IMG/VR virus record: IMGVR_UViG_2541047956_000008
Span: 1 to 30,932 of that record
Reading direction: 5' to 3' (one strand)
DNA length: 30,932 nucleotides
From: a virus
Lineage: Duplodnaviria > Heunggongvirae > Uroviricota > Caudoviricetes
In this document: in pieces, positions 1 to 30,932 of the stretch
Layout of the letters: each line of letters opens with the position of its first letter
How positions within the stretch are numbered: the stretch's first letter is position 1
Translations under genes and position numbers: made by a program
The notes under the pieces: generated by a model
What the model was told of the DNA's origin: nothing
What the model saw: only the letters and a program-made list of their open reading frames with translations
Databases searched by the model: none

Positions 1-420
1 ATGACGGATTATCAGCCATACAGGAAAGGAACTGTGCTTGCCCCAACTGGGCCATGCAATCATCTTCATGTGATTTGTAATGATCCTGTTTATTACCCCG
101 TTAACGATTGTTATTGTGTTTTAGTTGTTAATATTTCTAGTATCAAGGATGGGGTCCCCCACGATCCGTCTTGCGTCTTGAATTCCGGTGATCATCGCTT
201 TATCAAGCATCCAAGTTATGTTGTTTACGCTGAAGCTATAATTTGGCGAGTGGATAACATGGTTAGAAAGCAGCGATCGGGTGAGATTTCTGTTCATGAT
301 GATATGCCAGAAGCTACATTCAATAGAATTCTGGACGGTTTTGATATATCTGATGAAGTTACGCCAAAGAACCTTAAATTTAAAAATAAATATTGCGTAT
401 CATCTATTGATGATGAGTAA
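1..420 (+). CDS. Hypothetical protein (139 aa) in an AT-rich accessory cassette; may be 5'-truncated by the window edge
   Basis: ORF begins with ATG at position 1 and ends at 420. Region is visibly AT-richer than the prophage backbone. No family recognised. Confidence 0.35.
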   Translation: MTDYQPYRKGTVLAPTGPCNHLHVICNDPVYYPVNDCYCVLVVNISSIKDGVPHDPSCVLNSGDHRFIKHPSYVVYAEAIIWRVDNMVRKQRSGEISVHDDMPEATFNRILDGFDISDEVTPKNLKFKNKYCVSSIDDE

Positions 421-459
421 ACAACAGGAATTGTTTCGGTATAGCTTCTGGAGTTTTCT

Positions 460-633
460 ATGGAAGATCAAAAAGCAACCAAGCCACAGCTTAAGTTCGA
501 CACAATGAAAGCATTCGCAGGTATGGGTGCTGCTGTTGAAGTTCTGATGAAGGCTGCTCCTAATGCGTTCACTCACGCTACTGTCTCTGGTAAAGAGCAG
601 CAGGGTAAGCTTCGTCGTCGCAAAGCAGCATGA
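460..633 (+). CDS. Small hypothetical protein (57 aa) with basic C-terminus (KLRRRKAA)
   Basis: ATG at 460 preceded by GGAG (450-453, 6-nt spacer); TGA at 631-633; followed directly by terminator hairpin. Below the 60-aa cut-off of the supplied ORF track. Confidence 0.4.
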   Translation: MEDQKATKPQLKFDTMKAFAGMGAAVEVLMKAAPNAFTHATVSGKEQQGKLRRRKAA

Positions 634-652
634 TCATAGCTGGTGCTTTTTG

Positions 653-680
653 AAAACCCGCCTTTAGGCGGGTTTTTTCT
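653..680. terminator. Bidirectional rho-independent terminator between convergent genes
   Basis: Hairpin AAAACCCGCC-TTTA-GGCGGGTTTT followed by a T run on the + strand; the stem also ends in a U-tract when read on the - strand. Sits between the stop at 633 (+) and the stop at 681 (-). Confidence 0.6.
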
Positions 681-989
681 TTAGTGATGTTCTTTGCCCT
701 TCTGTTTGCTTGTTCTGACCTGTTCCCACTCGATACGTCCTTCTTCTCGTCTTTTGTCTATGTATTCCGCAAGATCCTGAATATTGATGCAACGTTTTGC
801 TTTTTGTGATGTGCCGATGCGATATGTTGGAACGGGCAACTTACAAGCGTTTGCTTTTGCTTCTGCCGTGGCTGGACTCATGCCAAAGTACTTTTGGCTA
901 ACTGCTGAGAGTTCAATGTTAGGGGTATTGAATTCAGCCATCAGTAAAAACAAGGTGTTCATAATTTTCTCCATCAAAACCGGCTGCAC
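681..989 (-). CDS. AlpA/PrtN-family DNA-binding protein (excisionase-like regulator)
   Basis: 102-aa ORF; sequence resembles the pyocin-activator PrtN / AlpA-type small HTH proteins (recalled). Last gene of the leftward early operon, the usual xis position. True start may be an internal Met. Confidence 0.5.
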   Translation of the reverse strand: MQPVLMEKIMNTLFLLMAEFNTPNIELSAVSQKYFGMSPATAEAKANACKLPVPTYRIGTSQKAKRCINIQDLAEYIDKRREEGRIEWEQVRTSKQKGKEHH

Positions 990-998
990 CCGGGAAAA

Positions 999-1574
999 TC
1001 ATAATTCTGTGCTGGTGGCAGGAATTAATTTCTGCCAGATAGCGGAAACATATTTTGCCTGATGACGGGCATCAACCAGGGCGTTGTGCCGTTCGCCATC
1101 GAAAGGCATGTCCATTTTGGGGTCGAATCCGATGGAACGCCCAAGCGTAACGATCGTGCGTACATCGTGGTCATTCCAGTATGCCCACGGGCAGATTTGT
1201 CCTGCTCGCTCATAAGCTCCACGTAAAATTACGTTGTCGAAGGTGGCTCCGTTACCCCAGACTTTTAAATATTTCGTATTGTCTGCGTGCCGGTTAATGA
1301 AATGATTTAGTTCTGAGAGAGCATCGCTGATCGACAAAGTATCATCAATACAGATTGCAGCTCGTGCTTCAGGGCTTTGTTTCAACCACCACAGGATGGT
1401 ATCGCCGTCAGGTGTAGCTCCTTGCCCCATAGCACTTTCCAGGCTAACAACCGTATAGAATTCTTGTCCGATGTCTCCGGTTTCTGGAGTGAAGAACACC
1501 GCGCCAATGGAAACGATCGGTGCATCCTTATTTTTCCCCATCGTCTCAAGGTCGATCATTAAGTTGTTCATCAC
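999..1574 (-). CDS. DEDDh-family (DnaQ-like) 3'-5' exonuclease
   Basis: 191-aa ORF with N-terminal MIDLETMG (Exo I D-x-E motif) and C-terminal HNALVDARHQAKY (Exo III H-x4-D motif). Confidence 0.7.
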   Translation of the reverse strand: MMNNLMIDLETMGKNKDAPIVSIGAVFFTPETGDIGQEFYTVVSLESAMGQGATPDGDTILWWLKQSPEARAAICIDDTLSISDALSELNHFINRHADNTKYLKVWGNGATFDNVILRGAYERAGQICPWAYWNDHDVRTIVTLGRSIGFDPKMDMPFDGERHNALVDARHQAKYVSAIWQKLIPATSTEL

Positions 1575-2149
1575 TTCACCTCTTGTGATGGTTTTGCTGC
1601 AAAATACTCGATACCTTTATCCCAGATAGATTTTATGGTCGACCACGTGACTGGCACTTTAATTTCAATACGTCCGCTTCCGTCACAGGTATCGCAATCA
1701 TCATCGCCAAAGCATTCCAGGCAGCTTATAAACGTAGTTTCTGAAAATTCACCGGATAGCGCCCCCTTAGCGCCGTTCTCGGCTGTTAGTCTCTTCGGCA
1801 CCATAACCCAACCATCCGGAGTTACCGGAGAGTTGCCATTTACATCGAAGTTTGGCTCTGCGTCCTGAACCAGGAGGATGTAACCATTCTTGGCAGTATC
1901 AAGTTCTGACGCCTCGGTGACGGTGCCGAAATAGCGATTACCTAAATCAGCATCACAAGTACTTACATCAATGGAAACTTCCATGCCTTCGATTAATTCT
2001 GGCAAGTTGTAAGCTTGGCTTACAGGTTCGGCTTCCAGCGATGCAAGTGCAATTTCATAAGCACGGCGTTCAATATTGTCTCTCACGTCCAGGCTGCCTA
2101 TGCGTTCTTTGATTTCTTTAATCAGTTCTTTATTGGTAAATGTGGTCAT
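1571..2149 (-). CDS. Hypothetical early protein with C-terminal DnaJ-type zinc-finger motifs
   Basis: 192-aa ORF; C-terminus CLECFGDDDCDTCDGSG contains tandem CxxCxG(x)G motifs. 4-bp overlaps with both neighbours indicate operon coupling. Confidence 0.5.
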   Translation of the reverse strand: MTTFTNKELIKEIKERIGSLDVRDNIERRAYEIALASLEAEPVSQAYNLPELIEGMEVSIDVSTCDADLGNRYFGTVTEASELDTAKNGYILLVQDAEPNFDVNGNSPVTPDGWVMVPKRLTAENGAKGALSGEFSETTFISCLECFGDDDCDTCDGSGRIEIKVPVTWSTIKSIWDKGIEYFAAKPSQEVK

Positions 2150-2511
2150 TATGCTCCAGCCTCCGGTGCTTTTGGCATTACTGCCCAGTGAGTGATATTG
2201 ACGTTTTCAAGGTCCCCGACCTGAAATGTCCACTGCCATTCTCCGGTTTCTTTTTGTCCCCAGGTGTACCAGAGAGAACGCCAGCCAATTAGCCAGCCTT
2301 CTCCGTTAGCATCAAATAACAGAACACTTTCATTTGCTGGTGGCAGTTCAGCTGACACTGGTATTATTTTGTTTTCCAGTGCCGCACATTTAGCTTCAAG
2401 CGCATCGAATTTACGTACCAGGTACTCAGCATTTGTTTCGTTCACTTTCAGATCTCGCGGTACACATTTCCCGCGAAGAAACCCTTCCATTTCGAAAACA
2501 TTCATGCGCAT
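2149..2511 (-). CDS. DUF551-like phage protein (YfdS-like)
   Basis: 120-aa ORF, Trp-rich C-terminus (WLIGWRSLWYTWGQKETGEWQW); same size and position as YfdS of the K-12 CPS-53 prophage (recalled). Confidence 0.45.
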   Translation of the reverse strand: MRMNVFEMEGFLRGKCVPRDLKVNETNAEYLVRKFDALEAKCAALENKIIPVSAELPPANESVLLFDANGEGWLIGWRSLWYTWGQKETGEWQWTFQVGDLENVNITHWAVMPKAPEAGA

Positions 2512-3050
2512 TTGCGTAACTCCGATAACTCGTTAAAACGTTCCATAAACATCCCGTAGGCATGGCTCGGTGCCAGTGGAATCACGTTGAACATCTCTGT
2601 TGCCTGGATGCCTTCCAGTACAGGCCAGAAAGAGCCATCATCAAGCCCGAGATCGCGGCGTTCGGTTGCCAGCATGATGAGATCGGCATATTTCACAGGC
2701 GTGCTCATAACCGGGGGTAACCCGTATTTCTCACGGATTACGGCATCTATTTTTTCTTCCATCCGTTTATAGTCAGGAAGAAGGCGTTTCAGTGGAGCGG
2801 GGATGTCCTGGCAATATGCTTCTGTTGCATCATGCATTAACGCTTCAAAAGCAAATTCCTGCGGTACCAGCTGGCTGCAAAGCACCGCATGCTGGGCGAC
2901 GCTGTAGAAGTGTGAAAGATGTCCTGCAAAGCGACAGATATTTGAAAGGGAAACTGCGATATCGTTAATCACGATGTCGTCTTTATTTATCTTGTCATAA
3001 TAAAAATGCTTCCCGGAAAAAGTTTTAATAAATGACATTTCGTTCTCCAC
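2502..3050 (-). CDS. yfdR: HD-domain phosphohydrolase, YfdR-like 5'-deoxynucleotidase
   Basis: 182-aa ORF with His (AQHAVLCSQL) and HD (EALMHDATEAY) metal-binding motifs of the HD superfamily. Gene order YfdP-YfdQ-YfdR-YfdS matches CPS-53 (recalled). Confidence 0.6.
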   Translation of the reverse strand: MENEMSFIKTFSGKHFYYDKINKDDIVINDIAVSLSNICRFAGHLSHFYSVAQHAVLCSQLVPQEFAFEALMHDATEAYCQDIPAPLKRLLPDYKRMEEKIDAVIREKYGLPPVMSTPVKYADLIMLATERRDLGLDDGSFWPVLEGIQATEMFNVIPLAPSHAYGMFMERFNELSELRKCA

Positions 3051-3165
3051 GTATATGCGCTGTACCGCGCTGAATTCGGGTAAAAGGAAGCCCTCACCAT
3101 CCGGTGATTATTGAGTTAATTACGTTTCCATAAATGCCCCCGCAGGGGCATTTGCAGTAATGAAA

Positions 3166-3990
3166 TCAGGCGGTGAAAGTACCAATAAAGGTTTCTACTT
3201 TGCTGTCTTTGAATTTCTCAACAAGCAGATCACGAAATTCGTTAGCCATATCTTCCTGCACCGCTTCCAGCTGAATAATGCGCAGAACCAGTACAGGACG
3301 ATCGCCAGTGATAATGCTGAGGCGTAATTTAAACGGACGTTCTTTCAGACCTTCAAACGGAACGCATTTAAATTCAAATGCCACTGGCATAATGTCTTTG
3401 GTCTTCGCTTCGACAGATTCCATCAGGGAGCGTTTGCCGCTGAAGTCATTATCTTCAAAATCAGCGGTCTGGTTTGCTTCAATCGTGATTTTACGGACTG
3501 CCGCAGCAGCTTTTGTTGCCTGAATGGCGTCACCATTAGCATCAAAGCCCACAAGGTAGTCGGCCCAGTCTTCAATCCATTCTGCCAGTGACTTCTGGGA
3601 GTTACGCTCGCCGTTAACAGACAACAGGGCAGAGAACGGTGCTGTCTTTTTCAGTTTGAGAGTGGCGGTGTTATCTGCGTGACCTGGTTCATCAATAGTA
3701 CCCAGGTTAAGCACACTGACGGCTCGCATATTATCGGCATCGATAAAGCAGCGGGTGCCTTCATCTGCAAGATCTTTAGAATAACGGGTAAAGTCATCGA
3801 TGCTGGCAGTGGAAAGCGCACCACGGAAACGGAAGCGATTTAAATTAAATTTTTCCAGATCATGAATGCGGAAATTCTCAGGCAATGCCACAGCATCGGC
3901 ACCAATCTTACTGATAATTTCATTAACACCCTGAGCAGAAATAAGGGCATGGATTTGATTAATTGCGGTTGAGTCTAAGTTCTGAGACAT
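3166..3990 (-). CDS. yfdQ: YfdQ-like phage protein (DUF2303 family)
   Basis: 274-aa ORF, same length as K-12 YfdQ and in the same gene order (recalled, not searched). Confidence 0.55.
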
Positions 3991-4055
3991 AATAAGTCCT
4001 CACTATATAAAAATATTCAGTGATGAGAGAAATAATCAGTTTATTAAAAACGATA

Positions 4056-4418
4056 TTAATGACCTGCTGCGCGGAGTTTTCCGTCAGGTTCACCGGCAAG
4101 AGTCAGTAATTGTCCCTGGTCTTCCTGCAGAATAGTCAGGCGACCACCGCGATTGACATACATCGGCGTTTCGGTGGTGTCTTCTTCGGAAATTTTCCCG
4201 CGGTTAGTCGGGCGAACATATGAGAGTTTGTGTTTGATTTTCACACGGTTCTCATCAAACGGTTCGATTTCCAGGTTGAGTGAGACCTTACCTTTGGTTT
4301 TCGTGTTCATCACACCGGAAGCGACTTCACTGAGAACTGCGCCGATTTTGGTTTCAAATACGCCGCCGTCCAGCTCCCCGATAAATGCCTGCACATCAGT
4401 ACTGCGTTCGCTAGCCAT
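4056..4418 (-). CDS. YfdP-like small early protein (120 aa), first gene of the leftward operon
   Basis: Start placed at the ATG (complement of 4416-4418) preceded by GAGGAG with a 7-nt spacer. The track's longer 197-aa form begins further upstream without an RBS. Confidence 0.5.
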   Translation of the reverse strand: MASERSTDVQAFIGELDGGVFETKIGAVLSEVASGVMNTKTKGKVSLNLEIEPFDENRVKIKHKLSYVRPTNRGKISEEDTTETPMYVNRGGRLTILQEDQGQLLTLAGEPDGKLRAAGH

Positions 4419-4465
4419 TTTGCTGCTCCTCATCATATCGACCCTGTAAGGTCGGTTAGTTTCTC

Positions 4466-4554
4466 CACAAAACAGAGAAGAACACCTGCGGTGACTGCCG
4501 CCCGGATGGATTGGGTTATGAGCCCGTCGTCCGGTGATGCTCTTCTCTGTTTTG
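4466..4554. repeat. 15-bp perfect inverted repeat (ACAAAACAGAGAAGA / TCTTCTCTGTTTTGT) separated by 59 nt
   Basis: Left arm 4466-4480 is the exact reverse complement of right arm 4540-4554. Lies about 50 nt upstream of the YfdP-like start, inside the PL leader. Confidence 0.6.
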
Positions 4555-4702
4555 TAAAAAGAGCGGTACCAGCCGGAAGCAAGTGTACAAACTGGTACCG
4601 CCAAAGCAGTGGCTGTTGTGGTGGGGTTGTCACTCAGGCGTATGGTCAACCTGACAATCCGGTGTCCTCAACGGGGAAAGAGTAACCCCGCCATACTTAC
4701 CG

Positions 4703-4740
4703 CCGCGCCATTTCGCGGATTACCACAACGCTGAGAGCAC
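4703..4740 (-). promoter_or_regulatory. Candidate nutL-like element (boxA-like plus boxB-like hairpin)
   Basis: On the - strand: GTGCTCTCAGCG (boxA-like, contains GCTCT), a 10-nt spacer, then hairpin CCGCG-AAATGG-CGCGG (5-bp stem, purine-rich 6-nt loop). No N-like gene follows. Confidence 0.3.
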
Positions 4741-5026
4741 TTAGCCAGTTACGGCACCACACTTTGTCGCGGTTCCATAAATGCCCTCATCGTTGCACCC
4801 TGGTCTCTTCCCAGGCGTCAAACCGAATCGCCACGCTGGTTAGGCGTCTTATCAGCATCATCATTGACTTGCACATTCCGGCTACCTGGTTTGTTTGCCC
4901 GAGCAAGGAGTGGATTGTCCCCTTTAACGTCCCCAGACCGCTAACGACGCATGTGCCATACGCCGTGTTACAACCAAATTTTGTTAGTACCTTGTTTGTA
5001 GGTCTGGAAAGAAAGATAAAATGAAG

Positions 5027-5065
5027 TTGCGCATTATGCAAGTGTTTTTATTGCGAGATATGCAA
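5027..5065. promoter_or_regulatory. OL-like operator pair with probable PL promoter (leftward)
   Basis: Two 15-mers TTGCGcattaTGCAA (5027-5041) and TTGCGagataTGCAA (5051-5065) match the TTGCG-N5-(A/T)GCAA pattern also seen at OR (5835-5849). On the - strand TTGCAT-17-TATCTT-like hexamers overlap them. Confidence 0.45.
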
Positions 5066-5075
5066 TTTGGTGGGT

Positions 5076-5100
5076 AATGAAAAGCCACCTTCTGGTGGCT
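5076..5100 (-). terminator. Terminator downstream of the repressor gene (tIMM-like)
   Basis: - strand hairpin AGCCACC-AGAA-GGTGGCT followed by UUUUCAUU, 20 nt after the repressor stop codon. Confidence 0.5.
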
Positions 5101-5121
5101 AATTGATGTTGAGGTAGGGGG

Positions 5122-5814
5122 TTAATTGTGTCGCTTAAGGGTTTGTGACTGACTGATTAAGACCTTTCCAAAGACCATAAACCGATGTTCGTTTTCGCTG
5201 GTAATTCCCCATTCGCGGTAAATCTGATTATCAGAAATTACCAGCAGTTTATCAGGTATCATTTGCAGTCGTTTGACGTAAATTTTATCATCAAAACCAA
5301 ATACATATATACCATCCCCATCAAACTGATTGATACTGATATCAACGAAGATGAGATCTCCTGGCTCAATGGTTGGACACATACTGTCCCCACGAACGTT
5401 GATAACTTTAATGTGATTTGCTGGTCGTCCACCAAACATCGATACAGCATTATCAGTTCTGTATTCAATGGCATGAATCACATCAATGACATCACCGCCC
5501 TGGATAAGGCCATTTCCCGCACTGGCACTGACATCCAGCATTTCAATACGGAATACATCCTTCACCTGCGCAACATCCTCACTAATACTGTTTTTACATA
5601 CAGTATTACTTTTGAGGTCTGAGGTAAAGAGATCAGCAATATCAACACCTAAGCTCCTGGCAATATTACTCAGGGCTTGTTCAGTGAATTGTTTCTGCTT
5701 ACCTGTTTCGAGGCGCGAGATATTCGCCGCATCCACTCCTATTGCTTCAGCGAGATCGGCGATTTTCATGTTCTTCGCCTGGCGAAGTTGTCTGACTCGA
5801 TTTCCTATGTTCAT
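5122..5814 (-). CDS. CI-like prophage repressor (N-terminal XRE HTH, C-terminal S24 LexA-like peptidase domain)
   Basis: 230-aa ORF: N-terminal HTH (IADLAEAIGVDAANISRLETGK), C-terminal GDSM serine motif (VRGDSMCPTIEPGDLIFVD) and downstream Lys (YVKRL). Divergent from the Cro-like gene. Confidence 0.85.
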   Translation of the reverse strand: MNIGNRVRQLRQAKNMKIADLAEAIGVDAANISRLETGKQKQFTEQALSNIARSLGVDIADLFTSDLKSNTVCKNSISEDVAQVKDVFRIEMLDVSASAGNGLIQGGDVIDVIHAIEYRTDNAVSMFGGRPANHIKVINVRGDSMCPTIEPGDLIFVDISINQFDGDGIYVFGFDDKIYVKRLQMIPDKLLVISDNQIYREWGITSENEHRFMVFGKVLISQSQTLKRHN

Positions 5815-5834
5815 GCGTTTATTACATTTCTTTA

Positions 5835-5897
5835 TTGCGCGTTAAGCAAATCAACTTGCGCAAAATATTTGCGTGAAATAATATGCTCATCACGCAA
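5835..5897. promoter_or_regulatory. OR-like operator cluster and divergent PRM/PR promoter region
   Basis: 97-bp AT-rich spacer between divergent repressor and Cro-like genes. Contains TTGCGcgttaAGCAA (5835-5849), the palindrome TTGCGCAA (5856-5863) and the inverted repeat TTGCGTGA...TCACGCAA (5869-5897). Confidence 0.5.
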
Positions 5898-5911
5898 TAT
5901 GTGGAGGTTAT

Positions 5912-6172
5912 ATGCAATCACCATTACGGAATGTGCGTAAGGCGCACGGATTTACTTTGCAGCATGTTGCTGCGGGCGTTCAGGTCAATCCAGCGACGCT
6001 GAGTCGTATTGAAAGACTGGAACAAATTCCATCTATCGATCTTGCAGAACGTCTGGCCAATTTTTTTAAGGGTGAAATCAGCGAAATGCAGATTCTTTAT
6101 CCGGCACGTTTTCAATCTAGCCAAAACCAGAATGGGTTTAAACCACAGGAACAGGAGGTAAGCCGTGGGTAA
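5912..6172 (+). CDS. Cro-like XRE-family HTH regulator
   Basis: 86-aa ORF; GGAGG RBS 5-6 nt upstream of ATG 5912; HTH motif (FTLQHVAAGVQVNPATLSRIERLEQ). Divergent from the repressor. Confidence 0.7.
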   Translation: MQSPLRNVRKAHGFTLQHVAAGVQVNPATLSRIERLEQIPSIDLAERLANFFKGEISEMQILYPARFQSSQNQNGFKPQEQEVSRG

Positions 6173-6716
6173 GCATCACTGGAAAGTGGAAAAACAACCT
6201 GAGTGGTACGTGAAAGCTGTCAGAAAAACTATCGCGGCATTGCCTGGGGGTTACGCTGAAGCTGCTGACTGGCTGGATGTAACAGAGAACGCTTTATTCA
6301 ACCGCCTTCGTGCAGATGGCGATCAGATTTTCCCGCTGGGATGGGCAATGGTTTTACAGCGCGCGGCTGGCACTCACTACATTGCGGATGCTGTCGCACA
6401 GTCTGCTGGTGGGGTGTTTGTATCGCTTCCTGAAATTGAGGAAGTAGAGAACGCCGATATAAACCAGCGCCTGCTGGAAGTCATCGAACAGATCGGGAGT
6501 TACTCAAAGCAGATTCGTTCGGCAATCGAAGATGGGGTAGTGGAGCCACACGAGCAGACAGCAATTAATGATGAGTTGTATCTGTCAATTTCGAAGCTCC
6601 AGGAGCATGCAGCACTGGTCTACAAAATCTTTTGCGCTCCAGAAAAGAGTGACGCCCGCGAGTGTGCAGCTCCGGGCGTCGTGGCGTTTTGTGTCTGTGG
6701 AGAAACTAACGCATGA
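6165..6716 (+). CDS. Putative regulatory protein in the cII position (YdaT-like, tentative)
   Basis: 183-aa ORF with GTG start at 6165 preceded by AGGAGG; overlaps the Cro-like stop. Family assignment is recalled and weak. Confidence 0.4.
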
Positions 6717-7051
6717 GCAGTTTAACAACACACTACCGTCGCTCGCAACTGATTGCGCTTCCTGTACCGGGTGGAAAAGCGAAGGTGGAGTATTGCTATG
6801 CAGTGAATGTACCAGGTGACAGGGAAATTGTAACCCACAGCTTTGCAGAGTGGGCTGTGGGTGATTTCAACCGGCAGAAGGAGACAGTCCTTTGCGACAA
6901 GTTAACCGCTGGTTCAAAGATCACTACGGAGTGCCCGTCAGAGTCATTCGTTGGGAGCCGGAAACACAACGGGTTATCTACCTCCGTGAAGGCTATGAAC
7001 ATGAATGCTTCAGTCCGCTCGAACAGTTTCGTCGTAAATTCAGGGAAATAG
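6713..7051 (+). CDS. Hypothetical protein; C-terminal half overlaps the next gene in another frame
   Basis: ATG 6713 overlaps the upstream stop (ATGA coupling) and has a GGAG RBS. The last ~50 codons are Ser-rich and low-complexity, so the true stop is uncertain. Confidence 0.3.
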
Positions 7052-7104
7052 AGGTCGGTCATGAGCCTGTTAATGACATCCCAGCCCATTGTGATAAATC
7101 GTGA
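6892..7104 (+). CDS. Small conserved-looking phage protein (70 aa; DUF4222-type, tentative)
   Basis: TTG start at 6892 preceded by AAGGAG (6877-6882, 9-nt spacer). Compact protein rich in W/Y/charged residues ([23 protein letters not shown]...). Confidence 0.45.
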
Positions 7105-8053
7105 TCTTGCATGCCGTATTGGTCTGAATGAGGCAATTGTGTTGCAGCAGCTTCATTACTGGCTGAATGAAACGAATTCAGGCACTGAGCATGGCGGAAT
7201 TCGCTGGGTTTATAACACGACAGAACAGTGGCTGGAGCAGTTTCCGTTCTGGTCAGAGTCCACTCTGAAACGCACATTTGCAAGCCTGAAATCACTTGGG
7301 GTTTTGCGTCGCGAGCAACTCAATAAATCGAAGCGTGACATGACCAACTTCTACACGATCAACTATGAAAGTGAGCTTTTAGAAGAGGTCAAAGTGAACG
7401 AATCAATCAGGTCAAAATGCACTTCTCCATCGGGTCAAAGTGACCTGATGGATGGGCGCAAAATGACACGATCCATTGGTTCAAAACGACACGCTGTCAT
7501 CGGGTCAAAATGGCCCAATGATCTTACAGAGAATACAACAGAGATTACTACAGAGAATAAAACCTCTTCTCGTCCGGACGCTTCGCAACCGGACACGCAA
7601 ACGGCTGAACAGGAGTTTTTAACTCGCCATCCTGATGCGGTTGTATTCAGCCCTAAAAAGCGCCAGTGGGGAACGCAGGATGATTTGACCTGCGCACAGT
7701 GGCTCTGGAAAAAAATCATCGCCCTGTACGAGCAGGCCGCCGAATGTGACGGCGAGGTGGTTCGTCCCAAAGAACCGAACTGGACAGCCTGGGCAAACGA
7801 AATTCGCCTGATGTGTGTGCAGGATGGTCGTACTCACAAACAAATCTGCGAGATGTACAGCCGCGTCAGCCGCGATCCGTTCTGGTGCCGTAACGTGCTC
7901 AGCCCGTCGAAGTTGCGGGAAAAATGGGATGAGCTTTCCCTGCGCTTATCGCCGTCCGTCAGCACGCACACAGAAAAACGTGAAGACCCGTACTTCAAAG
8001 CCAGTTACGACAACGTGGACTACAGCCAGATCCCGGCAGGATTCAGGGGGTGA
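7061..8053 (+). CDS. Replication initiator (O-like winged-helix N-domain, DnaT-like C-terminus) containing the origin iterons
   Basis: 330-aa ORF; N-terminal winged-helix-like region, internal iteron array, C-terminal Trp-rich region (PNWTAWANEIRLM...KLREKWDEL). Organised like lambda O with ori inside the gene. Confidence 0.65.
   Translation: MSLLMTSQPIVINRDLACRIGLNEAIVLQQLHYWLNETNSGTEHGGIRWVYNTTEQWLEQFPFWSESTLKRTFASLKSLGVLRREQLNKSKRDMTNFYTINYESELLEEVKVNESIRSKCTSPSGQSDLMDGRKMTRSIGSKRHAVIGSKWPNDLTENTTEITTENKTSSRPDASQPDTQTAEQEFLTRHPDAVVFSPKKRQWGTQDDLTCAQWLWKKIIALYEQAAECDGEVVRPKEPNWTAWANEIRLMCVQDGRTHKQICEMYSRVSRDPFWCRNVLSPSKLREKWDELSLRLSPSVSTHTEKREDPYFKASYDNVDYSQIPAGFRG
7386..7516 (+). repeat. 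Iteron array (candidate phage origin of replication) inside the initiator gene
   Basis: Five to six direct repeats of GGTCAAA(A/G)TG-like motifs at ~7389, 7410, 7433, 7455 (degenerate), 7478 and 7503, spaced 21-25 bp, followed by an AT-rich stretch at 7521-7560. Confidence 0.6.
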
Positions 8054-8055
8054 TC

Positions 8056-8544
8056 ATGAGTCTGTTAAATGACGTTCAGAAATTCATTGAAGCCCATCCG
8101 GGCTGTACTTCCGGAGACATTGCGGATGCTTTTGCAGGTTACTCACGGCGGCACGTTCTGCAGTCAGCAAGCAAGTTACGTCAGAGTGGGCGTGTGGCTC
8201 ACCGTTGTGAAGGAGATACACGCAGACATTTCCCGCGCCTGACTGAGAGAGCGCAGGAGCCGGAACCACAATCTGTTCGTGAAACCAGACCTGTGCGCAA
8301 TTTCTATGTCGGCACTAACGACCCCCGGGTGATTTTGTGCCTGACCCGCCAGGCTGAAGAACTGGAGTCCAGGGGCTTATTCCGTCGAGCTGCAACGGTG
8401 TGGATGGCGGCATTCCGTGAAAGCCACTCCCAGCCAGAACGAAACAATTTTCTGGCGCATCGTGAGCGGTGCTTACGGAAAAGCAGCAGGCGCGCTGCAT
8501 CGGGTGAAGAGTGGTATCTGTCAGGGAATTACGTGGGGGCTTAA
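8056..8544 (+). CDS. Putative transcriptional regulator with PerC-like C-terminal region (tentative)
   Basis: ATG 8056 after GGGGG; C-terminal motif AEELESRGLFRRAATVWMAAF resembles the PerC family signature (recalled). Confidence 0.4.
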   Translation: MSLLNDVQKFIEAHPGCTSGDIADAFAGYSRRHVLQSASKLRQSGRVAHRCEGDTRRHFPRLTERAQEPEPQSVRETRPVRNFYVGTNDPRVILCLTRQAEELESRGLFRRAATVWMAAFRESHSQPERNNFLAHRERCLRKSSRRAASGEEWYLSGNYVGA

Positions 8545-8870
8545 TGACGACGTTAACTCAATGCCAGCAGCAGGTGCTGGATATGCTGATTTCTTACCAG
8601 AAAGAACGTGGCTTCCCGCCAACCAATCAGGAGGTGGCTACCATGCTGGGATACCGTTCAGTGAATGCAGCGGTGGAGCATCTTCGCGCACTGGAGAAAA
8701 AAGGCGTCATCACGATAAAGCGTGGCGTGGCACGGGGGATAACGCTTCATACCGCGGTGAAGGACGACGACAGCGAGGCGGTCGGGATTATCCGCTCACT
8801 GCTTGCCGGTGAGGAAAACGCCAGGCTGCGTGCAACCCACTGGTTACATGAGAGAGGCCTGAAAGTATGA
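8544..8870 (+). CDS. LexA N-terminal DNA-binding-domain protein lacking the S24 peptidase domain
   Basis: 108-aa ORF from ATG 8544 (TAATG overlap with upstream stop). Sequence LTQCQQQVLDMLISYQKERGFPPTNQEVATMLGYRSVNAAVEHLRALEKKGVITIKRGVARGITL aligns by eye with the LexA winged-helix domain; no protease domain follows. Confidence 0.6.
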   Translation: MTTLTQCQQQVLDMLISYQKERGFPPTNQEVATMLGYRSVNAAVEHLRALEKKGVITIKRGVARGITLHTAVKDDDSEAVGIIRSLLAGEENARLRATHWLHERGLKV

Positions 8871-9256
8871 AGCTGATCCTGCCTTTCCCGCCCAGCGTGA
8901 ACACGTACTGGCGACACCCCAACAAAGGGGCATTTGCTGGTAAGAGCCTGATAAGCGCGGCGGGGCGAAAATTTCAGAGCGCGGCGTGCGCAGCAATAGT
9001 TGAGCAGTTACGTCGTCTGCCAAAACCAACGTCGGCACCTGCTGCAGTGGAGATCGTGTTGTTTCCTCCGGATAACCGGATCCGCGATCTGGACAACTAT
9101 AACAAGGCGCTGTTTGACGCGTTGACCCACGCGGGTGTGTGGGAAGACGACAGACAGGTGAAAAGAATGCTGGTGGAGTGGGGACCGGTTATCCCGAAAG
9201 GGAAGGTCGAGATCACCATCAGTAAGTACGAGAAAACGGCGGGTGCAGCCGCCTGA
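8867..9256 (+). CDS. rusA: RusA-family Holliday junction resolvase
   Basis: 129-aa ORF; LPFPPSVNTYWRH...RDLDNYNKALFDALTHAGVWEDDRQV matches RusA signature regions. 4-bp overlap with the upstream gene. Confidence 0.85.
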   Translation: MKLILPFPPSVNTYWRHPNKGAFAGKSLISAAGRKFQSAACAAIVEQLRRLPKPTSAPAAVEIVLFPPDNRIRDLDNYNKALFDALTHAGVWEDDRQVKRMLVEWGPVIPKGKVEITISKYEKTAGAAA

Positions 9257-9275
9257 TCAAGAGGAGAAACGAAGT

Positions 9276-10085
9276 ATGAATAATCTGATGGTCATTGATG
9301 GTATTGAAGTTCGTCGTGATGCTTATGGGCGTTACAGCCTGAACGATCTGCACAGGGCTGCCGGGGGAGAACAAAAAAACCGCCCGAAATACTGGCTCTC
9401 CAATAAGCAAACCTGTGAATTGATTGAACAACTTTTCACCGAGGGTGGAATTCCGCCTCTGGAACAAAATCAACCAGTTAGCGTCATTAATGGCGGAAAT
9501 AACCAGGGGACGTATGTCTGCAAAGAACTGGTGTATGCCTATGCAATGTGGATCAGCCCGTCATTCCATCTGAAGGTGATCCGTACTTTCGACATGGTAA
9601 CCAGCGCACCGGAAAAATTATCCGGACAGGCTGCTGACAAGATGCAGGCTGGCGTGATCCTGCTGGACTTTATGCGCCGGGAATTAAATCTGTCTAACTC
9701 ATCAGTGCTTGGAGCCTGTCAGAAGCTTCAGGAGGCTGTTGGCTTACCGAATCTGGCACCGCGCTATGCCATTGATGCTCCTGCTGACGCGCCTGATGGC
9801 TCAAGTCGCCCCACGCTGTCGCTGAGTGCACTGCTGAAGCAGTATGGTATCCGCCTGACGGCTAATCAGGCATATCACCAGATGGTGAAGCTGGGGATCG
9901 TTGAACAACGCGAACGATACAGCCGTACCGCGATTAACAACATCAAAAAATTCTGGTCGCTGACGGCGAAAGGCTGCATGTTCGGCAAGAACATCACCAG
10001 TCCTGCAAATCCGCGCGAGACGCAGCCGCATTTCTTCGAATCCCGATTCCCTGAGCTGTTAAAGCTGCTCGATACCGTTCATTGA
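9276..10085 (+). CDS. KilA-N domain protein (antirepressor-like)
   Basis: ATG 9276 preceded by GAGGAG; N-terminal region (YSLNDLHRAAGGE...RPKYWLSNKQTCELIEQL...GTYVCKELVYAYAMWISPSFHLKVIRTFD) is typical of KilA-N. Confidence 0.7.
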   Translation: MNNLMVIDGIEVRRDAYGRYSLNDLHRAAGGEQKNRPKYWLSNKQTCELIEQLFTEGGIPPLEQNQPVSVINGGNNQGTYVCKELVYAYAMWISPSFHLKVIRTFDMVTSAPEKLSGQAADKMQAGVILLDFMRRELNLSNSSVLGACQKLQEAVGLPNLAPRYAIDAPADAPDGSSRPTLSLSALLKQYGIRLTANQAYHQMVKLGIVEQRERYSRTAINNIKKFWSLTAKGCMFGKNITSPANPRETQPHFFESRFPELLKLLDTVH

Positions 10086-10086
10086 G

Positions 10087-11082
10087 GTGACCGTGAGAGC
10101 ACTACTGACCCCTGAAATTGCCCCGCGTATGGGGATCGTATTGTTCAGGCCAGGTTCAGAGCTGATGCCCCTGTTTATGCAGGGGCGTGTTCTGCTGGAG
10201 CCTGAGCCGGAACGTTATTCATCTTTCGCCAGTGGTGCCGTTCCGGCGGCATCACAACCGCTGGCGGATGATCCTGCCGTTCGGGCCGTGTTCCGCAATG
10301 AGGCAGTGATCCGTCGTGCTGGTGGCGTGGAATGTCTTGAAAGCTGGTTACTTCGTGAAAAAGGCTGCCAGTGGCCTCATTCCGACTGGCACAGCGAGAA
10401 CATGACCACAATGCGACACGCTCCGGGCGCAATCCGTCTGTGCTGGCACTGCGATAACCAGCTGCGCGATCAGTTCACGGAACGGCTGGAATCAATGGCA
10501 ACGGATAACTGTGCCCGCTGGGTGTTGTCTGTTGTGCGTCGGGATCTCGGTTTTGATGATAGTCACGTTGTGACAATGCCGGAACTGTGCTGGTGGCTGA
10601 TTCGTAATGACCTGGCGGATGCCTTACCGGAAAGTGCAGCCCGTAAGGCACTGAGATTACCAAAGCCTGTTGTGCCGTCTGTCACCCGGGAAAGTGACCT
10701 TGTGCCTTCGGTTCCTGCCACCAGCATCATCCAGGATAAGGCAAAAAAGGTGCTGGCGCTGAAAGTGGATCCGGAGTCGCCGGAGTCTTTTATGTTACGC
10801 CCAAAACGCCGCCGCTGGGTTAATGAAAAGTACACGCGCTGGGTTAAGACACAGCCGTGTGCATGTTGTGGAAAGCCTGCTGATGATCCCCACCACCTGA
10901 TAGGCCACGGTCAGGGTGGAATGGGTACAAAAGCGCATGACCTCTTTGTGTTGCCTTTGTGCAGAAAGCATCACGACGAGCTGCATGCGGATACCGTGGC
11001 ATTTGAAGAGAAGTATGGCTCCCAGCTGGAGCTGATATTTCGTTTTATCGATCGTGCGCTGGCAATTGGCGTATTGGCGTAA
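10087..11082 (+). CDS. DUF968-like protein with C-terminal Cys/His cluster
   Basis: 331-aa ORF (GTG start); C-terminus CACCGKP...HHLIGHGQGG...CRKHHDELH. Sits directly upstream of Q, as DUF968 genes do in other lambdoid prophages (recalled). Confidence 0.5.
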   Translation: MTVRALLTPEIAPRMGIVLFRPGSELMPLFMQGRVLLEPEPERYSSFASGAVPAASQPLADDPAVRAVFRNEAVIRRAGGVECLESWLLREKGCQWPHSDWHSENMTTMRHAPGAIRLCWHCDNQLRDQFTERLESMATDNCARWVLSVVRRDLGFDDSHVVTMPELCWWLIRNDLADALPESAARKALRLPKPVVPSVTRESDLVPSVPATSIIQDKAKKVLALKVDPESPESFMLRPKRRRWVNEKYTRWVKTQPCACCGKPADDPHHLIGHGQGGMGTKAHDLFVLPLCRKHHDELHADTVAFEEKYGSQLELIFRFIDRALAIGVLA

Positions 11083-11095
11083 GTGGAGAACGAGC

Positions 11096-11848
11096 ATGAA
11101 CCTTGAAGCCTTACCAAAATATTACTCCCCAAAATCTCCAAAATTGAGCGATGACGCACCGGCGACAGGCTCAGGTGGTTTAACGATTACGGATGTGATG
11201 GCTGCGCAGGGGATGGTGCAGTCGAAAGCACCGCTTGGGTTTGCCTTATTCCTGGCAAAAGTTGGTGTTCAGGATCCTCAATTTGCGATTGAAGGTCTGC
11301 TCAATTACGCGATGGCACTGGATAACCCGACATTGAACAAATTGAGTGAAGAAACCCGGTTACAGATCATCCCTTACCTTGTGAGTTTTTCCTTTGCTGA
11401 TTATTCCAGGTCTGCGGCAAGTAAGGCTCGCTGTGAGCATTGTGCTGGTACTGGATTTCATAATGTATTGCGCGAAGTGGTGAAGCACTCCAGAAGCGGG
11501 GAATCTGTTATCAAGGAAGAGTGGGTGAAGAAACTATGTCAGCATTGTCATGGTAAGGGAGAAGTCAGCACAGCGTGCAGAGGGTGTAAGGGTAAAGGTA
11601 TTGTCCTGGATGAAAAAAGAACCCGGCTTCATGGCATGCCTGTTTATAAGATTTGTGGGCGTTGCAATGGAAACCGGTTTAGCCGTTTACCAACCACACT
11701 GGCGCGGCATCATGTCCAGAAGCTGGTACCAGACCTGACGGATTATCAGTGGTACAAAGGATATGCAGATGTCATTGATAAACTGGTGACAAAGTGCTGG
11801 CAGGAAGAAGCATATGCTGAGGCGCAATTAAGAAAAGTGACGAGATAA
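11096..11848 (+). CDS. Late-gene antiterminator Q-like protein
   Basis: 250-aa ORF from ATG 11096 (GGAGAA RBS), Cys-rich zinc-binding region (CEHCAGTG...CQHCHGKG...CRGCKGKG...CGRCNG). Immediately upstream of a promoter plus terminator pair and the lysis genes. Confidence 0.65.
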   Translation: MNLEALPKYYSPKSPKLSDDAPATGSGGLTITDVMAAQGMVQSKAPLGFALFLAKVGVQDPQFAIEGLLNYAMALDNPTLNKLSEETRLQIIPYLVSFSFADYSRSAASKARCEHCAGTGFHNVLREVVKHSRSGESVIKEEWVKKLCQHCHGKGEVSTACRGCKGKGIVLDEKRTRLHGMPVYKICGRCNGNRFSRLPTTLARHHVQKLVPDLTDYQWYKGYADVIDKLVTKCWQEEAYAEAQLRKVTR

Positions 11849-11879
11849 ATGATTTTCGCCGAAGATAGCGACATGATTC

Positions 11880-11908
11880 TTGCATTTTTCAAAAAATCTG
11901 GTTAGGAT
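11880..11908 (+). promoter_or_regulatory. Late promoter (PR'-like): TTGCAT -35, 17-bp spacer, TAGGAT -10
   Basis: TTGCAT at 11880-11885 and TAGGAT at 11903-11908 with an exactly 17-bp spacer, 32 bp downstream of the Q stop. Confidence 0.5.
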
Positions 11909-11955
11909 TTTCCTAACGATGGGCTTTGTATGTCTGCCGTTAACGAAATCATAAC

Positions 11956-11985
11956 AAACCTCGCTTCGGCGGGGTTTTTGCTTTT
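11956..11985 (+). terminator. tR'-like rho-independent terminator downstream of the late promoter
   Basis: Hairpin CCTCGC-TTCG-GCGGGG flanked by AAA/TTT and followed by TTTTTGCTTTTCT, about 50-70 nt after the predicted late transcription start. Confidence 0.55.
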
Positions 11986-11998
11986 CTGGAGGTCAATA

Positions 11999-12256
11999 AT
12001 GCAGGGCGAAAAGCAGCAGCCATATTTTTTTAACCCTGGTATGACTGTTGAACAGCTTGAAGACTGGCTGGAGCAGCAAAAGCTTCATCTAAGCCGCTAT
12101 AACCGTCTGGTAAAAGAAAAAGCAGAGCTTGAAGAACGGCTCAGTGATATTTCTGTGGAAATTGAACGAATGTCTGCTGGTGGTTTTAACGGAAAGTTGA
12201 GTTTCCCCTGGGAGTCAAGTTCGCTTCTGAGAAATCATCAACAGGGTAGTGTTTGA
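11999..12256 (+). CDS. Hypothetical first late gene product (85 aa, coiled-coil-like)
   Basis: ATG 11999 preceded by GGAGG (11988-11992); track ORF 11930-12256 trimmed to this start because its upstream part spans the terminator. Confidence 0.4.
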   Translation: MQGEKQQPYFFNPGMTVEQLEDWLEQQKLHLSRYNRLVKEKAELEERLSDISVEIERMSAGGFNGKLSFPWESSSLLRNHQQGSV

Positions 12257-12335
12257 CTGAAATAATAAACAGACTGTCATTAAGATCCCTTCCCCTCATA
12301 TCTGAGAGGACCAACAGCAATTAAGAGGGGGCTAA

Positions 12336-12722
12336 ATGTCCGATCCGATTTCCGGTACTGGGCTGGCTGGTGGTGCCCTGACGGGTGCCAGTGTTTATGG
12401 ACTGCTGACCGGAACTGATTACGGCGTTGTATTTGGCGCATTTGCAGGGGCTGTATTCTACATAGCAACAGCAGCAGATCTGAGTGCATCGCGCCGACTG
12501 GCATATTTTATCGTGTCATATATTGCCGGGATTCTTTGCTCTGGGTTGGTTGGCTCCAAGCTGGCGAACTTGACCGGATACAGTGATAAACCTCTGGATG
12601 CTATTGGTGCCGTAATCGTCTCTGCTTTAGCCGTTAAAATCCTGACGTTCCTGAATAATCAGGATATCGGCTCGCTGGTGGCGCTCATAACGCGCCGGGG
12701 AGGTTCGGGTGGAGCTAAATGA
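12336..12722 (+). CDS. Putative holin (multi-TM membrane protein)
   Basis: 128-aa ORF with Gly/Ala-rich hydrophobic segments, first of two membrane-protein genes directly upstream of the endolysin; AGAGGGGG RBS. Confidence 0.5.
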   Translation: MSDPISGTGLAGGALTGASVYGLLTGTDYGVVFGAFAGAVFYIATAADLSASRRLAYFIVSYIAGILCSGLVGSKLANLTGYSDKPLDAIGAVIVSALAVKILTFLNNQDIGSLVALITRRGGSGGAK

Positions 12723-12990
12723 CCCGACAGCAACTATAAATGCGCTGTTATGTGCTTGTGTTGTTATTACTCTGATGTTTTATCGTCGTGGTGATTCGCG
12801 GCATCGTCCTTGGGTTTCACGTTTAGCCTGGCTGATTACTGTTACATACAGTGCTGTTCCGTTGGCCTATCTCTGTGGGATTTATCCCCATTCCTCATGG
12901 CCCATTATCGTGGCGAACACTATTTTTCTTTCCGTGCTGGTGGCCGTCAGAGGCAACGTTGCACGTCTGGTTGATCATCTGAGGCACTAA
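12709..12990 (+). CDS. Second lysis-cassette membrane protein (holin or antiholin candidate)
   Basis: 93-aa ORF with hydrophobic segments ([47 protein letters not shown]); overlaps both neighbours. Confidence 0.4.
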
Positions 12991-13604
12991 TGAACCAACA
13001 ATTATTTCAAAAGGCGGCTGGTATTAGCGCCGGGCTGGCTGCGCGCTGGTTTCCGCACATTGATGCGGCGATGAAGGAATTCGGCATTACAGCACCAGCG
13101 GATCAGGCGATGTTTATCGCTCAGGTAGGCCATGAGTCGATGGGGTTTCGCGCCTTAGTTGAAAATTTTAACTACACACCATCTGCGCTGGTGGCGACGT
13201 TCGGAAAGAGGATCACACAGCAGCAGGCTGATGCCCTTGGCAGAACATCCGGACATGCAGCTCGTCAGGATGCTATTGCCAATCTGGTGTATAGCAACCG
13301 GCTGGGTAACAAAGCACCCGGTGATGGCTGGAAATATCGCGGTAGAGGATTAATTCAAATCACTGGCCTCCATAATTATCGCATCTGTGGCGCGGCGCTG
13401 AAGTTAGATCTGGTGACTTCACCTGAACAACTGGAGCAGGAGCTACAGGCCGCGCGCTCAGCTGCATGGTTCTACACATCTAAAGGCTGCATGGTCTACG
13501 GTGCCGATATTACTCGTGTTACGCGCATCATTAACGGCGGTCTGAACGGTATTGAGGATCGTAAGATTCGATACAACAAGGCGCGGGCGGCGCTGCTGGT
13601 ATGA
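12990..13604 (+). CDS. Endolysin, glycoside hydrolase family 19-like
   Basis: 204-aa ORF; motifs [12 protein letters not shown] and GRGLIQITG resemble GH19 catalytic-region signatures; between the holin-like genes and Rz. Confidence 0.7.
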
Positions 13605-14062
13605 AGATGAGTTATTGGGCGCTCATTTTAACGTTTATTGCTTGTATTGCTGGTGGTCTTGTCTGGTCAGCGAATCATTACCACAATAAAGCCATTGAAT
13701 ACAAAAAACAGCGCGACGAAAACGCTATGGCATTAGATTCGGCTATGGCGACTATCTCTGATATGCAGAAGCGTCAACGTGACGTAGCAGAACTTGACGC
13801 CAGATACACAAAGGAGCTTGCTGATGCTAACGCGACTATCGAAAGTCTCCGTGCTGATGTTTCTTCTGGGCGTAAGCGCCTGCAAGTCGCCGCCACCTGT
13901 GCAAAATCAACGACCAGAGCCAGCGGCATGGGCGATGGAGAAAGCCCAGGACTTACAGCAGATGCTGAACTCAATTATTACCGTCTCCGAAGTGGAATCG
14001 ACAGGATAACCGCACAGGTTAACTACCTGCAGGAGTACATCAGGACGCAATGCCTTCGATGA
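13601..14062 (+). CDS. Rz-like i-spanin
   Basis: 153-aa ORF with N-terminal TM helix ([18 protein letters not shown]), coiled-coil periplasmic part, and an embedded +1-frame lipoprotein ORF. Confidence 0.7.
13824..14009 (+). CDS. Rz1-like o-spanin (outer-membrane lipoprotein) embedded in Rz
   Basis: ATG 13824 with AAGGAG RBS (13811-13816); signal peptide and lipobox-like LLGVSAC, then a Pro-rich mature region ([13 protein letters not shown]), entirely inside Rz in another frame. Confidence 0.65.
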   Translation: MLTRLSKVSVLMFLLGVSACKSPPPVQNQRPEPAAWAMEKAQDLQQMLNSIITVSEVESTG

Positions 14063-14329
14063 TAGCGATAATTTTACTCATCATCCTTCACATCAGGCCC
14101 TGTAGACAGAGTGGTGATTACTTCTGGAGTGGATTCAGATTAAACATCTCATTGCTAATGTTTGAGGTTAAGCATCTGGCGCGCGGTAAGTGGTTGCGTT
14201 GAAATAAGAGCCAGTCCATTACAAATTTCATCAAGCGTTATTGGTAAGGGTGATAATTATGAGATACCTCTTCACTAAGAGTAATCTTAAGGGTAATGTG
14301 TAACCTCACTTTTTAATACGGAGGTTGTA

Positions 14330-14554
14330 ATGTTAGAGAATTATTTCCCTTCAGGAATAGGTGCTCAGCCTGTAACTCAAGCTCAAAAACAGAGGGTTAT
14401 AGCTGTTCAAGCTGCCCTTGAATTAGTTAAGGCCTCACTTTCTTCTGCAGGTGGTCAGGCTACAAGTGCAAAATTTGAACAGGAATTAAAAGCAGCTATT
14501 GGCTTAATTGAACCATTAGCCGATGCCATTCAGAAAGCAATCAGCAAAGAATAA
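14330..14554 (+). CDS. Hypothetical small protein (74 aa) in an AT-rich moron between lysis and packaging genes
   Basis: ATG 14330 preceded by GGAGG; Ala/Gln/Lys-rich helical-looking protein; flanks AT-rich; terminator follows. Confidence 0.45.
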   Translation: MLENYFPSGIGAQPVTQAQKQRVIAVQAALELVKASLSSAGGQATSAKFEQELKAAIGLIEPLADAIQKAISKE

Positions 14555-14660
14555 ATAAACCACCTGCATTTTGTTTTATTTCCCAACTAACGGGTGTAAT
14601 AATCTTAATGTTTCCCGTGGATAGATAAGACAATAAGTATTCACCTTCAAGATATAAACG

Positions 14661-14686
14661 AGCCTCGCTAATGCGAGGCTTTTTTA
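14661..14686 (+). terminator. Rho-independent terminator after the moron
   Basis: Perfect hairpin AGCCTCGC-TAAT-GCGAGGCT followed by TTTTT. Confidence 0.65.
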
Positions 14687-14720
14687 CGCATTGTAAGCGT
14701 GCACCAAAGAGGGGATATAA

Positions 14721-15071
14721 ATGCCACCACGAACCCCAAAAGCCTGCCGTTTTCGCGGTTGCCGCAATACCACGACTGATCCGTCAGGCTATTGCGAAAG
14801 CCACAAAAGCGAGGGCTGGAAGCAATACAAGCCAGGACAATCCCGTCATCAGCGCGGTTATGGTTCGAAGTGGGACAGTATCCGCGCGGGTGTCCTGAAG
14901 CGTGACAAAGGCCTGTGTCAGTTATGTCTGCGTGCTGGTGTGGTGCGTGAGGCGAAAACCGTTGACCACATCATCCCTAAAGCGCATGGCGGCACTGATG
15001 CCGACTGTAATCTGCAGAGTCTGTGCTGGCCGTGTCATAAGGCGAAGACGGCCCGTGAACGACTTAAGTGA
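14721..15071 (+). CDS. HNH endonuclease (packaging-associated)
   Basis: 116-aa ORF with Cys-rich N-terminus and DHIIPKAHGGTDADCNLQSLCWPCHKAKT (H-N-H motif); directly upstream of the small terminase as in HK97-type packaging modules. Confidence 0.8.
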   Translation: MPPRTPKACRFRGCRNTTTDPSGYCESHKSEGWKQYKPGQSRHQRGYGSKWDSIRAGVLKRDKGLCQLCLRAGVVREAKTVDHIIPKAHGGTDADCNLQSLCWPCHKAKTARERLK

Positions 15072-15097
15072 TAATAATTCTCAACTGTCTGAGGGGA

Positions 15098-15157
15098 GGG
15101 GCGGGTCAAATCTCTGTGACCTGACGTCTTCCGGACTGCCCGCCCCATCGTTTTTTT
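15098..15157. other. GC-rich nested palindromes plus T7 run between HNH and small terminase: candidate cos / terminase recognition region
   Basis: GGGGCGGG (15098-15105) and CCCGCCCC (15139-15146) form an inverted repeat enclosing GGTCA...TGACC, GACGTC and TCCGGA palindromes, followed by TTTTTTT (15151-15157). Confidence 0.35.
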
Positions 15158-15196
15158 ATACCCGCGAAAAATGAAATTTAACCAGGAGTGCCGCAT

Positions 15197-15691
15197 ATGG
15201 CTGGAACGGCGGGGCGTTCCGGGCGTCGCCCCAAGCCAACGGCGCGCAAGGCGCTGGCCGGAAACCCCGGCAAGCGAGCCCTGAATAAAGATGAACCCGT
15301 TTTTACGCCCATCAAAGGTGTTGAGCCACCGGAGTGGTTCGCTGAAGAAGAGCTCCCTCTCGCCACGATCATGTGGCAACTGACAACCAAAGAACTCTGT
15401 GGTCAGGGCCTGCTGTGCGTGACTGACCTCGCAGTGCTTGAGCGGTGGTGCGTAGCCTATGAGTTCTGGCGACGTGCTGTGAAAAATATTGCCAGACAGG
15501 GCAACACCATCACCGGTGCAATGGGCGGCATGGTCAAAAATCCGGAGCTGACCGCCAAAAAAGAACAGGAGTCCGAGATGAGCAGTACGGGGGCAATGCT
15601 CGGACTCGACCCCAGCAGCCGCCAGCGTCTGATTGGCCTGGCGGGGCAGAAGAAAGCCACTAACCCGTTTCTGAAAATTATCGAATCATGA
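15197..15691 (+). CDS. Terminase small subunit
   Basis: ATG 15197 preceded by AGGAG (8-nt spacer); basic N-terminus ([13 protein letters not shown]); 4-bp overlap with the large terminase gene. Confidence 0.7.
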
Positions 15692-17421
15692 GCCGGAAAT
15701 CTTACCCCAACGTAAATGCAGCAAATCAGTATGCCCGGGATGTCGTGCGCGGAAAGATTGTTGCCTGCCAGTTTGTGATTCAGGCCTGCCAGCGCCATCT
15801 TGATGACCTGATGGCGGAAAAAAGTAAGTCGTTTCGTTACCGCTTCGACAAGGACCTGGCTGAACGGGCCGCCAAATTTATTCAGCTGTTGCCGCACACC
15901 AAGGGTGAGTGGGCATTTAAACGGATGCCCATCACGCTGGAGCCGTGGCAGCTATTTGTGATCTGCTGTGCGTTTGGCTGGGTCAATAAAGGCACCCGGT
16001 TGCGCCGCTTCCGGGAGGTGTATACCGAAATTCCCCGTAAGAACGGCAAATCGGCAATCTCTGCCGGTGTTGCCCTGTATTGTTTTGCCTGTGATAACGA
16101 GTTCGGCGCGGAAGTGTATTCCGGTGCCACGACGGAGAAACAGGCATGGGAAGTCTTTCGTCCGGCACGACTGATGTGTAAACGCACACCCATGCTGACG
16201 GAAGCGTTCGGGATTGAGGTTAACGCCTCAAACATGAACCGTCCGGAGGATGGTGCGCGGTTTGAACCGCTGATCGGTAACCCCGGTGATGGTTCATCAC
16301 CCCACTGTGCCGTGGTGGATGAATATCACGAGCACGCCACAGATGCGCTTTACACCACGATGCTTACCGGGATGGGGGCGCGACGCCAGCCACTGATGTG
16401 GGCCATTACCACCGCCGGGTACAACATTGAGGGGCCGTGCTACGACAAACGGCGGGAAGTCATCGAGATGCTCAACGGCTCGGTGCCCAACGATGAACTG
16501 TTCGGGATCATCTATACCGTTGACGAAGGCGACGACTGGACCGACCCGCAGGTACTTGAAAAAGCTAACCCGAATATCGGTGTGTCGGTTTATCGCGAGT
16601 TTTTGTTAAGCCAGCAGCAACGTGCGAAAAATAACGCCCGTCTGGCAAACGTCTTTAAAACAAAACACCTCAATATCTGGGTGTCGGCGCGTTCGGCGTA
16701 TTTCAACCTGGTGAGCTGGCAGAGCTGCGAGGATAAATCACTGACTCTTGAGCAGTTCGAGGGGCAGCCGTGCATTCTGGCCTTTGACCTGGCGCGTAAG
16801 CTGGATATGAACAGCATGGCGCGACTTTATACCCGCGAGATTGACGGTAAAACGCATTACTACAGTGTGGCCCCGCGTTTCTGGGTACCGTATGACACGG
16901 TGTATAGCGTCGAGAAAAATGAAGATCGCCGGACAGCCGAACGCTTTCAGAAATGGGTGGAAATGGGCGTCCTGACCGTTACCGATGGTGCAGAGGTGGA
17001 TTATCGCTACATCCTCGAAGAGGCCAAAGCGGCGAACAAAATCAGCCCGGTCAGCGAGTCACCCATCGACCCCTTCGGGGCGACCGGGTTGTCACATGAC
17101 CTTGCTGATGAAGACCTGAACCCCGTCACCATCATTCAGAACTACACCAACATGTCCGACCCGATGAAAGAGCTGGAAGCGGCAATTGAATCGGGGCGCT
17201 TTCATCATGATGGCAATCCCATCATGACCTGGTGTATCGGCAACGTGGTCGGAAAAACCATTCCGGGTAACGATGATGTGGTGAAACCCGTCAAAGAGCA
17301 GGCGGAAAACAAAATCGATGGTGCAGTTGCGCTGATTATGGCGGTTGGCAGAGCCATGCTGTACGAGAAAGAAGACACGCTGTCTGACCACATTGAGTCC
17401 TACGGGATCCGCTCGCTTTAA
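15688..17421 (+). CDS. Terminase large subunit
   Basis: 577-aa ORF coupled to the small subunit gene and followed by portal; size and position typical of TerL. Confidence 0.85.
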
Positions 17422-17432
17422 CTGAGGTAATT

Positions 17433-17615
17433 ATGATCATGCTGATTCTCGCGCCTCTGGTAGGCGTGCTGGGGGCGCTTTTGCTGGCGTATGGTGCCTG
17501 GCTGATTTATCCCCCGGTGGGTTTTGTTGTTGCCGGGGCGCTGTGCCTGTTCTGGTCGTGGCTGGTGGCACGATATATCGACCGTACACAGCCATCTGTC
17601 GGCGGAGGTAAATAG
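17433..17615 (+). CDS. Small hydrophobic protein (60 aa, two predicted TM segments)
   Basis: ATG 17433 preceded by GAGG (5-nt spacer); sequence [49 protein letters not shown]; wedged between terminase and portal genes. Confidence 0.4.
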
Positions 17616-18856
17616 TGTTCTTTTCGGGATTATTTCAACGAAAAAGTGACGCACCGGTGACCACGCCAGCAGAGCTGGCGGATGCTATCGGGCTGTCATA
17701 TGACACCTATACCGGAAAGCAGATCAGCAGCCAGCGGGCCATGCGACTGACGGCGGTTTTTTCCTGCGTCAGGGTGCTGGCAGAGTCGGTCGGGATGTTG
17801 CCCTGCAATCTGTATCACCTGAACGGCAGCCTGAAACAGAGAGCCACCGGCGAACGTCTGCATAAGCTGATCTCCACGCATCCCAATGGCTATATGACGC
17901 CGCAGGAGTTCTGGGAGCTGGTGGTCACCTGTCTGTGCCTGCGGGGAAACTTTTACGCCTACAAAGTGAAAGCATTTGGCGAAGTGGCTGAACTGCTGCC
18001 CGTCGATCCTGGCTGTGTGGTACCGAAGCTTAACAGTAGCTGGGAGCCGGTCTATCAGGTCACATTCCCGGACGGCTCCACGGATGTGCTGACCCAGGAG
18101 GATATCTGGCATGTGCGCACGCTGACGCTGGACGGTCTGGTGGGACTGAATCCCATCGCCTATGCCCGCGAGGCAATATCGCTGGCAGCAGCGACTGAAG
18201 AGCACGGTGCCAGACTGTTCAGCAATGGCGCGGTGACGTCCGGTGTGTTGCGTACAGAACAGACGCTGTCGGATCAGGCTTATGAGCGCCTGAAGAAAGA
18301 TTTTGAGGAGCGTCACACCGGGCTTGGCAATGCTCACCGCCCGATGATCCTTGAGATGGGGCTGGACTGGAAGTCGATGGCGCTGAACGCCGAGGACAGC
18401 CAGTTCCTGGAAACCCGCAAGTTTCAGCTTGAAGAAATCTGTCGTCTGTTCCGTGTGCCCTTGCACATGGTGCAGAACACCGATCGCGCCACCTTCAACA
18501 ATATCGAAGAGCTGGGGCTGGGATTTATCAACTATTCACTGGTGCCGTATCTGACCCGTATTGAGCAGCGGATCAACACCGGACTGGTACGAAAAAGTAA
18601 GCAGGGCGTTTATTACGCCAAATTTAACGCCGGGGCGTTACTGCGCGGGGATATGAAGTCCCGTTTTGAAGCCTACGCCACCGGGATCAACTGGGGAATT
18701 TACTCTCCCAATGACTGCCGCGACCTGGAAGATATGAATCCGCGTCCCGGTGGTGATGTCTATCTCACACCGATGAACATGACCACGAAACCCTCCGATG
18801 GTAGTAAAGCCGGTAAGCAGAAGGATAACGCCAATGCAGACGAAACAACGTCTTGA
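17615..18856 (+). CDS. Portal protein (HK97-family type)
   Basis: 413-aa ORF, GTG start after GGAGG; position between terminase and prohead protease. Confidence 0.8.
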   Translation: MFFSGLFQRKSDAPVTTPAELADAIGLSYDTYTGKQISSQRAMRLTAVFSCVRVLAESVGMLPCNLYHLNGSLKQRATGERLHKLISTHPNGYMTPQEFWELVVTCLCLRGNFYAYKVKAFGEVAELLPVDPGCVVPKLNSSWEPVYQVTFPDGSTDVLTQEDIWHVRTLTLDGLVGLNPIAYAREAISLAAATEEHGARLFSNGAVTSGVLRTEQTLSDQAYERLKKDFEERHTGLGNAHRPMILEMGLDWKSMALNAEDSQFLETRKFQLEEICRLFRVPLHMVQNTDRATFNNIEELGLGFINYSLVPYLTRIEQRINTGLVRKSKQGVYYAKFNAGALLRGDMKSRFEAYATGINWGIYSPNDCRDLEDMNPRPGGDVYLTPMNMTTKPSDGSKAGKQKDNANADETTS

Positions 18857-19484
18857 TGTACCGCTGAGTCTGAAATCTGTCAGTGACTCCGGTGAGTTTG
18901 AAGGGTATGGCTCCGTCTTTGGTGTAAAGGACAGCCACGATGATGTGGTGATGTCCGGGGCATTTGCTGCTTCCCTGCGGGCGTGGAGTGACAGAAAAAC
19001 GTTACCTGCGCTGCTCTGGCAGCACCGCATGGATGAACCCATCGGTGTTTACACCGAAATGAAGGAAGACGATGTCGGGCTTTACGTCAGGGGACGGTTG
19101 CTCATTGATGATGATCCCCTCGCAAAACGCGCACATGCACACATGAAGGCCGGTTCGTTAACCGGCCTTTCTATTGGGTACGTCCTGAAAGACTGGGAAT
19201 ACGACCGGAGCAAAGAAGCCTTTCTGTTGAAAGAAATCGACCTCTGGGAAGTCAGTCTGGTGACGTTCCCGTCTAACGACGAGGCGCGGATCAGCAACGT
19301 CAAGAACGCGCTGGCCCGCGGGGAAATCCCCGAACAGAAAAAAATCGAAAGAGTCCTGCGTGATGTCGGACTCTCCCGTACCCAGGCCAAAGCATTCATG
19401 GCCGGGGGCTATGGCGCACTGTCCCTGCGCGACGCTGAGGATGTGGGCTCTGCACTGAATGCACTTAAAAATCTGAACTTCTAA
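18834..19484 (+). CDS. Prohead maturation protease (HK97-family type)
   Basis: ATG 18834 overlapping the portal 3' end; about 216 aa; position between portal and major capsid genes. Confidence 0.75.
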   Translation: MQTKQRLDVPLSLKSVSDSGEFEGYGSVFGVKDSHDDVVMSGAFAASLRAWSDRKTLPALLWQHRMDEPIGVYTEMKEDDVGLYVRGRLLIDDDPLAKRAHAHMKAGSLTGLSIGYVLKDWEYDRSKEAFLLKEIDLWEVSLVTFPSNDEARISNVKNALARGEIPEQKKIERVLRDVGLSRTQAKAFMAGGYGALSLRDAEDVGSALNALKNLNF

Positions 19485-19498
19485 TCAGGAGAAATACG

Positions 19499-20704
19499 AT
19501 GGCGGTTGATATTAAAGATGTGGAACAGGTCGCGCAGGAGCTGCAGCAGAAGTTTGACGACTTCAGGGCAAAGAACGACAAGCGCGTGGATGCGATTGAG
19601 CAGGAAAAAGGCAAACTTGCCGGGCAGGTGGAAACCCTGAACGGGAAACTCAGCGAGCTGGAAAATCTCAAAAGCGACCTTGAAAAAGAGCTGCTTGAGC
19701 TGAAACGTCCGGCAGGTGGTGCGCAAAATAAACTGGCCACAGAGCATAAAGAGGCGTTTGTGGGCTTTCTGCGTAAAGGCCGTGAAGACGGTCTGCGCGA
19801 TCTGGAGCGCAAGGCATTGCAGGTGGGCACTGATGAAGACGGTGGCTATGCCGTGCCGGAAGCACTGGATCGCAACATTCTCACCCTGCTGAAAGATGAA
19901 GTGGTGATGCGCCAGGAAGCCACGGTGATCACTGTTGGCGGTTCCGACTACAAAAAACTGGTGAATCTGGGCGGCACGGCTTCCGGATGGGTGGGCGAGA
20001 CTGACGCGCGCTCCCAGACTGCCACCTCAAAACTGGGACTGATTGAACCTTTCATGGGGGAAATCTACGGTAACCCGCAGGCCACTCAGAAAATGCTGGA
20101 TGATGCCTTCTTCAACGTGGAGGCCTGGATCAACAGCGAGCTGGCGACCGAATTTGCCGAACAGGAAGAAATTGCCTTTACCACCGGTGATGGCACTAAG
20201 AAGCCAAAAGGGTTCCTGGCGTATGAATCCACCGATGAAACCGATAAGGTTCGTGCGTTCGGTAAACTTCAGCATATTGTATCCGGTGAAGCGACGACGG
20301 TGACCGCAGACGCCATTATCAAACTGATTTACACGCTGCGTAAGGCACACCGCACTGGCGCGAAGTTCATGATGAACAACAACAGCCTGTTTGCCATCCG
20401 TCTGCTGAAAGACACCGAGGGTAACTATCTGTGGCGTCCGGGGCTGGAGCTGGGGCAACCGTCCTCTCTGGCGGGTTACGGTATCGCTGAAAACGAACAG
20501 ATGCCGGATATCGCCGCTGATGCGAAAGCTATTGCATTTGGTAACTTCAAACGGGGTTACACCATCGTTGACCGTATCGGTACCCGCATTCTGCGTGATC
20601 CGTACACCAATAAACCGTTTGTCGGTTTTTATACCACCAAGCGCACCGGCGGCATGCTGGTCGATTCGCAGGCCATCAAACTGCTGAAGATTGCAGCGGC
20701 GTAG
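19499..20704 (+). CDS. Major capsid protein (HK97 fold) with N-terminal coiled-coil delta/scaffold domain
   Basis: 401-aa ORF; the N-terminal ~100 aa is a strongly heptad-patterned charged coiled coil (QELQQKFDDFRAKNDKRVDAIEQEKGKLAGQVETLNGKLSELENLKSDLEKELLELKR) before the capsid body. Confidence 0.85.
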   Translation: MAVDIKDVEQVAQELQQKFDDFRAKNDKRVDAIEQEKGKLAGQVETLNGKLSELENLKSDLEKELLELKRPAGGAQNKLATEHKEAFVGFLRKGREDGLRDLERKALQVGTDEDGGYAVPEALDRNILTLLKDEVVMRQEATVITVGGSDYKKLVNLGGTASGWVGETDARSQTATSKLGLIEPFMGEIYGNPQATQKMLDDAFFNVEAWINSELATEFAEQEEIAFTTGDGTKKPKGFLAYESTDETDKVRAFGKLQHIVSGEATTVTADAIIKLIYTLRKAHRTGAKFMMNNNSLFAIRLLKDTEGNYLWRPGLELGQPSSLAGYGIAENEQMPDIAADAKAIAFGNFKRGYTIVDRIGTRILRDPYTNKPFVGFYTTKRTGGMLVDSQAIKLLKIAAA

Positions 20705-20711
20705 TCATTCA

Positions 20712-20737
20712 GGGGCGCTGAATTGCGCCCTTGTTCT
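20712..20737 (+). terminator. Hairpin with weak U-tract after the capsid gene (partial terminator / attenuator)
   Basis: GGGCGC-TGAATT-GCGCCC followed by TTGTTCT, 8 nt after the capsid stop. Confidence 0.4.
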
Positions 20738-20753
20738 GACAGGTGAAAGAATC

Positions 20754-20942
20754 ATGATCCTGAAACAAGATCTGAAATGGTCACCGGACGGTATGCGCGT
20801 TGAGATCATTCGTGCTGGTGAGTATGAAGATAAAGAATTACCCGAACGGGTACGTGAAATTGCCACTGCAGCAGGGATTGTTTCTGATAAGAGAACACCT
20901 GTTGCACGGGTATCTGATAAGGCTAAAAAACAGCATTCATAG
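20754..20942 (+). CDS. Hypothetical small protein (62 aa)
   Basis: ATG 20754 with AGGTGA RBS; between the capsid and head-tail connector genes. Confidence 0.4.
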   Translation: MILKQDLKWSPDGMRVEIIRAGEYEDKELPERVREIATAAGIVSDKRTPVARVSDKAKKQHS

Positions 20943-20953
20943 AGGTAGCCCAA

Positions 20954-21259
20954 ATGATGCCTACTCTGGAAGAGCTTCGTGTTCAGTGCCGGATTGATGA
21001 TGACAATGAACAGGAGAATGCACTTCTTATGATGTATCTGGCAGCAGCCAGAGAAGAGGCTGAAAAGTTTTTAAACCGGACACTTCACGATGAAACTGTT
21101 CCTGATCAGGATACGACCGGGCTTGTAATAACACCACTGATAAAGTTGCGTCTTATGCAACTGGTTGGCTACTGGTACGAGAACAGGGAAATGCAGGATG
21201 CTGTACCTGATTTTTTCTATACCGGACTCCGAATGTATCGGTTTCATCCCGGAACATAG
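20954..21259 (+). CDS. Head-tail connector protein (gp6-like)
   Basis: 101-aa ORF, acidic, at the usual gp6 position after the capsid gene. Confidence 0.6.
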   Translation: MMPTLEELRVQCRIDDDNEQENALLMMYLAAAREEAEKFLNRTLHDETVPDQDTTGLVITPLIKLRLMQLVGYWYENREMQDAVPDFFYTGLRMYRFHPGT

Positions 21260-21268
21260 GAGGATTTC

Positions 21269-21607
21269 ATGCAGGCAGGAAGATTACGTGATCGCGTGGT
21301 TATTCTGAATATTACGACCTCCCGTACCCCTTCCGGTCACCCGGAGGAAACCCTGAAAGAGGGGGCTACGGTATGGGCAGAGGTTAAGGGGATCAGTGGG
21401 CGGGAACGTATATCGGGCGGTGCGGAAACCGCGCAGACAACAGTAAGAGTCTGGATGCGATTTCGGCGCGATGTGACGGCCGCCTCACGTCTGAAAGTGC
21501 TGACCGGGGCATTCAAGGGAGCCATTCTGAATATCGACGGGCCGCCGATCCCGGACGCACGATCCTCCAGGCTTGAAATACTTTGCAGCCAGAGAGGTGG
21601 AATGTGA
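21269..21607 (+). CDS. Head closure / head-tail adaptor protein
   Basis: 112-aa ORF in the conserved order between connector and the gp10-like gene. Confidence 0.55.
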   Translation: MQAGRLRDRVVILNITTSRTPSGHPEETLKEGATVWAEVKGISGRERISGGAETAQTTVRVWMRFRRDVTAASRLKVLTGAFKGAILNIDGPPIPDARSSRLEILCSQRGGM

Positions 21608-22053
21608 CGGATTTTAGTCTGGATTTTTCTGGCCTGGCGGATATTGCAAGAGATCTGGAACTTCTCAGCAGAGCAGAGAGTAATAAGGTGCTTCGCGATG
21701 CCTCCCGTGCCGGTGCAGAGGTTATCCGGGAGGCGGTTATTGATCATGCGCCAGAGCGAACCGGAAAACTGAAGAAAAACGTGGTTATTCTGACTCAGCG
21801 TTCACGGCGTCGTGGTGAAATTATCTCTGGTGTCCACATTCGTGGGCGGAATCTGCGAACCGGAAACAGTGATAACAGCATGAAAGCCAGCGATCCGCGA
21901 AACGCGTTTTACTGGCGTTTCGTGGAGCTGGGGACTATCAATATGCCTGCCCATCCGTTCATTCGCCCGGCCTTTGATACGACAGAGGAGCTGGCAGCAC
22001 AGGTTGCCATGAAGCATATGAATCAGGCTATTGATGGGGTGCTGAGTAAATGA
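21604..22053 (+). CDS. HK97 gp10-like tail component
   Basis: Start placed at GTG 21604 (GAGAGG RBS), overlapping the upstream stop; an alternative TTG at 21583 is in frame. Confidence 0.55.
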   Translation: MTDFSLDFSGLADIARDLELLSRAESNKVLRDASRAGAEVIREAVIDHAPERTGKLKKNVVILTQRSRRRGEIISGVHIRGRNLRTGNSDNSMKASDPRNAFYWRFVELGTINMPAHPFIRPAFDTTEELAAQVAMKHMNQAIDGVLSK

Positions 22054-22394
22054 GAGAAGCCACGCTGTATGCTCTTCTGTCCCAACTGGCCGGAGGGCAG
22101 GTTTATCCTTATGTGGTCCCGCTGACGGAGGGAAAGCCTGCGGTATCTCCACCATGGCTGGTGTTTTCAGTGGTGTCTGACATCGCGTCTGATGTGCTTG
22201 ATGGTCAGGCTGAATCCAGAATTACCGTGCAGATTGATATCTGGGCAACGGCTCCTGATGACGCAGATGATATCCGTGAGCAGGCGCTTGATGCGGTAAG
22301 GGAACTGGCACCATCCGTTATTTCTAAAACTCAGGGTTATGATCCTGATTCCCGTCTGAGCAGAGCTACGCTTGAATTTCAGGTAATAGCCTGA
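22050..22394 (+). CDS. Tail completion protein (gp11-like)
   Basis: 114-aa ORF with 4-bp overlap to the upstream gene; followed by a terminator and the major tail gene. Confidence 0.5.
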   Translation: MREATLYALLSQLAGGQVYPYVVPLTEGKPAVSPPWLVFSVVSDIASDVLDGQAESRITVQIDIWATAPDDADDIREQALDAVRELAPSVISKTQGYDPDSRLSRATLEFQVIA

Positions 22395-22415
22395 GGTCGT
22401 TAATGATTTTACCCA

Positions 22416-22436
22416 CCCGCCGCTGGCGGGTTTTTT
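22416..22436 (+). terminator. Rho-independent terminator upstream of the major tail gene
   Basis: CCCGCC-GCT-GGCGGG followed by TTTTTT. Confidence 0.55.
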
Positions 22437-22453
22437 ATTTTCAGGAGACGAGT

Positions 22454-23158
22454 ATGTCCTCTAATTTTGAACGTTCTCAGCAGACCAAAGTCATGATCTC
22501 GTCTGCACCGGTAACGGCAGAAACGCTGAGTTCTGCCAGTTTTCTTGAACTGAGCTGTACGATTAAAGAGGTTCAGTTTACCGCCGGGCAGAAACAGGAT
22601 ATTGATGTCACTACGCTGTGTTCTACCGAGCAGGAGAATATCAACGGTCTTGGGGCTGCTTCAGAGATTTCCATGTCAGGAAACTTTTATCTCAACTCTG
22701 CCCAGAACGCGTTGCGTAGTGCTTATGACAACGACACCACATACGGTTTCAAAGTTATTTTCCCGTCAGGAAATGGATTTACTTTTATGGCAGAAGTTCG
22801 CCAGCATACCTGGTCTGTGGGAACCAACGGTGTTGTTGCTGCCACATTTTCCCTGCGCCTGAAAGGAAAGCCCTCTCTGACCACTGAACCTTTGAAACTC
22901 CTCTCTGATTTGAAAAGTACACTACAGGTTTCTGCCAGTGAAACGCTGAATATGTCTGTTGAGGCATCAGGTGGTGTGCCTCCTTATTCATATGTCTGGA
23001 AGAAAGGCAGCTCTCCAGTTTCCGGGCAGACATCGGCAACTTTCAACAAGGCCTCCGTGACATCCGGAGATGCCGGTGCGTATACCTGTGAGGTTTCTGA
23101 TTCAGCAAGCCCGATTAATAAGGTGACCTCCACTTCCTGCACCGTAACTGTCAGTTAA
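22454..23158 (+). CDS. Major tail protein with C-terminal Ig-like domain
   Basis: ATG 22454 with AGGAG RBS; C-terminal region (GGVPPYSYVWKKGSSPVSGQTSATFNKASVTSGDAGAYTCEVSD) looks like an Ig-like fold, as on lambda gpV-type tail tubes. Confidence 0.7.
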   Translation: MSSNFERSQQTKVMISSAPVTAETLSSASFLELSCTIKEVQFTAGQKQDIDVTTLCSTEQENINGLGAASEISMSGNFYLNSAQNALRSAYDNDTTYGFKVIFPSGNGFTFMAEVRQHTWSVGTNGVVAATFSLRLKGKPSLTTEPLKLLSDLKSTLQVSASETLNMSVEASGGVPPYSYVWKKGSSPVSGQTSATFNKASVTSGDAGAYTCEVSDSASPINKVTSTSCTVTVS

Positions 23159-23172
23159 GGAGGATGAAATCT

Positions 23173-23544
23173 ATGTCTAAAAATATCCGCAATCTGGCAC
23201 TGGCGACGATGTCTGGTTTTCGCCACAAAACAGTTGATGTTCCTGAGTGGGAAGGTACAACGGTTGTATTACGGGAACCCTCTGCAGAAGCCTGGTTACG
23301 TTGGCAGGAGATCGTTAAAACCGGAGATGATGATACACCGTTATCAGTTGCGGAGCGTGCCCGCCGAAATCTGGAAGCGGATGTTGAACTGTTCATCGAT
23401 GTTCTGTGTGATACCGGGATGCAACCCGTGTTTTCAGCGGATGATCGGGAGCAGGTACTTGCAGTATATGGTCCGGTACATGCGCGACTGCTTCGTCAGT
23501 CACTGGAACTGATCACTGATGCTGAAGTTATTAAAAAAAAGTAG
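23173..23544 (+). CDS. Tail assembly chaperone (lambda gpG-like)
   Basis: ATG 23173 (GGAGG 10 nt upstream); ORF ends ...ATT AAA AAA AAG TAG, inside a slippery A-run. Confidence 0.7.
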   Translation: MSKNIRNLALATMSGFRHKTVDVPEWEGTTVVLREPSAEAWLRWQEIVKTGDDDTPLSVAERARRNLEADVELFIDVLCDTGMQPVFSADDREQVLAVYGPVHARLLRQSLELITDAEVIKKK

Positions 23545-23846
23545 CACTTCCGGGTATTCGTTTTCTGATGATGCTGGCGCTCAGGATGGGGCGCACATTG
23601 TCAGAGTTACGCCGGGAAATGTCTGCATCGGAAATCATGATGTGGGCAGAATTTGACAGGATCAGCCCGCTGGGTGACGAGCGGGCTGATATCCGGGCTG
23701 CCCAGATAGTTTCTGCAGTTTACGGGGCGCAGGGTGTCAAAGTTCCACTGAATGAAGCGATTCTTCAGTGGGAGGTCGTTCCTGCAAATAATATTAAAGA
23801 TCCGTTCACAGCGTTTGAAAATGCATTATTTGCAGCGACACAATGA
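23538..23846 (+). CDS. gpT-like extension, expressed as a G-T fusion by -1 programmed frameshift
   Basis: The -1 frame is open from 23535 to 23846 with no RBS-bearing start; slippery heptamer A AAA AAG at 23535-23541 is the lambda G/GT type. Start coordinate is the first codon after the slip. Confidence 0.6.
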   Translation, partial: KVALPGIRFLMMLALRMGRTLSELRREMSASEIMMWAEFDRISPLGDERADIRAAQIVSAVYGAQGVKVPLNEAILQWEVVPANNIKDPFTAFENALFAATQ

Positions 23847-23904
23847 TCTTCTTACTTTACTGGATTATGATTCCGATTTTTATTAAGTAAATAAGGAGAT
23901 ATTG

Positions 23905-24246
23905 ATGGAAGTTATTCTTATTGCGCTAGTCCTGGGGTTAATTCCGGCTATTATCGCGCAAAGTAAAGGGCGTTCATTTTGGGGATGGTGGATATACGGA
24001 GCCTTACTCTTTATCGTTGCCTTGGTTCATTCACTTGTAATCCAAAAAGATGAAAAAACGCATGAGCAACAAATGGTGAGCAATGGCATGAAAAAATGCC
24101 CTTACTGTGCGGAGTTGATCAAAGAAGAAGCCATTAAGTGTAAGCATTGCGGTAGTGATTTAACACATAACCCTGATAGTACCGTTTCGCAAAAAACGGA
24201 TGATGAATATCTTGAAGAAGCAAGGCGTAAGGCTGGGCTTCTTTAA
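23905..24246 (+). CDS. Moron: small membrane protein with C-terminal zinc-ribbon (superinfection-exclusion candidate)
   Basis: ATG 23905 with AAGGAG RBS (6-nt spacer); two hydrophobic helices (VILIALVLGLIPAIIA, WGWWIYGALLFIVALVHSLVI) then CPYC...CKHC; AT-rich; own terminator. Confidence 0.55.
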   Translation: MEVILIALVLGLIPAIIAQSKGRSFWGWWIYGALLFIVALVHSLVIQKDEKTHEQQMVSNGMKKCPYCAELIKEEAIKCKHCGSDLTHNPDSTVSQKTDDEYLEEARRKAGLL

Positions 24247-24250
24247 AAGC

Positions 24251-24276
24251 AAAAACCGCTTCGGCGGTTTTTTTTT
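24251..24276 (+). terminator. Rho-independent terminator after the moron
   Basis: AAAAACCGC-TTCG-GCGGTTTTT followed by more T residues, 5 nt after the stop codon. Confidence 0.7.
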
Positions 24277-24291
24277 GCCTGGAGAACGAGA

Positions 24292-27200
24292 ATGGCGTCA
24301 CTACGCGAACTGATTATAAAAATCTCGGCAAATTCGCAGTCATTCCAGTCAGAAATTGCGCGAGCTTCACGTATGGGACAGGAGTACTACCGTACCATGC
24401 AGAACGGAGGTCGACAGTCTGCAGCTGCATCCCGTGATATGCGGCGAGCACTGGCAGAAGTGACCGAGCAGATAAATACGGCGAAGTCTTCGGCAATGAA
24501 TATGGCTGGCGCATTTGCCGGTGCTTTTGCCACTGGACATCTTATATCTCTTGCGGATGAATGGAGCTCAGTAAATGCCCGTTTGAAGCAGGCCACGCAG
24601 TCCAGCGATGATTTCCAGGCATCACAGCGCGAATTAATGGCGATCAGCCAGAGAACGGGTACTGCTTTTGCTGATAACGCCAGTCTTTTTGCACGTTCGG
24701 CTTCTTCCATGCGGGAATATGGTTACAGGTCTGAGGAAGTACTGAAAGTTACCGAGGCCATTTCTACAGGATTGAAATTGTCCGGAGCCAGTTCTGCGGA
24801 AGCCAGCTCGGTGATCACTCAGTTCAGCCAGGCACTGGCGCAAGGGGTTCTGCGCGGTGAAGAGTTTAATTCAGTAAATGAAAGCGGTGATCGTGTTATT
24901 CGTGCTCTGGCTGCAGGAATGGGGGTTGCCCGTAAAGATCTGAAGGCAATGGCGGATGATGGAAAGCTGACCGCCGATAAGGTTGTTCCTGCACTGATTA
25001 GCCAGCTTGGTACGCTGCGGGATGAATATGCAGCCATGCCTGATACCGTATCATCCTCTGCAACCAAAGTTGAAAACGCCTTTATGGCCTGGGTTGGTGG
25101 TGCGAATGATGCCAGCGGTGCAACGAAAACGCTTACCGGAATAATGAATGGTGTTGCGAATAATATTGATACGGTTGCCACGGCGGCGGGAGCTCTGGTT
25201 GCAATTGGTGTAGCCCGATATTTTGGCAATATGGCGTCTTCTGCGGGCTCTGCAACTGCCGGGTTAATCACTGTTGCCAGAAACGAAGTGGCTCTTGCTG
25301 AGGCACAGCTCAGAGGGACACAGATAGCAACAGCCAGAGCGCGGGCGGCATTGTATCGTGCGCAGCAGGCGGTTGTGGCTGCCCGTGGTACAGAAAAACA
25401 GGCTGCAGCAGAAGCGAAACTGGCAACCGCACAGGCTTCACTTACCCGTAATATTGCTGCCAGAACAGCGGCACAGGCAACGCTGAATAACGTTACGTCA
25501 GTTAGTAGTCGGTTGTTAAGCGGTGCTCTGGGGCTGGTTGGTGGTGTGCCTGGACTTGTCATGCTGGGGGCGGCGGCCTGGTACACAATGTATCAGAACC
25601 AGGAGCAGGCCAGAGAATCAGCGCGTCAGTATGCCGCAACAATCGACGAAATTCGCCAGAAAACGTCTGCAATGTCACTTCCTGAAGCGGCAGATAATGA
25701 AGAAAAGACGCGGCAGGCTCTGGAGGAGCAGAACAGGTTAATTGACGAGCAGAAAAGTAAGATTAAATCCTTACAGGAAAAAATTGCTGGCTATCAGTAT
25801 GTCCTGGCAAACCCGGGCTGGACAACCGATAACGGTTTTATGATTAACCACATGACGTCGGTGAAAACTGTCACAGAAGGGCTTGCAGAAGCAACAAGTC
25901 AGCTGGCTGTTGAGCAGTCCCGACTTTCCGGAATGCAGGAAAAAGCCCAGTCAATCCAGGATGTGCTTGCCGGGCTGGAAGAACGACGAGTGGTGCTGAT
26001 CCGCCAACAGGCAGCGGAACAAAACAAAGCATATCAGTCATTACTGATCATGAATGGCCAACATACCGAGTTTAATCGTCTTCTTGGGCTTGGTAATGAA
26101 TTACTTCAGCAGCGACAGGGGCTGGTGAATGTACCGTTACGGCTGCCACAGGCTGCTCTGGATGATAAACAGCAGAACGCGCTGAATAACACTGAGCGAG
26201 AGCTGACCTTATCCCGTATGAAGGGGGAAGCGCGTGAGCGTACTCGTCTGGGCTATGTAGCGGATGATCTCGGTTTTGTGGGGGATGCCTATCAGACGGC
26301 AAGGCAAACTTATATCAACAACGCGCTGGAAGCATGGCGTAACAACCAGGCGAATAAGCCAAAGGTACGTGGTGGAAAATCGGAAGCAGAAAAAACGGAA
26401 GATGCTTATAACAGACTGATTAAACAACAAAAAGAACAAATAGCACTGGCAGGACAGAATACTGAACTGGCTAAGATGAAATACCAGGTCAGCCAGGGCG
26501 AATTATCAACCTTATCAGAAGCGCAGAAACAAACCCTTTTACAGAATGCAGCACTCATCGACCAGAAAAAAATTCGTGAGCAAATTGCTGCTTATGAAAG
26601 CAGCCTGGCGGACAGTAACGCCAGTGTCAGGGCATCAAATGAGGCTCAGTTGTTAGGGTATGGAGACGGAACACGAATACGTGAGCGGCTTCAGGAAATG
26701 TGGAACATCCGACAGGAGTTTGAGCAGAAAAATAATGAGTTGCTGAGACAGTACCAGACCGGAGAAATCGAAGAAGCCCTGTGGAAACAGGAAAAAACGC
26801 TGAATGAAAAATATCTGGAGGAGCGTCTCAACGATCAGCAGGATTATTATGCAAAGGCCGATGCTTTACGCAGTAACTGGAATGCTGGGCTCAAAGAGGG
26901 GCTGACGAACTGGGCAGACAGTGCCACTGATTATGCTTCACAAGCGGCAGATGCGGTCGTTTCCACTATGGATGGTCTGGTTTCAAATATTTCCGAGGCA
27001 CTGGCCGGAAACGTTGTGGACTGGAGAAACTGGGGGAGTTCGATCCTTCAGGAAGTTTCAAAAATCCTGATGAACGCGGCCATTGTTAACGGGCTGAAAT
27101 CACTCTCCGGGACAATGTCGGGAGCGGGGGGATGGATTGGTAGTGTTGGCGACTGGCTTTCCGGTGCAGTAGCGAACGCAAAAGGCGGTGTTTACACATC

Positions 27201-27534
27201 GGCAAATCTGAGTGCTTACAGTAACACCATTGTGGATACGCCGACGTACTTTGCTTTTGCGAAAGGTGCCGGGCTGATGGGGGAAGCCGGACCTGAAGCT
27301 ATCATGCCGCTTACGCGGGCGGCGGACGGTTCTCTTGGGGTCAGGGCTATTGGCAATGTGAATGGTGGTGGCGGATTTGTCTATTCTCCCGTGTATCACA
27401 TCAATATTCAGAATAAAGGGAGCAATGGCGAGATTGATACGCAGTCAGCCAGGGGGCTGGTGGATCTGATCGACAGCAGGGTTGTGTCAATTATGCAGTC
27501 ATCACGTCGGGACGGAGGATTATGCAGTGCCTGA
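24292..27534 (+). CDS. Tail tape measure protein
   Basis: 1080-aa ORF, Ala/Gln-rich with long predicted coiled-coil stretches, directly after the G/T chaperone genes. Confidence 0.85.
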   Translation: MASLRELIIKISANSQSFQSEIARASRMGQEYYRTMQNGGRQSAAASRDMRRALAEVTEQINTAKSSAMNMAGAFAGAFATGHLISLADEWSSVNARLKQATQSSDDFQASQRELMAISQRTGTAFADNASLFARSASSMREYGYRSEEVLKVTEAISTGLKLSGASSAEASSVITQFSQALAQGVLRGEEFNSVNESGDRVIRALAAGMGVARKDLKAMADDGKLTADKVVPALISQLGTLRDEYAAMPDTVSSSATKVENAFMAWVGGANDASGATKTLTGIMNGVANNIDTVATAAGALVAIGVARYFGNMASSAGSATAGLITVARNEVALAEAQLRGTQIATARARAALYRAQQAVVAARGTEKQAAAEAKLATAQASLTRNIAARTAAQATLNNVTSVSSRLLSGALGLVGGVPGLVMLGAAAWYTMYQNQEQARESARQYAATIDEIRQKTSAMSLPEAADNEEKTRQALEEQNRLIDEQKSKIKSLQEKIAGYQYVLANPGWTTDNGFMINHMTSVKTVTEGLAEATSQLAVEQSRLSGMQEKAQSIQDVLAGLEERRVVLIRQQAAEQNKAYQSLLIMNGQHTEFNRLLGLGNELLQQRQGLVNVPLRLPQAALDDKQQNALNNTERELTLSRMKGEARERTRLGYVADDLGFVGDAYQTARQTYINNALEAWRNNQANKPKVRGGKSEAEKTEDAYNRLIKQQKEQIALAGQNTELAKMKYQVSQGELSTLSEAQKQTLLQNAALIDQKKIREQIAAYESSLADSNASVRASNEAQLLGYGDGTRIRERLQEMWNIRQEFEQKNNELLRQYQTGEIEEALWKQEKTLNEKYLEERLNDQQDYYAKADALRSNWNAGLKEGLTNWADSATDYASQAADAVVSTMDGLVSNISEALAGNVVDWRNWGSSILQEVSKILMNAAIVNGLKSLSGTMSGAGGWIGSVGDWLSGAVANAKGGVYTSANLSAYSNTIVDTPTYFAFAKGAGLMGEAGPEAIMPLTRAADGSLGVRAIGNVNGGGGFVYSPVYHINIQNKGSNGEIDTQSARGLVDLIDSRVVSIMQSSRRDGGLCSA

Positions 27535-27868
27535 ACCTGAAGCTTTTAACTGGATCCCCCGCGAGGGGATGGAGACGACACGAAAGCCATCTGTTATTAC
27601 GGTAAAGTTCGGTGACGGATATGAACAGCGACGGGCTGGTGGTCTGAATGCGGATCTGAAAACGTTTAAACCGGTATTTCGGGTCACAGATGAATATTCC
27701 CGCGCTGCGCTGGACAGTTTTTTATCCCGTCATGCCGGGATGCGTGCTTTTTTGTGGCGTCCGCCAAAATACAACAGGACCGTCCGGGTTGTCTGCAGGG
27801 AGTGGAGTATTTCGGATAATGCCATGTATACCGATTTTAACTGTACCTTTGAAGAGGTCACTCACTGA
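27527..27868 (+). CDS. M: Minor tail protein M-like
   Basis: GTG 27527 with GGAGG 8 nt upstream; about 113 aa; conserved position after the tape measure gene. Confidence 0.7.
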   Translation: MPEPEAFNWIPREGMETTRKPSVITVKFGDGYEQRRAGGLNADLKTFKPVFRVTDEYSRAALDSFLSRHAGMRAFLWRPPKYNRTVRVVCREWSISDNAMYTDFNCTFEEVTH

Positions 27869-28566
27869 TGCAGGATATACAGCAGGAAACACTGAATGAG
27901 TGTACAAAATCGGAGCAATCCGCGCTGGTCGTGCTCTGGGAAGTCGATCTGACAGAGGTCGGCGGAGAGCGTTATTTTTTCTGTAATGAGCAGAACGAAA
28001 AAGGTGAGTCGGTCACCTGGCAGGGGCGACAGTATCAGGCGTACCCTATTCAGGGAAGCGGCTTTGAGATGAACGGCAAAGGAGCCAGTGCAAGACCAAC
28101 GCTGAAAGTCTCTAACCTGCACGGCATGGTCACCGGGATGGCGGAAGACCTGCAGAGTCTGGTCGGCGGAACGGTAGTCAGGCGTAAGGTTTACGCCCGT
28201 TTTCTGGATGCGGTGAACTTCGTCAACGGAAACAGTGACGCCGATCCGGAGCAGGAGGTGATCAGCCGTTGGCGCATCGAGCAGTGCAGCGAACTGAGCG
28301 CGGTCAGTGCCTCCTTTGTGTTATCCACACCGACGGAAACGGATGGTGCCGTTTTTCCGGGGCGCATCATGCTGGCCAACACCTGCACCTGGACCTATCG
28401 CGGTGATGAGTGCGGTTATAGCGGTCCGGCTGTCGCGGATGAATATGACCAGCCGACGTCCGATATCACGAAGGATAAATGCAGCAAATGCCTGAGTGGC
28501 TGTAAGTTTCGCAATAACGTCGGCAACTTTGGCGGCTTCCTTTCCATTAACAAACTTTCGCAGTAA
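27868..28566 (+). CDS. L: Minor tail protein L-like
   Basis: 232-aa ORF with C-terminal Cys cluster (CTWTYRGDECGY...CSKCLSGCKF) as in lambda gpL (recalled). Confidence 0.8.
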   Translation: MQDIQQETLNECTKSEQSALVVLWEVDLTEVGGERYFFCNEQNEKGESVTWQGRQYQAYPIQGSGFEMNGKGASARPTLKVSNLHGMVTGMAEDLQSLVGGTVVRRKVYARFLDAVNFVNGNSDADPEQEVISRWRIEQCSELSAVSASFVLSTPTETDGAVFPGRIMLANTCTWTYRGDECGYSGPAVADEYDQPTSDITKDKCSKCLSGCKFRNNVGNFGGFLSINKLSQ

Positions 28567-28571
28567 ATCCC

Positions 28572-29315
28572 ATGACAGAGACAGAATCAGCGATTCTGGC
28601 ACACGCCCGACGATGTGCGCCAGCGGAGTCGTGCGGCTTCGTAGTGAGAACGCCGGAGGGGGAAAGATATCTTCCCTGCGTAAATATCTCCGGTGAGCCG
28701 GAGGAGTATTTCCGGATGTCGCCGGAGGACTGGGTGCGGGCAGAAATGCAGGGTGAGATTGTGGCGCTGGTGCACAGCCATCCCGGTGTTCTGCCCTGGC
28801 TGAGTGAGGCCGACCGGCGACTGCAGGTGCAGAGTGATTTGCCGTGGTGGCTGGTCTGCCGGGGGGCGATTCATAAGTTCCGCTGTGTGCCGCATCTCAC
28901 CGGGCGGCGCTTTGAGCACGGGGTGACGGACTGTTACACGCTGTTCCGGGATGCTTACCATCTGGCGGGGATTGAGATGCCGGATTTTCATCGTGAGGAT
29001 GACTGGTGGCGTAACGGTCAGAATCTCTATCTGGATAATCTGGAGGCCACAGGGCTGTATCAGGTGCCGTTGTCAGCGGCGCAGCCGGGCGATGTGCTGC
29101 TGTGCTGTTTTGGTTCATCTGTGCCGAATCATGCCGCCATTTACTGTGGTGACGGCGAGCTGCTGCACCATATTCCTGAACAACTGAGTAAACGAGAGAG
29201 GTATACCGACAAATGGCAGCGACGCACACACTCCCTCTGGCGTCACCGGGCATGGCACGCATCTGCCTTTACGGGGATTTACAACGATTTGGCCGCCGCA
29301 TCGACCTTCGTGTGA
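28572..29315 (+). CDS. K: Tail assembly protein K-like (MPN/JAB plus NlpC/P60 domains)
   Basis: 247-aa ORF; HSHP motif (VALVHSHPGV) typical of JAB/MPN metalloenzymes plus a Cys/His region (GVTDCYTLF...HAAIYCG) typical of NlpC/P60. Confidence 0.8.
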   Translation: MTETESAILAHARRCAPAESCGFVVRTPEGERYLPCVNISGEPEEYFRMSPEDWVRAEMQGEIVALVHSHPGVLPWLSEADRRLQVQSDLPWWLVCRGAIHKFRCVPHLTGRRFEHGVTDCYTLFRDAYHLAGIEMPDFHREDDWWRNGQNLYLDNLEATGLYQVPLSAAQPGDVLLCCFGSSVPNHAAIYCGDGELLHHIPEQLSKRERYTDKWQRRTHSLWRHRAWHASAFTGIYNDLAAASTFV

Positions 29316-29860
29316 AAACGGGGGCTGAAGCCATCCGGGCGCTGTCCACACAGGTCCCGGCGTTTCGTCAGAAACTGAATGACGGCTGGTATCAGGTGCG
29401 CATTGCCGGGCGTGATGCAGGTGAAACCGAATTATCTGCCCGTCTTAATGAGCCGCTGGCTAATGGTGCCGTGATCCACATCGTGCCGCGTCTGGCGGGA
29501 GCTAAAAGTGGCGGTGTGTTTCAGGCAGTGCTGGGTGCGGCGCTGATTGCGGTGGCATGGTGGAACCCTGTGGGCTGGCTGGGTGCCGCGGCTGTATCGG
29601 GCATGTATGCGGCAGGGGCCAGTATGATCCTGGGTGGTGTGGCCCAGATGCTGGCACCGAAAGCCCGGACGCCCACAGCGACCAGCACGGATAACGGTAA
29701 GCAGAACACCTATTTCTCATCACTGGATAACATGGTTGCCCAGGGCAATGTTCTGCCTGTTCTGTACGGTGAAATGCGCGTGGGGTCTCGTGTGGTTTCT
29801 CAGGAGATCAGCACGGCAGATGAAGGGGACGGTGGTCAGGTTGTGGTGATTGGCCGCTGA
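29213..29860 (+). CDS. I: Tail assembly protein I-like
   Basis: 215-aa ORF overlapping the 3' end of K; ubiquitin-like N-region and hydrophobic Gly/Ala-rich C-region; start could instead be the ATG at 29252. Confidence 0.7.
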   Translation: MAATHTLPLASPGMARICLYGDLQRFGRRIDLRVKTGAEAIRALSTQVPAFRQKLNDGWYQVRIAGRDAGETELSARLNEPLANGAVIHIVPRLAGAKSGGVFQAVLGAALIAVAWWNPVGWLGAAAVSGMYAAGASMILGGVAQMLAPKARTPTATSTDNGKQNTYFSSLDNMVAQGNVLPVLYGEMRVGSRVVSQEISTADEGDGGQVVVIGR

Positions 29861-29878
29861 TGCAAAATATTTCATGTG

Positions 29879-29903
29879 AAACCGCCCTCCGGGCGGTTTT
29901 GTC
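29879..29903 (+). terminator. Hairpin with partial U-tract between I and J
   Basis: ACCGCCC-TCC-GGGCGGT followed by TTTTGTCGTTT. Confidence 0.4.
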
Positions 29904-29921
29904 GTTTATGGAGCATGACGA

Positions 29922-30932
29922 ATGGGCAAAGGAAGCAGTAAGGGGCATACCCCGCGCGAAGCGAAGGACAACCTGAAGTCCACGCAACTGCTGAGTGTGA
30001 TTGATGCCATCAGCGAAGGGCCGATTGAAGGTCCGGTGGATGGATTAAAAAGCGTGCTGCTGAACAGTACGCCGGTGCTGGACAGTGAGGGGAATACCAA
30101 TATCTCCGGCGTCACGGTGGTGTTCCGGGCAGGCGAGCAGGAGCAGTCACCGCCGGAGGGATTTGAATCCTCCGGTTCCGAGACGGTGCTGGGTACGGAA
30201 GTGAAATATGACACGCCGATCACCCGCACCATTACGTCGGCAAACATCGACCGTCTGCGCTTTACCTTCGGTGTACAGGCACTGGTGGAAACCACCTCAA
30301 AGGGTGACAGGAATCCGTCGGAAGTCCGTCTGCTGGTTCAGATACAGCGTAACGGTGGCTGGGTGACGGAAAAAGACATCACCATTAAGGGCAAAACCAC
30401 GTCGCAGTATCTGGCCTCGGTGGTGGTGGATAACCTGCCGCCGCGCCCGTTTAATATCCGGATGCGCAGGATGACACCGGACAGCACCACAGACCAGCTG
30501 CAGAACAAAACGCTCTGGTCGTCATACACCGAAATCATCGATATGAAACAGTGCTACCCGAACACGGCACTGGTCGGTGTGCAGGTGGACTCGGAGCAGT
30601 TCGGCAGTCAGCAGGTGAGTCGTAATTATCATCTGCGCGGGCGCATTCTGCAGGTGCCGTCGAACTATAACCCGCAGACGCGACAATACAGCGGTATCTG
30701 GGACGGAACGTTAAAACCGGCATACAGCAACAACATGGCCTGGTGTCTGTGGGATATGCTGACCCATCCGCGCTACGGCATGGGGAAACGTCTTGGTGCG
30801 GCGGATGTGGACAAATGGGCGCTGTATGTCATCGGCCAGAATTGCGACCAGTCGGTGCCGGATGGTTTTGGTGGCACGGAGCCGCGCATCACCTGTAATG
30901 CCTGGCTGACCACACAGCGTAAGGCGTGGGAT
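29922..30932 (+). CDS. J: Central tail fibre / host specificity protein J, N-terminal part (3'-truncated by window edge)
   Basis: ATG 29922; open to the end of the window (337 codons, no stop). The N-terminus MGKGSSKGHTPREAKDNLKSTQLLSVIDAISEGPIEGPVDGLKS matches lambda J as recalled. Absent from the ORF track because it has no stop. Confidence 0.85.
   Translation, partial: MGKGSSKGHTPREAKDNLKSTQLLSVIDAISEGPIEGPVDGLKSVLLNSTPVLDSEGNTNISGVTVVFRAGEQEQSPPEGFESSGSETVLGTEVKYDTPITRTITSANIDRLRFTFGVQALVETTSKGDRNPSEVRLLVQIQRNGGWVTEKDITIKGKTTSQYLASVVVDNLPPRPFNIRMRRMTPDSTTDQLQNKTLWSSYTEIIDMKQCYPNTALVGVQVDSEQFGSQQVSRNYHLRGRILQVPSNYNPQTRQYSGIWDGTLKPAYSNNMAWCLWDMLTHPRYGMGKRLGAADVDKWALYVIGQNCDQSVPDGFGGTEPRITCNAWLTTQRKAWD

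Follow-up and report, generated by a model that had tools for sequence, protein, structure and literature searches.

A probable PanT toxin of cluster T6 encoded beside the apparent remnant of a second module at the edge of a lambdoid prophage

The 139-aa ORF that opens the window (the whole stretch of 30,932 nt of viral DNA analysed here) very probably encodes PanT, the toxin of a type II toxin-antitoxin pair of the PanA/PanT kind, whose antitoxin gene panA would lie immediately upstream. The 57-aa gene that follows has another origin. Both + strand ORFs, of 139 aa at 1-420 and 57 aa at 460-633, had been described in the initial annotation and were confirmed, as was a convergent neighbour described there as excisionase-like. 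The latter is a PrtN-type gene, the last of the leftward early operon, and is annotated as an excisionase in phage mEp460. The features at this end of the window are the following:

1-420, + strand: panT, 139-aa toxin gene of the probable PanA/PanT pair (toxin cluster T6 of Kurata et al. 2022), predicted MazF-like fold
421-446: spacer specific to the PanAT-carrying lineage, with a recombination joint to the backbone at about 447-450
449-452, + strand: Shine-Dalgarno GGAG of the 57-aa gene, 7 nt before its ATG, read from the sequence
460-633, + strand: 57-aa gene, phrog_2741 (match 1.5e-35; dN/dS; distribution)
652-677, + strand: intrinsic terminator hairpin with an 11-bp stem and a 4-nt loop, G+C-rich, found by scan
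681-989, - strand: PrtN-family (pyocin-activator-like) gene (PF11112, 4.1e-23)

The 139-aa ORF starts with ATG. The initial annotation had asked whether it continues upstream. In related records an in-frame stop is located eight codons 5' of the ATG, and no start codon lies between the two; therefore, the ORF cannot reach further upstream, and the possibility that it is the 3' part of a longer gene was ruled out. The gene has 38.8% GC, which places it in the first percentile of 420-bp windows (mean of the window 50.9%), and the 57-aa gene is backbone-like with 48.3%, so the AT-richness that had been ascribed to the entire region holds for the first gene and not for the second.

RefSeq protein WP_014640052.1 (locus L040, 5835-6221) begins panT at an internal GTG, window position 34, which yields a protein of 128 aa. 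This start drops 11 N-terminal residues conserved in the whole family (including P6, K9, the invariant G10 and T11) and destroys the ATGA coupling with panA. The 139-aa form, and not the 128-aa RefSeq form, is the supported one.

Searches of Pfam, NCBIfam and PADLOC with the 139-aa protein gave no meaningful match. Matches to ICMT and DapC, obtained in the searches with the 139-aa and 57-aa proteins, were discarded with scores far under the cut-offs. The 139-aa protein falls in phrog_19071, a PHROGs family of unknown function. Sixty-two close homologues were found in Enterobacterales, Vibrio, and Shewanella, every one labelled 'hypothetical', and a profile search of 1.84 billion cluster representatives retrieved 2,703 relatives (E up to 1e-3).

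PanA/PanT systems were defined, and their toxin clusters numbered, by Kurata et al. 2022 (PNAS 119:e2102212119; PMC8832971). In Dataset S1 of that study, cluster T6 is described as 'hypothetical protein' with the antitoxin gene first and overlaps of -4/-1, carries the HHpred label 'EndoA/PemK/MazF-family RNAses', and includes Pantoea septica LMG 5345 and Yersiniaceae bacterium 2016Iso4. Our loci L013 and L012 correspond to these two strains, and the measured overlaps agree with the published ones. The toxin of the Yersiniaceae locus L012, WP_101821906.1, is 55% identical to the window protein and appears under the same accession in the T6 list. The validated T6 pair is that of Pseudomonas moraviensis (PanA WP_083354365.1, PanT WP_083201923.1), where PanT is toxic in E. 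coli, is neutralised by and co-purifies with its cognate PanA, and specifically inhibits protein synthesis (PMC8832971). This toxin, recognised in our set as P0363 by its termini MPGNIL... and ...IRQNNF, which match the published primers, shares 43% identity with the window protein over residues 8-127 (E 6e-34) and retains H21, D55, C58, H65, S72, Y76, G113, and S117. By homology, the window protein is thus a member of PanT cluster T6.

The antitoxin gene is seen in the closest relatives of the window. Phages Lys8385Vzw and SKA5 match window positions 1-1000 with 98.5-99.3% identity, and both have a 190-aa gene whose end overlaps window position 1 through ATGA; window bases 2-4 (TGA) therefore double as the stop codon of this gene, which itself lies outside the window. 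The encoded protein matches PF13274 (SocA/Panacea) with 70.9 bits against a cut-off of 25.7, is named 'Panacea domain-containing protein' in RefSeq, and comprises a stand-alone Panacea domain and a C-terminal tail of about 50 aa. The 190-aa gene abuts window position 1 in every related record, and matches of 100% identity in E. coli O121 RM8352 and TUM13754 likewise abut panA. From these relatives we infer that panA is present in the source genome. No promoter above chance was detected upstream of panA, where a single 9/12 match was no better than shuffled controls. None of the 139-aa, 57-aa, 190-aa and 177-aa proteins (the last introduced below) matched a PADLOC-DB 2.0 model.

A Panacea-like ORF was located directly 5' of the toxin homologue in all 36 loci having upstream DNA. 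The sample comprised 32 loci fetched from GTDB species genomes and the loci collected earlier, with two exceptions that are cut by contig ends. Gaps between panA and panT ranged from -4 to +62 nt in intact pairs, usually as a -4 overlap, across three proteobacterial classes, and the linkage persists at 30-40% toxin identity in Alpha- and Betaproteobacteria. The divergence of PanA is correlated with that of PanT (Spearman 0.81, Pearson 0.93, n=30); therefore, the pair moves as a unit. The linkage of panT to a Panacea antitoxin gene is obligate. The two-gene cassette of the initial annotation did not hold: a third gene, the 190-aa Panacea gene, lies upstream, and the block is a mosaic joined near 447.

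The AlphaFold2 model of PanT is confident (pLDDT 90.1, pTM 0.84, from a 54-sequence alignment) and presents a five-strand barrel followed by three helices. It is predicted to share the SH3-like beta-barrel fold of MazF/Kid/CcdB. The best 50 Foldseek matches of the model in the PDB are all MazF, with weak E-values (best 3.7e-3), and a fold search of BFVD returned 'PemK-like protein' and 'Endoribonuclease' as top matches, also weak. The guess of a small MazF-like beta-barrel, made by eye in the initial annotation, was therefore correct. At the sequence level, PF02452 matched neither the window protein nor any of 134 diverse family members (E up to 0.1), an hmmsearch of the PanT family profile against PDB sequences gave chance-level matches only (E above 0.3), and hhalign found no significant match between E. 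coli MazF and either the narrow or the wide PanT family alignment (probability below 1%). The relationship between PanT and MazF/PemK is visible in the predicted structure only. The barrel is also that of CcdB, and the 139-aa protein could poison gyrase in the manner of CcdB, or be some other non-RNase toxin with this fold, and not a MazF-like translation inhibitor; we regard this as quite improbable.

Eleven positions are nearly invariant across the wide family, namely H21, L22, D55, C58, G63, H65, F67, S72, Y76, G113, and S117. Six residues that could bind metal or act in catalysis (H21, H23, C26, D55, C58, H65) are invariant among close family members; in the wide family, at 25-40% identity, H21, D55, C58, and H65 are still at least 90% conserved, and H23 and C26 are not. 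Judged from the alignment, the invariant set resembles a metal site or catalytic centre unlike that of MazF. The catalytic residues of MazF are an Arg in the beta1-beta2 loop and a Thr/Ser. In the non-significant hhalign register, H21/L22 of PanT stand opposite H28/R29 of MazF, and S46/S47 opposite T52/T53. Because the near-invariant residues differ from the Arg and Thr/Ser of MazF, the term RNase for PanT follows from the fold and the translation block, and we favour RNase chemistry with moderate confidence. A further idea, possible though doubtful, is that T6 PanTs have a MazF fold in which a centre of H21/D55/C58/H65 (metal- or His-/Cys-based) replaces Arg/Thr, and that PanAT is an abortive-infection effector with PanA as phage sensor. 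If true, the translation target or mechanism of T6 PanTs could differ from those of the MazF mRNA/rRNA/tRNA interferases.

The proposed mechanism is as follows. Since panA and panT overlap by ATGA, they would be co-transcribed and are probably translationally coupled. Free PanT would halt growth by blocking protein synthesis, as the tested P. moraviensis T6 member does, most likely as an endoribonuclease, and PanA is expected by homology to neutralise it through direct binding. PanAT would represent AT-rich cargo whose two genes come first on the inner side of attL in a lambdoid prophage in dusA. There it most plausibly serves either in abortive infection or exclusion directed at other phages, or in addiction, stabilising the prophage. 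This role is proposed because of the position of the pair and the general PanA 'sensor' hypothesis (PMC10440598).

Toxicity of the window PanT is expected from homology, and 43% identity leaves room for functional drift. PanAT of E. coli may accordingly be an inactive or domesticated relic, folded and non-toxic. Two other enterobacterial PanA-linked candidates, of E. coli MOD1 and Salmonella phage Emek, are reported as 'not toxic' in PMC8832971, and one E. coli genome (JSMCR1) has a broken panA and no panT. However, both candidates belong to cluster T1 (overlaps -20 and -62) and not to T6, and they were rejected as members of the family of the window toxin. Moreover, 199 of 208 genomes have both genes intact, with identities of 99% or more, the near-invariant family residues are all present in the window PanT, and PanA and PanT have diverged together, as a unit, in three proteobacterial classes. 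A relic is thus improbable, and a functional PanA/PanT pair is the preferred reading.

The toxin gene was found in 208 of 5,426 complete E. coli genomes (about 4%), always on the chromosome, and 12 of 12 sampled E. coli matches abut the Panacea gene. The gene order in E. coli O103 RM8385 runs from zur through a DUF2713 gene, a truncated dusA' (tRNA-dihydrouridine synthase), panA, and panT to the 57-aa gene, followed by the convergent prtN, an exonuclease gene, and the remaining early-left operon. According to this order, the cassette comes first on the prophage side of attL in a lambdoid prophage that integrates in dusA. T6 pairs are also located beside integrases in elements of Vibrio, Shewanella, and Yersinia; such a position, at the integrase side or attL, is where accessory, defence or addiction cargo is typically found.

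At the same dusA site in E. coli JSMCR1 (locus L042, 4295-4790), panA is in two fragments and panT is missing; the decayed cassette is followed by a glycosyltransferase gene, phage remnants, and an IS4 fragment, so the slot erodes in degraded prophages. The window contains a second AT-rich stretch at 5001-5400 in the early region (39.8-40.5% GC), which may be another piece of acquired cargo. The early region of Lys8385Vzw also contains a DUF551-type gene (Lys8385Vzw_33; L001, 6571-7137) named 'valyl-tRNA synthetase' in GenBank, very probably an annotation error, since RefSeq has a DUF551 domain-containing protein (L040, 7372-7938).

The 57-aa gene begins 39 nt past panT. Its dN/dS of 0.07-0.28 at a dS of about 0.5 points to purifying selection and therefore to a real protein-coding gene, and a GGAG/GAGG Shine-Dalgarno is kept in six of six aligned carriers. 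The protein is restricted to Enterobacteriaceae, always with about 57 aa. Pfam, NCBIfam, and PADLOC returned nothing meaningful for it, and a pLDDT of 60 marks its AlphaFold2 model as one of low confidence, in which a single short helix but no usable fold is seen.

The initial annotation had considered a toxin with a small partner. The toxin part is supported by T6 homology. As for the partner, the 139-aa toxin and a 57-aa antitoxin or partner could form a self-contained two-gene cassette, and the two genes are indeed neighbours on one strand, with 39 nt between them and a single terminator behind both. Nevertheless, 34 of the 36 PanAT loci have no 57-aa homologue, which occurs only in the E. 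coli phage loci, and the conserved neighbour of the toxin is the Panacea gene. Conversely, about 450 E. coli genomes, mEp460, Salmonella, Enterobacter, and Franconibacter have the 57-aa gene without the toxin, always after a 177-179-aa gene, and the homology between both kinds of carrier begins only at the ribosome-binding site. We consider this partnership most improbable. The comparison of presence and absence across related prophages proposed in the initial annotation revealed that the toxin and the 57-aa gene are distributed separately. On these grounds, the 57-aa gene is outside the toxin-antitoxin pair and, as far as gene content indicates, a remnant of a separate two-gene module (177-179-aa + 57-aa); the PanA/PanT pair remains the preferred reading for the toxin.

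That module was found in mEp460, O157, Salmonella, Franconibacter, and Enterobacter. In PanAT-free E. coli, mEp460, and Salmonella, the gene 5' of the 57-aa gene is a 177-aa phrog_4350 gene at the same dusA attL position, and in prophages of Franconibacter and Enterobacter the pair of 177/179 aa and 57 aa lies between the Q antiterminator and the lysis genes. The 177-179-aa protein had no match in Pfam, NCBIfam or PADLOC. The two genes are separated by about 190 nt, have a terminator of their own, and constitute a conserved mobile pair (L003, 3284-4187, mEp460 gp23-gp24; L041, 3281-4184; L043/L045, 2780-3674). This pair occurs at two prophage positions, inside attL at dusA and at the accessory-gene position between Q and lysis genes, and may itself serve as an accessory or defence module.

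In about 450 complete E. coli genomes, O157:H7 among them, the match starts only at query position 1248-1251, which is window 447-450; these genomes possess the 57-aa gene, the terminator, and prtN, and lack PanAT. The matches of mEp460 begin at window 447 as well, and in the alignment the homology of the window to PanAT-free carriers starts only at the Shine-Dalgarno of the 57-aa gene. These alignments show that the three-gene block of panA, panT, and the 57-aa gene is pieced together from two unrelated modules, with the joint near window 447. On the simplest reading, panA-panT took the place of the 177-aa gene, and the 57-aa gene and terminator stayed behind as the putative surviving 3' half of the other mobile module. 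In the PanAT lineage, the 57-aa gene would then probably be expressed by read-through from panAT. The attL-proximal slot of dusA lambdoid prophages is a swap site, occupied by PanAT in about 205 genomes and by the 177-aa and 57-aa genes in about 450.

The hairpin at 652-677 had been described as a bidirectional terminator. It folds on both strands (-19.6 kcal/mol, z -3.2 on the + strand; -18.1 kcal/mol, z -4.1 on the - strand, against shuffled controls), which agrees with that description; however, a proper U-tract, UUUUUUCUUU, is present on the + strand only, the - strand has just UUUUC, and the scan flagged only the + strand. Wherever the 57-aa gene is carried, also at the Q-lysis position, the stem is kept and the loop varies, and the hairpin is located after this gene even in prophages with nothing convergent. 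As it trails the 57-aa gene in every context, it is that gene's own terminator. It probably also stops leftward transcription after prtN, more weakly on that strand. An Rfam scan over the entire window detected no family.

With this assignment, a gene that about 200 complete E. coli genomes carry under the RefSeq label 'hypothetical protein' gains a name and a testable function; its carriers include O103, O121, and APEC strains and several phage records. A homologue is also encoded by Pseudomonas phage Sirocco (OR683410.1; L053, 1486-1884), with 132 aa and 48% identity to the window protein. The Sirocco record has no annotation for it and calls a 44-aa ORF on the opposite strand instead, and the panA homologue upstream is labelled 'hypothetical'. 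The literature found on the family comprises the two Atkinson/Hauryliuk papers only. The family, its antitoxin, the predicted fold, and the toxicity of one member were already published in 2022; the present analysis extends the PanAT family to a common E. coli prophage and does not overturn current understanding. It also flags a conserved His/Asp/Cys/His set on a predicted MazF scaffold, present in the validated family member too.

Similar to the published T6 pairs, the window pair has a toxin of the same family (43% identity to the tested member), a stand-alone Panacea antitoxin ('noNTD'; MFCEEKVAQ here and MIFSEQKVAQ in the paper), and the order antitoxin-toxin with a -4/-1 overlap. It is absent from the examined part of the Kurata dataset, where the E. 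coli pairs are T1 and T3 only. The window pair is prophage-borne, with a toxin that RefSeq calls 'hypothetical protein', whereas the tested P. moraviensis pair is flagged 'NotPhage'. Compared to MazF/Kid (PemK, PF02452), PanT has no detectable sequence similarity, is predicted to possess two extra C-terminal helices (H104-116 and H122-131), has H21/D55/C58/H65 as conserved residues in contrast to the Arg/Thr pair of MazF, and is paired with a Panacea protein and not with MazE/Kis.

SocAB of Caulobacter crescentus is a type VI toxin-antitoxin system, and its SocA is the founding Panacea protein. SocA and the PanA linked to the window share the Pfam domain PF13274, but the 190-aa PanA is far under the NCBIfam SocA equivalog cut-off (14.4 bits vs 190). 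The toxin SocB (cluster T10) is unrelated to PanT and blocks the replication clamp, and SocA acts as a ClpXP adaptor and not by simple sequestration (summarised in PMC8832971). In phage mEp460, gp23-gp24 represent the 177-aa phrog_4350 and 57-aa phrog_2741 genes; gp24 and its terminator are 97-98% identical to those of the window, whose lineage lacks the 177-aa gene of mEp460 and has PanA/PanT in its place.

Follow-up and report, generated by a model that had tools for sequence, protein, structure and literature searches.

Several described phage RNAs occupy a position comparable to that of the leader studied here. The put element of HK022, a lambdoid phage without N, is a highly conserved folded RNA of about 70 nt with two stems, which follows closely on PL and is co-oriented with a terminator-bearing operon; HK022 carries it twice, as putL and putR. 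Acting in cis and independently of other factors, put lets transcription pass terminators, and mutations in the zinc-binding domain of rpoC block this effect. Other put-like RNAs were reportedly treated by King in 2011. In the lambda N leader, the part between the regulatory RNA elements and the first ribosome-binding site (RBS) holds an RNase III site, a long duplex with few imperfections; RNase III processing also gives the 72-nt form of DicF. The C4 RNA of P1/P7 and the CI RNA of P4, regulatory RNAs that are processed like tRNAs, reside inside the untranslated leader of the operon that they accompany. DicF itself is a small RNA that pairs with ftsZ and other mRNAs in an Hfq-dependent manner. 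In E. coli K-12, dicF belongs to the lambdoid prophage Qin, where it occupies an untranslated part of an early operon under repressor control, and DicF is produced from such a transcript via termination, RNase E and RNase III (PMC5069750). The phages considered here lack N. For a related phage, a 2025 paper noted that an N homologue is lacking and could only speculate on a put element, so that early-left control has so far been guessed to be put-like (PMC12315714). Nus dependence has been described for the mEp phages as a collection, among them the near-identical mEp460 (PMC11893012).

The window, i.e. the whole stretch of 30,932 nt of phage DNA that was analysed, contains on its minus strand the early-left operon of an mEp460/cdtI/Stx2c-type lambdoid phage. 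The operon opens with an untranslated leader of about 590 nt, transcribed from a start that we place at about 5005 down to 4419. Starting at PL, the transcript runs through module C and the L helix to module B; a DicF-like terminator comes next, then module A and, ahead of the first gene, a small hairpin together with the RBS, as follows:

5006-5075, promoter and operators, upstream of the transcribed leader
5027-5041 and 5051-5065, two OL-type operator 15-mers, TTGCGCATTATGCAA and TTGCGAGATATGCAA, forming a direct repeat family
5013..5041, minus strand, putative PL (-35 TTGCAT at 5036-5041, 17-nt spacer, -10 TATCTT at 5013-5018)
4799..4965, minus strand, module C, a pseudoknotted RNA of about 170 nt supported by covariation
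4960-4965/4945-4950, 4937-4940/4879-4882 and 4933-4936/4886-4889, minus strand, helices P1, P3 and P2 of module C
4844-4847/4833-4836 and 4811-4815/4799-4803, minus strand, helices P4 and P5 of module C
4951-4956/4871-4876 and 4838-4841/4821-4824, minus strand, pseudoknots PK1 and PK2 of module C
4868..4886, minus strand, nearly invariant 19-mer GGUAGCCGGAAUGUGCAAG, comprising the 3' strands of P2, P3 and PK1
4799..4815, minus strand, P5 hairpin CCUGG-GAAGAGA-CCAGG at the end of module C
4732..4789, minus strand, L helix, 5' strand UGAGGGCAUUUA (4778-4789) and 3' strand UAAGUGCUCUCA (4732-4743), closing a spacer of about 34 nt
4615..4729, minus strand, module B, the domain that precedes dicF in E. 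coli K-12
4722-4729/4615-4622, minus strand, closing stem H0 of module B, GUUGUGGU/ACCACAAC, 8 bp
4703-4718 and 4672-4690, minus strand, hairpins H1 and H3 of module B
4691-4696/4640-4645, minus strand, H2 of module B, GUAUGG pairing with CCAUAC
4652-4657/4627-4632, minus strand, H4 of module B, UUGUCA pairing with UGACAA and crossing H2 (pseudoknot)
4556..4605, minus strand, DicF-like hairpin and intrinsic terminator, an inverted repeat, UUUGGCGGUACCAG-(19-nt loop)-CUGGUACCGC-UCUUUUU
4467..4555, minus strand, module A, a 20-bp duplex (4536-4555/4467-4486) around two hairpins
4502-4534 and 4488-4501, minus strand, inner hairpins of module A, the former with the conserved apex GACGGGCUCAUAACCCAAUCC
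4439..4454, minus strand, small hairpin CGACC-UUACAG-GGUCG directly upstream of the RBS
4056..4430, minus strand, first early-left gene with RBS GAGGAG (4425-4430) and ATG (4416-4418), encoding a YfdP-like protein of 120 aa (MASERSTDV...)
4433..4633 (minus), 4491..4685 (plus), 4764..5024 (plus) and 4787..5041 (minus), ORFs with TTG or GTG starts
4056..4649, minus strand, TTG extension of the real first gene

The assignment of PL to 5013-5041 is putative and rests on a weak match to the consensus (7/12); a generic promoter scan did not pick up the site. A PL-like layout, with the -35 overlapping an operator, a 17-nt spacer and TATCTT, is common to SfII and locus L051, and 15-mers resembling the OL operators can also be read between the repressor gene and cro.

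The initial annotation had proposed a non-coding leader, and this is borne out; no N or Nun gene is present. All ORFs of at least 60 aa overlapping 4420-5075 start with TTG or GTG, Pfam gives zero matches for any ORF overlapping the interval, and PGAP annotates nothing under this stretch in the E. coli RefSeq genomes that carry it. Pfam and similarity searches for N, Nun and gp24 were negative throughout the window, the N and gp24 query sequences being approximate. The minus-strand RNA folds far better than shuffled sequences (z = -5.1), in line with the structured leader that had been announced. Being non-coding, structured and conserved, the interval very probably functions as RNA, as also suggested. 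The single element then envisaged is not what is seen: the leader is a mosaic with four or more modules, each with its own evolutionary distribution and covariation support, and these modules are independently mobile. At least 80% of the whole leader is found in 1143 of 5426 complete E. coli genomes (about one fifth). Rfam scans of the whole window at gathering thresholds and of positions 3900-5300 at E <=10 give only chance matches; in six related loci Rfam recovers only DicF (in K-12) and tRNAs. Among the papers covered by our literature search, none contains the exact conserved motifs of the leader.

Module C is the most conserved part of the leader. In an alignment of 30 diverse copies, 97.3% of the cells are paired, versus 89.7% in shuffles and 26-41% in slid controls, and 11 pairs change on both sides. 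P3 and PK1 fall outside the covariation test because both never vary; for PK1, three variant copies were found, with one-sided changes only. Many G-U pairs are conserved (30/30 copies at two positions) and identify the minus strand as the RNA strand, since they would be A-C mismatches if read on the other one. The 19-mer occurs once in the window, against 0.01 occurrences expected. It is present in at least 120 IMG/VR contigs and in 24 species genomes, nearly all of them from Enterobacterales, with just three variant copies among all loci fetched. In the 30-copy alignment, three of the five P5 pairs change on both sides and the loop GGAAGAG is invariant; this hairpin is the one that had been noted as boxB-like. 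The anchor spacing within the module falls into all three mod-3 classes (12/10/8). No Rfam family matches module C, which appears to be undescribed as an RNA; for this part of the leader, the suggestion of an undescribed non-coding RNA is supported. We also considered a likeness to ColE1 RNA I/II and rejected it: the 13-nt identity falls in a variable part of module C and was taken as coincidence.

The middle third of the leader corresponds to the cassette of the dicF locus, a likeness absent from the initial annotation. Module B aligns with K-12 Qin just upstream of dicF, where the sequence is about 90% identical, and with the annotated 'dicF-like region' of P1. In its alignment, 93.8% of the cells are paired versus 91.3% in shuffles, and eight pairs change on both sides. 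Its closing stem H0 is the 8-bp pairing previously likened to a tRNA acceptor. The stem itself is real; ARAGORN and Rfam detect no tRNA in the window, although the same tools recover the tRNAs of P1, phiV10 and a Klebsiella phage. In phiV10, a real tRNA-Arg stands at the place of this closing stem, behind the same leader sequence. To judge from open-access papers, the module B domain has not been described, nor has a family of DicF-type hairpins with variable loops. Faubladier and Bouché are said to have reported dicF-related prophage sequences in 1994 and may have described the domain.

A terminator hairpin (GGCGG...CCGCC followed by a U run, or similar) comes after module B in every representative inspected (18 clusters, 99 unique copies), at a distance of 9 nt in the window and of 15-60 nt in other loci, and its interior differs among phages. 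In the window, it makes a good intrinsic terminator at 4556-4605, another feature not listed before, with a predicted energy of -21.2 kcal/mol and a U run directly after it; given the 19-nt loop, it may leak unless assisted. The 5' arm agrees with that of DicF (UUUGGCGGUAUCAGUUU), both containing UUUGGCGGUA(U/C)CAGUUU, whereas the interior and the loop differ and the 5' segment of DicF, UUUCUGGUGACG, is absent. By Rfam's threshold the hairpin is not DicF: RF00039 gives no match in the window even at E <=10, against a gathering threshold of 48 bits and 76.7 bits for the K-12 dicF control. Its setting is that of DicF: an untranslated part of an early operon of a prophage, behind a conserved upstream domain and with a Rho-independent terminator; as in K-12, the operon is repressor-controlled and belongs to a lambdoid (pro)phage. 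Unlike the window, Qin lacks module C. The loop has no complementary site longer than 10 nt elsewhere in the window.

Module A contains the perfect 15-bp inverted repeat of the initial annotation (4467-4481/4541-4555), which extends into 25-nt arms that are 84% complementary. It is found in more than 120 IMG/VR contigs, before differing first genes. In the alignment, 95.7% of the cells are paired versus 90.1% in shuffles and 35-54% in slid controls, and 10 pairs change on both sides. The conserved and covarying 20-bp stem reaches the length of nearly uninterrupted RNA duplex, about 20 bp at the least, that characterizes an RNase III site. An RNase III-type duplex is present, in keeping with the RNase III-regulated leader suggested earlier, and we infer that module A is a processing site of this type, its cleavage being predicted. 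Like the lambda N-leader site, it stands between RNA elements and the first RBS; the two share no sequence relationship, and the conserved three-way core of module A (GACGGGCUCAUAACCCAAUCC) suggests more than a simple nuclease substrate. Relatives also have a hairpin before the RBS, in which the stem sequence differs and the loop is alike (GGCGG-UGGCAG-CCGCC, CGCCC-UUGCAG-GGGCG; alignment inspected by eye). The product of the first gene has no Pfam family and is annotated in relatives as a hypothetical protein similar to an SfV protein; the name yfdP comes from PMC12315714.

The genomic contexts of module C are diverse. It is located directly after PL in several lambdoid phages, upstream of ban in P1 and before tRNA-Arg in epsilon15-like phages, and is also found in Shiga-toxin phages. 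In the window, mEp390 and locus L051, it begins about 25-40 nt past PL, and in locus L052 an HK022-like OL/PL is followed by module C at the place of putL. In P1, it lies 2 kb downstream of Pban and about 50 nt from the ban start codon. On the same strand, a strong terminator-like hairpin is present 120-700 nt downstream in 82 of 112 distinct contexts; in the inspected cases, epsilon15-type phages included, it stands ahead of the first protein-coding gene. In SfII, module C is almost entirely gone, and the terminator, module A and the downstream genes are kept. Together with the dicB operon of K-12, where B and DicF occur without C, this indicates that C is not needed for read-through everywhere.

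We tentatively favour a reading in which the leader supplies small RNA and at the same time gates early-left transcription, with module C acting in cis on the polymerase. RNA polymerase starting from PL would first transcribe C, L and B, and at 4556-4605 it would either terminate or read through. Termination would release a non-coding transcript of about 450 nt, whose 3' end would be a small RNA that base-pairs as DicF does and carries a pyrimidine-rich loop of its own. Read-through transcripts would bear module A, with its 20-bp duplex as an RNase III-type substrate, and cleavage there could split the RNA array from the mRNA and set how well the first gene is translated or how stable its message is, in the manner of the lambda N leader. 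Module C would act on the transcribing complex by anti-pausing or antitermination, put-like in action and unrelated to putL, and would thereby set the share of transcription that passes the terminator. That C is upstream of and co-oriented with downstream genes in all cases is consistent with this role. Against a gate operated by C, P1 has no terminator between C and ban. The action of put is Nus-independent, which sits against a put-like role of C, given the Nus dependence of the mEp collection. We also consider, with more doubt, that C represents a new class of RNA binding a host machine, in the version of an RNA that rides on E. coli RNA polymerase and protects it from pausing or termination.

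Module C could instead be a processed stable RNA. The leader would then be mainly an array of RNA genes, from which C, and perhaps B, are cut by RNase P, RNase E or RNase III to work in trans on a conserved host component, be it as decoys, as sponges or as anti-defence RNAs, C having no effect on its own polymerase. This reading is possible, if rather unlikely. It accounts for the company that C keeps: a tRNA-Arg(UCU) comes after it in 21 of 113 contexts, in 10 it stands directly behind a tRNA with a CAU anticodon, and B-DicF-type cassettes lie downstream in 19, all co-transcribed with it. In epsilon15-type phages, C makes up a small unit that has a promoter-like sequence to itself and lies on the strand opposite to the surrounding late genes. 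Candidate RNase III duplexes flank the modules, SfII and K-12 do without C, and the near invariance of the 19-mer and of the loops across phages that share only their host fits binding to a host macromolecule. However, the C of P1 amounts to no more than the 5' untranslated region of ban, without a terminator or an obvious 3' processing site, and the constant upstream, co-oriented position of C is that expected of a cis element.

The tight association of B with a terminator could also be that of a riboswitch-like or factor-sensing attenuator, in which B would bind a ligand, a protein or a tRNA and decide on termination. B is indeed a conserved, pseudoknotted domain of aptamer size, and the terminator follows within tens of nucleotides in lambdoids, in Qin and in P1 directly after Pban. 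We regard this as improbable: the spacer between the two varies in sequence and in length (15-60 nt, with the 5' portion of DicF counted in), B and the terminator show no alternative pairing, and there is no Rfam riboswitch match. The hypervariable interior of the terminator is what one expects of a small-RNA seed and not of an expression platform.

The L helix bears on another possibility, a lambda-type N/nut system with an unrecognised N-like protein, boxB being P5 (or H1 of module B) and boxA the segment GUGCUCUCAG. The invariant P5 loop opens with GAAGA, as does that of the lambda nutL boxB. The boxA-like GUGCUCUCAG recurs upstream of every cassette, and a Nus-dependent mEp collection would suit such a system (PMC11893012). 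A nut site has a single-stranded boxA (GCUCUUUA-like) to which NusB/NusE bind, and a boxB hairpin whose 5-nt, GNRA-like loop is recognised by an arginine-rich N protein encoded nearby, whereas the only boxA-like sequence here (4729-4740) is helical: it pairs with the linker after C as the 3' strand of a covarying helix of 11-12 bp. This L helix has a median of 11 contiguous pairs in 37 distinct contexts, versus 5.4 for shuffled partners, with visible covariation at its distal end; we dropped the boxA/Nus idea on this account. In addition, the P5 loop has 7 nt and not 5, the leader holds no ORF, the window shows no similarity to N, gp24 or Nun, and C is shared with P1 and with epsilon15-type phages, neither of which is known to rely on N. 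An N/nut system therefore seems highly improbable.

The HK022 put-type element put forward in the initial annotation fares worse still. That C would be a diverged true member of the put family is very hard to uphold, despite its put position after PL and the CGGCG...CAUG-CGUCG that stem P1 has in common with put stem I. A covariance model built from putL, putR, HK639, phiEt88, CobraSix, S9-5 and UPF_BP1 scores 95.5, 89.4 and 45.1 bits on known sites (both HK022 sites and HK639); in the window it finds nothing with default filters and reaches at most 1.4 bits (E 3.5) with filters off. Within about 170 nt, module C folds into no fewer than five helices plus two pseudoknots, in contrast to the two stems of put, and the window holds a single copy, with none after PR. 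Unlike put, it is also present in phages that are not lambdoid and at a distance from promoters (P1). A shared CGGCG...CAUGCGUCG motif and a UCAGGNUGA hairpin, also weighed as signs of a put relationship, are at chance level. Although the C4 and CI RNAs share the leader setting of the window modules, Rfam gives no C4 match in the window.

Finally, that the interval encodes small proteins with non-canonical starts, such as gp36 and gp37 of mEp460 or gp40 of cdtI, is hardly credible: hypothetical proteins are annotated here in some deposited phage records, but these annotations conflict between records, PGAP calls none, no Pfam family matches, the indels between conserved blocks are not multiples of three and the helix substitutions in C, B and A are compensatory.

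The finding thus places a strongly conserved, pseudoknotted RNA of about 170 nt, without Rfam family or annotation, in the model phage P1 upstream of ban as well as in the lambdoid leader. The dicF gene, among the oldest known bacterial small RNA genes, is one allele of a modular cassette made of a conserved upstream domain and a terminator hairpin with a variable loop, which would explain how prophages might diversify the targets of their small RNAs. Should RNA polymerase prove to be its target, module C would join a single other natural RNA from E. coli phages with such an action, and would represent a second, structurally unrelated type. Together with L, B, the DicF-type hairpins and A, module C would then belong to an as yet unannotated modular system of non-coding RNA arrays, widespread in Enterobacterales prophages, and temperate phages with three or more unrelated architectures (lambdoid, P1-like and epsilon15-like) would use C to promote the transcription of their untranslated RNA arrays and early genes.

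The leader downstream of the putative promoter PL is shown here to be an untranslated, leftward-oriented RNA built from four base-paired modules, all of them conserved, and an intrinsic terminator lies mid-way. Over positions 4300-5200 the window is 99% identical to mEp460, cdtI and Stx2c/Stx2a-converting phages, and it represents a lambdoid phage near these. The leader is framed by the following features:

5122-5814, minus strand: cI-type repressor gene
5912-6172, plus strand: cro
6165-6716: CII-family gene
5027-5041 and 5051-5065: two operator-like 15-mers, left of the repressor gene
5036-5041 (-35, TTGCAT) and 5013-5018 (-10, TATCTT), minus strand: putative PL, 17-nt spacer
4416-4418, minus strand: ATG of the first leftward gene, preceded by GAGGAG

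The putative PL matches the consensus weakly and has identical geometry in SfII and at L051, one of the comparison loci. Its position and that of the ATG place the leader from about 5005 to 4419 on the minus strand. Between the operators and the stop codon of the repressor gene lies a GC-rich 7-bp hairpin (AGCCACC-TTCT-GGTGGCT, 5083-5100), which is scored as a terminator in either orientation and presumably terminates the repressor transcript and insulates PL. A small hairpin at 4439-4454, which like its counterpart in relatives has, judged by eye, a covarying stem and a conserved U(U/G)GCAG-type loop, directly abuts the ribosome-binding site of whichever gene comes after module A (4467-4555), and could be a translational operator.

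The initial annotation had considered this interval non-coding, and our results agree. Open reading frames of 60 aa or more in the interval all begin with TTG or GTG, one of the grounds that it had given, and none matches Pfam. The check that it proposed for a degraded N or Nun gene revealed no similarity in the window to lambda N, P22 gp24 or HK022 Nun (query sequences for N and gp24 were entered by hand). At least 80% of the leader sequence is present in 1143 of 5426 complete E. coli genomes (RefSeq), and PGAP annotates nothing under it in RefSeq E. coli genomes. The distances between invariant anchors of module C (4799-4965) occupy all three mod-3 classes, which argues that C is not coding. 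The records of mEp460 (gp36 and gp37, locus L001 3192-3745) and cdtI (gp40, locus L002 2931-3386) annotate plus-strand hypothetical proteins that overlap modules A, B and C; these gene calls conflict with each other and with PGAP, and are probably false.

The proposal that the leader is structured was borne out, as the fold of the minus-strand RNA surpasses those of shuffled sequences by 5 standard deviations. Sensitive BLAST searches against phage genomes divide it into blocks, each with its own distribution, which we treated as modules A, B (4615-4729) and C and connecting helices:

4420-4603: shared with SfV, SfII, SfIV and ST64B
4607-4729: shared with PPompW prophages and an Actinobacillus phage
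4723-4966: shared with epsilon15-type phages (phiV10, TL-2011b)
4802-4979: shared with P1, P7, D6 and SJ46

A tRNA finder and Rfam scans detected no tRNA, C4-type RNA or riboswitch in the window.

Copies of module C were aligned from lambdoids, P1-like phages, Uetakeviruses and Klebsiella/Enterobacter phages. Near-invariant blocks (UAUGGCACAUG, AGCGGUC, GGUAGCCGGAAUGUGCAAG, UCACCA, GGCGAU, GGUGUGAC and GGAAGAG) are separated by hairpins varying in length and sequence. Among 30 diverse copies, 97.3% of cells are paired, against 89.7% in shuffles and 26-41% in slid controls, and 11 pairs have changed on both sides; since the public collections were searched with exact or degenerate patterns and only the matches listed were used, the alignments here and below are biased toward conserved cores. 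Helices P1, P2, P4 and P5 and pseudoknot PK2 covary; in helix P3 and in pseudoknot PK1 (GCACAU/AUGUGC) the sequence is constant, which leaves covariation no test of them. Judging from conserved G-U pairs, the RNA corresponds to the minus strand. A near-invariant 19-mer of C (4868-4886) occurs, among the matches listed, in at least 120 IMG/VR contigs and in 24 species genomes, 22 of which are Enterobacterales; outside this order, one MAG match is due to chance and the other MAG is probably misbinned. Only three copies among all the loci compared depart from it. No Rfam family covers C in the window, P1, phiV10, mEp390 or a Klebsiella phage, identical scans having recovered tRNAs and K-12 DicF. 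We found no exact C motif in the searched open-access literature and no second copy in the window. At L082, L102, L143 and L153, short P5-like hairpins, UGAC-N-(stem)-GGAAAGAC-(stem), are repeated several times on both sides of C, as would suit a recurrent motif that binds protein or RNA. In the window, the variable P2 arm of C (4896-4908) contains GGCAAACAAACCA, which we take to be identical to a 13-mer of the ColE1 RNA I/RNA II region; this stretch is unconserved among copies, and we thus consider the match a coincidence.

Module C invariably lies upstream of, and co-oriented with, the genes that come next. In lambdoids it starts about 5-40 nt past the predicted PL start (window, mEp390, L051, L122). 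In epsilon15-type phages, on the strand opposite to the surrounding late genes, a promoter-like sequence precedes C and tRNA-Arg(UCU) follows it; in phages P1, D6 and SJ46, a tRNA with a CAU anticodon (trnI in the P1 annotation) is directly followed by C, with ban about 50 nt further on. Across 113 distinct contexts, C has tRNA-Arg downstream in 21, module B in 19 and another conserved module in six, and a tRNA lies just upstream in 10. In 82 of 112 contexts, a strong hairpin that resembles a terminator and has a U run is found on the same strand 120-700 nt 3' of C. At L151 (Klebsiella pneumoniae ATCC 13883), L082/L143 and L109, T-arm-like GGUUCGA(U/C)UCC inserts with acceptor-like ends lie 100-250 nt downstream of C, behind the L helix; ARAGORN calls no tRNA there, and the inserts could be degenerate tRNAs, or else RNAs resembling tRNA, in the slot of B or tRNA-Arg. 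Shigella phage SfII offers a naturally occurring C deletion: it keeps the PL region and, of C, the first ~40 nt with an internal deletion (L003 3965-4010; remnant ACGGUGCAUGUGUCGU), and a ~700 bp insert with small ORFs on both strands precedes the retained DicF-like terminator, module A and early genes. The Qin prophage of K-12 has B-DicF without C.

Past C, the L helix joins two segments:

4778-4789 (UGAGGGCAUUUA, after C) paired with 4732-4743 (UAAGUGCUCUCA), minus strand

In 37 distinct contexts it has a median of 11 contiguous pairs, against 5.4 with shuffled partners, and its distal end covaries clearly. Its 3' strand resembles boxA, and the mEp phage collection has been described as Nus-dependent (PMC11893012); we abandoned a Nus/boxA mechanism because boxA should not be a paired, covarying segment.

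Module B aligns at ~90% identity with the sequence directly upstream of dicF in Qin, and also with a P1 stretch just past Pban. Its fold combines a closing stem of 8 bp with one hairpin and a core that contains a pseudoknot; 93.8% of its alignment is paired and eight pairs have changed on both sides, which, given limited sequence diversity, is moderate support. The closing stem accounts for the tRNA-like acceptor pairing reported initially, and in phiV10 it is a genuine tRNA-Arg, not B, that comes after this leader sequence (GUGCUCUCAGCGUU). An intrinsic terminator hairpin follows B in every representative inspected, usually as UUUGGCGG...CCGCCCUUUUU with an interior differing among phages; DicF is one allele of this hairpin and that of the window another. 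The latter (4556-4605; predicted -21.2 kcal/mol, ending UCUUUUU) is not recognized by the Rfam DicF model. Its 19-nt pyrimidine-rich loop contains CUUGCUUCC, and a similar motif, UUGCUUCCAG, stands just ahead of terminators in many other arrays. At L166, L173, L182, L212, L241, L156, L190 and L205, as in the window, the GGCGG/CCGCC base and U tail are constant, and the interior and the pyrimidine-rich, anti-Shine-Dalgarno-like loop variable; these hairpins look like one family of small RNAs of the DicF type whose seeds are interchangeable. The 'dicF-like region' of the P1 record (68739-68892; L004 4803-4956) is module B with an unrelated terminator, GCCCAUCUUCGGGUGGGCGUUUUUU, and not DicF; within the P1 ban operon, B is therefore promoter-proximal and C stands shortly ahead of ban.

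The 15-bp perfect inverted repeat noted initially is confirmed, as the core of a 20-bp duplex around two hairpins, one with the conserved apex GACGGGCUCAUAACCCAAUCC. This module A was found in more than 120 IMG/VR contigs, 3' of DicF-type terminators and 5' of several different first genes. In 18 diverse copies 95.7% of cells are paired (slid controls, 35-54%) and 10 pairs have changed on both sides. Duplexes of ~20 bp are typical RNase III substrates, and the lambda N leader has such a site. For the RNase III-regulated leader envisaged initially, the conserved duplex is in place as a candidate cleavage site.

Transcripts from PL would either stop at 4556-4605, giving the precursor of a DicF-type small RNA, or read through, and RNase III would then cut module A and so free the mRNA from the RNA array. 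K-12 DicF is documented as arising from such a terminated precursor (PMC5069750). An element like the HK022 put sites had been suggested initially; descent from put is not supported, as the put covariance model recovers HK022 putL and putR and HK639 putL and has no hit in the window, also when run unfiltered. The likeness is one of position, since at L052 an HK022-like OL/PL is followed by C exactly where HK022 has putL. We tentatively consider that C, put-like in this positional sense, might act in cis on polymerase; that it functions as an independent, stable RNA is an idea we regard with similar reserve. For a related N-less phage a recent paper offers a put-like mechanism as no more than speculation (PMC12315714), and this leader is the place to look for an answer.

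Follow-up and report, generated by a model that had tools for sequence, protein, structure and literature searches.

A long inverted repeat closes a structured RNA cassette in the early-left leader of an N-less lambdoid prophage

In the lambda N leader and in the early mRNAs of T7, long stems serve as sites at which RNase III cuts transcripts apart and alters their stability or translation. A second precedent is provided by the dicBF operon of the K-12 prophage Qin, in which the 190-nt species of the small RNA DicF requires RNase III and the 53-nt species requires RNase E (10.1101/2023.04.14.536235). As recounted in passages of two further papers, both of which cite Faubladier et al. 1990 for this species, there is also a 72-nt DicF, whose 3' end RNase III generates in read-through RNA by cutting ~19 nt beyond the terminator (PMC5069750; PMC9438474). 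When the Qin RNA is folded from the DicF 5' end to dicB, a 21-bp stem appears, beginning 8 nt beyond the terminator and stopping just short of the dicB Shine-Dalgarno sequence; DicF position 72, as mapped from lengths quoted in secondary sources, falls 12 nt into the 5' arm of this stem. The initial annotation of the locus described here had invoked the RNase III-processed hairpin of the lambda N leader. The enzymatic analogy is a reasonable one, but the Qin cut ~19 nt past the dicF terminator, rather than the lambda N leader, is the closest parallel.

The locus in question lies within a 30.9-kb window, by which we mean the whole 30,932-nt stretch of viral DNA that was analyzed. The top inverted repeat of that window, among pairs with arms of 14 nt or more lying no further than 200 nt apart, has perfect 15-nt arms: ACAAAACAGAGAAGA (4467-4481) is followed, after 59 nt, by its exact reverse complement (4541-4555). 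The same search returned only one other pair, and a weaker one. The 15-bp perfect repeat had been recognized from the outset, but at 4466-4480 and 4540-4554, one base to the left of its true position. Complementarity extends beyond the 15-mers, the repeat search giving 25-nt arms (4467-4491 and 4531-4555) at 84%. In the minimum-energy fold of the leftward RNA, the stem that we call P1 has 20 contiguous pairs, 4536-4555 with 4467-4486, and in the read-through RNA five more pairs, formed by the U-run 4556-4560 with GGAGA 4462-4466, extend it to 25. The intervening 59 nt, originally taken for a loop, hold five further stem pairs and two internal hairpins, such that stem P1 closes a three-way junction containing hairpin 1 and hairpin 2. 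What appears in the DNA as an inverted repeat is, in other words, the helix that closes a structured RNA cassette, carried on the early-left (pL) transcript of a lambdoid prophage without N. The parts of the cassette and its immediate surroundings, in the order of the leftward RNA, are as follows.

4556-4562, minus strand: U-run CUCUUUUU of the upstream terminator, the last five U of which pair with GGAGA 4462-4466.
4536-4555, minus strand: 5' arm of stem P1 (RNA sense), containing the perfect 15-mer 4541-4555; from the fold and covariation.
4502-4534, minus strand: hairpin 1, with a covarying 5-bp closing stem, an asymmetric internal loop, a GGG/CCC stem and the 7-nt loop CUCAUAA.
4507-4528, minus strand: near-invariant 22-nt core GACGGGCUCAUAACCCAAUCCA, inside hairpin 1.
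4488-4501, minus strand: hairpin 2, GCGG-CAGUCA-CCGC, which differs among homologs in sequence and length.
4467-4486, minus strand: 3' arm of stem P1, containing the perfect 15-mer 4467-4481; from the fold and covariation.
4459-4466, minus strand: GGAGAAAC box just 3' of stem P1, which pairs with the U-run and is followed by no start codon.
4437-4456, minus strand: small hairpin separating the cassette from the ribosome-binding site, kept as a hairpin in relatives with a different sequence.
4426-4431 and 4416-4418, minus strand: Shine-Dalgarno sequence GAGGAG and ATG of the YfdP-like first early-left gene, from the sequence and the mEp460 annotation.

The end of the hairpin is 35 nt from the Shine-Dalgarno sequence and 48 nt from the ATG, in fair agreement with the earlier estimate of about 50 nt upstream of the YfdP-like ribosome-binding site. 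The GGAGAAAC box is found in 84 of 106 distinct contexts, and GGAGAA in nearly all of them; here and in homologs, the only visible role of the box is to pair with the U-run of the terminator.

That the leftward RNA forms a long stem, as had been predicted, is supported by its folding energy and by the manner in which the sequence has changed among relatives. The RNA of 4455-4567 lies far below its shuffles, at -51.2 kcal/mol vs. -26.2 +/- 3.2 (z -7.76, with 0 of 200 shuffles as good), while the opposite strand of the element folds more weakly (-46.7 kcal/mol, z -4.9). Upon scoring an alignment of 39 distinct class-A homologs against the junction structure, 95.7% of cells pair, as opposed to 41-50% in slid-partner controls, and 11 pairs across the whole junction are changed on both sides; none of 500 shuffles reaches the observed covariation score. 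For stem P1 alone, 96.3% of cells are paired and 6 pairs are changed on both sides, and in hairpin 2 three of the four pairs change on both sides. Examples of double changes include C-G/A-U (18 and 16 sequences), G-C/C-G (28 and 11) and A-U/G-C. The arms co-vary, then, and are kept in related phages. A U19-G97 wobble occurs in 36 of the 39 sequences, with G-U also seen at three other positions, and because such pairs would be C-A mismatches on the other strand, the leftward RNA is the selected structured strand. A covariance model built from the same alignment, here termed R1, reaches 109.8 bits on the minus strand, against 42.2 bits on the plus strand.

The direction of the wobble pairs that bears out an RNA-level stem also bears on the suggestion, made in the initial annotation, that the repeat might be a DNA-level protein-binding site. 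More broadly, the repeat could be a palindrome bound by a protein, an attC-like recombination site or a small mobile element with inverted repeats. Sequence is conserved at the arm ends, ACACAAC ... GTTGTGT, which loosely resemble the core sites of integron attC, and the presence of cassettes in several genomic contexts could reflect mobility. Yet pairing is maintained through G-U wobbles that would be mismatched on the other strand, every context seen (early-left, late and the phage P1 tRNA operon) has its cassettes on the transcribed strand, and it is the center of the element, not its ends, that is most conserved. A DNA-level role is thus disfavored, and we consider any version of it very improbable.

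The hairpin behaves as a discrete, travelling unit. It occurs at ~84% identity in Salmonella ST64B and in Klebsiella and Citrobacter phages, the full element is present in ~22 Enterobacterales species, and the 228-nt region is matched in 2776 of 5426 complete E. coli genomes. Among homologs, the element measures 89, 90, 91, 92, 93, 112, 115 or 116 nt; these length differences, which are not multiples of three, together with the compensatory changes, argue that open reading frames (ORFs) drawn over the hairpin are not genes. Hypothetical-protein ORFs are annotated on the structured leader as ymfH in K-12 e14 (L132 2502-2813) and as gp36 and gp37 in mEp460 (L001 4492-4635 and 4677-5045). A search of Rfam over 4467-4555, in both gathering-score and E-value modes, gave chance-level matches only and no family, and the element is single-copy in the window, with no second copy found in the rightward operon.

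The surrounding genes are those of a lambdoid early region. Positions 5122-5814 of the minus strand encode a cI-like repressor (Peptidase_S24 plus HTH), and beyond it lie a Cro-like gene (5912-6172) and a CII-like gene (6165-6716); the early-left genes are YfdP-like and, by Pfam, DUF2303, YfbR-like, DUF551 and exoribonuclease-like. The last of these (999-1574, minus strand) carries an Rv2179c-like 3'-5' exoribonuclease domain (E 1e-74), notable beside a leader that seems geared to RNA processing. The closest relatives are the E. coli phages PhiR47_1, mEp460 and cdtI, SfV-like phages and Stx2c phages. A consensus promoter scan returned no leftward promoter near the operators listed below. From the operators, and from the point at ~4985 where homology with phages of other immunity stops, we infer a leftward promoter near 5030-5065. 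The element is ~470 nt from the operators, and the ~600 nt from the putative promoter to yfdP are non-coding and strongly structured (z -5.5). By BLAST, this leader is a mosaic of modules common to different phages. Its principal features are given here, again in the order of the leftward transcript.

5051-5065 and 5027-5041, no strand assigned: two 15-bp operators TTGCG-N5-WGCAA, with a third copy at 5835-5849 between the cI-like and cro-like genes.
4722-4799, minus strand: second long-stem cassette (R1 11.7 bits, and fold), a homolog of the Qin L133 cassette.
4607-4729, minus strand: structured leader module, by eye ~90% identical to Qin between its upstream RNase III cassette and DicF.
4563-4601, minus strand: stem-loop, rich in G+C, of an intrinsic terminator of leftward transcription, with a perfect 10-bp inverted repeat, 4563-4572 and 4592-4601.

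Upstream of these modules, the stretch 4802-4979 shows 79-83% identity both to the non-coding interval that separates tRNA-Ile2 from ban in phage P1 (L131 2001-2185) and to DNA adjoining tRNA-Arg in phiV10-type phages (L004 1501-1745). Two related prophage leaders, L089 (1800-1925, plus strand) and L107 (1077-1203, minus strand), contain 126-127-nt Rfam tRNA matches above the gathering score (40 and 43.9 bits), in which the acceptor, D and T arms are intact and ~68 nt replace the anticodon arm; ARAGORN makes no call on either.

The terminator hairpin and then its U-run abut stem P1 directly upstream. The first reading of the locus was incomplete in this respect, for it described the hairpin and overlooked the terminator with which the element travels. 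By a crude test, a hairpin-plus-U-run is found directly upstream in 88 of the 106 distinct class-A contexts, and most of the others visibly have a terminator; a U-run adjoins the element upstream in nearly all class-A contexts. The first downstream gene, on the other hand, varies among homologs (YfdP-like, Sb37-like, xisE in e14, and others). With the terminator constant and the downstream gene variable, the element belongs with the terminator and not with any particular gene.

This distinction weighs on a further proposal, namely that the hairpin controls translation of the operon, occluding or exposing the YfdP-like ribosome-binding site in the manner of the lambda N leader. Its placement 35 nt upstream of the Shine-Dalgarno sequence, with a small conserved hairpin between the two, would suit such a role. 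In the fold, however, stem and ribosome-binding site neither overlap nor pair, and the element and the GGAGAAAC box remain constant as the first gene changes. Dedicated translational control of yfdP is therefore improbable in our estimation.

The terminator itself is of the DicF type. The window at 4556-4812 aligns as a homolog of the ydfC-dicF interval of Qin, and in alignments to Qin and e14 the terminator hairpin shares UUUGGCGGUAYCAG...CCGCYCUUUUU with Qin dicF, the K-12 DicF seed UUUCUGGUGACG being replaced. The Rfam DicF model (RF00039) has no match in the window at E up to 10. In relatives, it gives sub-threshold matches at the terminator hairpin (29.1 bits in L089 and 28.5 bits in e14, against a gathering score of 48), and in ST64B and e14 the ~200 nt that precede the terminator hairpin give sub-threshold matches to STnc100. 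The module 4607-4729 corresponds by alignment to the body of the 190-nt "long DicF" RNA. Judging from these likenesses, the ~190-nt module 4556-4741 (minus strand) may be a small RNA of the DicF/STnc100 family with different targets.

The precedent of Qin can be taken further still. The R1 model recognizes a Qin cassette (L133 2173-2258) at 20.5 bits, and the rnc-dependent 190-nt DicF species, as mapped from its quoted length, appears to begin inside the 3' arm of that cassette; production of this species requires the cassette upstream of DicF. The homologous second cassette in our window has arms related to those of the element (5' GUGCAACGAUGAGGGCAUU and 3' AGUGCUCUCAGCGUUGUGG). RNase III has a footprint of ~22 bp (PMC6212723), and stem P1, at 20 contiguous pairs or 25 with the U-run/GGAGA extension, has the helix length of an RNase III stem. 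The main text of the global K-12 RNase III maps makes no mention of e14 or ymfH.

From these observations we propose, with moderate confidence, that the element is an RNase III processing cassette that separates a small RNA from an mRNA and releases an RNA resembling a tRNA arm. Starting at the operator-controlled promoter near 5030-5065, transcription would proceed leftward along a modular non-coding leader of ~450 nt, ending in the DicF-type terminator hairpin at 4563-4601 and its U-run. Any RNA reading through would be expected to fold at once into the 20-25-bp helix, 4536-4560 with 4462-4486, that closes the three-way junction. Like the equivalent stem after Qin dicF, this near-perfect helix would be a substrate for the host RNase III, and the conserved stem P1 is probably cut by that enzyme. 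Cleavage there would have three consequences. The upstream small RNA would be left its terminator hairpin, so that the same small RNA would arise by termination or by processing; the yfdP-operon mRNA would acquire a 5'-monophosphate end ~40-50 nt before its ribosome-binding site, with a possible change in stability; and a junction RNA of ~75 nt would be set free, carrying the conserved hairpin that resembles the anticodon arm of initiator tRNA.

Cassettes of the same family occur in other settings. R1 finds four in the tRNA operon of phage P1, all on the strand of the tRNAs, scoring 41.5, 34.2, 24.6 and 20.2 bits, and one of the P1 cassettes abuts the 3' end of tRNA-Thr. The record positions of the P1 (L131) cassettes are ~69063-69145, 69502-69590, 69727-69824 and 70004-70084; two of them overlap plp and upl, ORFs annotated on the opposite strand that may be mis-annotations. 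The phiV10-type phages also have a cassette, which directly adjoins the 5' end of tRNA-Arg. The arms of these cassettes are alike in sequence as well as in pairing (approximately 5' ACAAC.R..RAGRGCAYU and 3' RRUGCYCU...GUUGUG), and the cargo differs from cassette to cassette, being either an anticodon-arm-like hairpin (ACGGGNUCAUAUCCCAAUCUA in phage P1) or T-loop hairpins (GGUUCGAAUCC). A third packaging is seen in Klebsiella phages, where a short 6-7-bp stem with NCCA at its end encloses the core, 6 nt beyond tRNA-Arg or tRNA-Asn; these copies are located between Q and the lysis genes, and sequence conservation ends at the CCA. The closing stem of hairpin 1 covaries across all three packagings.

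A genome-wide scan with a 19-mer from the core gave 73 matches where ~70 were expected by chance. Given those two figures, most non-enteric matches are noise, and matches were retained as possible relatives only if closing stems adjoined them. The 19-mer ACGGGNUCAUANCCCAAUC does occur within 9-14-bp stems in distant phyla, with far more stem than random flanks would give. These loci are in Candidatus Saccharibacteria (L147, L170 and L194), in Acidobacteriaceae (L168, adjoining lysis-type genes) and in a gammaproteobacterial MAG (L203), and the Saccharibacteria copy is inside a structured RNA of ~190 nt that ends in a terminator and has no Rfam match. On checking, the non-enteric ACGGGNUCAUANCCCAAUC matches proved to be neither tRNAs nor known RNAs. 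A second viral scan, with R at the variable position, returned P1-type cassettes only.

The range of contexts is also of consequence for the possibility that the junction acts as a put-like element, binding RNA polymerase and allowing it to read through later early-left terminators in place of the missing N. By Pfam, none of the early ORFs scanned, which were a subset of the whole, encodes an N-family antiterminator; the two hairpins are of approximately put size; the authors describing the related phage LLS speculate about put-like antitermination (PMC12315714); and put is known to work even when cut from the nascent transcript (PMC9378689). Nevertheless, there is no similarity to HK022 putL visible by eye, and R1 finds nothing at put, its score elsewhere in the HK022 locus being 14 bits. 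Whereas putL is promoter-proximal, the element comes after the first strong terminator, ~470 nt from the promoter, and no second copy serves the rightward operon. Moreover, the core also turns up downstream of Q-dependent promoters and among the tRNAs of the phage P1 operon, settings in which a role of this kind would be needless. We regard a put-like function as a rather remote prospect, and the RNase III cassette remains the reading that we prefer.

That preferred reading leaves the cargo to be considered. The 22-nt core is conserved far more than the arms or hairpin 2, with GACGGGCTCATWAYCCAATCCA identical in >120 IMG/VR viral contigs among the matches listed. A plain processing site would have no need of a 22-nt invariant core, and given the stronger conservation of the cargo relative to the arms, the stem may do no more than package it, the main function residing elsewhere. 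The E. coli initiator tRNA gene metY reads ...GTCGGGCTCATAACCCGAAG... and the element ...GACGGGCTCATAACCCAATC..., with 14 identical bases in common. This 14-mer, CGGGCTCATAACCC, covers three G-C pairs and the whole CUCAUAA anticodon loop of the initiator tRNA, a resemblance that was noticed after the fact.

One may then suppose that the stem serves to excise or stabilize a trans-acting small RNA that mimics the initiator tRNA anticodon arm, a tentative and, on balance, unlikely reading. It is compatible with RNase III processing and places the function in the released RNA, the candidate targets of which would be the 30S P site with IF3, MetRS, or a tRNAfMet-cleaving toxin of VapC type for which the RNA would be a decoy. 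Enteric VapC toxins cleave tRNAfMet in its anticodon stem-loop, and all VapC toxins tested cut structures resembling anticodon stem-loops (PMC7180214), by virtue of which a decoy role for the core is conceivable. The near-identity of the core where arms and hairpin 2 vary, the 14 bases in common with metY, the recurrence of the core in early-left cassettes, P1 tRNA-operon cassettes and the Klebsiella NCCA stem, and the covariation of its closing stem in all of these packagings speak in the same direction. Set against them, apart from the post hoc nature of the comparison, are loop variants that depart from CUCAUAA (UUAAUAA in e14 and CUCAUUA in the ST64B type) and the outcome of our literature search on ymfH, STnc100 and tRNA mimics, which gave nothing specific and no description of such a mimic. 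A Pas small RNA preprint was rejected as a parallel, dealing as it does with late-region small RNAs.

In its boldest form, which we likewise find doubtful, this idea would make the long stems interchangeable packaging for an undescribed phage small RNA that mimics the initiator anticodon arm and acts in trans on whatever machinery recognizes that arm. Temperate phages of Enterobacterales would produce it in at least three forms: the RNase III cassette behind a DicF-type terminator, the phage P1 tRNA-operon cassettes, and a D-armless, CCA-ended tRNA-like unit that follows tRNAs in Klebsiella phages. The RNA might act either as a decoy for tRNAfMet-cleaving VapC-type toxins or as a modulator of 30S initiation. 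The notion of the element as a true tRNA was rejected, as ARAGORN makes no call in the window and there is no Rfam tRNA match at E up to 10; on class A and class B sequences, ARAGORN gave only inconsistent calls, in relaxed mitochondrial mode. K-turn and T-loop readings of the 22-nt core were dropped after inspection by eye.

About half of complete E. coli genomes match this region, yet no RNA family covers the element, and genome records carry doubtful ORFs in its place, such as ymfH in K-12 e14 and gp36 in mEp460. If the processing model is true, it would explain how a DicF-type small RNA is coupled to the early-left mRNA in N-less lambdoid prophages, and would widen the single known case, that of dicF, to a whole family of cassettes. 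If the cargo does act as a mimic, it would represent a new class of phage-made tRNA-arm mimic with a bearing on tRNA-targeting defense and counter-defense. The e14 copy makes the question directly testable in K-12.

It remains to place the element among the systems that it most resembles. The anticodon arm of E. coli initiator tRNA (metY) and the element have in common the identical 14-mer CGGGCUCAUAACCC, three G-C pairs closing CUCAUAA, and in Klebsiella phages the element takes on the further tRNA-like trait of lying within a tRNA array and terminating in NCCA. Unlike a tRNA, it lacks both D arm and T loop, and below the three G-C pairs the stem gives way to an asymmetric internal loop. Like HK022 put, the element is an early-operon RNA of two hairpins and comparable size in a lambdoid phage that lacks N; unlike put, it is single-copy, far from the promoter and behind a terminator. 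The hairpins of the lambda N leader and the T7 early mRNAs are likewise long stems in phage early polycistronic RNA. Here, though, there is no nut site or N gene, stem P1 stands clear of the ribosome-binding site, and what the stem encloses is a three-way junction that is itself conserved, in a cassette whose family recurs with conserved arm sequences. Closest is Qin dicBF, also a repressor-controlled early operon of a lambdoid prophage with a homologous upstream leader, in which the same order is seen of DicF-type terminator, U-run and 20-25-bp long-range stem shortly before the next ribosome-binding site. The Qin stem differs in that its arms are not sequence-homologous and enclose ~110 nt of other cargo, without the anticodon-arm-like core. 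The element would then be a processing stem of a kind known from phage RNAs, one that carries a highly conserved cargo resembling the anticodon arm of initiator tRNA.

Follow-up and report, generated by a model that had tools for sequence, protein, structure and literature searches.

The early operon of the lambdoid prophage described here encodes a 108-residue protein that combines a LexA-type DNA-binding domain, without the LexA autoprotease, with a conserved C-terminal two-helix module that is absent from LexA. Both halves show low dN/dS, which points to a functional two-part protein under purifying selection rather than a broken LexA. Tentatively, we propose that this protein serves as a surrogate of LexA that RecA does not inactivate. 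The gene had been singled out in an earlier note on the window, by which we mean the whole stretch of 30,932 nucleotides analyzed (positions 1 to 30,932 of the IMG/VR record IMGVR_UViG_2541047956_000008). It is already known, catalogued and abundant, and what is added here is the conserved C-terminal module, the cassette behavior of the gene, the clade-specific recognition helices and a map of the SOS boxes in this group of phages.

Gene Boundaries and Genomic Context

The window comprises the early and morphogenetic region of a lambdoid prophage, with lysis and head-tail genes following the Q-like gene (Table 1). Translation of the LexA-like gene starts from the ATG at 8544 and stops at the TGA at 8868-8870. 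The GTG further upstream, at 8511, is not the start, because the homologs begin at the same MTTLT as the product read from 8544. A run of G residues at 8535-8539 is located at the expected position of a ribosome-binding site for this ATG. The coupling to the PerC-like gene described in the earlier note has a real overlap behind it, as the last A of the TAA that terminates the PerC-like gene is also the first base of the ATG. At the other end, the 4-nt overlap with rusA is also seen in mEp390 and in the Cronobacter, Citrobacter and Salmonella relatives.

TABLE 1. Coordinates of the LexA-like gene, its parts and its neighbors in the window.
Feature	Position	Strand	Description
cI-like S24 repressor	5122-5814	-	
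SOS box TACTGTTTTTACATACAGTA	5586-5605	.	Candidate target only; sole SOS box of the window, inside the cI-like gene
cro-like gene	5912-6172	+	
YmfL and YmfM homologs	6165-7051	+	
O-like replication gene	7061-8053	+	
PerC/YfdN-like gene	8050-8544	+	Upstream neighbor in operon; Pfam PerC E=7e-8; PHROG 1324
TAATG	8542-8546	+	Stop of PerC-like gene overlapping start codon of LexA-like gene
LexA-like protein without protease domain	8544-8870	+	Complete ORF, 108 codons plus TGA
LexA-type winged helix-turn-helix, residues 1-68	8544-8747	+	Pfam PF01726; Foldseek
Recognition helix, residues 40-52	8661-8699	+	VNAAVEHLRALEK; LexA counterpart PNAAEEHLKALAR
Acidic linker HTAVKDDDS, residues 69-77	8748-8774	+	Predicted disordered; pLDDT <50 for residues 71-76
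Two-helix module, residues 78-103	8775-8852	+	No LexA counterpart; model helices 78-87 and 93-103
ATGA	8867-8870	+	Start of rusA overlapping stop of LexA-like gene
RusA Holliday-junction resolvase	8867-9256	+	Downstream neighbor; Pfam RusA E=1e-14; PHROG 34
KilA-N gene	9273-10085	+	
DUF968/HNH gene	10087-11082	+	
Q-like antiterminator	11054-11848	+	

A few other features of the region were also considered. The homologs of YmfL and YmfM, at 6165-6716 and 6713-7051, are of the e14 prophage type, as annotated in phage SKA5, and YmfM is a reported SOS-inducible inhibitor of cell division. A promoter annotated inside the PerC-like gene of SfV was set aside; it is weak, is further decayed in the window (TTGCGC to TGGCGC) and gives no support for expression in the lysogen. 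A search for defense systems with PADLOC returned nothing beyond a sub-threshold CARF match.

A LexA DNA-Binding Domain Without the Protease

The earlier note had interpreted the product of 8544-8870 as the N-terminal winged helix of LexA, ending before any S24 autoprotease domain, and this was borne out, with the gene limits exactly as given. The Pfam model LexA_DNA_bind (PF01726) matches residues 1-65 over its full length (1-65 of 65, E=2.9e-19, 69 bits against a cut-off of 23.7), and the best solved relative in a sequence search of the PDB is the N-terminal domain of E. coli LexA (1lea, E=7e-16). Pairwise alignment to E. coli LexA with BLASTP gave 43% identity over 90 residues (E=8e-22). 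Furthermore, an AlphaFold model for which 31 family members were used (pLDDT 83) was matched by Foldseek to LexA on DNA (3jso) with an rmsd of 1.0 Å over 68 residues and 50% identity. In this model, the winged helix consists of helices at residues 6-22, 28-35 and 40-52 and strands at residues 56-58 and 66-68.

The alignment ends at LexA residue 86, just beyond the A84-G85 cleavage site, which aligns with A88-G89 of the phage protein. No Pfam match to Peptidase_S24 was obtained in the 108 residues, and the S24 peptidase and dimerization domain with its Ser-Lys dyad, which characterizes LexA proper, is absent. Likewise, the score against the NCBIfam equivalog for lexA (TIGR00498) is 70.8 bits and thus below the cut-off of 110.95, for which reason the protein is not to be regarded as LexA proper. 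Since the autoprotease is missing, the LexA-like protein cannot be inactivated by self-cleavage stimulated by RecA.

A Conserved C-Terminal Two-Helix Module

The conserved module at the C-terminus was missed in the earlier note. It is connected to the winged helix by a linker (residues 69-77) that varies in both length and sequence across the family, and its two helices are modeled with a block-mean pLDDT of about 85. The tail follows the consensus EAVxLLRALLAxExxARERAIxxLxxRG, in which A97 is invariant and L101 nearly invariant, and it is kept in relatives with 38-58% identity from Salmonella, Citrobacter, Cronobacter, Klebsiella, Enterobacter and Atlantibacter. Overall, the length of the gene and the tail are conserved across at least eight genera. 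Estimates of dN/dS were 0.06-0.25 for the gene; of its two parts taken separately, the winged helix had 0.09-0.23 and the tail 0.07-0.22.

Winged-helix regulators commonly dimerize through helices that follow the wing. In the phage protein, the module probably associates with another copy of itself or with some partner, because so many conserved hydrophobic positions cannot be buried by a lone two-helix hairpin, and we infer that it is a dimerization device. No PDB match in the Foldseek search extended over the C-terminal module. Matches of the full-length model to MarR, ArsR and DtxR were discarded as not meaningful, with rmsd values of 5.9-12 Å.

The remote homologs recovered include proteins of 140-350 amino acids (P0132, P0133, P0149, P0152, P0153, and P0156) in which two LexA_DNA_bind stretches are matched in tandem. 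Such tandem domains may be another way to provide a protease-less LexA domain with two DNA-reading heads.

Distribution and Annotation in Phages and Genomes

The whole protein, tail included, is covered by PHROG 362 (residues 1-108 against model positions 1-106 of 106, E=1e-59). Proteins with 95-100% identity are annotated in about 50 phage records, with carriers such as SfV (orf42), SfII, SfIV, mEp460, cdtI, 1720a-02, SKA5, Kati and the Stx2a and Stx2c phages, under names such as “LexA DNA binding domain protein,” “LexA-like protein” and “transcriptional repressor.” Of the 5426 complete E. coli genomes, 2233 (41%) carry the gene, in up to four copies, and PGAP assigns it to “LexA family transcriptional regulator.” A copy with 100% identity is located in the IMG/VR contig IMGVR_UViG_2541047914_000010 (L139) at 8544-8867, the coordinates that the gene has in the window. 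The earlier note was unaware of this annotation, which exists in thousands of genomes. A full-text literature search found no functional study of the enterobacterial LexA-like family.

Operon Position and Cassette Behavior

The gene order, which runs from the replication gene over PerC, methyltransferases in some phages, the LexA-like gene, RusA, a KilA-N or ANT gene in some phages and DUF968 to Q, is kept in phages of E. coli, Shigella, Salmonella, Citrobacter and Cronobacter. The order is kept also in mEp390, which is without the PerC-like and KilA-N genes and in which the LexA-like copy is just 47% identical. In phages from E. coli, Salmonella, Citrobacter and Cronobacter, the LexA-like gene is invariably found after the replication gene and before Q, and it is read in the same direction as the rightward early operon. 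Because of this location in the replication-to-Q operon, we infer that it is co-transcribed with the rightward early operon and expressed after infection or induction.

Within this constant framework, the gene behaves as a cassette. Most relatives carry a Dam cassette of 654 bp between the PerC-like and the LexA-like genes, which is absent from the window (8542-8546, compared with 29610-29620 in SfV, L002). Among the IMG/VR loci that share the cI allele of the window, the PerC-RusA interval contains the LexA-like gene alone, as in the window, in 14 loci, Dam together with the LexA-like gene in 44 loci, and Dam alone in 3 loci (5 by a direct search for Dam). The junction GGGGGCTTAATGA after PerC is the same irrespective of whether it is followed by Dam, as in SfV, or by the LexA-like gene. 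The LexA-like gene is thus an optional delayed-early cassette, and Dam and the LexA-like gene have been gained and lost independently at the GGGGGCTTAATGA junction.

A different arrangement was found in a prophage remnant in Klebsiella (L006-L009, 4385-6624), which presents the SOS box TACTGTTTATTTATACAGTA, dinI, an ORF, the LexA-like gene, an ORF of 67 amino acids and DUF968, with rusA absent. The LexA-like copy is here 130 amino acids long, with an N-terminal extension and the helix NAVLLH, and the surrounding sequence makes it appear to be part of a LexA-controlled operon.

Recognition Helix

[quoted passage not shown] These papers name S39, N41, A42, E44 and E45 as contact residues, of which N41 and E45 are the base readers, with R28 contacting the backbone. 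The phage protein has S, N, A, V and E in the five positions, so that four of the five are kept, and R64 of the wing is also kept in the alignment to LexA. The fifth position, E44, is substituted in every member of the family (by V, A, N, T, L or F), and the window protein has N in place of R28.

The helix further differs between the clades, with NAAVEH in E. coli, NAAAEH in Salmonella and mEp390, NAATDM in Cronobacter and NAVLLH in Klebsiella, while a copy from Citrobacter freundii with 65% identity and the same gene order has the helix NTIAGH. All of these hosts belong to the Enterobacterales and should share one SOS box, and strict mimicry of LexA should therefore freeze the helix. A helix that varies from clade to clade would fit diverging specificities better than LexA mimicry.

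The earlier note had suggested that a non-cleavable protein of this kind could occupy SOS boxes. From the residues involved this is plausible, because N41 and E45 are kept and because isolated N-terminal domains of LexA bind SOS boxes and repress, and must be cleared by ClpXP. The LexA N-terminal domains also form a mutual interface on the operator. Against an occupancy of SOS boxes stand the loss of E44 and R28, the differences in the helix from one clade to another and the absence of an SOS box from many carrier phages.

SOS Boxes and Operator Scans

A search of the prophage for SOS-box-like sites, as proposed in the earlier note, identified a single site in the window. This box, inside the cI-like gene, departs from the consensus at three positions, and 100 shuffled sequences produced no match. 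More generally, boxes recur at four sites in related phages, namely in this cI allele, before dinI, over the first codons of a late DNA methyltransferase gene and before the KilA-N gene, and this phage group thus seems, as judged from the sites, to be wired to LexA at several points.

The box in the cI-like gene is spanned by a 26-bp palindrome at 5583-5608, TAATACTGT-N8-ACAGTATTA, within the part of the minus-strand gene that codes for the linker. It is kept in mEp460 and SfII; five of the nine amino-acid changes in the SfII cI are located in the linker, and yet CTGT-N8-ACAG is intact and even nearer to the consensus. In IMG/VR, the box is inside the same cI allele in 117 of 120 loci, which were retrieved by an exact match to the box, so this count does not represent independent conservation. 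A LexA roadblock and an internal promoter are two possibilities for this site, and we found no description of a cI-internal SOS box.

Two of the other sites were inspected in the related loci. An insert of about 190 bp between rusA and the KilA-N gene contains the SOS box TACTGTATTTATGAACAGTG in 5 of 80 related loci (L157, L182, L195, L199, and L203), at about +740 to +2113 from the start of the LexA-like gene. The equivalent segment in the window, 9257-9272, is a 16-bp gap with no box. In these five loci, the position of the box suggests that the antirepressor-like KilA-N gene is probably under a LexA-controlled promoter. The SOS box TACTGTAAAAATAAACAGTG overlaps the first codons of the late DNA methyltransferase gene downstream of Q in SfV (L002, 34170-34189), in mEp460 (L003, 41021-41040) and in 26 of 80 IMG/VR loci; this methyltransferase gene is absent from the window.

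We also considered the possibility that the LexA-like gene is paired with the cI box. The gene does occur in each of the 13 phage records that have this cI allele, but the early region as a whole is common to these records. The pairing was rejected, as IMG/VR loci were found in which the box occurs with PerC-Dam-RusA and no LexA-like gene, and as the majority of the carriers possess different cI alleles that lack the box. Nor is an SOS box an obligatory partner of the gene, being absent from 11 of the 26 related loci that have the full 10 kb on each side.

Operators other than SOS boxes were sought among the inverted repeats of the window, the palindromes common to four phage genomes of the E. 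coli clade and the palindromes with 7-nt arms near the LexA-like gene in 12 loci from six clades, and none of these three scans gave a conserved candidate besides the SOS box. The palindromes that recur in the shared module, of which DUF968 contains TGCCAGT-N12-ACTGGCA and CCCTG-N6-CAGGG while further ones are in PerC and Dam, lie within coding sequence and were dismissed, because they are explained by coding constraint or shared ancestry. The SOS half-site pattern ACTGT-N8-ACAGT is present in all four of the E. coli-clade phage genomes, and its follow-up found no box position common to all carriers.

Proposed Role and Alternative Explanations

Our working hypothesis, to which we give somewhat less than an even chance, is that the protein is a RecA-insensitive surrogate of LexA, which dimerizes through its tail, binds CTGT-type palindromes and holds LexA-controlled promoters shut during lytic growth. 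The protein would have originated from a gammaproteobacterial LexA that was truncated just past the self-cleavage point, and its private two-helix module would most likely supply the dimerization that LexA obtains from the protease domain. It would be made solely after infection or induction, at a time when the host LexA is being destroyed. The N-terminal cleavage fragment of LexA carries a -VAA tail that is a signal for ClpX; with no S24 domain and no -VAA end, the phage protein should resist both the RecA-stimulated cleavage and the ClpX route. The dimer would then bind SOS boxes or close variants of these, and the promoters kept shut could be those of host SOS genes and of phage genes wired to LexA, as exemplified by the box in its own cI gene. 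A more far-reaching version, which we regard as rather unlikely, is that a surrogate proof against RecA and ClpXP, made by induced lambdoid prophages including Stx2 phages, silences anew the host SOS regulon and the LexA-controlled genes of rival prophages, such as antirepressors under SOS-box control, during replication of the phage, with the module replacing the dimerization domain.

The main alternative, which we consider doubtful, is that the LexA fold has been retuned to a non-SOS operator in a phage-specific regulator that represses or activates a phage promoter, for example in the timing of the nin or late region. Such a change would agree with a helix that changes between clades under a constant gene order, with an E44 that is never retained and with the many carrier loci without an SOS box. 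However, the palindrome scans of the shared module across clades gave no conserved operator, the E. coli clade keeps the two key base readers of LexA, and the gene is dispensable, as indicated by the PerC-Dam-RusA variants without it. There is also no obvious vacant regulatory role, because late expression in lambdoid phages is handled by Q antitermination. A precedent is nonetheless offered by gp6 of the Bacillus tectivirus GIL01, a truncated LexA homolog that binds a palindrome unlike the LexA box and activates the late promoter P3 (PMC6182141). It is improbable that the protein is a DNA-binding accessory of RusA or DUF968/HNH rather than a transcription factor, for example one that would target or restrain these enzymes on DNA. 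The overlap with rusA is conserved across genera and DUF968 is the sole neighbor retained in the Klebsiella remnant, but co-location in the dense and mosaic nin region is weak evidence, RusA and DUF968 co-occur without the LexA-like gene, and structurally the protein resembles a sequence-specific repressor domain.

Interference with LexA or RecA through protein contacts, whether as a heterodimer with LexA, as a decoy or as a substrate in trans, is very improbable. The motif LLAGE aligns with VAAGE, where LexA is cleaved, and is shared by the E. coli, Salmonella and Citrobacter clades, and the alignment does span the cleavage site; however, conservation of the AG motif does not extend to the Klebsiella, Cronobacter and mEp390 clades, and the segment is predicted to be helical rather than a cleavage loop. 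The heterodimer with host LexA, which was raised in the earlier note, is unlikely because the dimer interface of LexA is the C-terminal catalytic domain, and this domain is missing from the phage protein. Finally, we find it hardly credible that the gene is an inert leftover from the truncation of a LexA or cI-type repressor gene. It does resemble a LexA cut just after the cleavage site, and phages manage without it, but a remnant is contradicted by the low dN/dS of both halves, by the length and tail conserved in the eight or more genera and by the intact copies in the complete E. coli genomes.

If the proposed surrogate does bind SOS boxes, a common prophage gene would let phages switch the SOS response off inside the induced cell, with possible effects on the induction of Shiga-toxin phages, competition between prophages, mutagenesis and responses to antibiotics. 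If it has an operator of its own, it would be a second independent case, after GIL01 gp6, of a phage-private regulator with the LexA fold.

Comparison With Known Systems

The nearest counterparts are found in the phages related to SfV. SfV orf42, mEp460 gp46, SfII_44, the “LexA-like protein” of SKA5 and PHROG 362 are all the same gene, with 95-100% identity and the same position in the operon. Most of the SfV-type relatives have the Dam cassette between PerC and the LexA-like gene, whereas the window is without it, and the annotations in these phages have been made by similarity only.

With E. coli LexA (1lea, 1jhh, and 3jso), the phage protein shares the N-terminal winged helix, at about 50% identity over 68 residues, with S39, N41, A42, E45 and the wing R64 all kept. 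It differs by the loss of the S24 catalytic and dimerization domain, by its private two-helix C-terminal module and by the substitutions of E44 by V and R28 by N, and its gene is phage-borne and accessory. The LexA fragment 1-84 and the LexA(Ind-) mutants resemble the phage protein in having a DNA-binding activity that is no longer open to removal by RecA. The fragment still binds and represses and is cleared by ClpXP via signals exposed by the cleavage, whereas the phage protein ends in -GLKV and has the extra module. The LexA(Ind-) mutants, in contrast, retain the full dimerization domain.

Like the LexA-like protein, GIL01 gp6 is an uncleavable phage protein from an early operon that is essentially a LexA DNA-binding domain. 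It has 66 residues and no tail, whereas the LexA-like protein carries an extra tail of 40 residues; its host is Gram-positive, and, unlike the enterobacterial family, it has a known target and a known role as an activator. BLASTP of the LexA-like protein against gp6 gave no alignment at E<=100, and because of this lack of detectable similarity the two proteins are regarded as independent truncations of LexA, with gp6 as the closest functional precedent.

Follow-up and report, generated by a model that had tools for sequence, protein, structure and literature searches.

A swappable cargo slot with a small single-gene cassette between the lysis and packaging modules of an Escherichia coli prophage

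Why does an AT-rich stretch interrupt the GC-richer lysis and packaging modules of a tailed virus, and is the small gene within it cargo under its own control or simply one more gene of the late operon? The locus that raises this question lies in a virus DNA of 30,932 nucleotides (Caudoviricetes; IMG/VR record IMGVR_UViG_2541047956_000008), the whole of which is referred to as the window. A first-pass annotation, made from the letters of the sequence, had described the interval between the spanin and the HNH genes as independently regulated cargo containing a 74-aa ORF, a terminator, a possible leader peptide and a hairpin that covers the ribosome-binding site. All features named there were found at their positions (Table 1), and the overall reading held as far as cargo, base composition, the reality of the ORF, the terminator and the hairpin are concerned, while the leader peptide found no support. 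With regard to base composition, the proposed contrast is borne out by a GC content of 0.392 in 14063-14700 as compared with 0.509 in the whole window, 0.486 in Rz and 0.561 in the HNH gene.

Table 1. Features in and around the AT-rich interval (positions refer to the window)
Feature	Position	Strand	Basis or remark
Rz i-spanin gene	13601..14062	+	Pfam Phage_lysis E = 9e-38; closes the lysis cassette on the left of the interval
Candidate Rz1-like ORF inside Rz	13794-14009	+	lipobox-like LLGVSAC
Accessory (moron) interval	between spanin genes and HNH/terminase module		classic lambdoid slot
50-aa basic, hydrophobic ORF	14050..14202	+	PHROG 11822 E = 5e-28; homolog of Sf6 gene 65
Degenerate HP1 copy (CATTACAA...GATAAT)	14217..14258	+	left recombination joint of the cassette
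14-codon mini-ORF (MRYLFTKSNLKGNV)	14259..14303	+	present; not conserved as coding sequence
Candidate weak sigma-70-type promoter TTCACT-17-TAATGT	14271..14299	+	within the mini-ORF; conserved in the leader class
Anti-SD/SD hairpin over GGAGG 14320-14324	14300..14328	+	conserved in 20 leaders
74-aa gene, small helical-hairpin protein	14330..14554	+	PHROG 5901
Remnant of stop-proximal terminator, 3' arm lost	14555..14582	+	alignment with loci L103/L104
Intrinsic terminator, 9-bp stem + T6	14660..14686	+	close to the cassette's right border
HNH endonuclease gene	14721..15071	+	Pfam HNH E = 5e-15; opens the packaging module on the right of the interval

In this E. coli prophage, the AT-rich DNA does constitute a swappable cargo slot, if a fairly ordinary one: it adds a further moron to a slot that is better known for morons than any other in lambdoid phages. 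As the proposal of a cargo insertion implied, slot contents vary among prophages that share the flanks: the slot is without cargo in MB10, is occupied by iss/bor (iss sits in the identical slot in E. coli O157:H7 AC-3) or by rha, and holds different cargo in PMV-1 and IHE3034. A 74-aa protein encoded in the same slot of PMV-1 is not a relative of the 74-aa protein of the window. Among 5426 complete E. coli genomes, the cassette (approximately 14217-14715) is present in 38, whereas its flanks are far commoner, the Rz end together with the 50-aa ORF occurring in 2898 and the HNH module in 1125 of these genomes; between these common flanks it is a unit that is either inserted or lacking. E. coli ECONIH4 and strain 1428 are examples of strains with the identical cassette. 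All 38 E. coli copies are at least 95% identical and 38 of 39 records are at least 99% identical, so that they may come from one recent spread of the cassette. At the level of sequence, variable presence between common flanks, a distinct composition and a terminator of its own mark the cassette as a moron.

The interval 14063-14700 consists of two segments, the 50-aa ORF followed by the single-gene cassette. With a probability of about 0.68, we take the prophage to be an E. coli prophage of the lambdoid, HK97-like type and the interval to be its moron slot, a three-part composite in which this cassette is included. A gene-65-like 50-aa ORF that travels with the Rz end would constitute the first part, a decayed copy of an intercistronic hairpin, termed HP1, would mark the recombination joint as the second, and a conserved leader of ~70 nt, the 74-aa gene and its terminator would together make up the third, that is, the single-gene cassette proper.

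The 50-aa ORF, which was absent from the first-pass list, overlaps the Rz stop codon with its start and fills the first quarter of the interval. Its product has a pI of 10.9 and gave no match in Pfam, NCBIfam or PADLOC scans. Nucleotide identity of ~90% to HK620, Sf6, CUS-3 and epsilon34 extends over 14063-14226, and the ORF is part of this Rz-end mosaic segment and separate from the 74-aa cassette. Homology to P22-like phages stops at the HP1 copy of the window; on the other side, homology with other HNH modules picks up only at ~14716-14721 and breaks at the HNH start codon.

HP1 was defined by an outer CATTA/TAATG stem, an inner stem of 7 bp and a TTCACTGAG-like loop. It was found in at least 120 viral contigs, where it keeps strictly to one strand and does not occur outside the lysis-to-packaging interval, and where mosaic joints coincide with it. 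The family is 94% paired, eight of twelve pairs are changed on both sides, and none of 500 shuffles reaches its covariation score. In the window, CATTACAA and GATAAT are kept at a distance of 27 instead of ~22 nt and the inner stem is missing, such that the copy falls outside the definition; its folding energy is -3.8 kcal/mol, without the canonical fold, as compared with -18.7 kcal/mol for canonical HP1. Two other identities of HP1 were considered and rejected, namely a sigma-70 promoter (TTACAG ... GATAAT), which is ruled out by a spacer of 22-23 nt, and an intrinsic terminator, which is ruled out because no U-tract follows HP1 in the sigma-32 class of loci described below. HP1 is not contained in Rfam and is unannotated at both of its copies in the Sf6 record, and a literature search on boundary sequences returned nothing relevant. 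The element could explain cargo swapping at the hotspot or, alternatively, processing of the late mRNA.

Comparative sequence evidence identifies the 74-aa ORF as a real gene under purifying selection and as a member of a stand-alone family of Enterobacterales prophages and chromosomes. Its ATG is preceded at 5 nt by GGAGG, the protein matches the PHROG 5901 profile with E = 8.1e-29 (residues 1-74 on positions 1-70 of 70), and 529 homologous clusters were collected; against a relative at pS 0.40, dN/dS is 0.15. These data settle in the affirmative the earlier suggestion of an ORF with a strong ribosome-binding site. Structure prediction, which had been proposed as a check, gave a helical hairpin (AF2, pLDDT 83.6, helices 17-38 and 46-73) and no significant fold match: Foldseek searches of the model against PDB and BFVD returned generic helical hairpins only, all with E > 0.9, and a sequence-profile search of PDB gave nothing below E = 0.06. 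Likewise, the protein had no match in Pfam, NCBIfam or the PADLOC defence set, so that no profile of established defence or anti-defence proteins, Acb2/Tad1 included, matched it, and nothing relevant was found in the literature on its accessions or on PHROG 5901. No obligate partner gene was found, the neighbours of family loci being spanins, endolysins, HNH and TerS only. Family genes keep their location 3' of spanin and 5' of terminase genes across different packaging modules, which supports the moron-slot reading. In some relatives a neighbouring gene matches Acb2_Tad1_hairpin, the only link to anti-defence encountered. Our guess, held with low confidence, is that the gene encodes a cytoplasmic protein of helical-hairpin shape, which acts in stress or infection by binding another protein; with the same low confidence, nothing points to an enzymatic or membrane role.

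The terminator assigned to the gene in the first-pass annotation proved sound, with a stem at 14660-14681, a T-run at 14680-14685 and an energy of -20.6 kcal/mol in a 50-nt context; a simple terminator scan reported the stem at 14660-14686 on the minus strand only. A terminator 3' of the gene is present in 84 of 100 family loci as compared with 233 of 1396 (17%) background windows, at a median distance of 17 nt from the stop codon. Loci L103 and L104 retain AAGCCGCCTTCGGGCGGTTTTTTT where the window has the remnant of a stop-proximal terminator. Terminators upstream of family cassettes, on the other hand, are rare (2/20 and 2/28). The cassette is therefore accessible to transcription that reads on from the late genes, and insulation is no argument for its autonomy.

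A different picture emerges for promoters, which divide the family. The combination of a CTTGAA -35 and a CCCCATnT -10 element at a distance of 12-15 nt, as expected for sigma-32, occurs in 28 of 101 relatives, and a sigma-32 score of at least 12/14 is reached in 22.8% of the 101 non-redundant family loci but in only 0.14% of 8455 background windows. These promoters have a fixed position, 38-48 nt separating the -10 element from the ATG, and go with the 74-aa family and not with the slot. Induction of lambda turns on the sigma-32 regulon (PMC2147009). Since a terminator is present in 84% and a sigma-32 promoter in 28% of its members, the family typically appears to be an autonomous unit. In the window itself, the best sigma-32 match within 14000-14720 reached 10/14 and was wrongly placed, a strict promoter scan gave 0 sites, and no site scored above chance, the best one (11.0, sigma-70-like, 14199-14227) falling inside the chance range. 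The autonomy of the window's cassette is thus inferred from those relatives that have sigma-32 promoters. What the window does contain is TTCACT-17-TAATGT, whose PWM score of 8.1 lies about at the median expected by chance (7.7); in an alignment of 20 leaders the invariant columns are CTT...TA...T (T-A---T), along with the GGA of the SD and the start-codon region, and the former bases appear spaced like a promoter.

The absence of a significant promoter in the window, together with the rarity of upstream terminators, would also suit a gene made only in lytic growth from the Q-antiterminated transcript, without a promoter of its own and with an accessory function in lysis or packaging. Such an assignment is in line with the orientation of the gene, which it shares with the late operon, and with a location that is without exception between spanin and terminase; it gains from some HP1-linked cargo that begins just 15-30 nt after the hairpin and can therefore only be transcribed from a start further upstream. 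We nevertheless consider it rather unlikely. The slot is empty or filled with unrelated cargo beside the same HNH/terminase module, which makes the gene dispensable for the lytic cycle; own terminators and sigma-32 promoters recur in the family at the frequencies given above; and there are chromosomal copies that do not belong to prophages.

The leader upstream of the 74-aa gene had been suggested to encode a peptide, and the 14-codon mini-ORF is indeed present. In a leader-peptide model built on this suggestion, a ribosome finishing the mini-ORF at TAA 14301-14303 would open the hairpin and free the ribosome-binding site by coupling or attenuation. The stop codon does lie within the 5' arm of the hairpin, AAGGG precedes the mini-ORF ATG by 8 nt, and the sigma-70-like site at 14199-14227, for all its chance-range score, would place the ORF on the transcript. 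A same-frame ATG uORF, however, is limited to the window and to L101, L103 and L165, i.e., the closest relatives plus one distant locus, whereas no start codon exists in this frame in at least seven related leaders (L007, L013, L030, L106, L107, L114, L164) despite the same conserved nucleotides. The lengths (7-17 aa) and end points of the uORFs vary, most of them are uncoupled from the hairpin, and in L103 the ATG derives from the conserved TAATG arm of the upstream HP1. Neither start, frame nor stop relative to the hairpin is conserved, and the conserved bases match promoter positions instead. By this comparison the mini-ORF does not encode a conserved peptide, and a regulatory role for its translation has the least to recommend it of all the explanations weighed here.

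The hairpin fared better. Its arms, AACCTC 14302-14307 and GAGGTT 14321-14326, are lengthened by two G.U pairs to a helix of 14300-14328 with a predicted energy of -6.6 kcal/mol at 37 C. On folding energy alone it does not exceed chance (z = -1.06; 15% of shuffles are equally stable). In the 20 related leaders, on the other hand, 89% of the cells of the helix are paired as compared with 36-52% in slid controls; two pairs are changed on both sides, so that the comparative support comes mostly from conservation and less from compensatory change. In agreement with the earlier proposal, the SD thus appears to be held in a hairpin that is conserved in the leader class of the window. Predicted SD accessibility has a median of 0.01 in this class and of 0.59 in leaders of the sigma-32 class (p = 1e-7).

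This difference, in a family linked to heat shock, invites the idea of an RNA thermometer, in which melting of the SD hairpin by heat would provide the translational equivalent of the sigma-32 induction of the relatives. The short stem, the G.U pairs and the loop of 13 nt fit such an element. Nonetheless, it is very improbable: predicted accessibility is flat from 30 C (median 0.01) to 42 C (median 0.02; 0.01 for the window), such that the models indicate no opening of the SD at 37-42 C, and the anti-SD is a C-rich CCUCC with G-C pairs, unlike fourU and ROSE elements. No Rfam family matched the window at gathering score, nor did any match the leader or HP1 of six relatives at E <= 1.

Signs of decay speak against the composite reading: HP1 can no longer be folded and the stop-proximal terminator is lost. 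The chance-level promoter scores of the window, the unremarkable energy of the SD hairpin, the near-identity of the E. coli copies and the purely generic fold matches of the protein weigh on the same side. Taken further, the cassette would be a silent remnant, a hitch-hiker without working promoter, boundary hairpin or terminator, and the missing sigma-32 promoter, the lack of a significant sigma-70 promoter, the occluded SD and the restriction to 38 genomes with near-identical copies all accord with this idea. It is improbable, if less so than a thermometer, as the ORF is intact and has the low dN/dS given above, a strong replacement terminator is present, and the leader has changed less than synonymous sites, at 14% difference from L103 as compared with 39.5%. 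In addition, this leader class recurs in no fewer than 20 separate loci that are only distantly related and therefore looks like a maintained design.

For the cassette as part of the composite slot, the following mode of expression can be proposed. The 74-aa gene would be read whenever Q-antiterminated late transcription runs from the lysis to the packaging genes. In the lysogen, low-level transcription would probably start from the weak conserved TTCACT-17-TAATGT promoter, with the terminator halting only non-antiterminated transcripts ahead of the packaging genes and the SD hairpin keeping translation low. The leader class of the window would have traded the heat-shock promoter for a weak promoter plus a closed ribosome-binding site. 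The same gene may thus come in two regulatory designs, one with a sigma-32 promoter and an open and the other without a sigma-32 promoter and with a closed ribosome-binding site.

A wider interpretation is put forward tentatively and we regard it as more doubtful than well founded: the 74-aa proteins could form a new sigma-32-coupled family of phages and Enterobacterales chromosomes that acts on host proteostasis or phage-phage conflict, is exchanged at HP1 and is represented in the window by a variant with a closed ribosome-binding site. If the interpretation is true, the 74-aa protein would act just as the heat-shock response sets in, which means upon induction of the prophage or upon superinfection; slot cassettes would be exchanged at HP1, which would also punctuate the late mRNA; and the closed ribosome-binding site of the window's copy would replace transcriptional heat control. 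A heat-shock promoter on about a quarter of the members would be an unusual wiring for a phage accessory gene, and a literature search on sigma-32 and morons brought up no published family of phage morons driven by sigma-32 promoters. For the 74-aa family, heat or sigma-32 induction offers a direct experimental handle.

Comparison with known systems places the individual elements of the locus. The sigma-32 promoters of the relatives (CTTGAAA-13-CCCCATnT, 28% of the family) have the geometry of dnaK P1 (PMC10216364), a promoter type that is missing from the window's copy. SD-sequestering leaders such as ROSE and fourU resemble the leader of the window in that an anti-SD (CCUC(C), 9-13 nt upstream) pairs with GGAGG; the window's hairpin differs from them in being G-C-rich, in that no melting is predicted from 30 to 42 C and in that no Rfam family matches it. 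The concept of the moron was reportedly developed by Juhala, Hendrix and colleagues for HK97 and HK022. Among morons, lambda bor/iss, which encodes a lipoprotein and has serum resistance as its known phenotype, comes closest, as it occupies the same Rz/Rz1-to-packaging slot, is AT-rich as compared with its flanks and variably present and is followed by a terminator. Unlike the 74-aa gene, which is co-oriented with the late operon and predicted to encode a soluble helical hairpin, bor/iss lies on the opposite strand. Sf6 gene 65 (PHROG 11822) and the 50-aa ORF agree in length, in the overlap with the Rz stop codon and in ~90% of their nucleotides, without notable difference. Finally, HP1 resembles REP-type and other intercistronic stem-loops in its intergenic position just after stop codons and in its co-varying stem, and it resembles the boundary sequences of Sf6 in its coincidence with mosaic joints, the Sf6 record marking "bsq7; boundary sequence" within gene 63, the Rz homolog; HP1 is set apart from both by the conservation of its flanks and loop (CATTACAG ... 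TTCACTGAG ... GATAATG).

With regard to its overall organization, the window represents the late region of an E. coli prophage of the lambdoid, HK97 type, and the interval between its lysis and packaging genes is a classic moron slot (the bor/iss slot). The first 164 bases of this interval (14063-14226) share about 90% identity with the post-Rz region of HK620, Sf6, CUS-3 and epsilon34, homology with HNH modules on the right-hand side begins at about 14716-14721, and the sequence preceding the HNH start codon differs in every prophage compared. Among 5426 complete E. coli genomes, the end of Rz plus the 50-aa ORF occurs in 2898 and the HNH/terS module in 1125; the central stretch, tested as 14200-14720, is present in only 38, complete in all of them and at least 99% identical in 38 of 39 records. 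Next to the same packaging module the slot is empty in MB10 (26 nt from lysC to HNH); in O157:H7 AC-3 it is occupied by iss/bor, which lies on the other strand, in IHE3034 by gene 65 and then rha, and in PMV-1 by unrelated AT-rich cargo. A 74-aa protein from the PMV-1 slot was rejected as a family member, being unrelated to the window's protein of the same length. The cargo gene proposed in the first-pass annotation is thus a real moron-type cassette, absent or replaced in other prophages that share the packaging module; its ORF with a strong ribosome-binding site, its own terminator, the 14-codon mini-ORF and the two hairpin arms were all recovered in place, and the AT-richness was borne out (GC 0.392 for 14063-14700 vs. 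0.509 across the window, 0.486 in Rz and 0.561 in HNH). That annotation had overlooked the 50-aa ORF, a homolog of Sf6 gene 65 (PHROG 11822, E = 5e-28). Its product is basic and hydrophobic and may be a small membrane protein tied to the lysis module.

Positions of features in the window and in numbered related loci (L)
Feature	Position	Basis or remark
GH19 endolysin	12990-13604	Pfam
Rz	13601-14062	Pfam
50-aa ORF	14050-14202	overlaps Rz stop
Highest-scoring sigma-70-like site	14199-14227	TTGAAA, 17 nt, CAAATT
HP1 remnant	14217-14258
14-codon mini-ORF	14259-14303
Candidate sigma-70-type promoter	TTCACT 14271-14276, TAATGT 14294-14299	invariant columns
RBS-covering hairpin	AACCTC 14302-14307, GAGGTT 14321-14326	8-pair helix possible, 14300-14328
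74-aa ORF	14330-14554	GGAGG 5 nt 5' of start
Terminator remnant	14555-14582
Terminator	14660-14686	9-bp stem, T6 run, -20.6 kcal/mol
HNH endonuclease	14721-15071	Pfam
P27-family small terminase	15188-15691	name from RefSeq annotation of identical prophage
Large terminase	15688-17421	name from RefSeq annotation of identical prophage
HP1, canonical copies	L004:5903-5939; L001 (Sf6):2655-2690, 3319-3358; also L178-L297
Sigma-32 promoter, examples	L117:2888-2954; L033; L044; L003 (Serratia phage OS31); L009
Acb2_Tad1_hairpin-matching gene	L009/L010:4648-4884; same cluster in L103, L151, others	Pfam
Divergent XRE-type HTH gene 5' of family gene	L007:5210-6000; L008:2953-3743	Pantoea prophages
int-alpA RNA	L117:3363-3427	Rfam
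STnc100	L009:3093-3263	Rfam
isrJ	L117:772-851	Rfam

The cassette's product belongs to an uncharacterised family of small proteins. Along its entire length the 74-aa protein matches PHROG 5901 (E = 8e-29), and it finds no match among Pfam, NCBIfam and PADLOC models. Its homologs (529 clusters at 90% identity, 137 representatives at 50%) are stand-alone proteins of 60-80 aa, all labelled 'hypothetical', and are confined to Enterobacterales, barring a few records with other names that look mislabelled. Records named Pseudomonas lundensis (L019), Vagococcus (L031), Chryseobacterium (L068) and Martelella alba (L053) contain loci resembling those of Enterobacterales, which probably reflects mislabelling or contamination. 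The motifs M-L-x-x-Y, R-L-x-A-V-Q-A-A-L-E and L-A-D-A-I-Q-x-A are invariant, and dN/dS between the window gene and its 89%-identical relative L103 is 0.15 at pS 0.40. Structure prediction, a check suggested with the first-pass annotation, gave a two-helix AlphaFold model (pLDDT 83.6, 85-sequence alignment) whose N-terminal arm is ordered and whose helices, 17-38 and 46-73, run antiparallel; searches by sequence and by fold among solved and viral structures returned generic helical hairpins only. The protein is soluble and near-neutral (pI 6.2, GRAVY 0.07).

Prophage copies of the family gene always lie on the late strand, with the spanin genes immediately ahead of them and the packaging genes behind, and this position is kept even where the packaging modules are unrelated to one another (HNH with P27 TerS, Terminase_2 with Terminase_6N, Terminase_4, DUF2280). 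In 101 non-redundant loci, i-spanins (27 and 12 loci), o-spanins and endolysins are the 5' neighbours, HNH (11 loci) and TerS (10 and 8 loci) genes the 3' neighbours, and no obligate partner gene was found. Directly 5' of the family gene, five of these loci carry a gene of 78-85 aa matching Acb2_Tad1_hairpin, so the slot is also home to candidate anti-defence cargo; the Pfam family is one of anti-CBASS/anti-Thoeris sponges. Serratia, Kluyvera, Scandinavium and others have chromosomal copies outside prophages (among L014-L093), where rhaM, GFO/IDH/MocA oxidoreductase, carbonic anhydrase or GGDEF genes are neighbours. In the two Pantoea prophages with a divergent HTH gene, a perfect 8-bp inverted repeat (GATTAATT ... 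AATTAATC) flanks a candidate -35 element on both sides and, because it brackets that element, may be an operator. Of the Rfam matches in related prophages, int-alpA RNA lies about 150 nt 3' of the family gene and STnc100 5' of the holin gene, between antiterminator and lysis genes.

The upstream border of the cassette is marked by a degenerate copy of an intercistronic hairpin, HP1, which in many loci has the form CATTA-CA-[7 bp]-TTCACTGAG-[7 bp]-GA-TAATG and lies just 3' of the upstream gene's stop codon. Across 34 distinct copies, pairing holds in 94.3% of cells (32-52% in slid controls), 8 of 12 pairs are altered on both sides, and the covariation score of 0.54 was reached in none of 500 shuffles. 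A single exact subtype was counted in at least 120 viral contigs. Among the matches listed, 47 unrelated cargo clusters, HNH and TerS genes included, follow HP1, often with only 15-35 nt to the start codon, and the element is strictly polar: of 114 loci, 80 have lysis genes on its 5' side and 71 have packaging genes on its 3' side, never the reverse. Sf6 carries two copies; HP1 is absent from Rfam, and the paper describing the epsilon34 genome does not mention it. The homology that the window shares with P22-like phages stops at the HP1 remnant. Mosaic joints were also seen to coincide with HP1. We read HP1 as a putative intercistronic element of late mRNA that would double as a recombination joint.

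The window's cassette itself bears some marks of decay. Its HP1 copy is unable to fold (-3.8 vs. -18.7 kcal/mol), and where the relatives L103 and L104 have a canonical terminator right after the stop codon, AAGCCGCCTTCGGGCGGTTTTTTT, the window retains a remnant of this stop-proximal terminator without the 3' arm. It relies on a different one 105 nt 3' of the stop codon. In the family, a terminator follows the gene in 84 of 100 loci vs. 17% of background windows, at a median of 17 nt from the stop.

The leader of the window gene belongs to a class of at least 20 distinct leaders with the arrangement CTT(C/T)A(C/T)T, 17 nt, TAAT(G/C)T, then G-T-A-A-C-C-T-C-C, 9-13 nt and A-A-A-G-G-A-G-G. Invariant in a 20-leader alignment are CTT, T-A---T 17-18 nt downstream of it, the GGA of the Shine-Dalgarno (SD) sequence, and the start codon with one base on each side, a pattern that would be expected of a weak sigma-70-type promoter. 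The score of the corresponding candidate is unremarkable (8.1 vs. a chance median of 7.7), and a strict promoter scan of the window found no site. The highest-scoring sigma-70-like site in the interval takes in the stop codon of the 50-aa ORF as well as the beginning of the HP1 remnant; its score of 11.0 lies inside the chance-maximum range for this window, and its Sf6 counterpart is without the -10 T. Between the window and L103 the leader diverges at 14% of sites vs. 39.5% at synonymous sites and is therefore constrained. Independent expression in the lysogen is plausible.

The hairpin suspected of covering the ribosome-binding site gained support from comparison: the anti-SD/SD helix is 89% paired in the 20 leaders vs. 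36-52% in slid controls, two pairs are altered on both sides (e.g., AACCTCC/GGAGGTT to AATCTCC/GGAGATT), and its covariation score was matched in only 1 of 500 shuffles. Taken by itself, the window's hairpin has an ordinary folding energy (-6.6 kcal/mol, z = -1.06). Predicted SD accessibility has a median of 0.01 in this class vs. 0.59 in leaders with a sigma-32 promoter (p = 1e-7), and showed no shift from 30 to 42 C. The proposed leader peptide, by comparison, is unsupported as a family-wide mechanism. The nucleotides of the mini-ORF, which overlaps the promoter-like block, are kept among relatives and its reading frame is not: a start codon in that frame is missing from seven loci (L007, L013, L030, L106, L107, L114, L164), uORF lengths and stop positions vary in others, and in L103 the uORF ATG is the TAATG arm of HP1. 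In the window the mini-ORF may be translated, since AAGGG lies 8 nt 5' of its ATG.

Some other family members carry a heat-shock promoter; behind it comes a short 5' hairpin, which co-varies and does not occlude the SD. A match of at least 12 of the 14 scored positions to the sigma-32 consensus (CTTGAAA, 12-16 nt, CCCCATNT) precedes the gene in 22.8% of the 101 non-redundant loci, compared with 0.14% of 8455 background windows; at 11 or more positions the count is 28 of 101. The -10 element is always 38-48 nt from the ATG, and near-consensus sites read CTTGAAA, 13 nt, CCCCATTT. In the window no sigma-32 site was found, the best match being 10 of 14. An independent HP1-anchored sample had such a site in just 3 of 91 downstream regions, and the two convincing ones both precede family members; the promoter therefore belongs to the gene and not to the slot. 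From this sigma-32 link and the accessory-gene neighbourhood, and from nothing else, our best guess is that the product is a cytoplasmic binding protein active in stress or infection. The geometry of the family's sigma-32 sites is identical to that of the dnaK P1 promoter (PMC10216364). As lambda induction switches on the sigma-32 regulon via CIII and FtsH (PMC2147009), the family's promoter would fire not just upon heat shock; induction or infection would trigger it too.

Follow-up and report, generated by a model that had tools for sequence, protein, structure and literature searches.

A candidate entry-exclusion moron encoding a membrane hairpin and a zinc ribbon upstream of the tape measure gene of an HK97-like Escherichia coli prophage

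The locus between tail gene T and the tape measure gene

The stretch of DNA analysed here (the window) is 30,932 nucleotides long, has a GC content of 0.509, and comes from an E. coli HK97-like prophage integrated at dusA. One additional gene, encoding a 113-aa protein and referred to below as the cargo gene, separates tail gene T from the tape measure protein (TMP) gene. The features of the locus are as follows.

23164-23544, + strand: tail assembly chaperone gene G (Pfam Phage_TAC_1, E 3e-57)
23568-23846, + strand: tail gene T (Pfam Phage_tail_T, E 2e-17)
23815-23844, + strand: alternative promoter-like match within the 3' end of T, TTGAAA-N18-CACAAT
23843-23871, + strand: candidate sigma-70 promoter (-35-like ATGATC, N17, -10-like TATGAT), proposed from conservation in relatives
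23893-23898, + strand: ribosome-binding site AAGGAG, read from the sequence, 6 nt before the ATG
23905-24246, + strand: cargo gene for the 113-aa protein (ATG at 23905, stop codon TAA at 24244-24246)
23911-24042, + strand: predicted transmembrane (TM) helical hairpin (AlphaFold2, hydropathy): TM1 at about residues 3-19, loop SKGRSF at 20-25, TM2 at about 26-46
24088-24162, + strand: predicted Cys4 zinc ribbon, residues 62-86, KCPYCAELIKEEAIKCKHCG (Pfam Zn_ribbon_3, PF13248)
24199-24231, + strand: predicted short C-terminal helix, residues 99-109, after a disordered linker (AlphaFold2)
24251-24276, + strand: intrinsic-terminator-like hairpin from a terminator scan (stem CCGC/GCGG, loop TTCG, flanking A5/T9)
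24292-27534, + strand: TMP gene (Pfam TMP_3, Phage_HK97_TLTM, Tape_meas_lam_C)

Gene G contains a slippery A-run (23533-23541) that allows a -1 frameshift into T. Read from the sequence, the -1 frame continues without a stop codon from 23535 into T, and PHROG 14766 covers G and T as a single fused product. The TMP is 55% identical to that of HK97 and has hydrophobic segments at residues 294-312 and 408-426.

The cargo ORF has a dN/dS of about 0.08 when compared with 85%-identical alleles. In comparisons over greater distances the ORF had the lowest dN of the four genes G, T, ORF, and TMP, with the exception of Salmonella phage FSL SP-016, where that of TMP was slightly lower. These values demonstrate that the ORF is a real gene and not a chance reading frame, and that it is under strong purifying selection. 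The GG core of its ribosome-binding site is 0.93-1.0 conserved among the upstream sequences of relatives. The 113-aa product is identical to RefSeq WP_021543566.1. When the left end of the window was placed on E. coli strain 1517k, the arrangement of ORFs found there disagreed with the offset expected from that genome.

The composition of the insert differs from that of its surroundings: GC is 0.259 in the intergenic region between T and the ORF, 0.415 in the ORF, and 0.394 in the insert overall, against the value for the whole window given above, and the GC3 of the cargo gene is 0.377 versus 0.479 for the TMP gene. The insert measures approximately 405 bp and is missing from close relatives such as phage Evi; in Evi and eight other E. 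coli phages both flanks match at approximately 88% and the insert is absent. Its left junction falls within the 3' end of T, near position 23775. The last approximately 24 codons of T diverge from those of cargo-less relatives, and in the alignment of T with that of Evi identity is lost from about column 276.

The candidate promoter is placed with ATGATC at 23843-23848, overlapping the stop codon of T, and TATGAT at 23866-23871. It aligns with an element, GTGACA-N17-TAGGAT, that is conserved across 61 distinct upstream sequences. Conservation was 0.85-1.0 in the -10 columns versus 0.33-0.9 in the spacer columns (0.33-0.64 in mid-spacer). The spacing between the -35-like and -10-like hexamers was 17 nt in 52 of the 61 sequences, and in 38 of them the pair with this spacing was found 31-32 nt before the start codon. 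A scan against the promoter consensus gave no more sites than in shuffled sequence, and a promoter called by consensus score was therefore rejected; the case for a promoter is one of phylogenetic conservation. The sole + strand hit of that scan was the alternative match in the 3' end of T, neither hexamer of which (TTGAAA, CACAAT) is conserved in relatives.

Downstream of the cargo gene, the hairpin AAAAACCGC-TTCG-GCGGTTTTT occupies positions 24251-24272 and is followed by a run of nine T residues ending at 24276, just before the ribosome-binding site of the TMP gene. Of 42 distinct sequences downstream of the gene, 41 began with a hairpin and T-run, and the stems differed by compensating changes. 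The same or an equivalent hairpin is present directly after T in the cargo-less phage Evi and in most other empty slots. We therefore consider the hairpin to be a feature of the slot between T and TMP, and its assignment to the cargo was rejected.

Use of the slot in related and unrelated phages

A total of 80 related IMG/VR loci were compared at this position. No T gene was found in 5 of them, leaving 75 scorable loci: 37 slots were empty (37/75), 17 carried gp15-like genes, 6 carried members of the family of the 113-aa protein, and 15 carried other cargo, mostly lipoproteins or secreted small proteins, so that unrelated cargo accounted for 32/75. The slot between T and TMP is a cargo hot spot. 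Since about half of the related tail modules have an empty slot, the gene is dispensable for the tail, and the presence of unrelated cargo means that position alone may reflect a permissive insertion site. The lipoprotein and secreted morons share the insertion site, the orientation, and envelope-targeted products with the cargo gene of the window, but they are unrelated proteins with a signal peptide or lipobox instead of a membrane hairpin and ribbon.

An initial annotation of the window had described a self-contained, AT-rich moron between the tail chaperone and tape measure genes, made up of promoter-like hexamers, a strong ribosome-binding site, a 113-aa ORF, and a perfect terminator. The ORF, its ribosome-binding site, and the AT-rich composition are as described, and presence and absence at one site (the nine Evi-type phages, the empty slots) bear out the moron at this position. 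The distinct composition, the conserved promoter-like element, and the downstream hairpin with its compensating stems likewise fit the behaviour of a moron. The unit is not fully self-contained, as the terminator hairpin is not owned by the cargo. The promoter-like hexamers stand as a phylogenetically conserved element in the 61 sequences, but not on consensus score, which is no better than chance.

In all 80 of the close IMG/VR relatives that carry the gene, the gene order is G-T-gene-TMP (80/80). Nine phage lineages were examined, and in seven of them the family member lies directly upstream of a TMP gene, with Enterobacterales, Pseudomonas, and a cyanophage all represented. Family members precede unrelated TMP_2-type tape measure genes in Klebsiella and E. 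coli phages, and lie directly upstream of TMP genes in two Pseudomonas lineages. In Microcystis phage Mae-JY04 the family member, flanked by a T-like gene and the TMP gene, is encoded on the opposite strand, an arrangement that requires independent transcription.

Predicted architecture and family of the 113-aa protein

The AlphaFold2 model (pLDDT 77.8) contains helices at residues 2-21, 25-59, and 99-109, and a ribbon at 62-85; as modelled, the product consists of a two-TM helical hairpin, then a Cys4 zinc ribbon, and lastly a short C-terminal helix. The hydropathy of the TM segments is 2.1-2.3. The invariant residues of the hairpin are G11, P14, A18, K21, G22, F25, W28, W29, Y31, G32, A39, and H42, and the loop between the two TM helices is basic (mean of 2.35 K/R in 103 family representatives). 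The Zn_ribbon_3 model matched residues 62-86 with 34.6 bits, against a gathering cut-off of 27 bits. The cysteines of the ribbon motifs CPYC (65-68) and CKHC (79-82), that is C65, C68, C79, and C82, are invariant in the 103 representatives, and the invariant non-cysteine residues of the ribbon are A69, E70, and A76. In Foldseek comparisons the predicted ribbon superposed on zinc ribbons of approximately 25 residues with an rmsd of about 1 Å. Searches of the PDB (Foldseek), BFVD, and PDB sequences returned solely generic zinc ribbons (RanBP2/NZF type, bL32) or unnamed virome "zinc-ribbon" proteins. The tail motif KTDDEYLEEARRKAGLL around the C-terminal helix is common to most aligned homologues of 109-115 aa from HK97-like slots, and PHROGs 19323 and 5031 gave weak matches to the C-terminal tail only.

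By the positive-inside rule the Cys4 ribbon is predicted to be periplasmic, an unusual location for a zinc ribbon. Fusion proteins gave opposing hints on topology: P0204 and P0258 have signal-peptide-like N-terminal domains that would place the ribbon outside, and P0190, P0228, and P0253 point to the opposite topology.

On sequence similarity, the 113-aa protein is assigned to a very large and uncharacterised family, PHROG 8436 or, in RefSeq, "zinc ribbon domain-containing protein". The match to PHROG 8436 is full-length (E 3.2e-51, with residues 1-111 aligned to profile positions 1-108 of 110). At a cut-off of E<=1e-3 the family numbered 26,047 representatives, and at E<=1e-10 it numbered 3,950. 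Many members are chromosomal, and outside Enterobacterales most are; a 90-aa Pantoea member is chromosomal as well. In distant phyla the core is 40-58% identical, and all ten large neighbouring genes tested (10/10) were ordinary chromosomal genes, with products such as a P-type ATPase, a chemoreceptor, ThrRS, and PpiD. The hairpin-plus-ribbon core is highly conserved whatever the context. As Pfam models the 25-residue ribbon alone, this core is undescribed as a unit. The Pfam domains fused to family members were mostly extra ribbons, with single cases of YARHG, TPR, HEAT, HIRAN, and GYF_2, and were uninformative.

Searches of NCBIfam and PADLOC gave ribbon-level noise, for example TcaA, HEase, and LmuB. 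Membership of a known defence system in PADLOC-DB was rejected, the matches to HEase (5e-5) and LmuB (3e-3) being weak, ribbon-level, and both confined to residues 46-105. A literature search by accession, by PHROG, and by zinc ribbon together with tape measure and superinfection found no mention of the protein.

Comparison with known exclusion proteins and proposed function

To our knowledge, few inner-membrane blockers of phage genome entry are understood, T4 Imm, HK97 gp15, and P22 SieA among them. HK97 gp15 blocks genome entry in a manner that depends on the tail of the incoming phage. It fills exactly the same slot between T and TMP, in an HK97-type tail module with a hairpin downstream. 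Like the cargo gene of the window, gp15 is AT-rich, has a similar ribosome-binding region (TTAAGTAAA..GGAG..ATGGAA), encodes a small inner-membrane protein (by prediction in the case of the window), and belongs to a parent family that also has chromosomal, non-phage members. The two proteins differ in that gp15 has 62 aa, a YebO match, and no zinc ribbon, whereas the protein of the window has 113 aa, a Cys4 ribbon, and a C-terminal helix. They differ also in that the function of gp15 was shown experimentally, whereas that of the window protein is inferred. A BLASTP comparison of the 113-aa protein with gp15 gave nothing significant (E 5), and Pfam YebO (PF13974) had no match in it at E<=1 (1e-8 for gp15 itself). 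Homology to gp15 or YebO was therefore rejected.

The initial annotation had read two TM helices followed by a CPYC...CKHC ribbon, had drawn a parallel with the gp15 moron at the corresponding position in HK97, and had proposed that the present protein, which differs from gp15, may be a distinct exclusion or defence factor. The helices and the ribbon were recovered by AlphaFold2 and by Zn_ribbon_3, and the comparisons with gp15 and YebO agree with a distinct protein. The slot of gp15 was confirmed, and its reported role is that of a prophage-expressed inner-membrane superinfection-exclusion protein (PMC3594210).

T4 Imm, which matches the Pfam family Imm_superinfect (PF14373; 7e-16), reportedly binds the T4 TMP and blocks genome translocation (bioRxiv 10.64898/2026.03.06.709160). 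A connection to this family is suggested by gp065 of Pseudomonas phage YMC11/02/R656, a slot protein that combines Imm_superinfect at residues 20-60 (2e-18) with the same ribbon and aligns with the 113-aa protein (E 3e-14). Such fusions share with the window protein the CP(Y/F)CAE..I...A.KC..CG ribbon after the hairpin, and the Pseudomonas fusion also shares the slot, with the tail chaperone genes on one side and the TMP gene on the other. Imm_superinfect itself has in common with the window protein a two-helix membrane hairpin in which TM1 ends in an (I/L)PAxIA motif and the loop is basic; the loop of the window protein is approximately 10 residues shorter, and T4 Imm lacks the ribbon. Imm_superinfect had no match in the 113-aa protein at E<=1, and none of the 103 family representatives matched (0/103). 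With the T4 Imm and Pseudomonas controls positive, membership of Imm_superinfect was rejected. A profile-profile comparison with Imm_superinfect over the N-terminal regions only gave a weak signal (probability 42.6%, P 2.5e-4, 21 columns; reversed-sequence controls, P about 0.25), which was limited to TM1 and the loop, and the probability was 3% when T4 Imm was the sole comparison sequence.

Position, architecture, and analogy suggest that the gene may have an exclusion or defence function. Recent work assigns the TMP a central part in the step at which the phage genome passes the inner membrane. Our leading interpretation is that the gene is a slot moron whose prophage-expressed inner-membrane product may block genome entry of siphophages by way of the incoming TMP. 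We advance it tentatively, as a serious possibility just short of evenly balanced. An entry block is suggested by the occupation of the same slot by relatives in unrelated phages, and the involvement of TMP by gp15, with the same slot and a tail-dependent entry block, and by T4 Imm, which is reported to bind its TMP. The conserved promoter-like pair and compensating hairpin stems, the use of the slot as a cargo hot spot, the recurrent position beside TMP genes, the gp065 fusion, and the strong constraint on the gene also count in its favour. Against it count the lack of sequence similarity to gp15, the failure to match Imm_superinfect, the conserved core among chromosomal genes of distant phyla, the unrelated cargo of the slot, the opposing hints on topology, and a promoter consensus match no better than in shuffled sequence. 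According to this proposal, a sigma-70 promoter of its own would drive the gene in the lysogen, where the transcript would end at the hairpin, before the TMP gene; antiterminator-modified late transcripts would read through it. The protein would reside in the inner membrane and block genome entry of superinfecting siphophages after adsorption, interfering with insertion of the incoming TMP or with channel formation there. The conserved hairpin-plus-ribbon core would serve as a general module, and the variable C-terminus would be the likeliest determinant of specificity.

The protein might instead be a captured cellular membrane zinc-ribbon protein, with for example a stress or envelope function, that benefits the lysogen from a slot that is merely permissive. 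A conserved core amid chromosomal genes in distant phyla suggests an activity that is general to cells and not specific to TMP. The very large family, the chromosomal Pantoea member, the high conservation of the core in every context, and the many unrelated cargo genes of the slot all fit such a host-envelope or fitness factor. Adjacency to TMP in seven of the nine lineages, with unrelated tail modules and different phyla among them, is however far above what random position among approximately 50 genes would give, and the sole characterised cargo of the slot is an exclusion protein; we regard a host factor as unlikely. The gene could also act in the life cycle of its own phage, as a late tail-operon product that shields the membrane of the producer from its own pore-forming TMP, in the manner of colicin immunity, or that tunes assembly, lysis, or injection. 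Its late-operon orientation and its position immediately before the TMP gene mean that read-through late transcription would include it. Its conservation is at least equal to that of G, T, and TMP in all but one comparison, and the hydrophobic segments of TMP agree with this idea. Against it, the empty slots, the slots with unrelated cargo, and the isolated Evi-type phages that do without the gene indicate that it is not needed for assembly, while the opposite strand in Mae-JY04 and the conserved promoter-like element of its own point away from a late product. A role in the producer's own cycle therefore seems to us quite unlikely.

Zinc ribbons often bind nucleic acids or proteins, and the invariant non-cysteine residues A69, E70, and A76 suggest a binding surface. 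A membrane protein of this kind could sense injection, through TMP or through DNA contacted by the ribbon, and then depolarise or kill the cell, as in abortive infection, or recruit a further factor. Membrane defences that engage TMP exist, such as SNIPE, which is membrane-anchored and acts during injection (PMC13190303). The protein nevertheless lacks an effector domain, the slot contains no conserved partner gene, the PADLOC matches of the protein are spurious and ribbon-level, and 113 aa with a two-helix hairpin is small for a sensor-effector, which makes a defence acting other than by blocking entry very improbable.

A wider form of the entry-block reading would extend it to the family as a whole. 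The two-helix and Cys4-ribbon core would then define a cross-phylum injection-blocking family, repeatedly recruited upstream of TMP genes and sister to the T4 Imm-type hairpin, with the ribbon outside the cytoplasm in contact with the incoming TMP or tail tip, and the chromosomal homologues would be a large unrecognised reservoir of entry immunity. The sister relationship is suggested by the Imm_superinfect and ribbon fusions that share the slot. We consider this wider reading doubtful; were it true, it would represent an unusual periplasmic use of the zinc-ribbon fold.

Should the protein not be an exclusion factor, one would still have to account for its strong conservation and for its recurrent position. 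If it does exclude phages, a function would be assigned to thousands of proteins annotated as "zinc ribbon domain-containing", and siphophage DNA entry in E. coli could be studied with a second tractable probe. Exclusion would also help to explain prophage-mediated resistance relevant to phage therapy, given that the gene is present in 43 of 5,426 complete E. coli genomes. A 100% identical protein is carried by the E. coli 1517k prophage.

The cargo gene and its slot in the tail module

Judged by sequence, the neighbours of the cargo ORF are those of a textbook lambdoid or HK97-type tail module:

22403-23158, major tail protein gene (RefSeq-annotated start about 22454)
23164-23544, tail assembly chaperone gene G (Phage_TAC_1)
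23568-23846, gene T (Phage_tail_T)
23843-23848 and 23866-23871, promoter-like pair ATGATC, N17, TATGAT
23905-24246, + strand, cargo ORF, 113 aa, with a ribosome-binding site (AAGGAG) 6 nt before the ATG
24251-24272, then nine T (to 24276), hairpin between the cargo ORF and the TMP gene
24292-27534, tape measure protein (TMP) gene, 1,080 aa (TMP_3, Phage_HK97_TLTM, Tape_meas_lam_C)

T is reached via a -1 frameshift. The programmed G/T signal consists of a run of A (A AAA AAA AG, 23533-23541); from 23535 on, the -1 frame stays open into T, and G and T together match PHROG 14766 as a single fused product. Compared to a GC content of 0.509 for the window, the ORF has 0.415 and the intergenic region between T and the ORF 0.26. 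The initial description of an AT-rich 113-aa unit with a strong ribosome-binding site, encoding transmembrane and zinc-ribbon segments between the chaperone and TMP genes, was confirmed.

The E. coli 1517k prophage integrated at dusA matches the insert region (23847-24291) at 100% identity; its gene order from G to TMP is as in the window, and there the cargo gene is annotated as "zinc ribbon domain-containing protein" (WP_021543566.1). Among 5,426 complete E. coli genomes, 43 carried the gene, 27 at an identity of at least 99% and 16 at 80-90%. Nine phages of E. coli, including Evi and phi467, are about 88% identical on both flanks and lack roughly 405 bp; identity to these phages stops at about 23775, in the 3' end of T, and returns at the hairpin. 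The cargo gene is an accessory gene.

We collected 80 related IMG/VR loci with the TMP N-terminus as query and classified the gap between T and TMP (the slot). It was empty (9-47 bp) in 37 loci and held a gene like that for the HK97 superinfection-exclusion protein gp15 in 17, a member of the cargo family in 6 and other cargo, chiefly encoding lipobox lipoproteins or small secreted proteins, in 15; no T gene was found in 5. This makes the slot a hot spot for envelope-protein genes. Other cargo, from several unrelated protein families, was seen at comparison loci L177, L198, L199, L200, L211, L224-L232, L245, and L247; the lipoproteins that predominate there have lipoboxes such as FISACK and LAGCK, and two of the other-cargo loci had an extra ORF of 185-190 aa.

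Elsewhere in the module, the major tail protein has a C-terminal Ig-like domain (residues about 173-250, Pfam Ig_2/Ig_3) and also matched Hoc-like decoration PHROGs. A second strong terminator-like hairpin (22415-22441, ACCCGCCGCTGGCGGGT then a T-rich run) sits between the tail-completion gene (end 22394) and the annotated major tail start. At the far end of the prophage in 1517k, the nearest complete genome (L267 3834-4406), a Panacea-domain gene and small downstream ORFs beside a dusA remnant possibly form a toxin-antitoxin module; it may lie outside the window because the ORF layout at the window's left end differs from the offset predicted from 1517k.

Putative transcription signals at the slot

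The initial annotation had proposed promoter-like hexamers upstream of the cargo gene. A consensus promoter scan of this region performed no better than chance, but alignment of 61 distinct upstream regions revealed a conserved footprint, GTGACA-N17-TAGGAT, with which the pair in the window aligns. The -10 columns were 0.85-1.0 conserved and the -35 core TGA 0.98-1.0, the latter retained also where the stop codon of T is in a different position, while conservation of the spacer columns was only 0.33-0.9 (mid-spacer 0.33-0.64). The 17-nt spacing was found in 52 of the 61 regions, and in 38 the -10 element ends 31-32 nt before the ATG. This footprint supports, short of proof, independent transcription of the cargo gene.

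A hairpin follows the cargo gene in 41 of 42 distinct downstream sequences; its stems differ (CCGC/GCGG, CCCCGC/GCGGGG, CCTCAC/GTGAGG, GCCCCGC/GCGGGGC), a case of compensatory conservation. The same or an equivalent hairpin, with its T-run, is also retained in Evi and in most of the other empty slots. The hairpin is a property of the slot and not of the cargo. Of the proposed moron anatomy, the accessory gene and the conserved promoter-like element stood, and the terminator was reassigned from the unit to the slot.

The hairpin survey covered window 24251-24276, L001 1956-1978, and the T/TMP gaps of L176-L243. Many HK97-like modules, empty slots included, had a terminator-like hairpin and T-run directly 5' of TMP; a few with gaps of 9-22 bp lacked it. 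A terminator retained between T and TMP in a late operon could be left over from cargo since lost, or could tune the amount of TMP.

The protein family: constraint and predicted structure

By its substitution pattern, the cargo ORF is a real, constrained gene. Its dN/dS was about 0.08 against 85%-identical alleles, and in distant comparisons its dN (0.19-0.27) was lower than the values for G, T, and TMP; the one exception was the comparison with FSL SP-016, in which TMP was slightly lower. Cargo dS was about 0.9 versus 0.3-0.6 for the flanks in the 85%-identical E. coli alleles (L100-L109), which suggests that cargo and flanks differ in recombination history.

The product is a membrane hairpin plus a Cys4 ribbon. 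In the AlphaFold2 model (pLDDT 77.8), residues 2-21 and 25-59 form helices and residues 62-85 the ribbon, and a disordered linker leads to a further helix at 99-109. Pfam recognized the ribbon alone (Zn_ribbon_3, 34.6 bits), and PHROG 8436 (function unknown) matches the full length. Structure and sequence searches with the protein returned nothing beyond "zinc ribbon", and a literature search found no publication on it. The conserved family core spans residues 1-86, with invariant positions in the hairpin (G11, P14, A18, K21, G22, F25, W28, W29, Y31, G32, A39, H42) and in the ribbon (C65, C68, A69, E70, A76, C79, C82). Four C-terminal forms occur: a protein may carry the short KTDEEYLEEARKKAGLL tail, as the cargo protein does, a soluble domain (about 90 aa, for a full length of 169-191 aa) or a third membrane helix, or it may end at the ribbon.

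Across 103 family representatives the loop SKGRSF averages 2.35 K/R, and the three-residue N-terminus is acidic. By the positive-inside rule the loop is therefore predicted to be cytoplasmic and the ribbon periplasmic; topology hints from fusion proteins contradict each other. A periplasmic ribbon would suit an encounter with an incoming tail, but Cys4 zinc ribbons are unusual in that compartment.

When 1.84 billion representative proteins were searched with a profile, 26,047 matched at E<=1e-3, many of them expected to be ribbon-only; a threshold of E<=1e-10 left 3,950 and one of E<=1e-30 left 311.

TMP adjacency and candidate function

The order G-T-gene-TMP was found in 80 of 80 close IMG/VR relatives (66-100% identity), even with a TMP only 37% identical, and also in Cronobacter, Enterobacter, and Salmonella prophages. 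Family members were also found immediately 5' of unrelated TMP genes in tail modules other than the HK97 type:

TMP_2/TMP_4-type TMP: one metagenomic contig and one E. coli contig
Klebsiella phages ST846-OXA48phi9.2, ST405-OXA48phi1.3, and ST11-VIM1phi8.2
Pseudomonas phages vB_PaeS-D14Q and YMC11/02/R656
Microcystis phage Mae-JY04 (L255 2992-3650), opposite strand, between a T-like gene (PHROG 337) and TMP

In total, 7 of the 9 phage lineages examined showed TMP adjacency; Klebsiella KP12/ST15-VIM1phi2.1 and Marinomonas P12026 did not. In Mae-JY04 a second small gene (PHROG 914) shares the gap between the T-like gene and TMP with the homologue and also runs opposite to the tail operon.

The initial interpretation is supported in part. 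The parallel with HK97 gp15 drawn in the initial annotation holds, as gp15 occupies exactly the same slot, and so does the distinction, since the cargo protein has no sequence similarity to it. What is new is that gp15's slot is filled from an unrelated, large, uncharacterised protein family. gp15 is reported to be expressed from the prophage, to reside in the inner membrane, and to block genome entry depending on the tail of the incoming phage (PMC3594210); by analogy, the cargo protein probably plays the same role. The slot protein of YMC11/02/R656 aligns with cargo residues 4-91 (E 3e-14) and carries the same CPYCAE...CxxCG ribbon after a genuine Imm_superinfect domain (E 2e-18), an architecture widespread in itself. 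T4 Imm, which belongs to Pfam Imm_superinfect, is reported in a 2026 preprint to bind the T4 TMP and to block genome translocation (bioRxiv 10.64898/2026.03.06.709160), and the membrane nuclease SNIPE engages TMPs during injection (PMC13190303). The cargo protein and 103 of 103 family representatives failed the Imm_superinfect model; a comparison limited to the N-terminal hairpins put the probability across TM1 and the loop at only 43% (reversed controls P about 0.25), and at 3% against T4 Imm alone. Homology of the hairpin to Imm_superinfect is therefore a lead and not a result.

We tentatively propose that the cargo gene would be expressed in the lysogen and its product located in the inner membrane, where it may interfere with the incoming TMP and block genome entry. 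Distant phyla (Bacillota, Chloroflexota, Acidobacteriota, Planctomycetota, others) have homologues with a core 40-58% identical, and each of the 10 large neighbours tested there was an ordinary chromosomal gene; a Pantoea family member is chromosomal too. gp15 likewise comes from a chromosomal family, YebO (PMC3594210). That the protein is a host-envelope factor chancing to occupy a permissive slot seems unlikely. A role in the phage's own cycle, such as protection from its own TMP, is a somewhat poorer prospect, weakened by the empty slots and by the opposite-strand case of Mae-JY04, and a defence that senses injection and then kills the cell is improbable.

A second tail-operon site holds forms of 178-191 aa between K-like (NlpC/P60) and I-like genes, upstream of J, in Serratia (L260-L262 5001-5537) and, judged by ORF sizes, apparently also in Edwardsiella (L016) and Xenorhabdus (L024). 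In a widespread Cronobacter locus (L009 6001-9289) the cargo gene is intact and the downstream TMP gene is disrupted and fused to Y-family polymerase fragments (IMS, IMS_C, DUF4113), so the cargo gene is still present in a prophage that has decayed.
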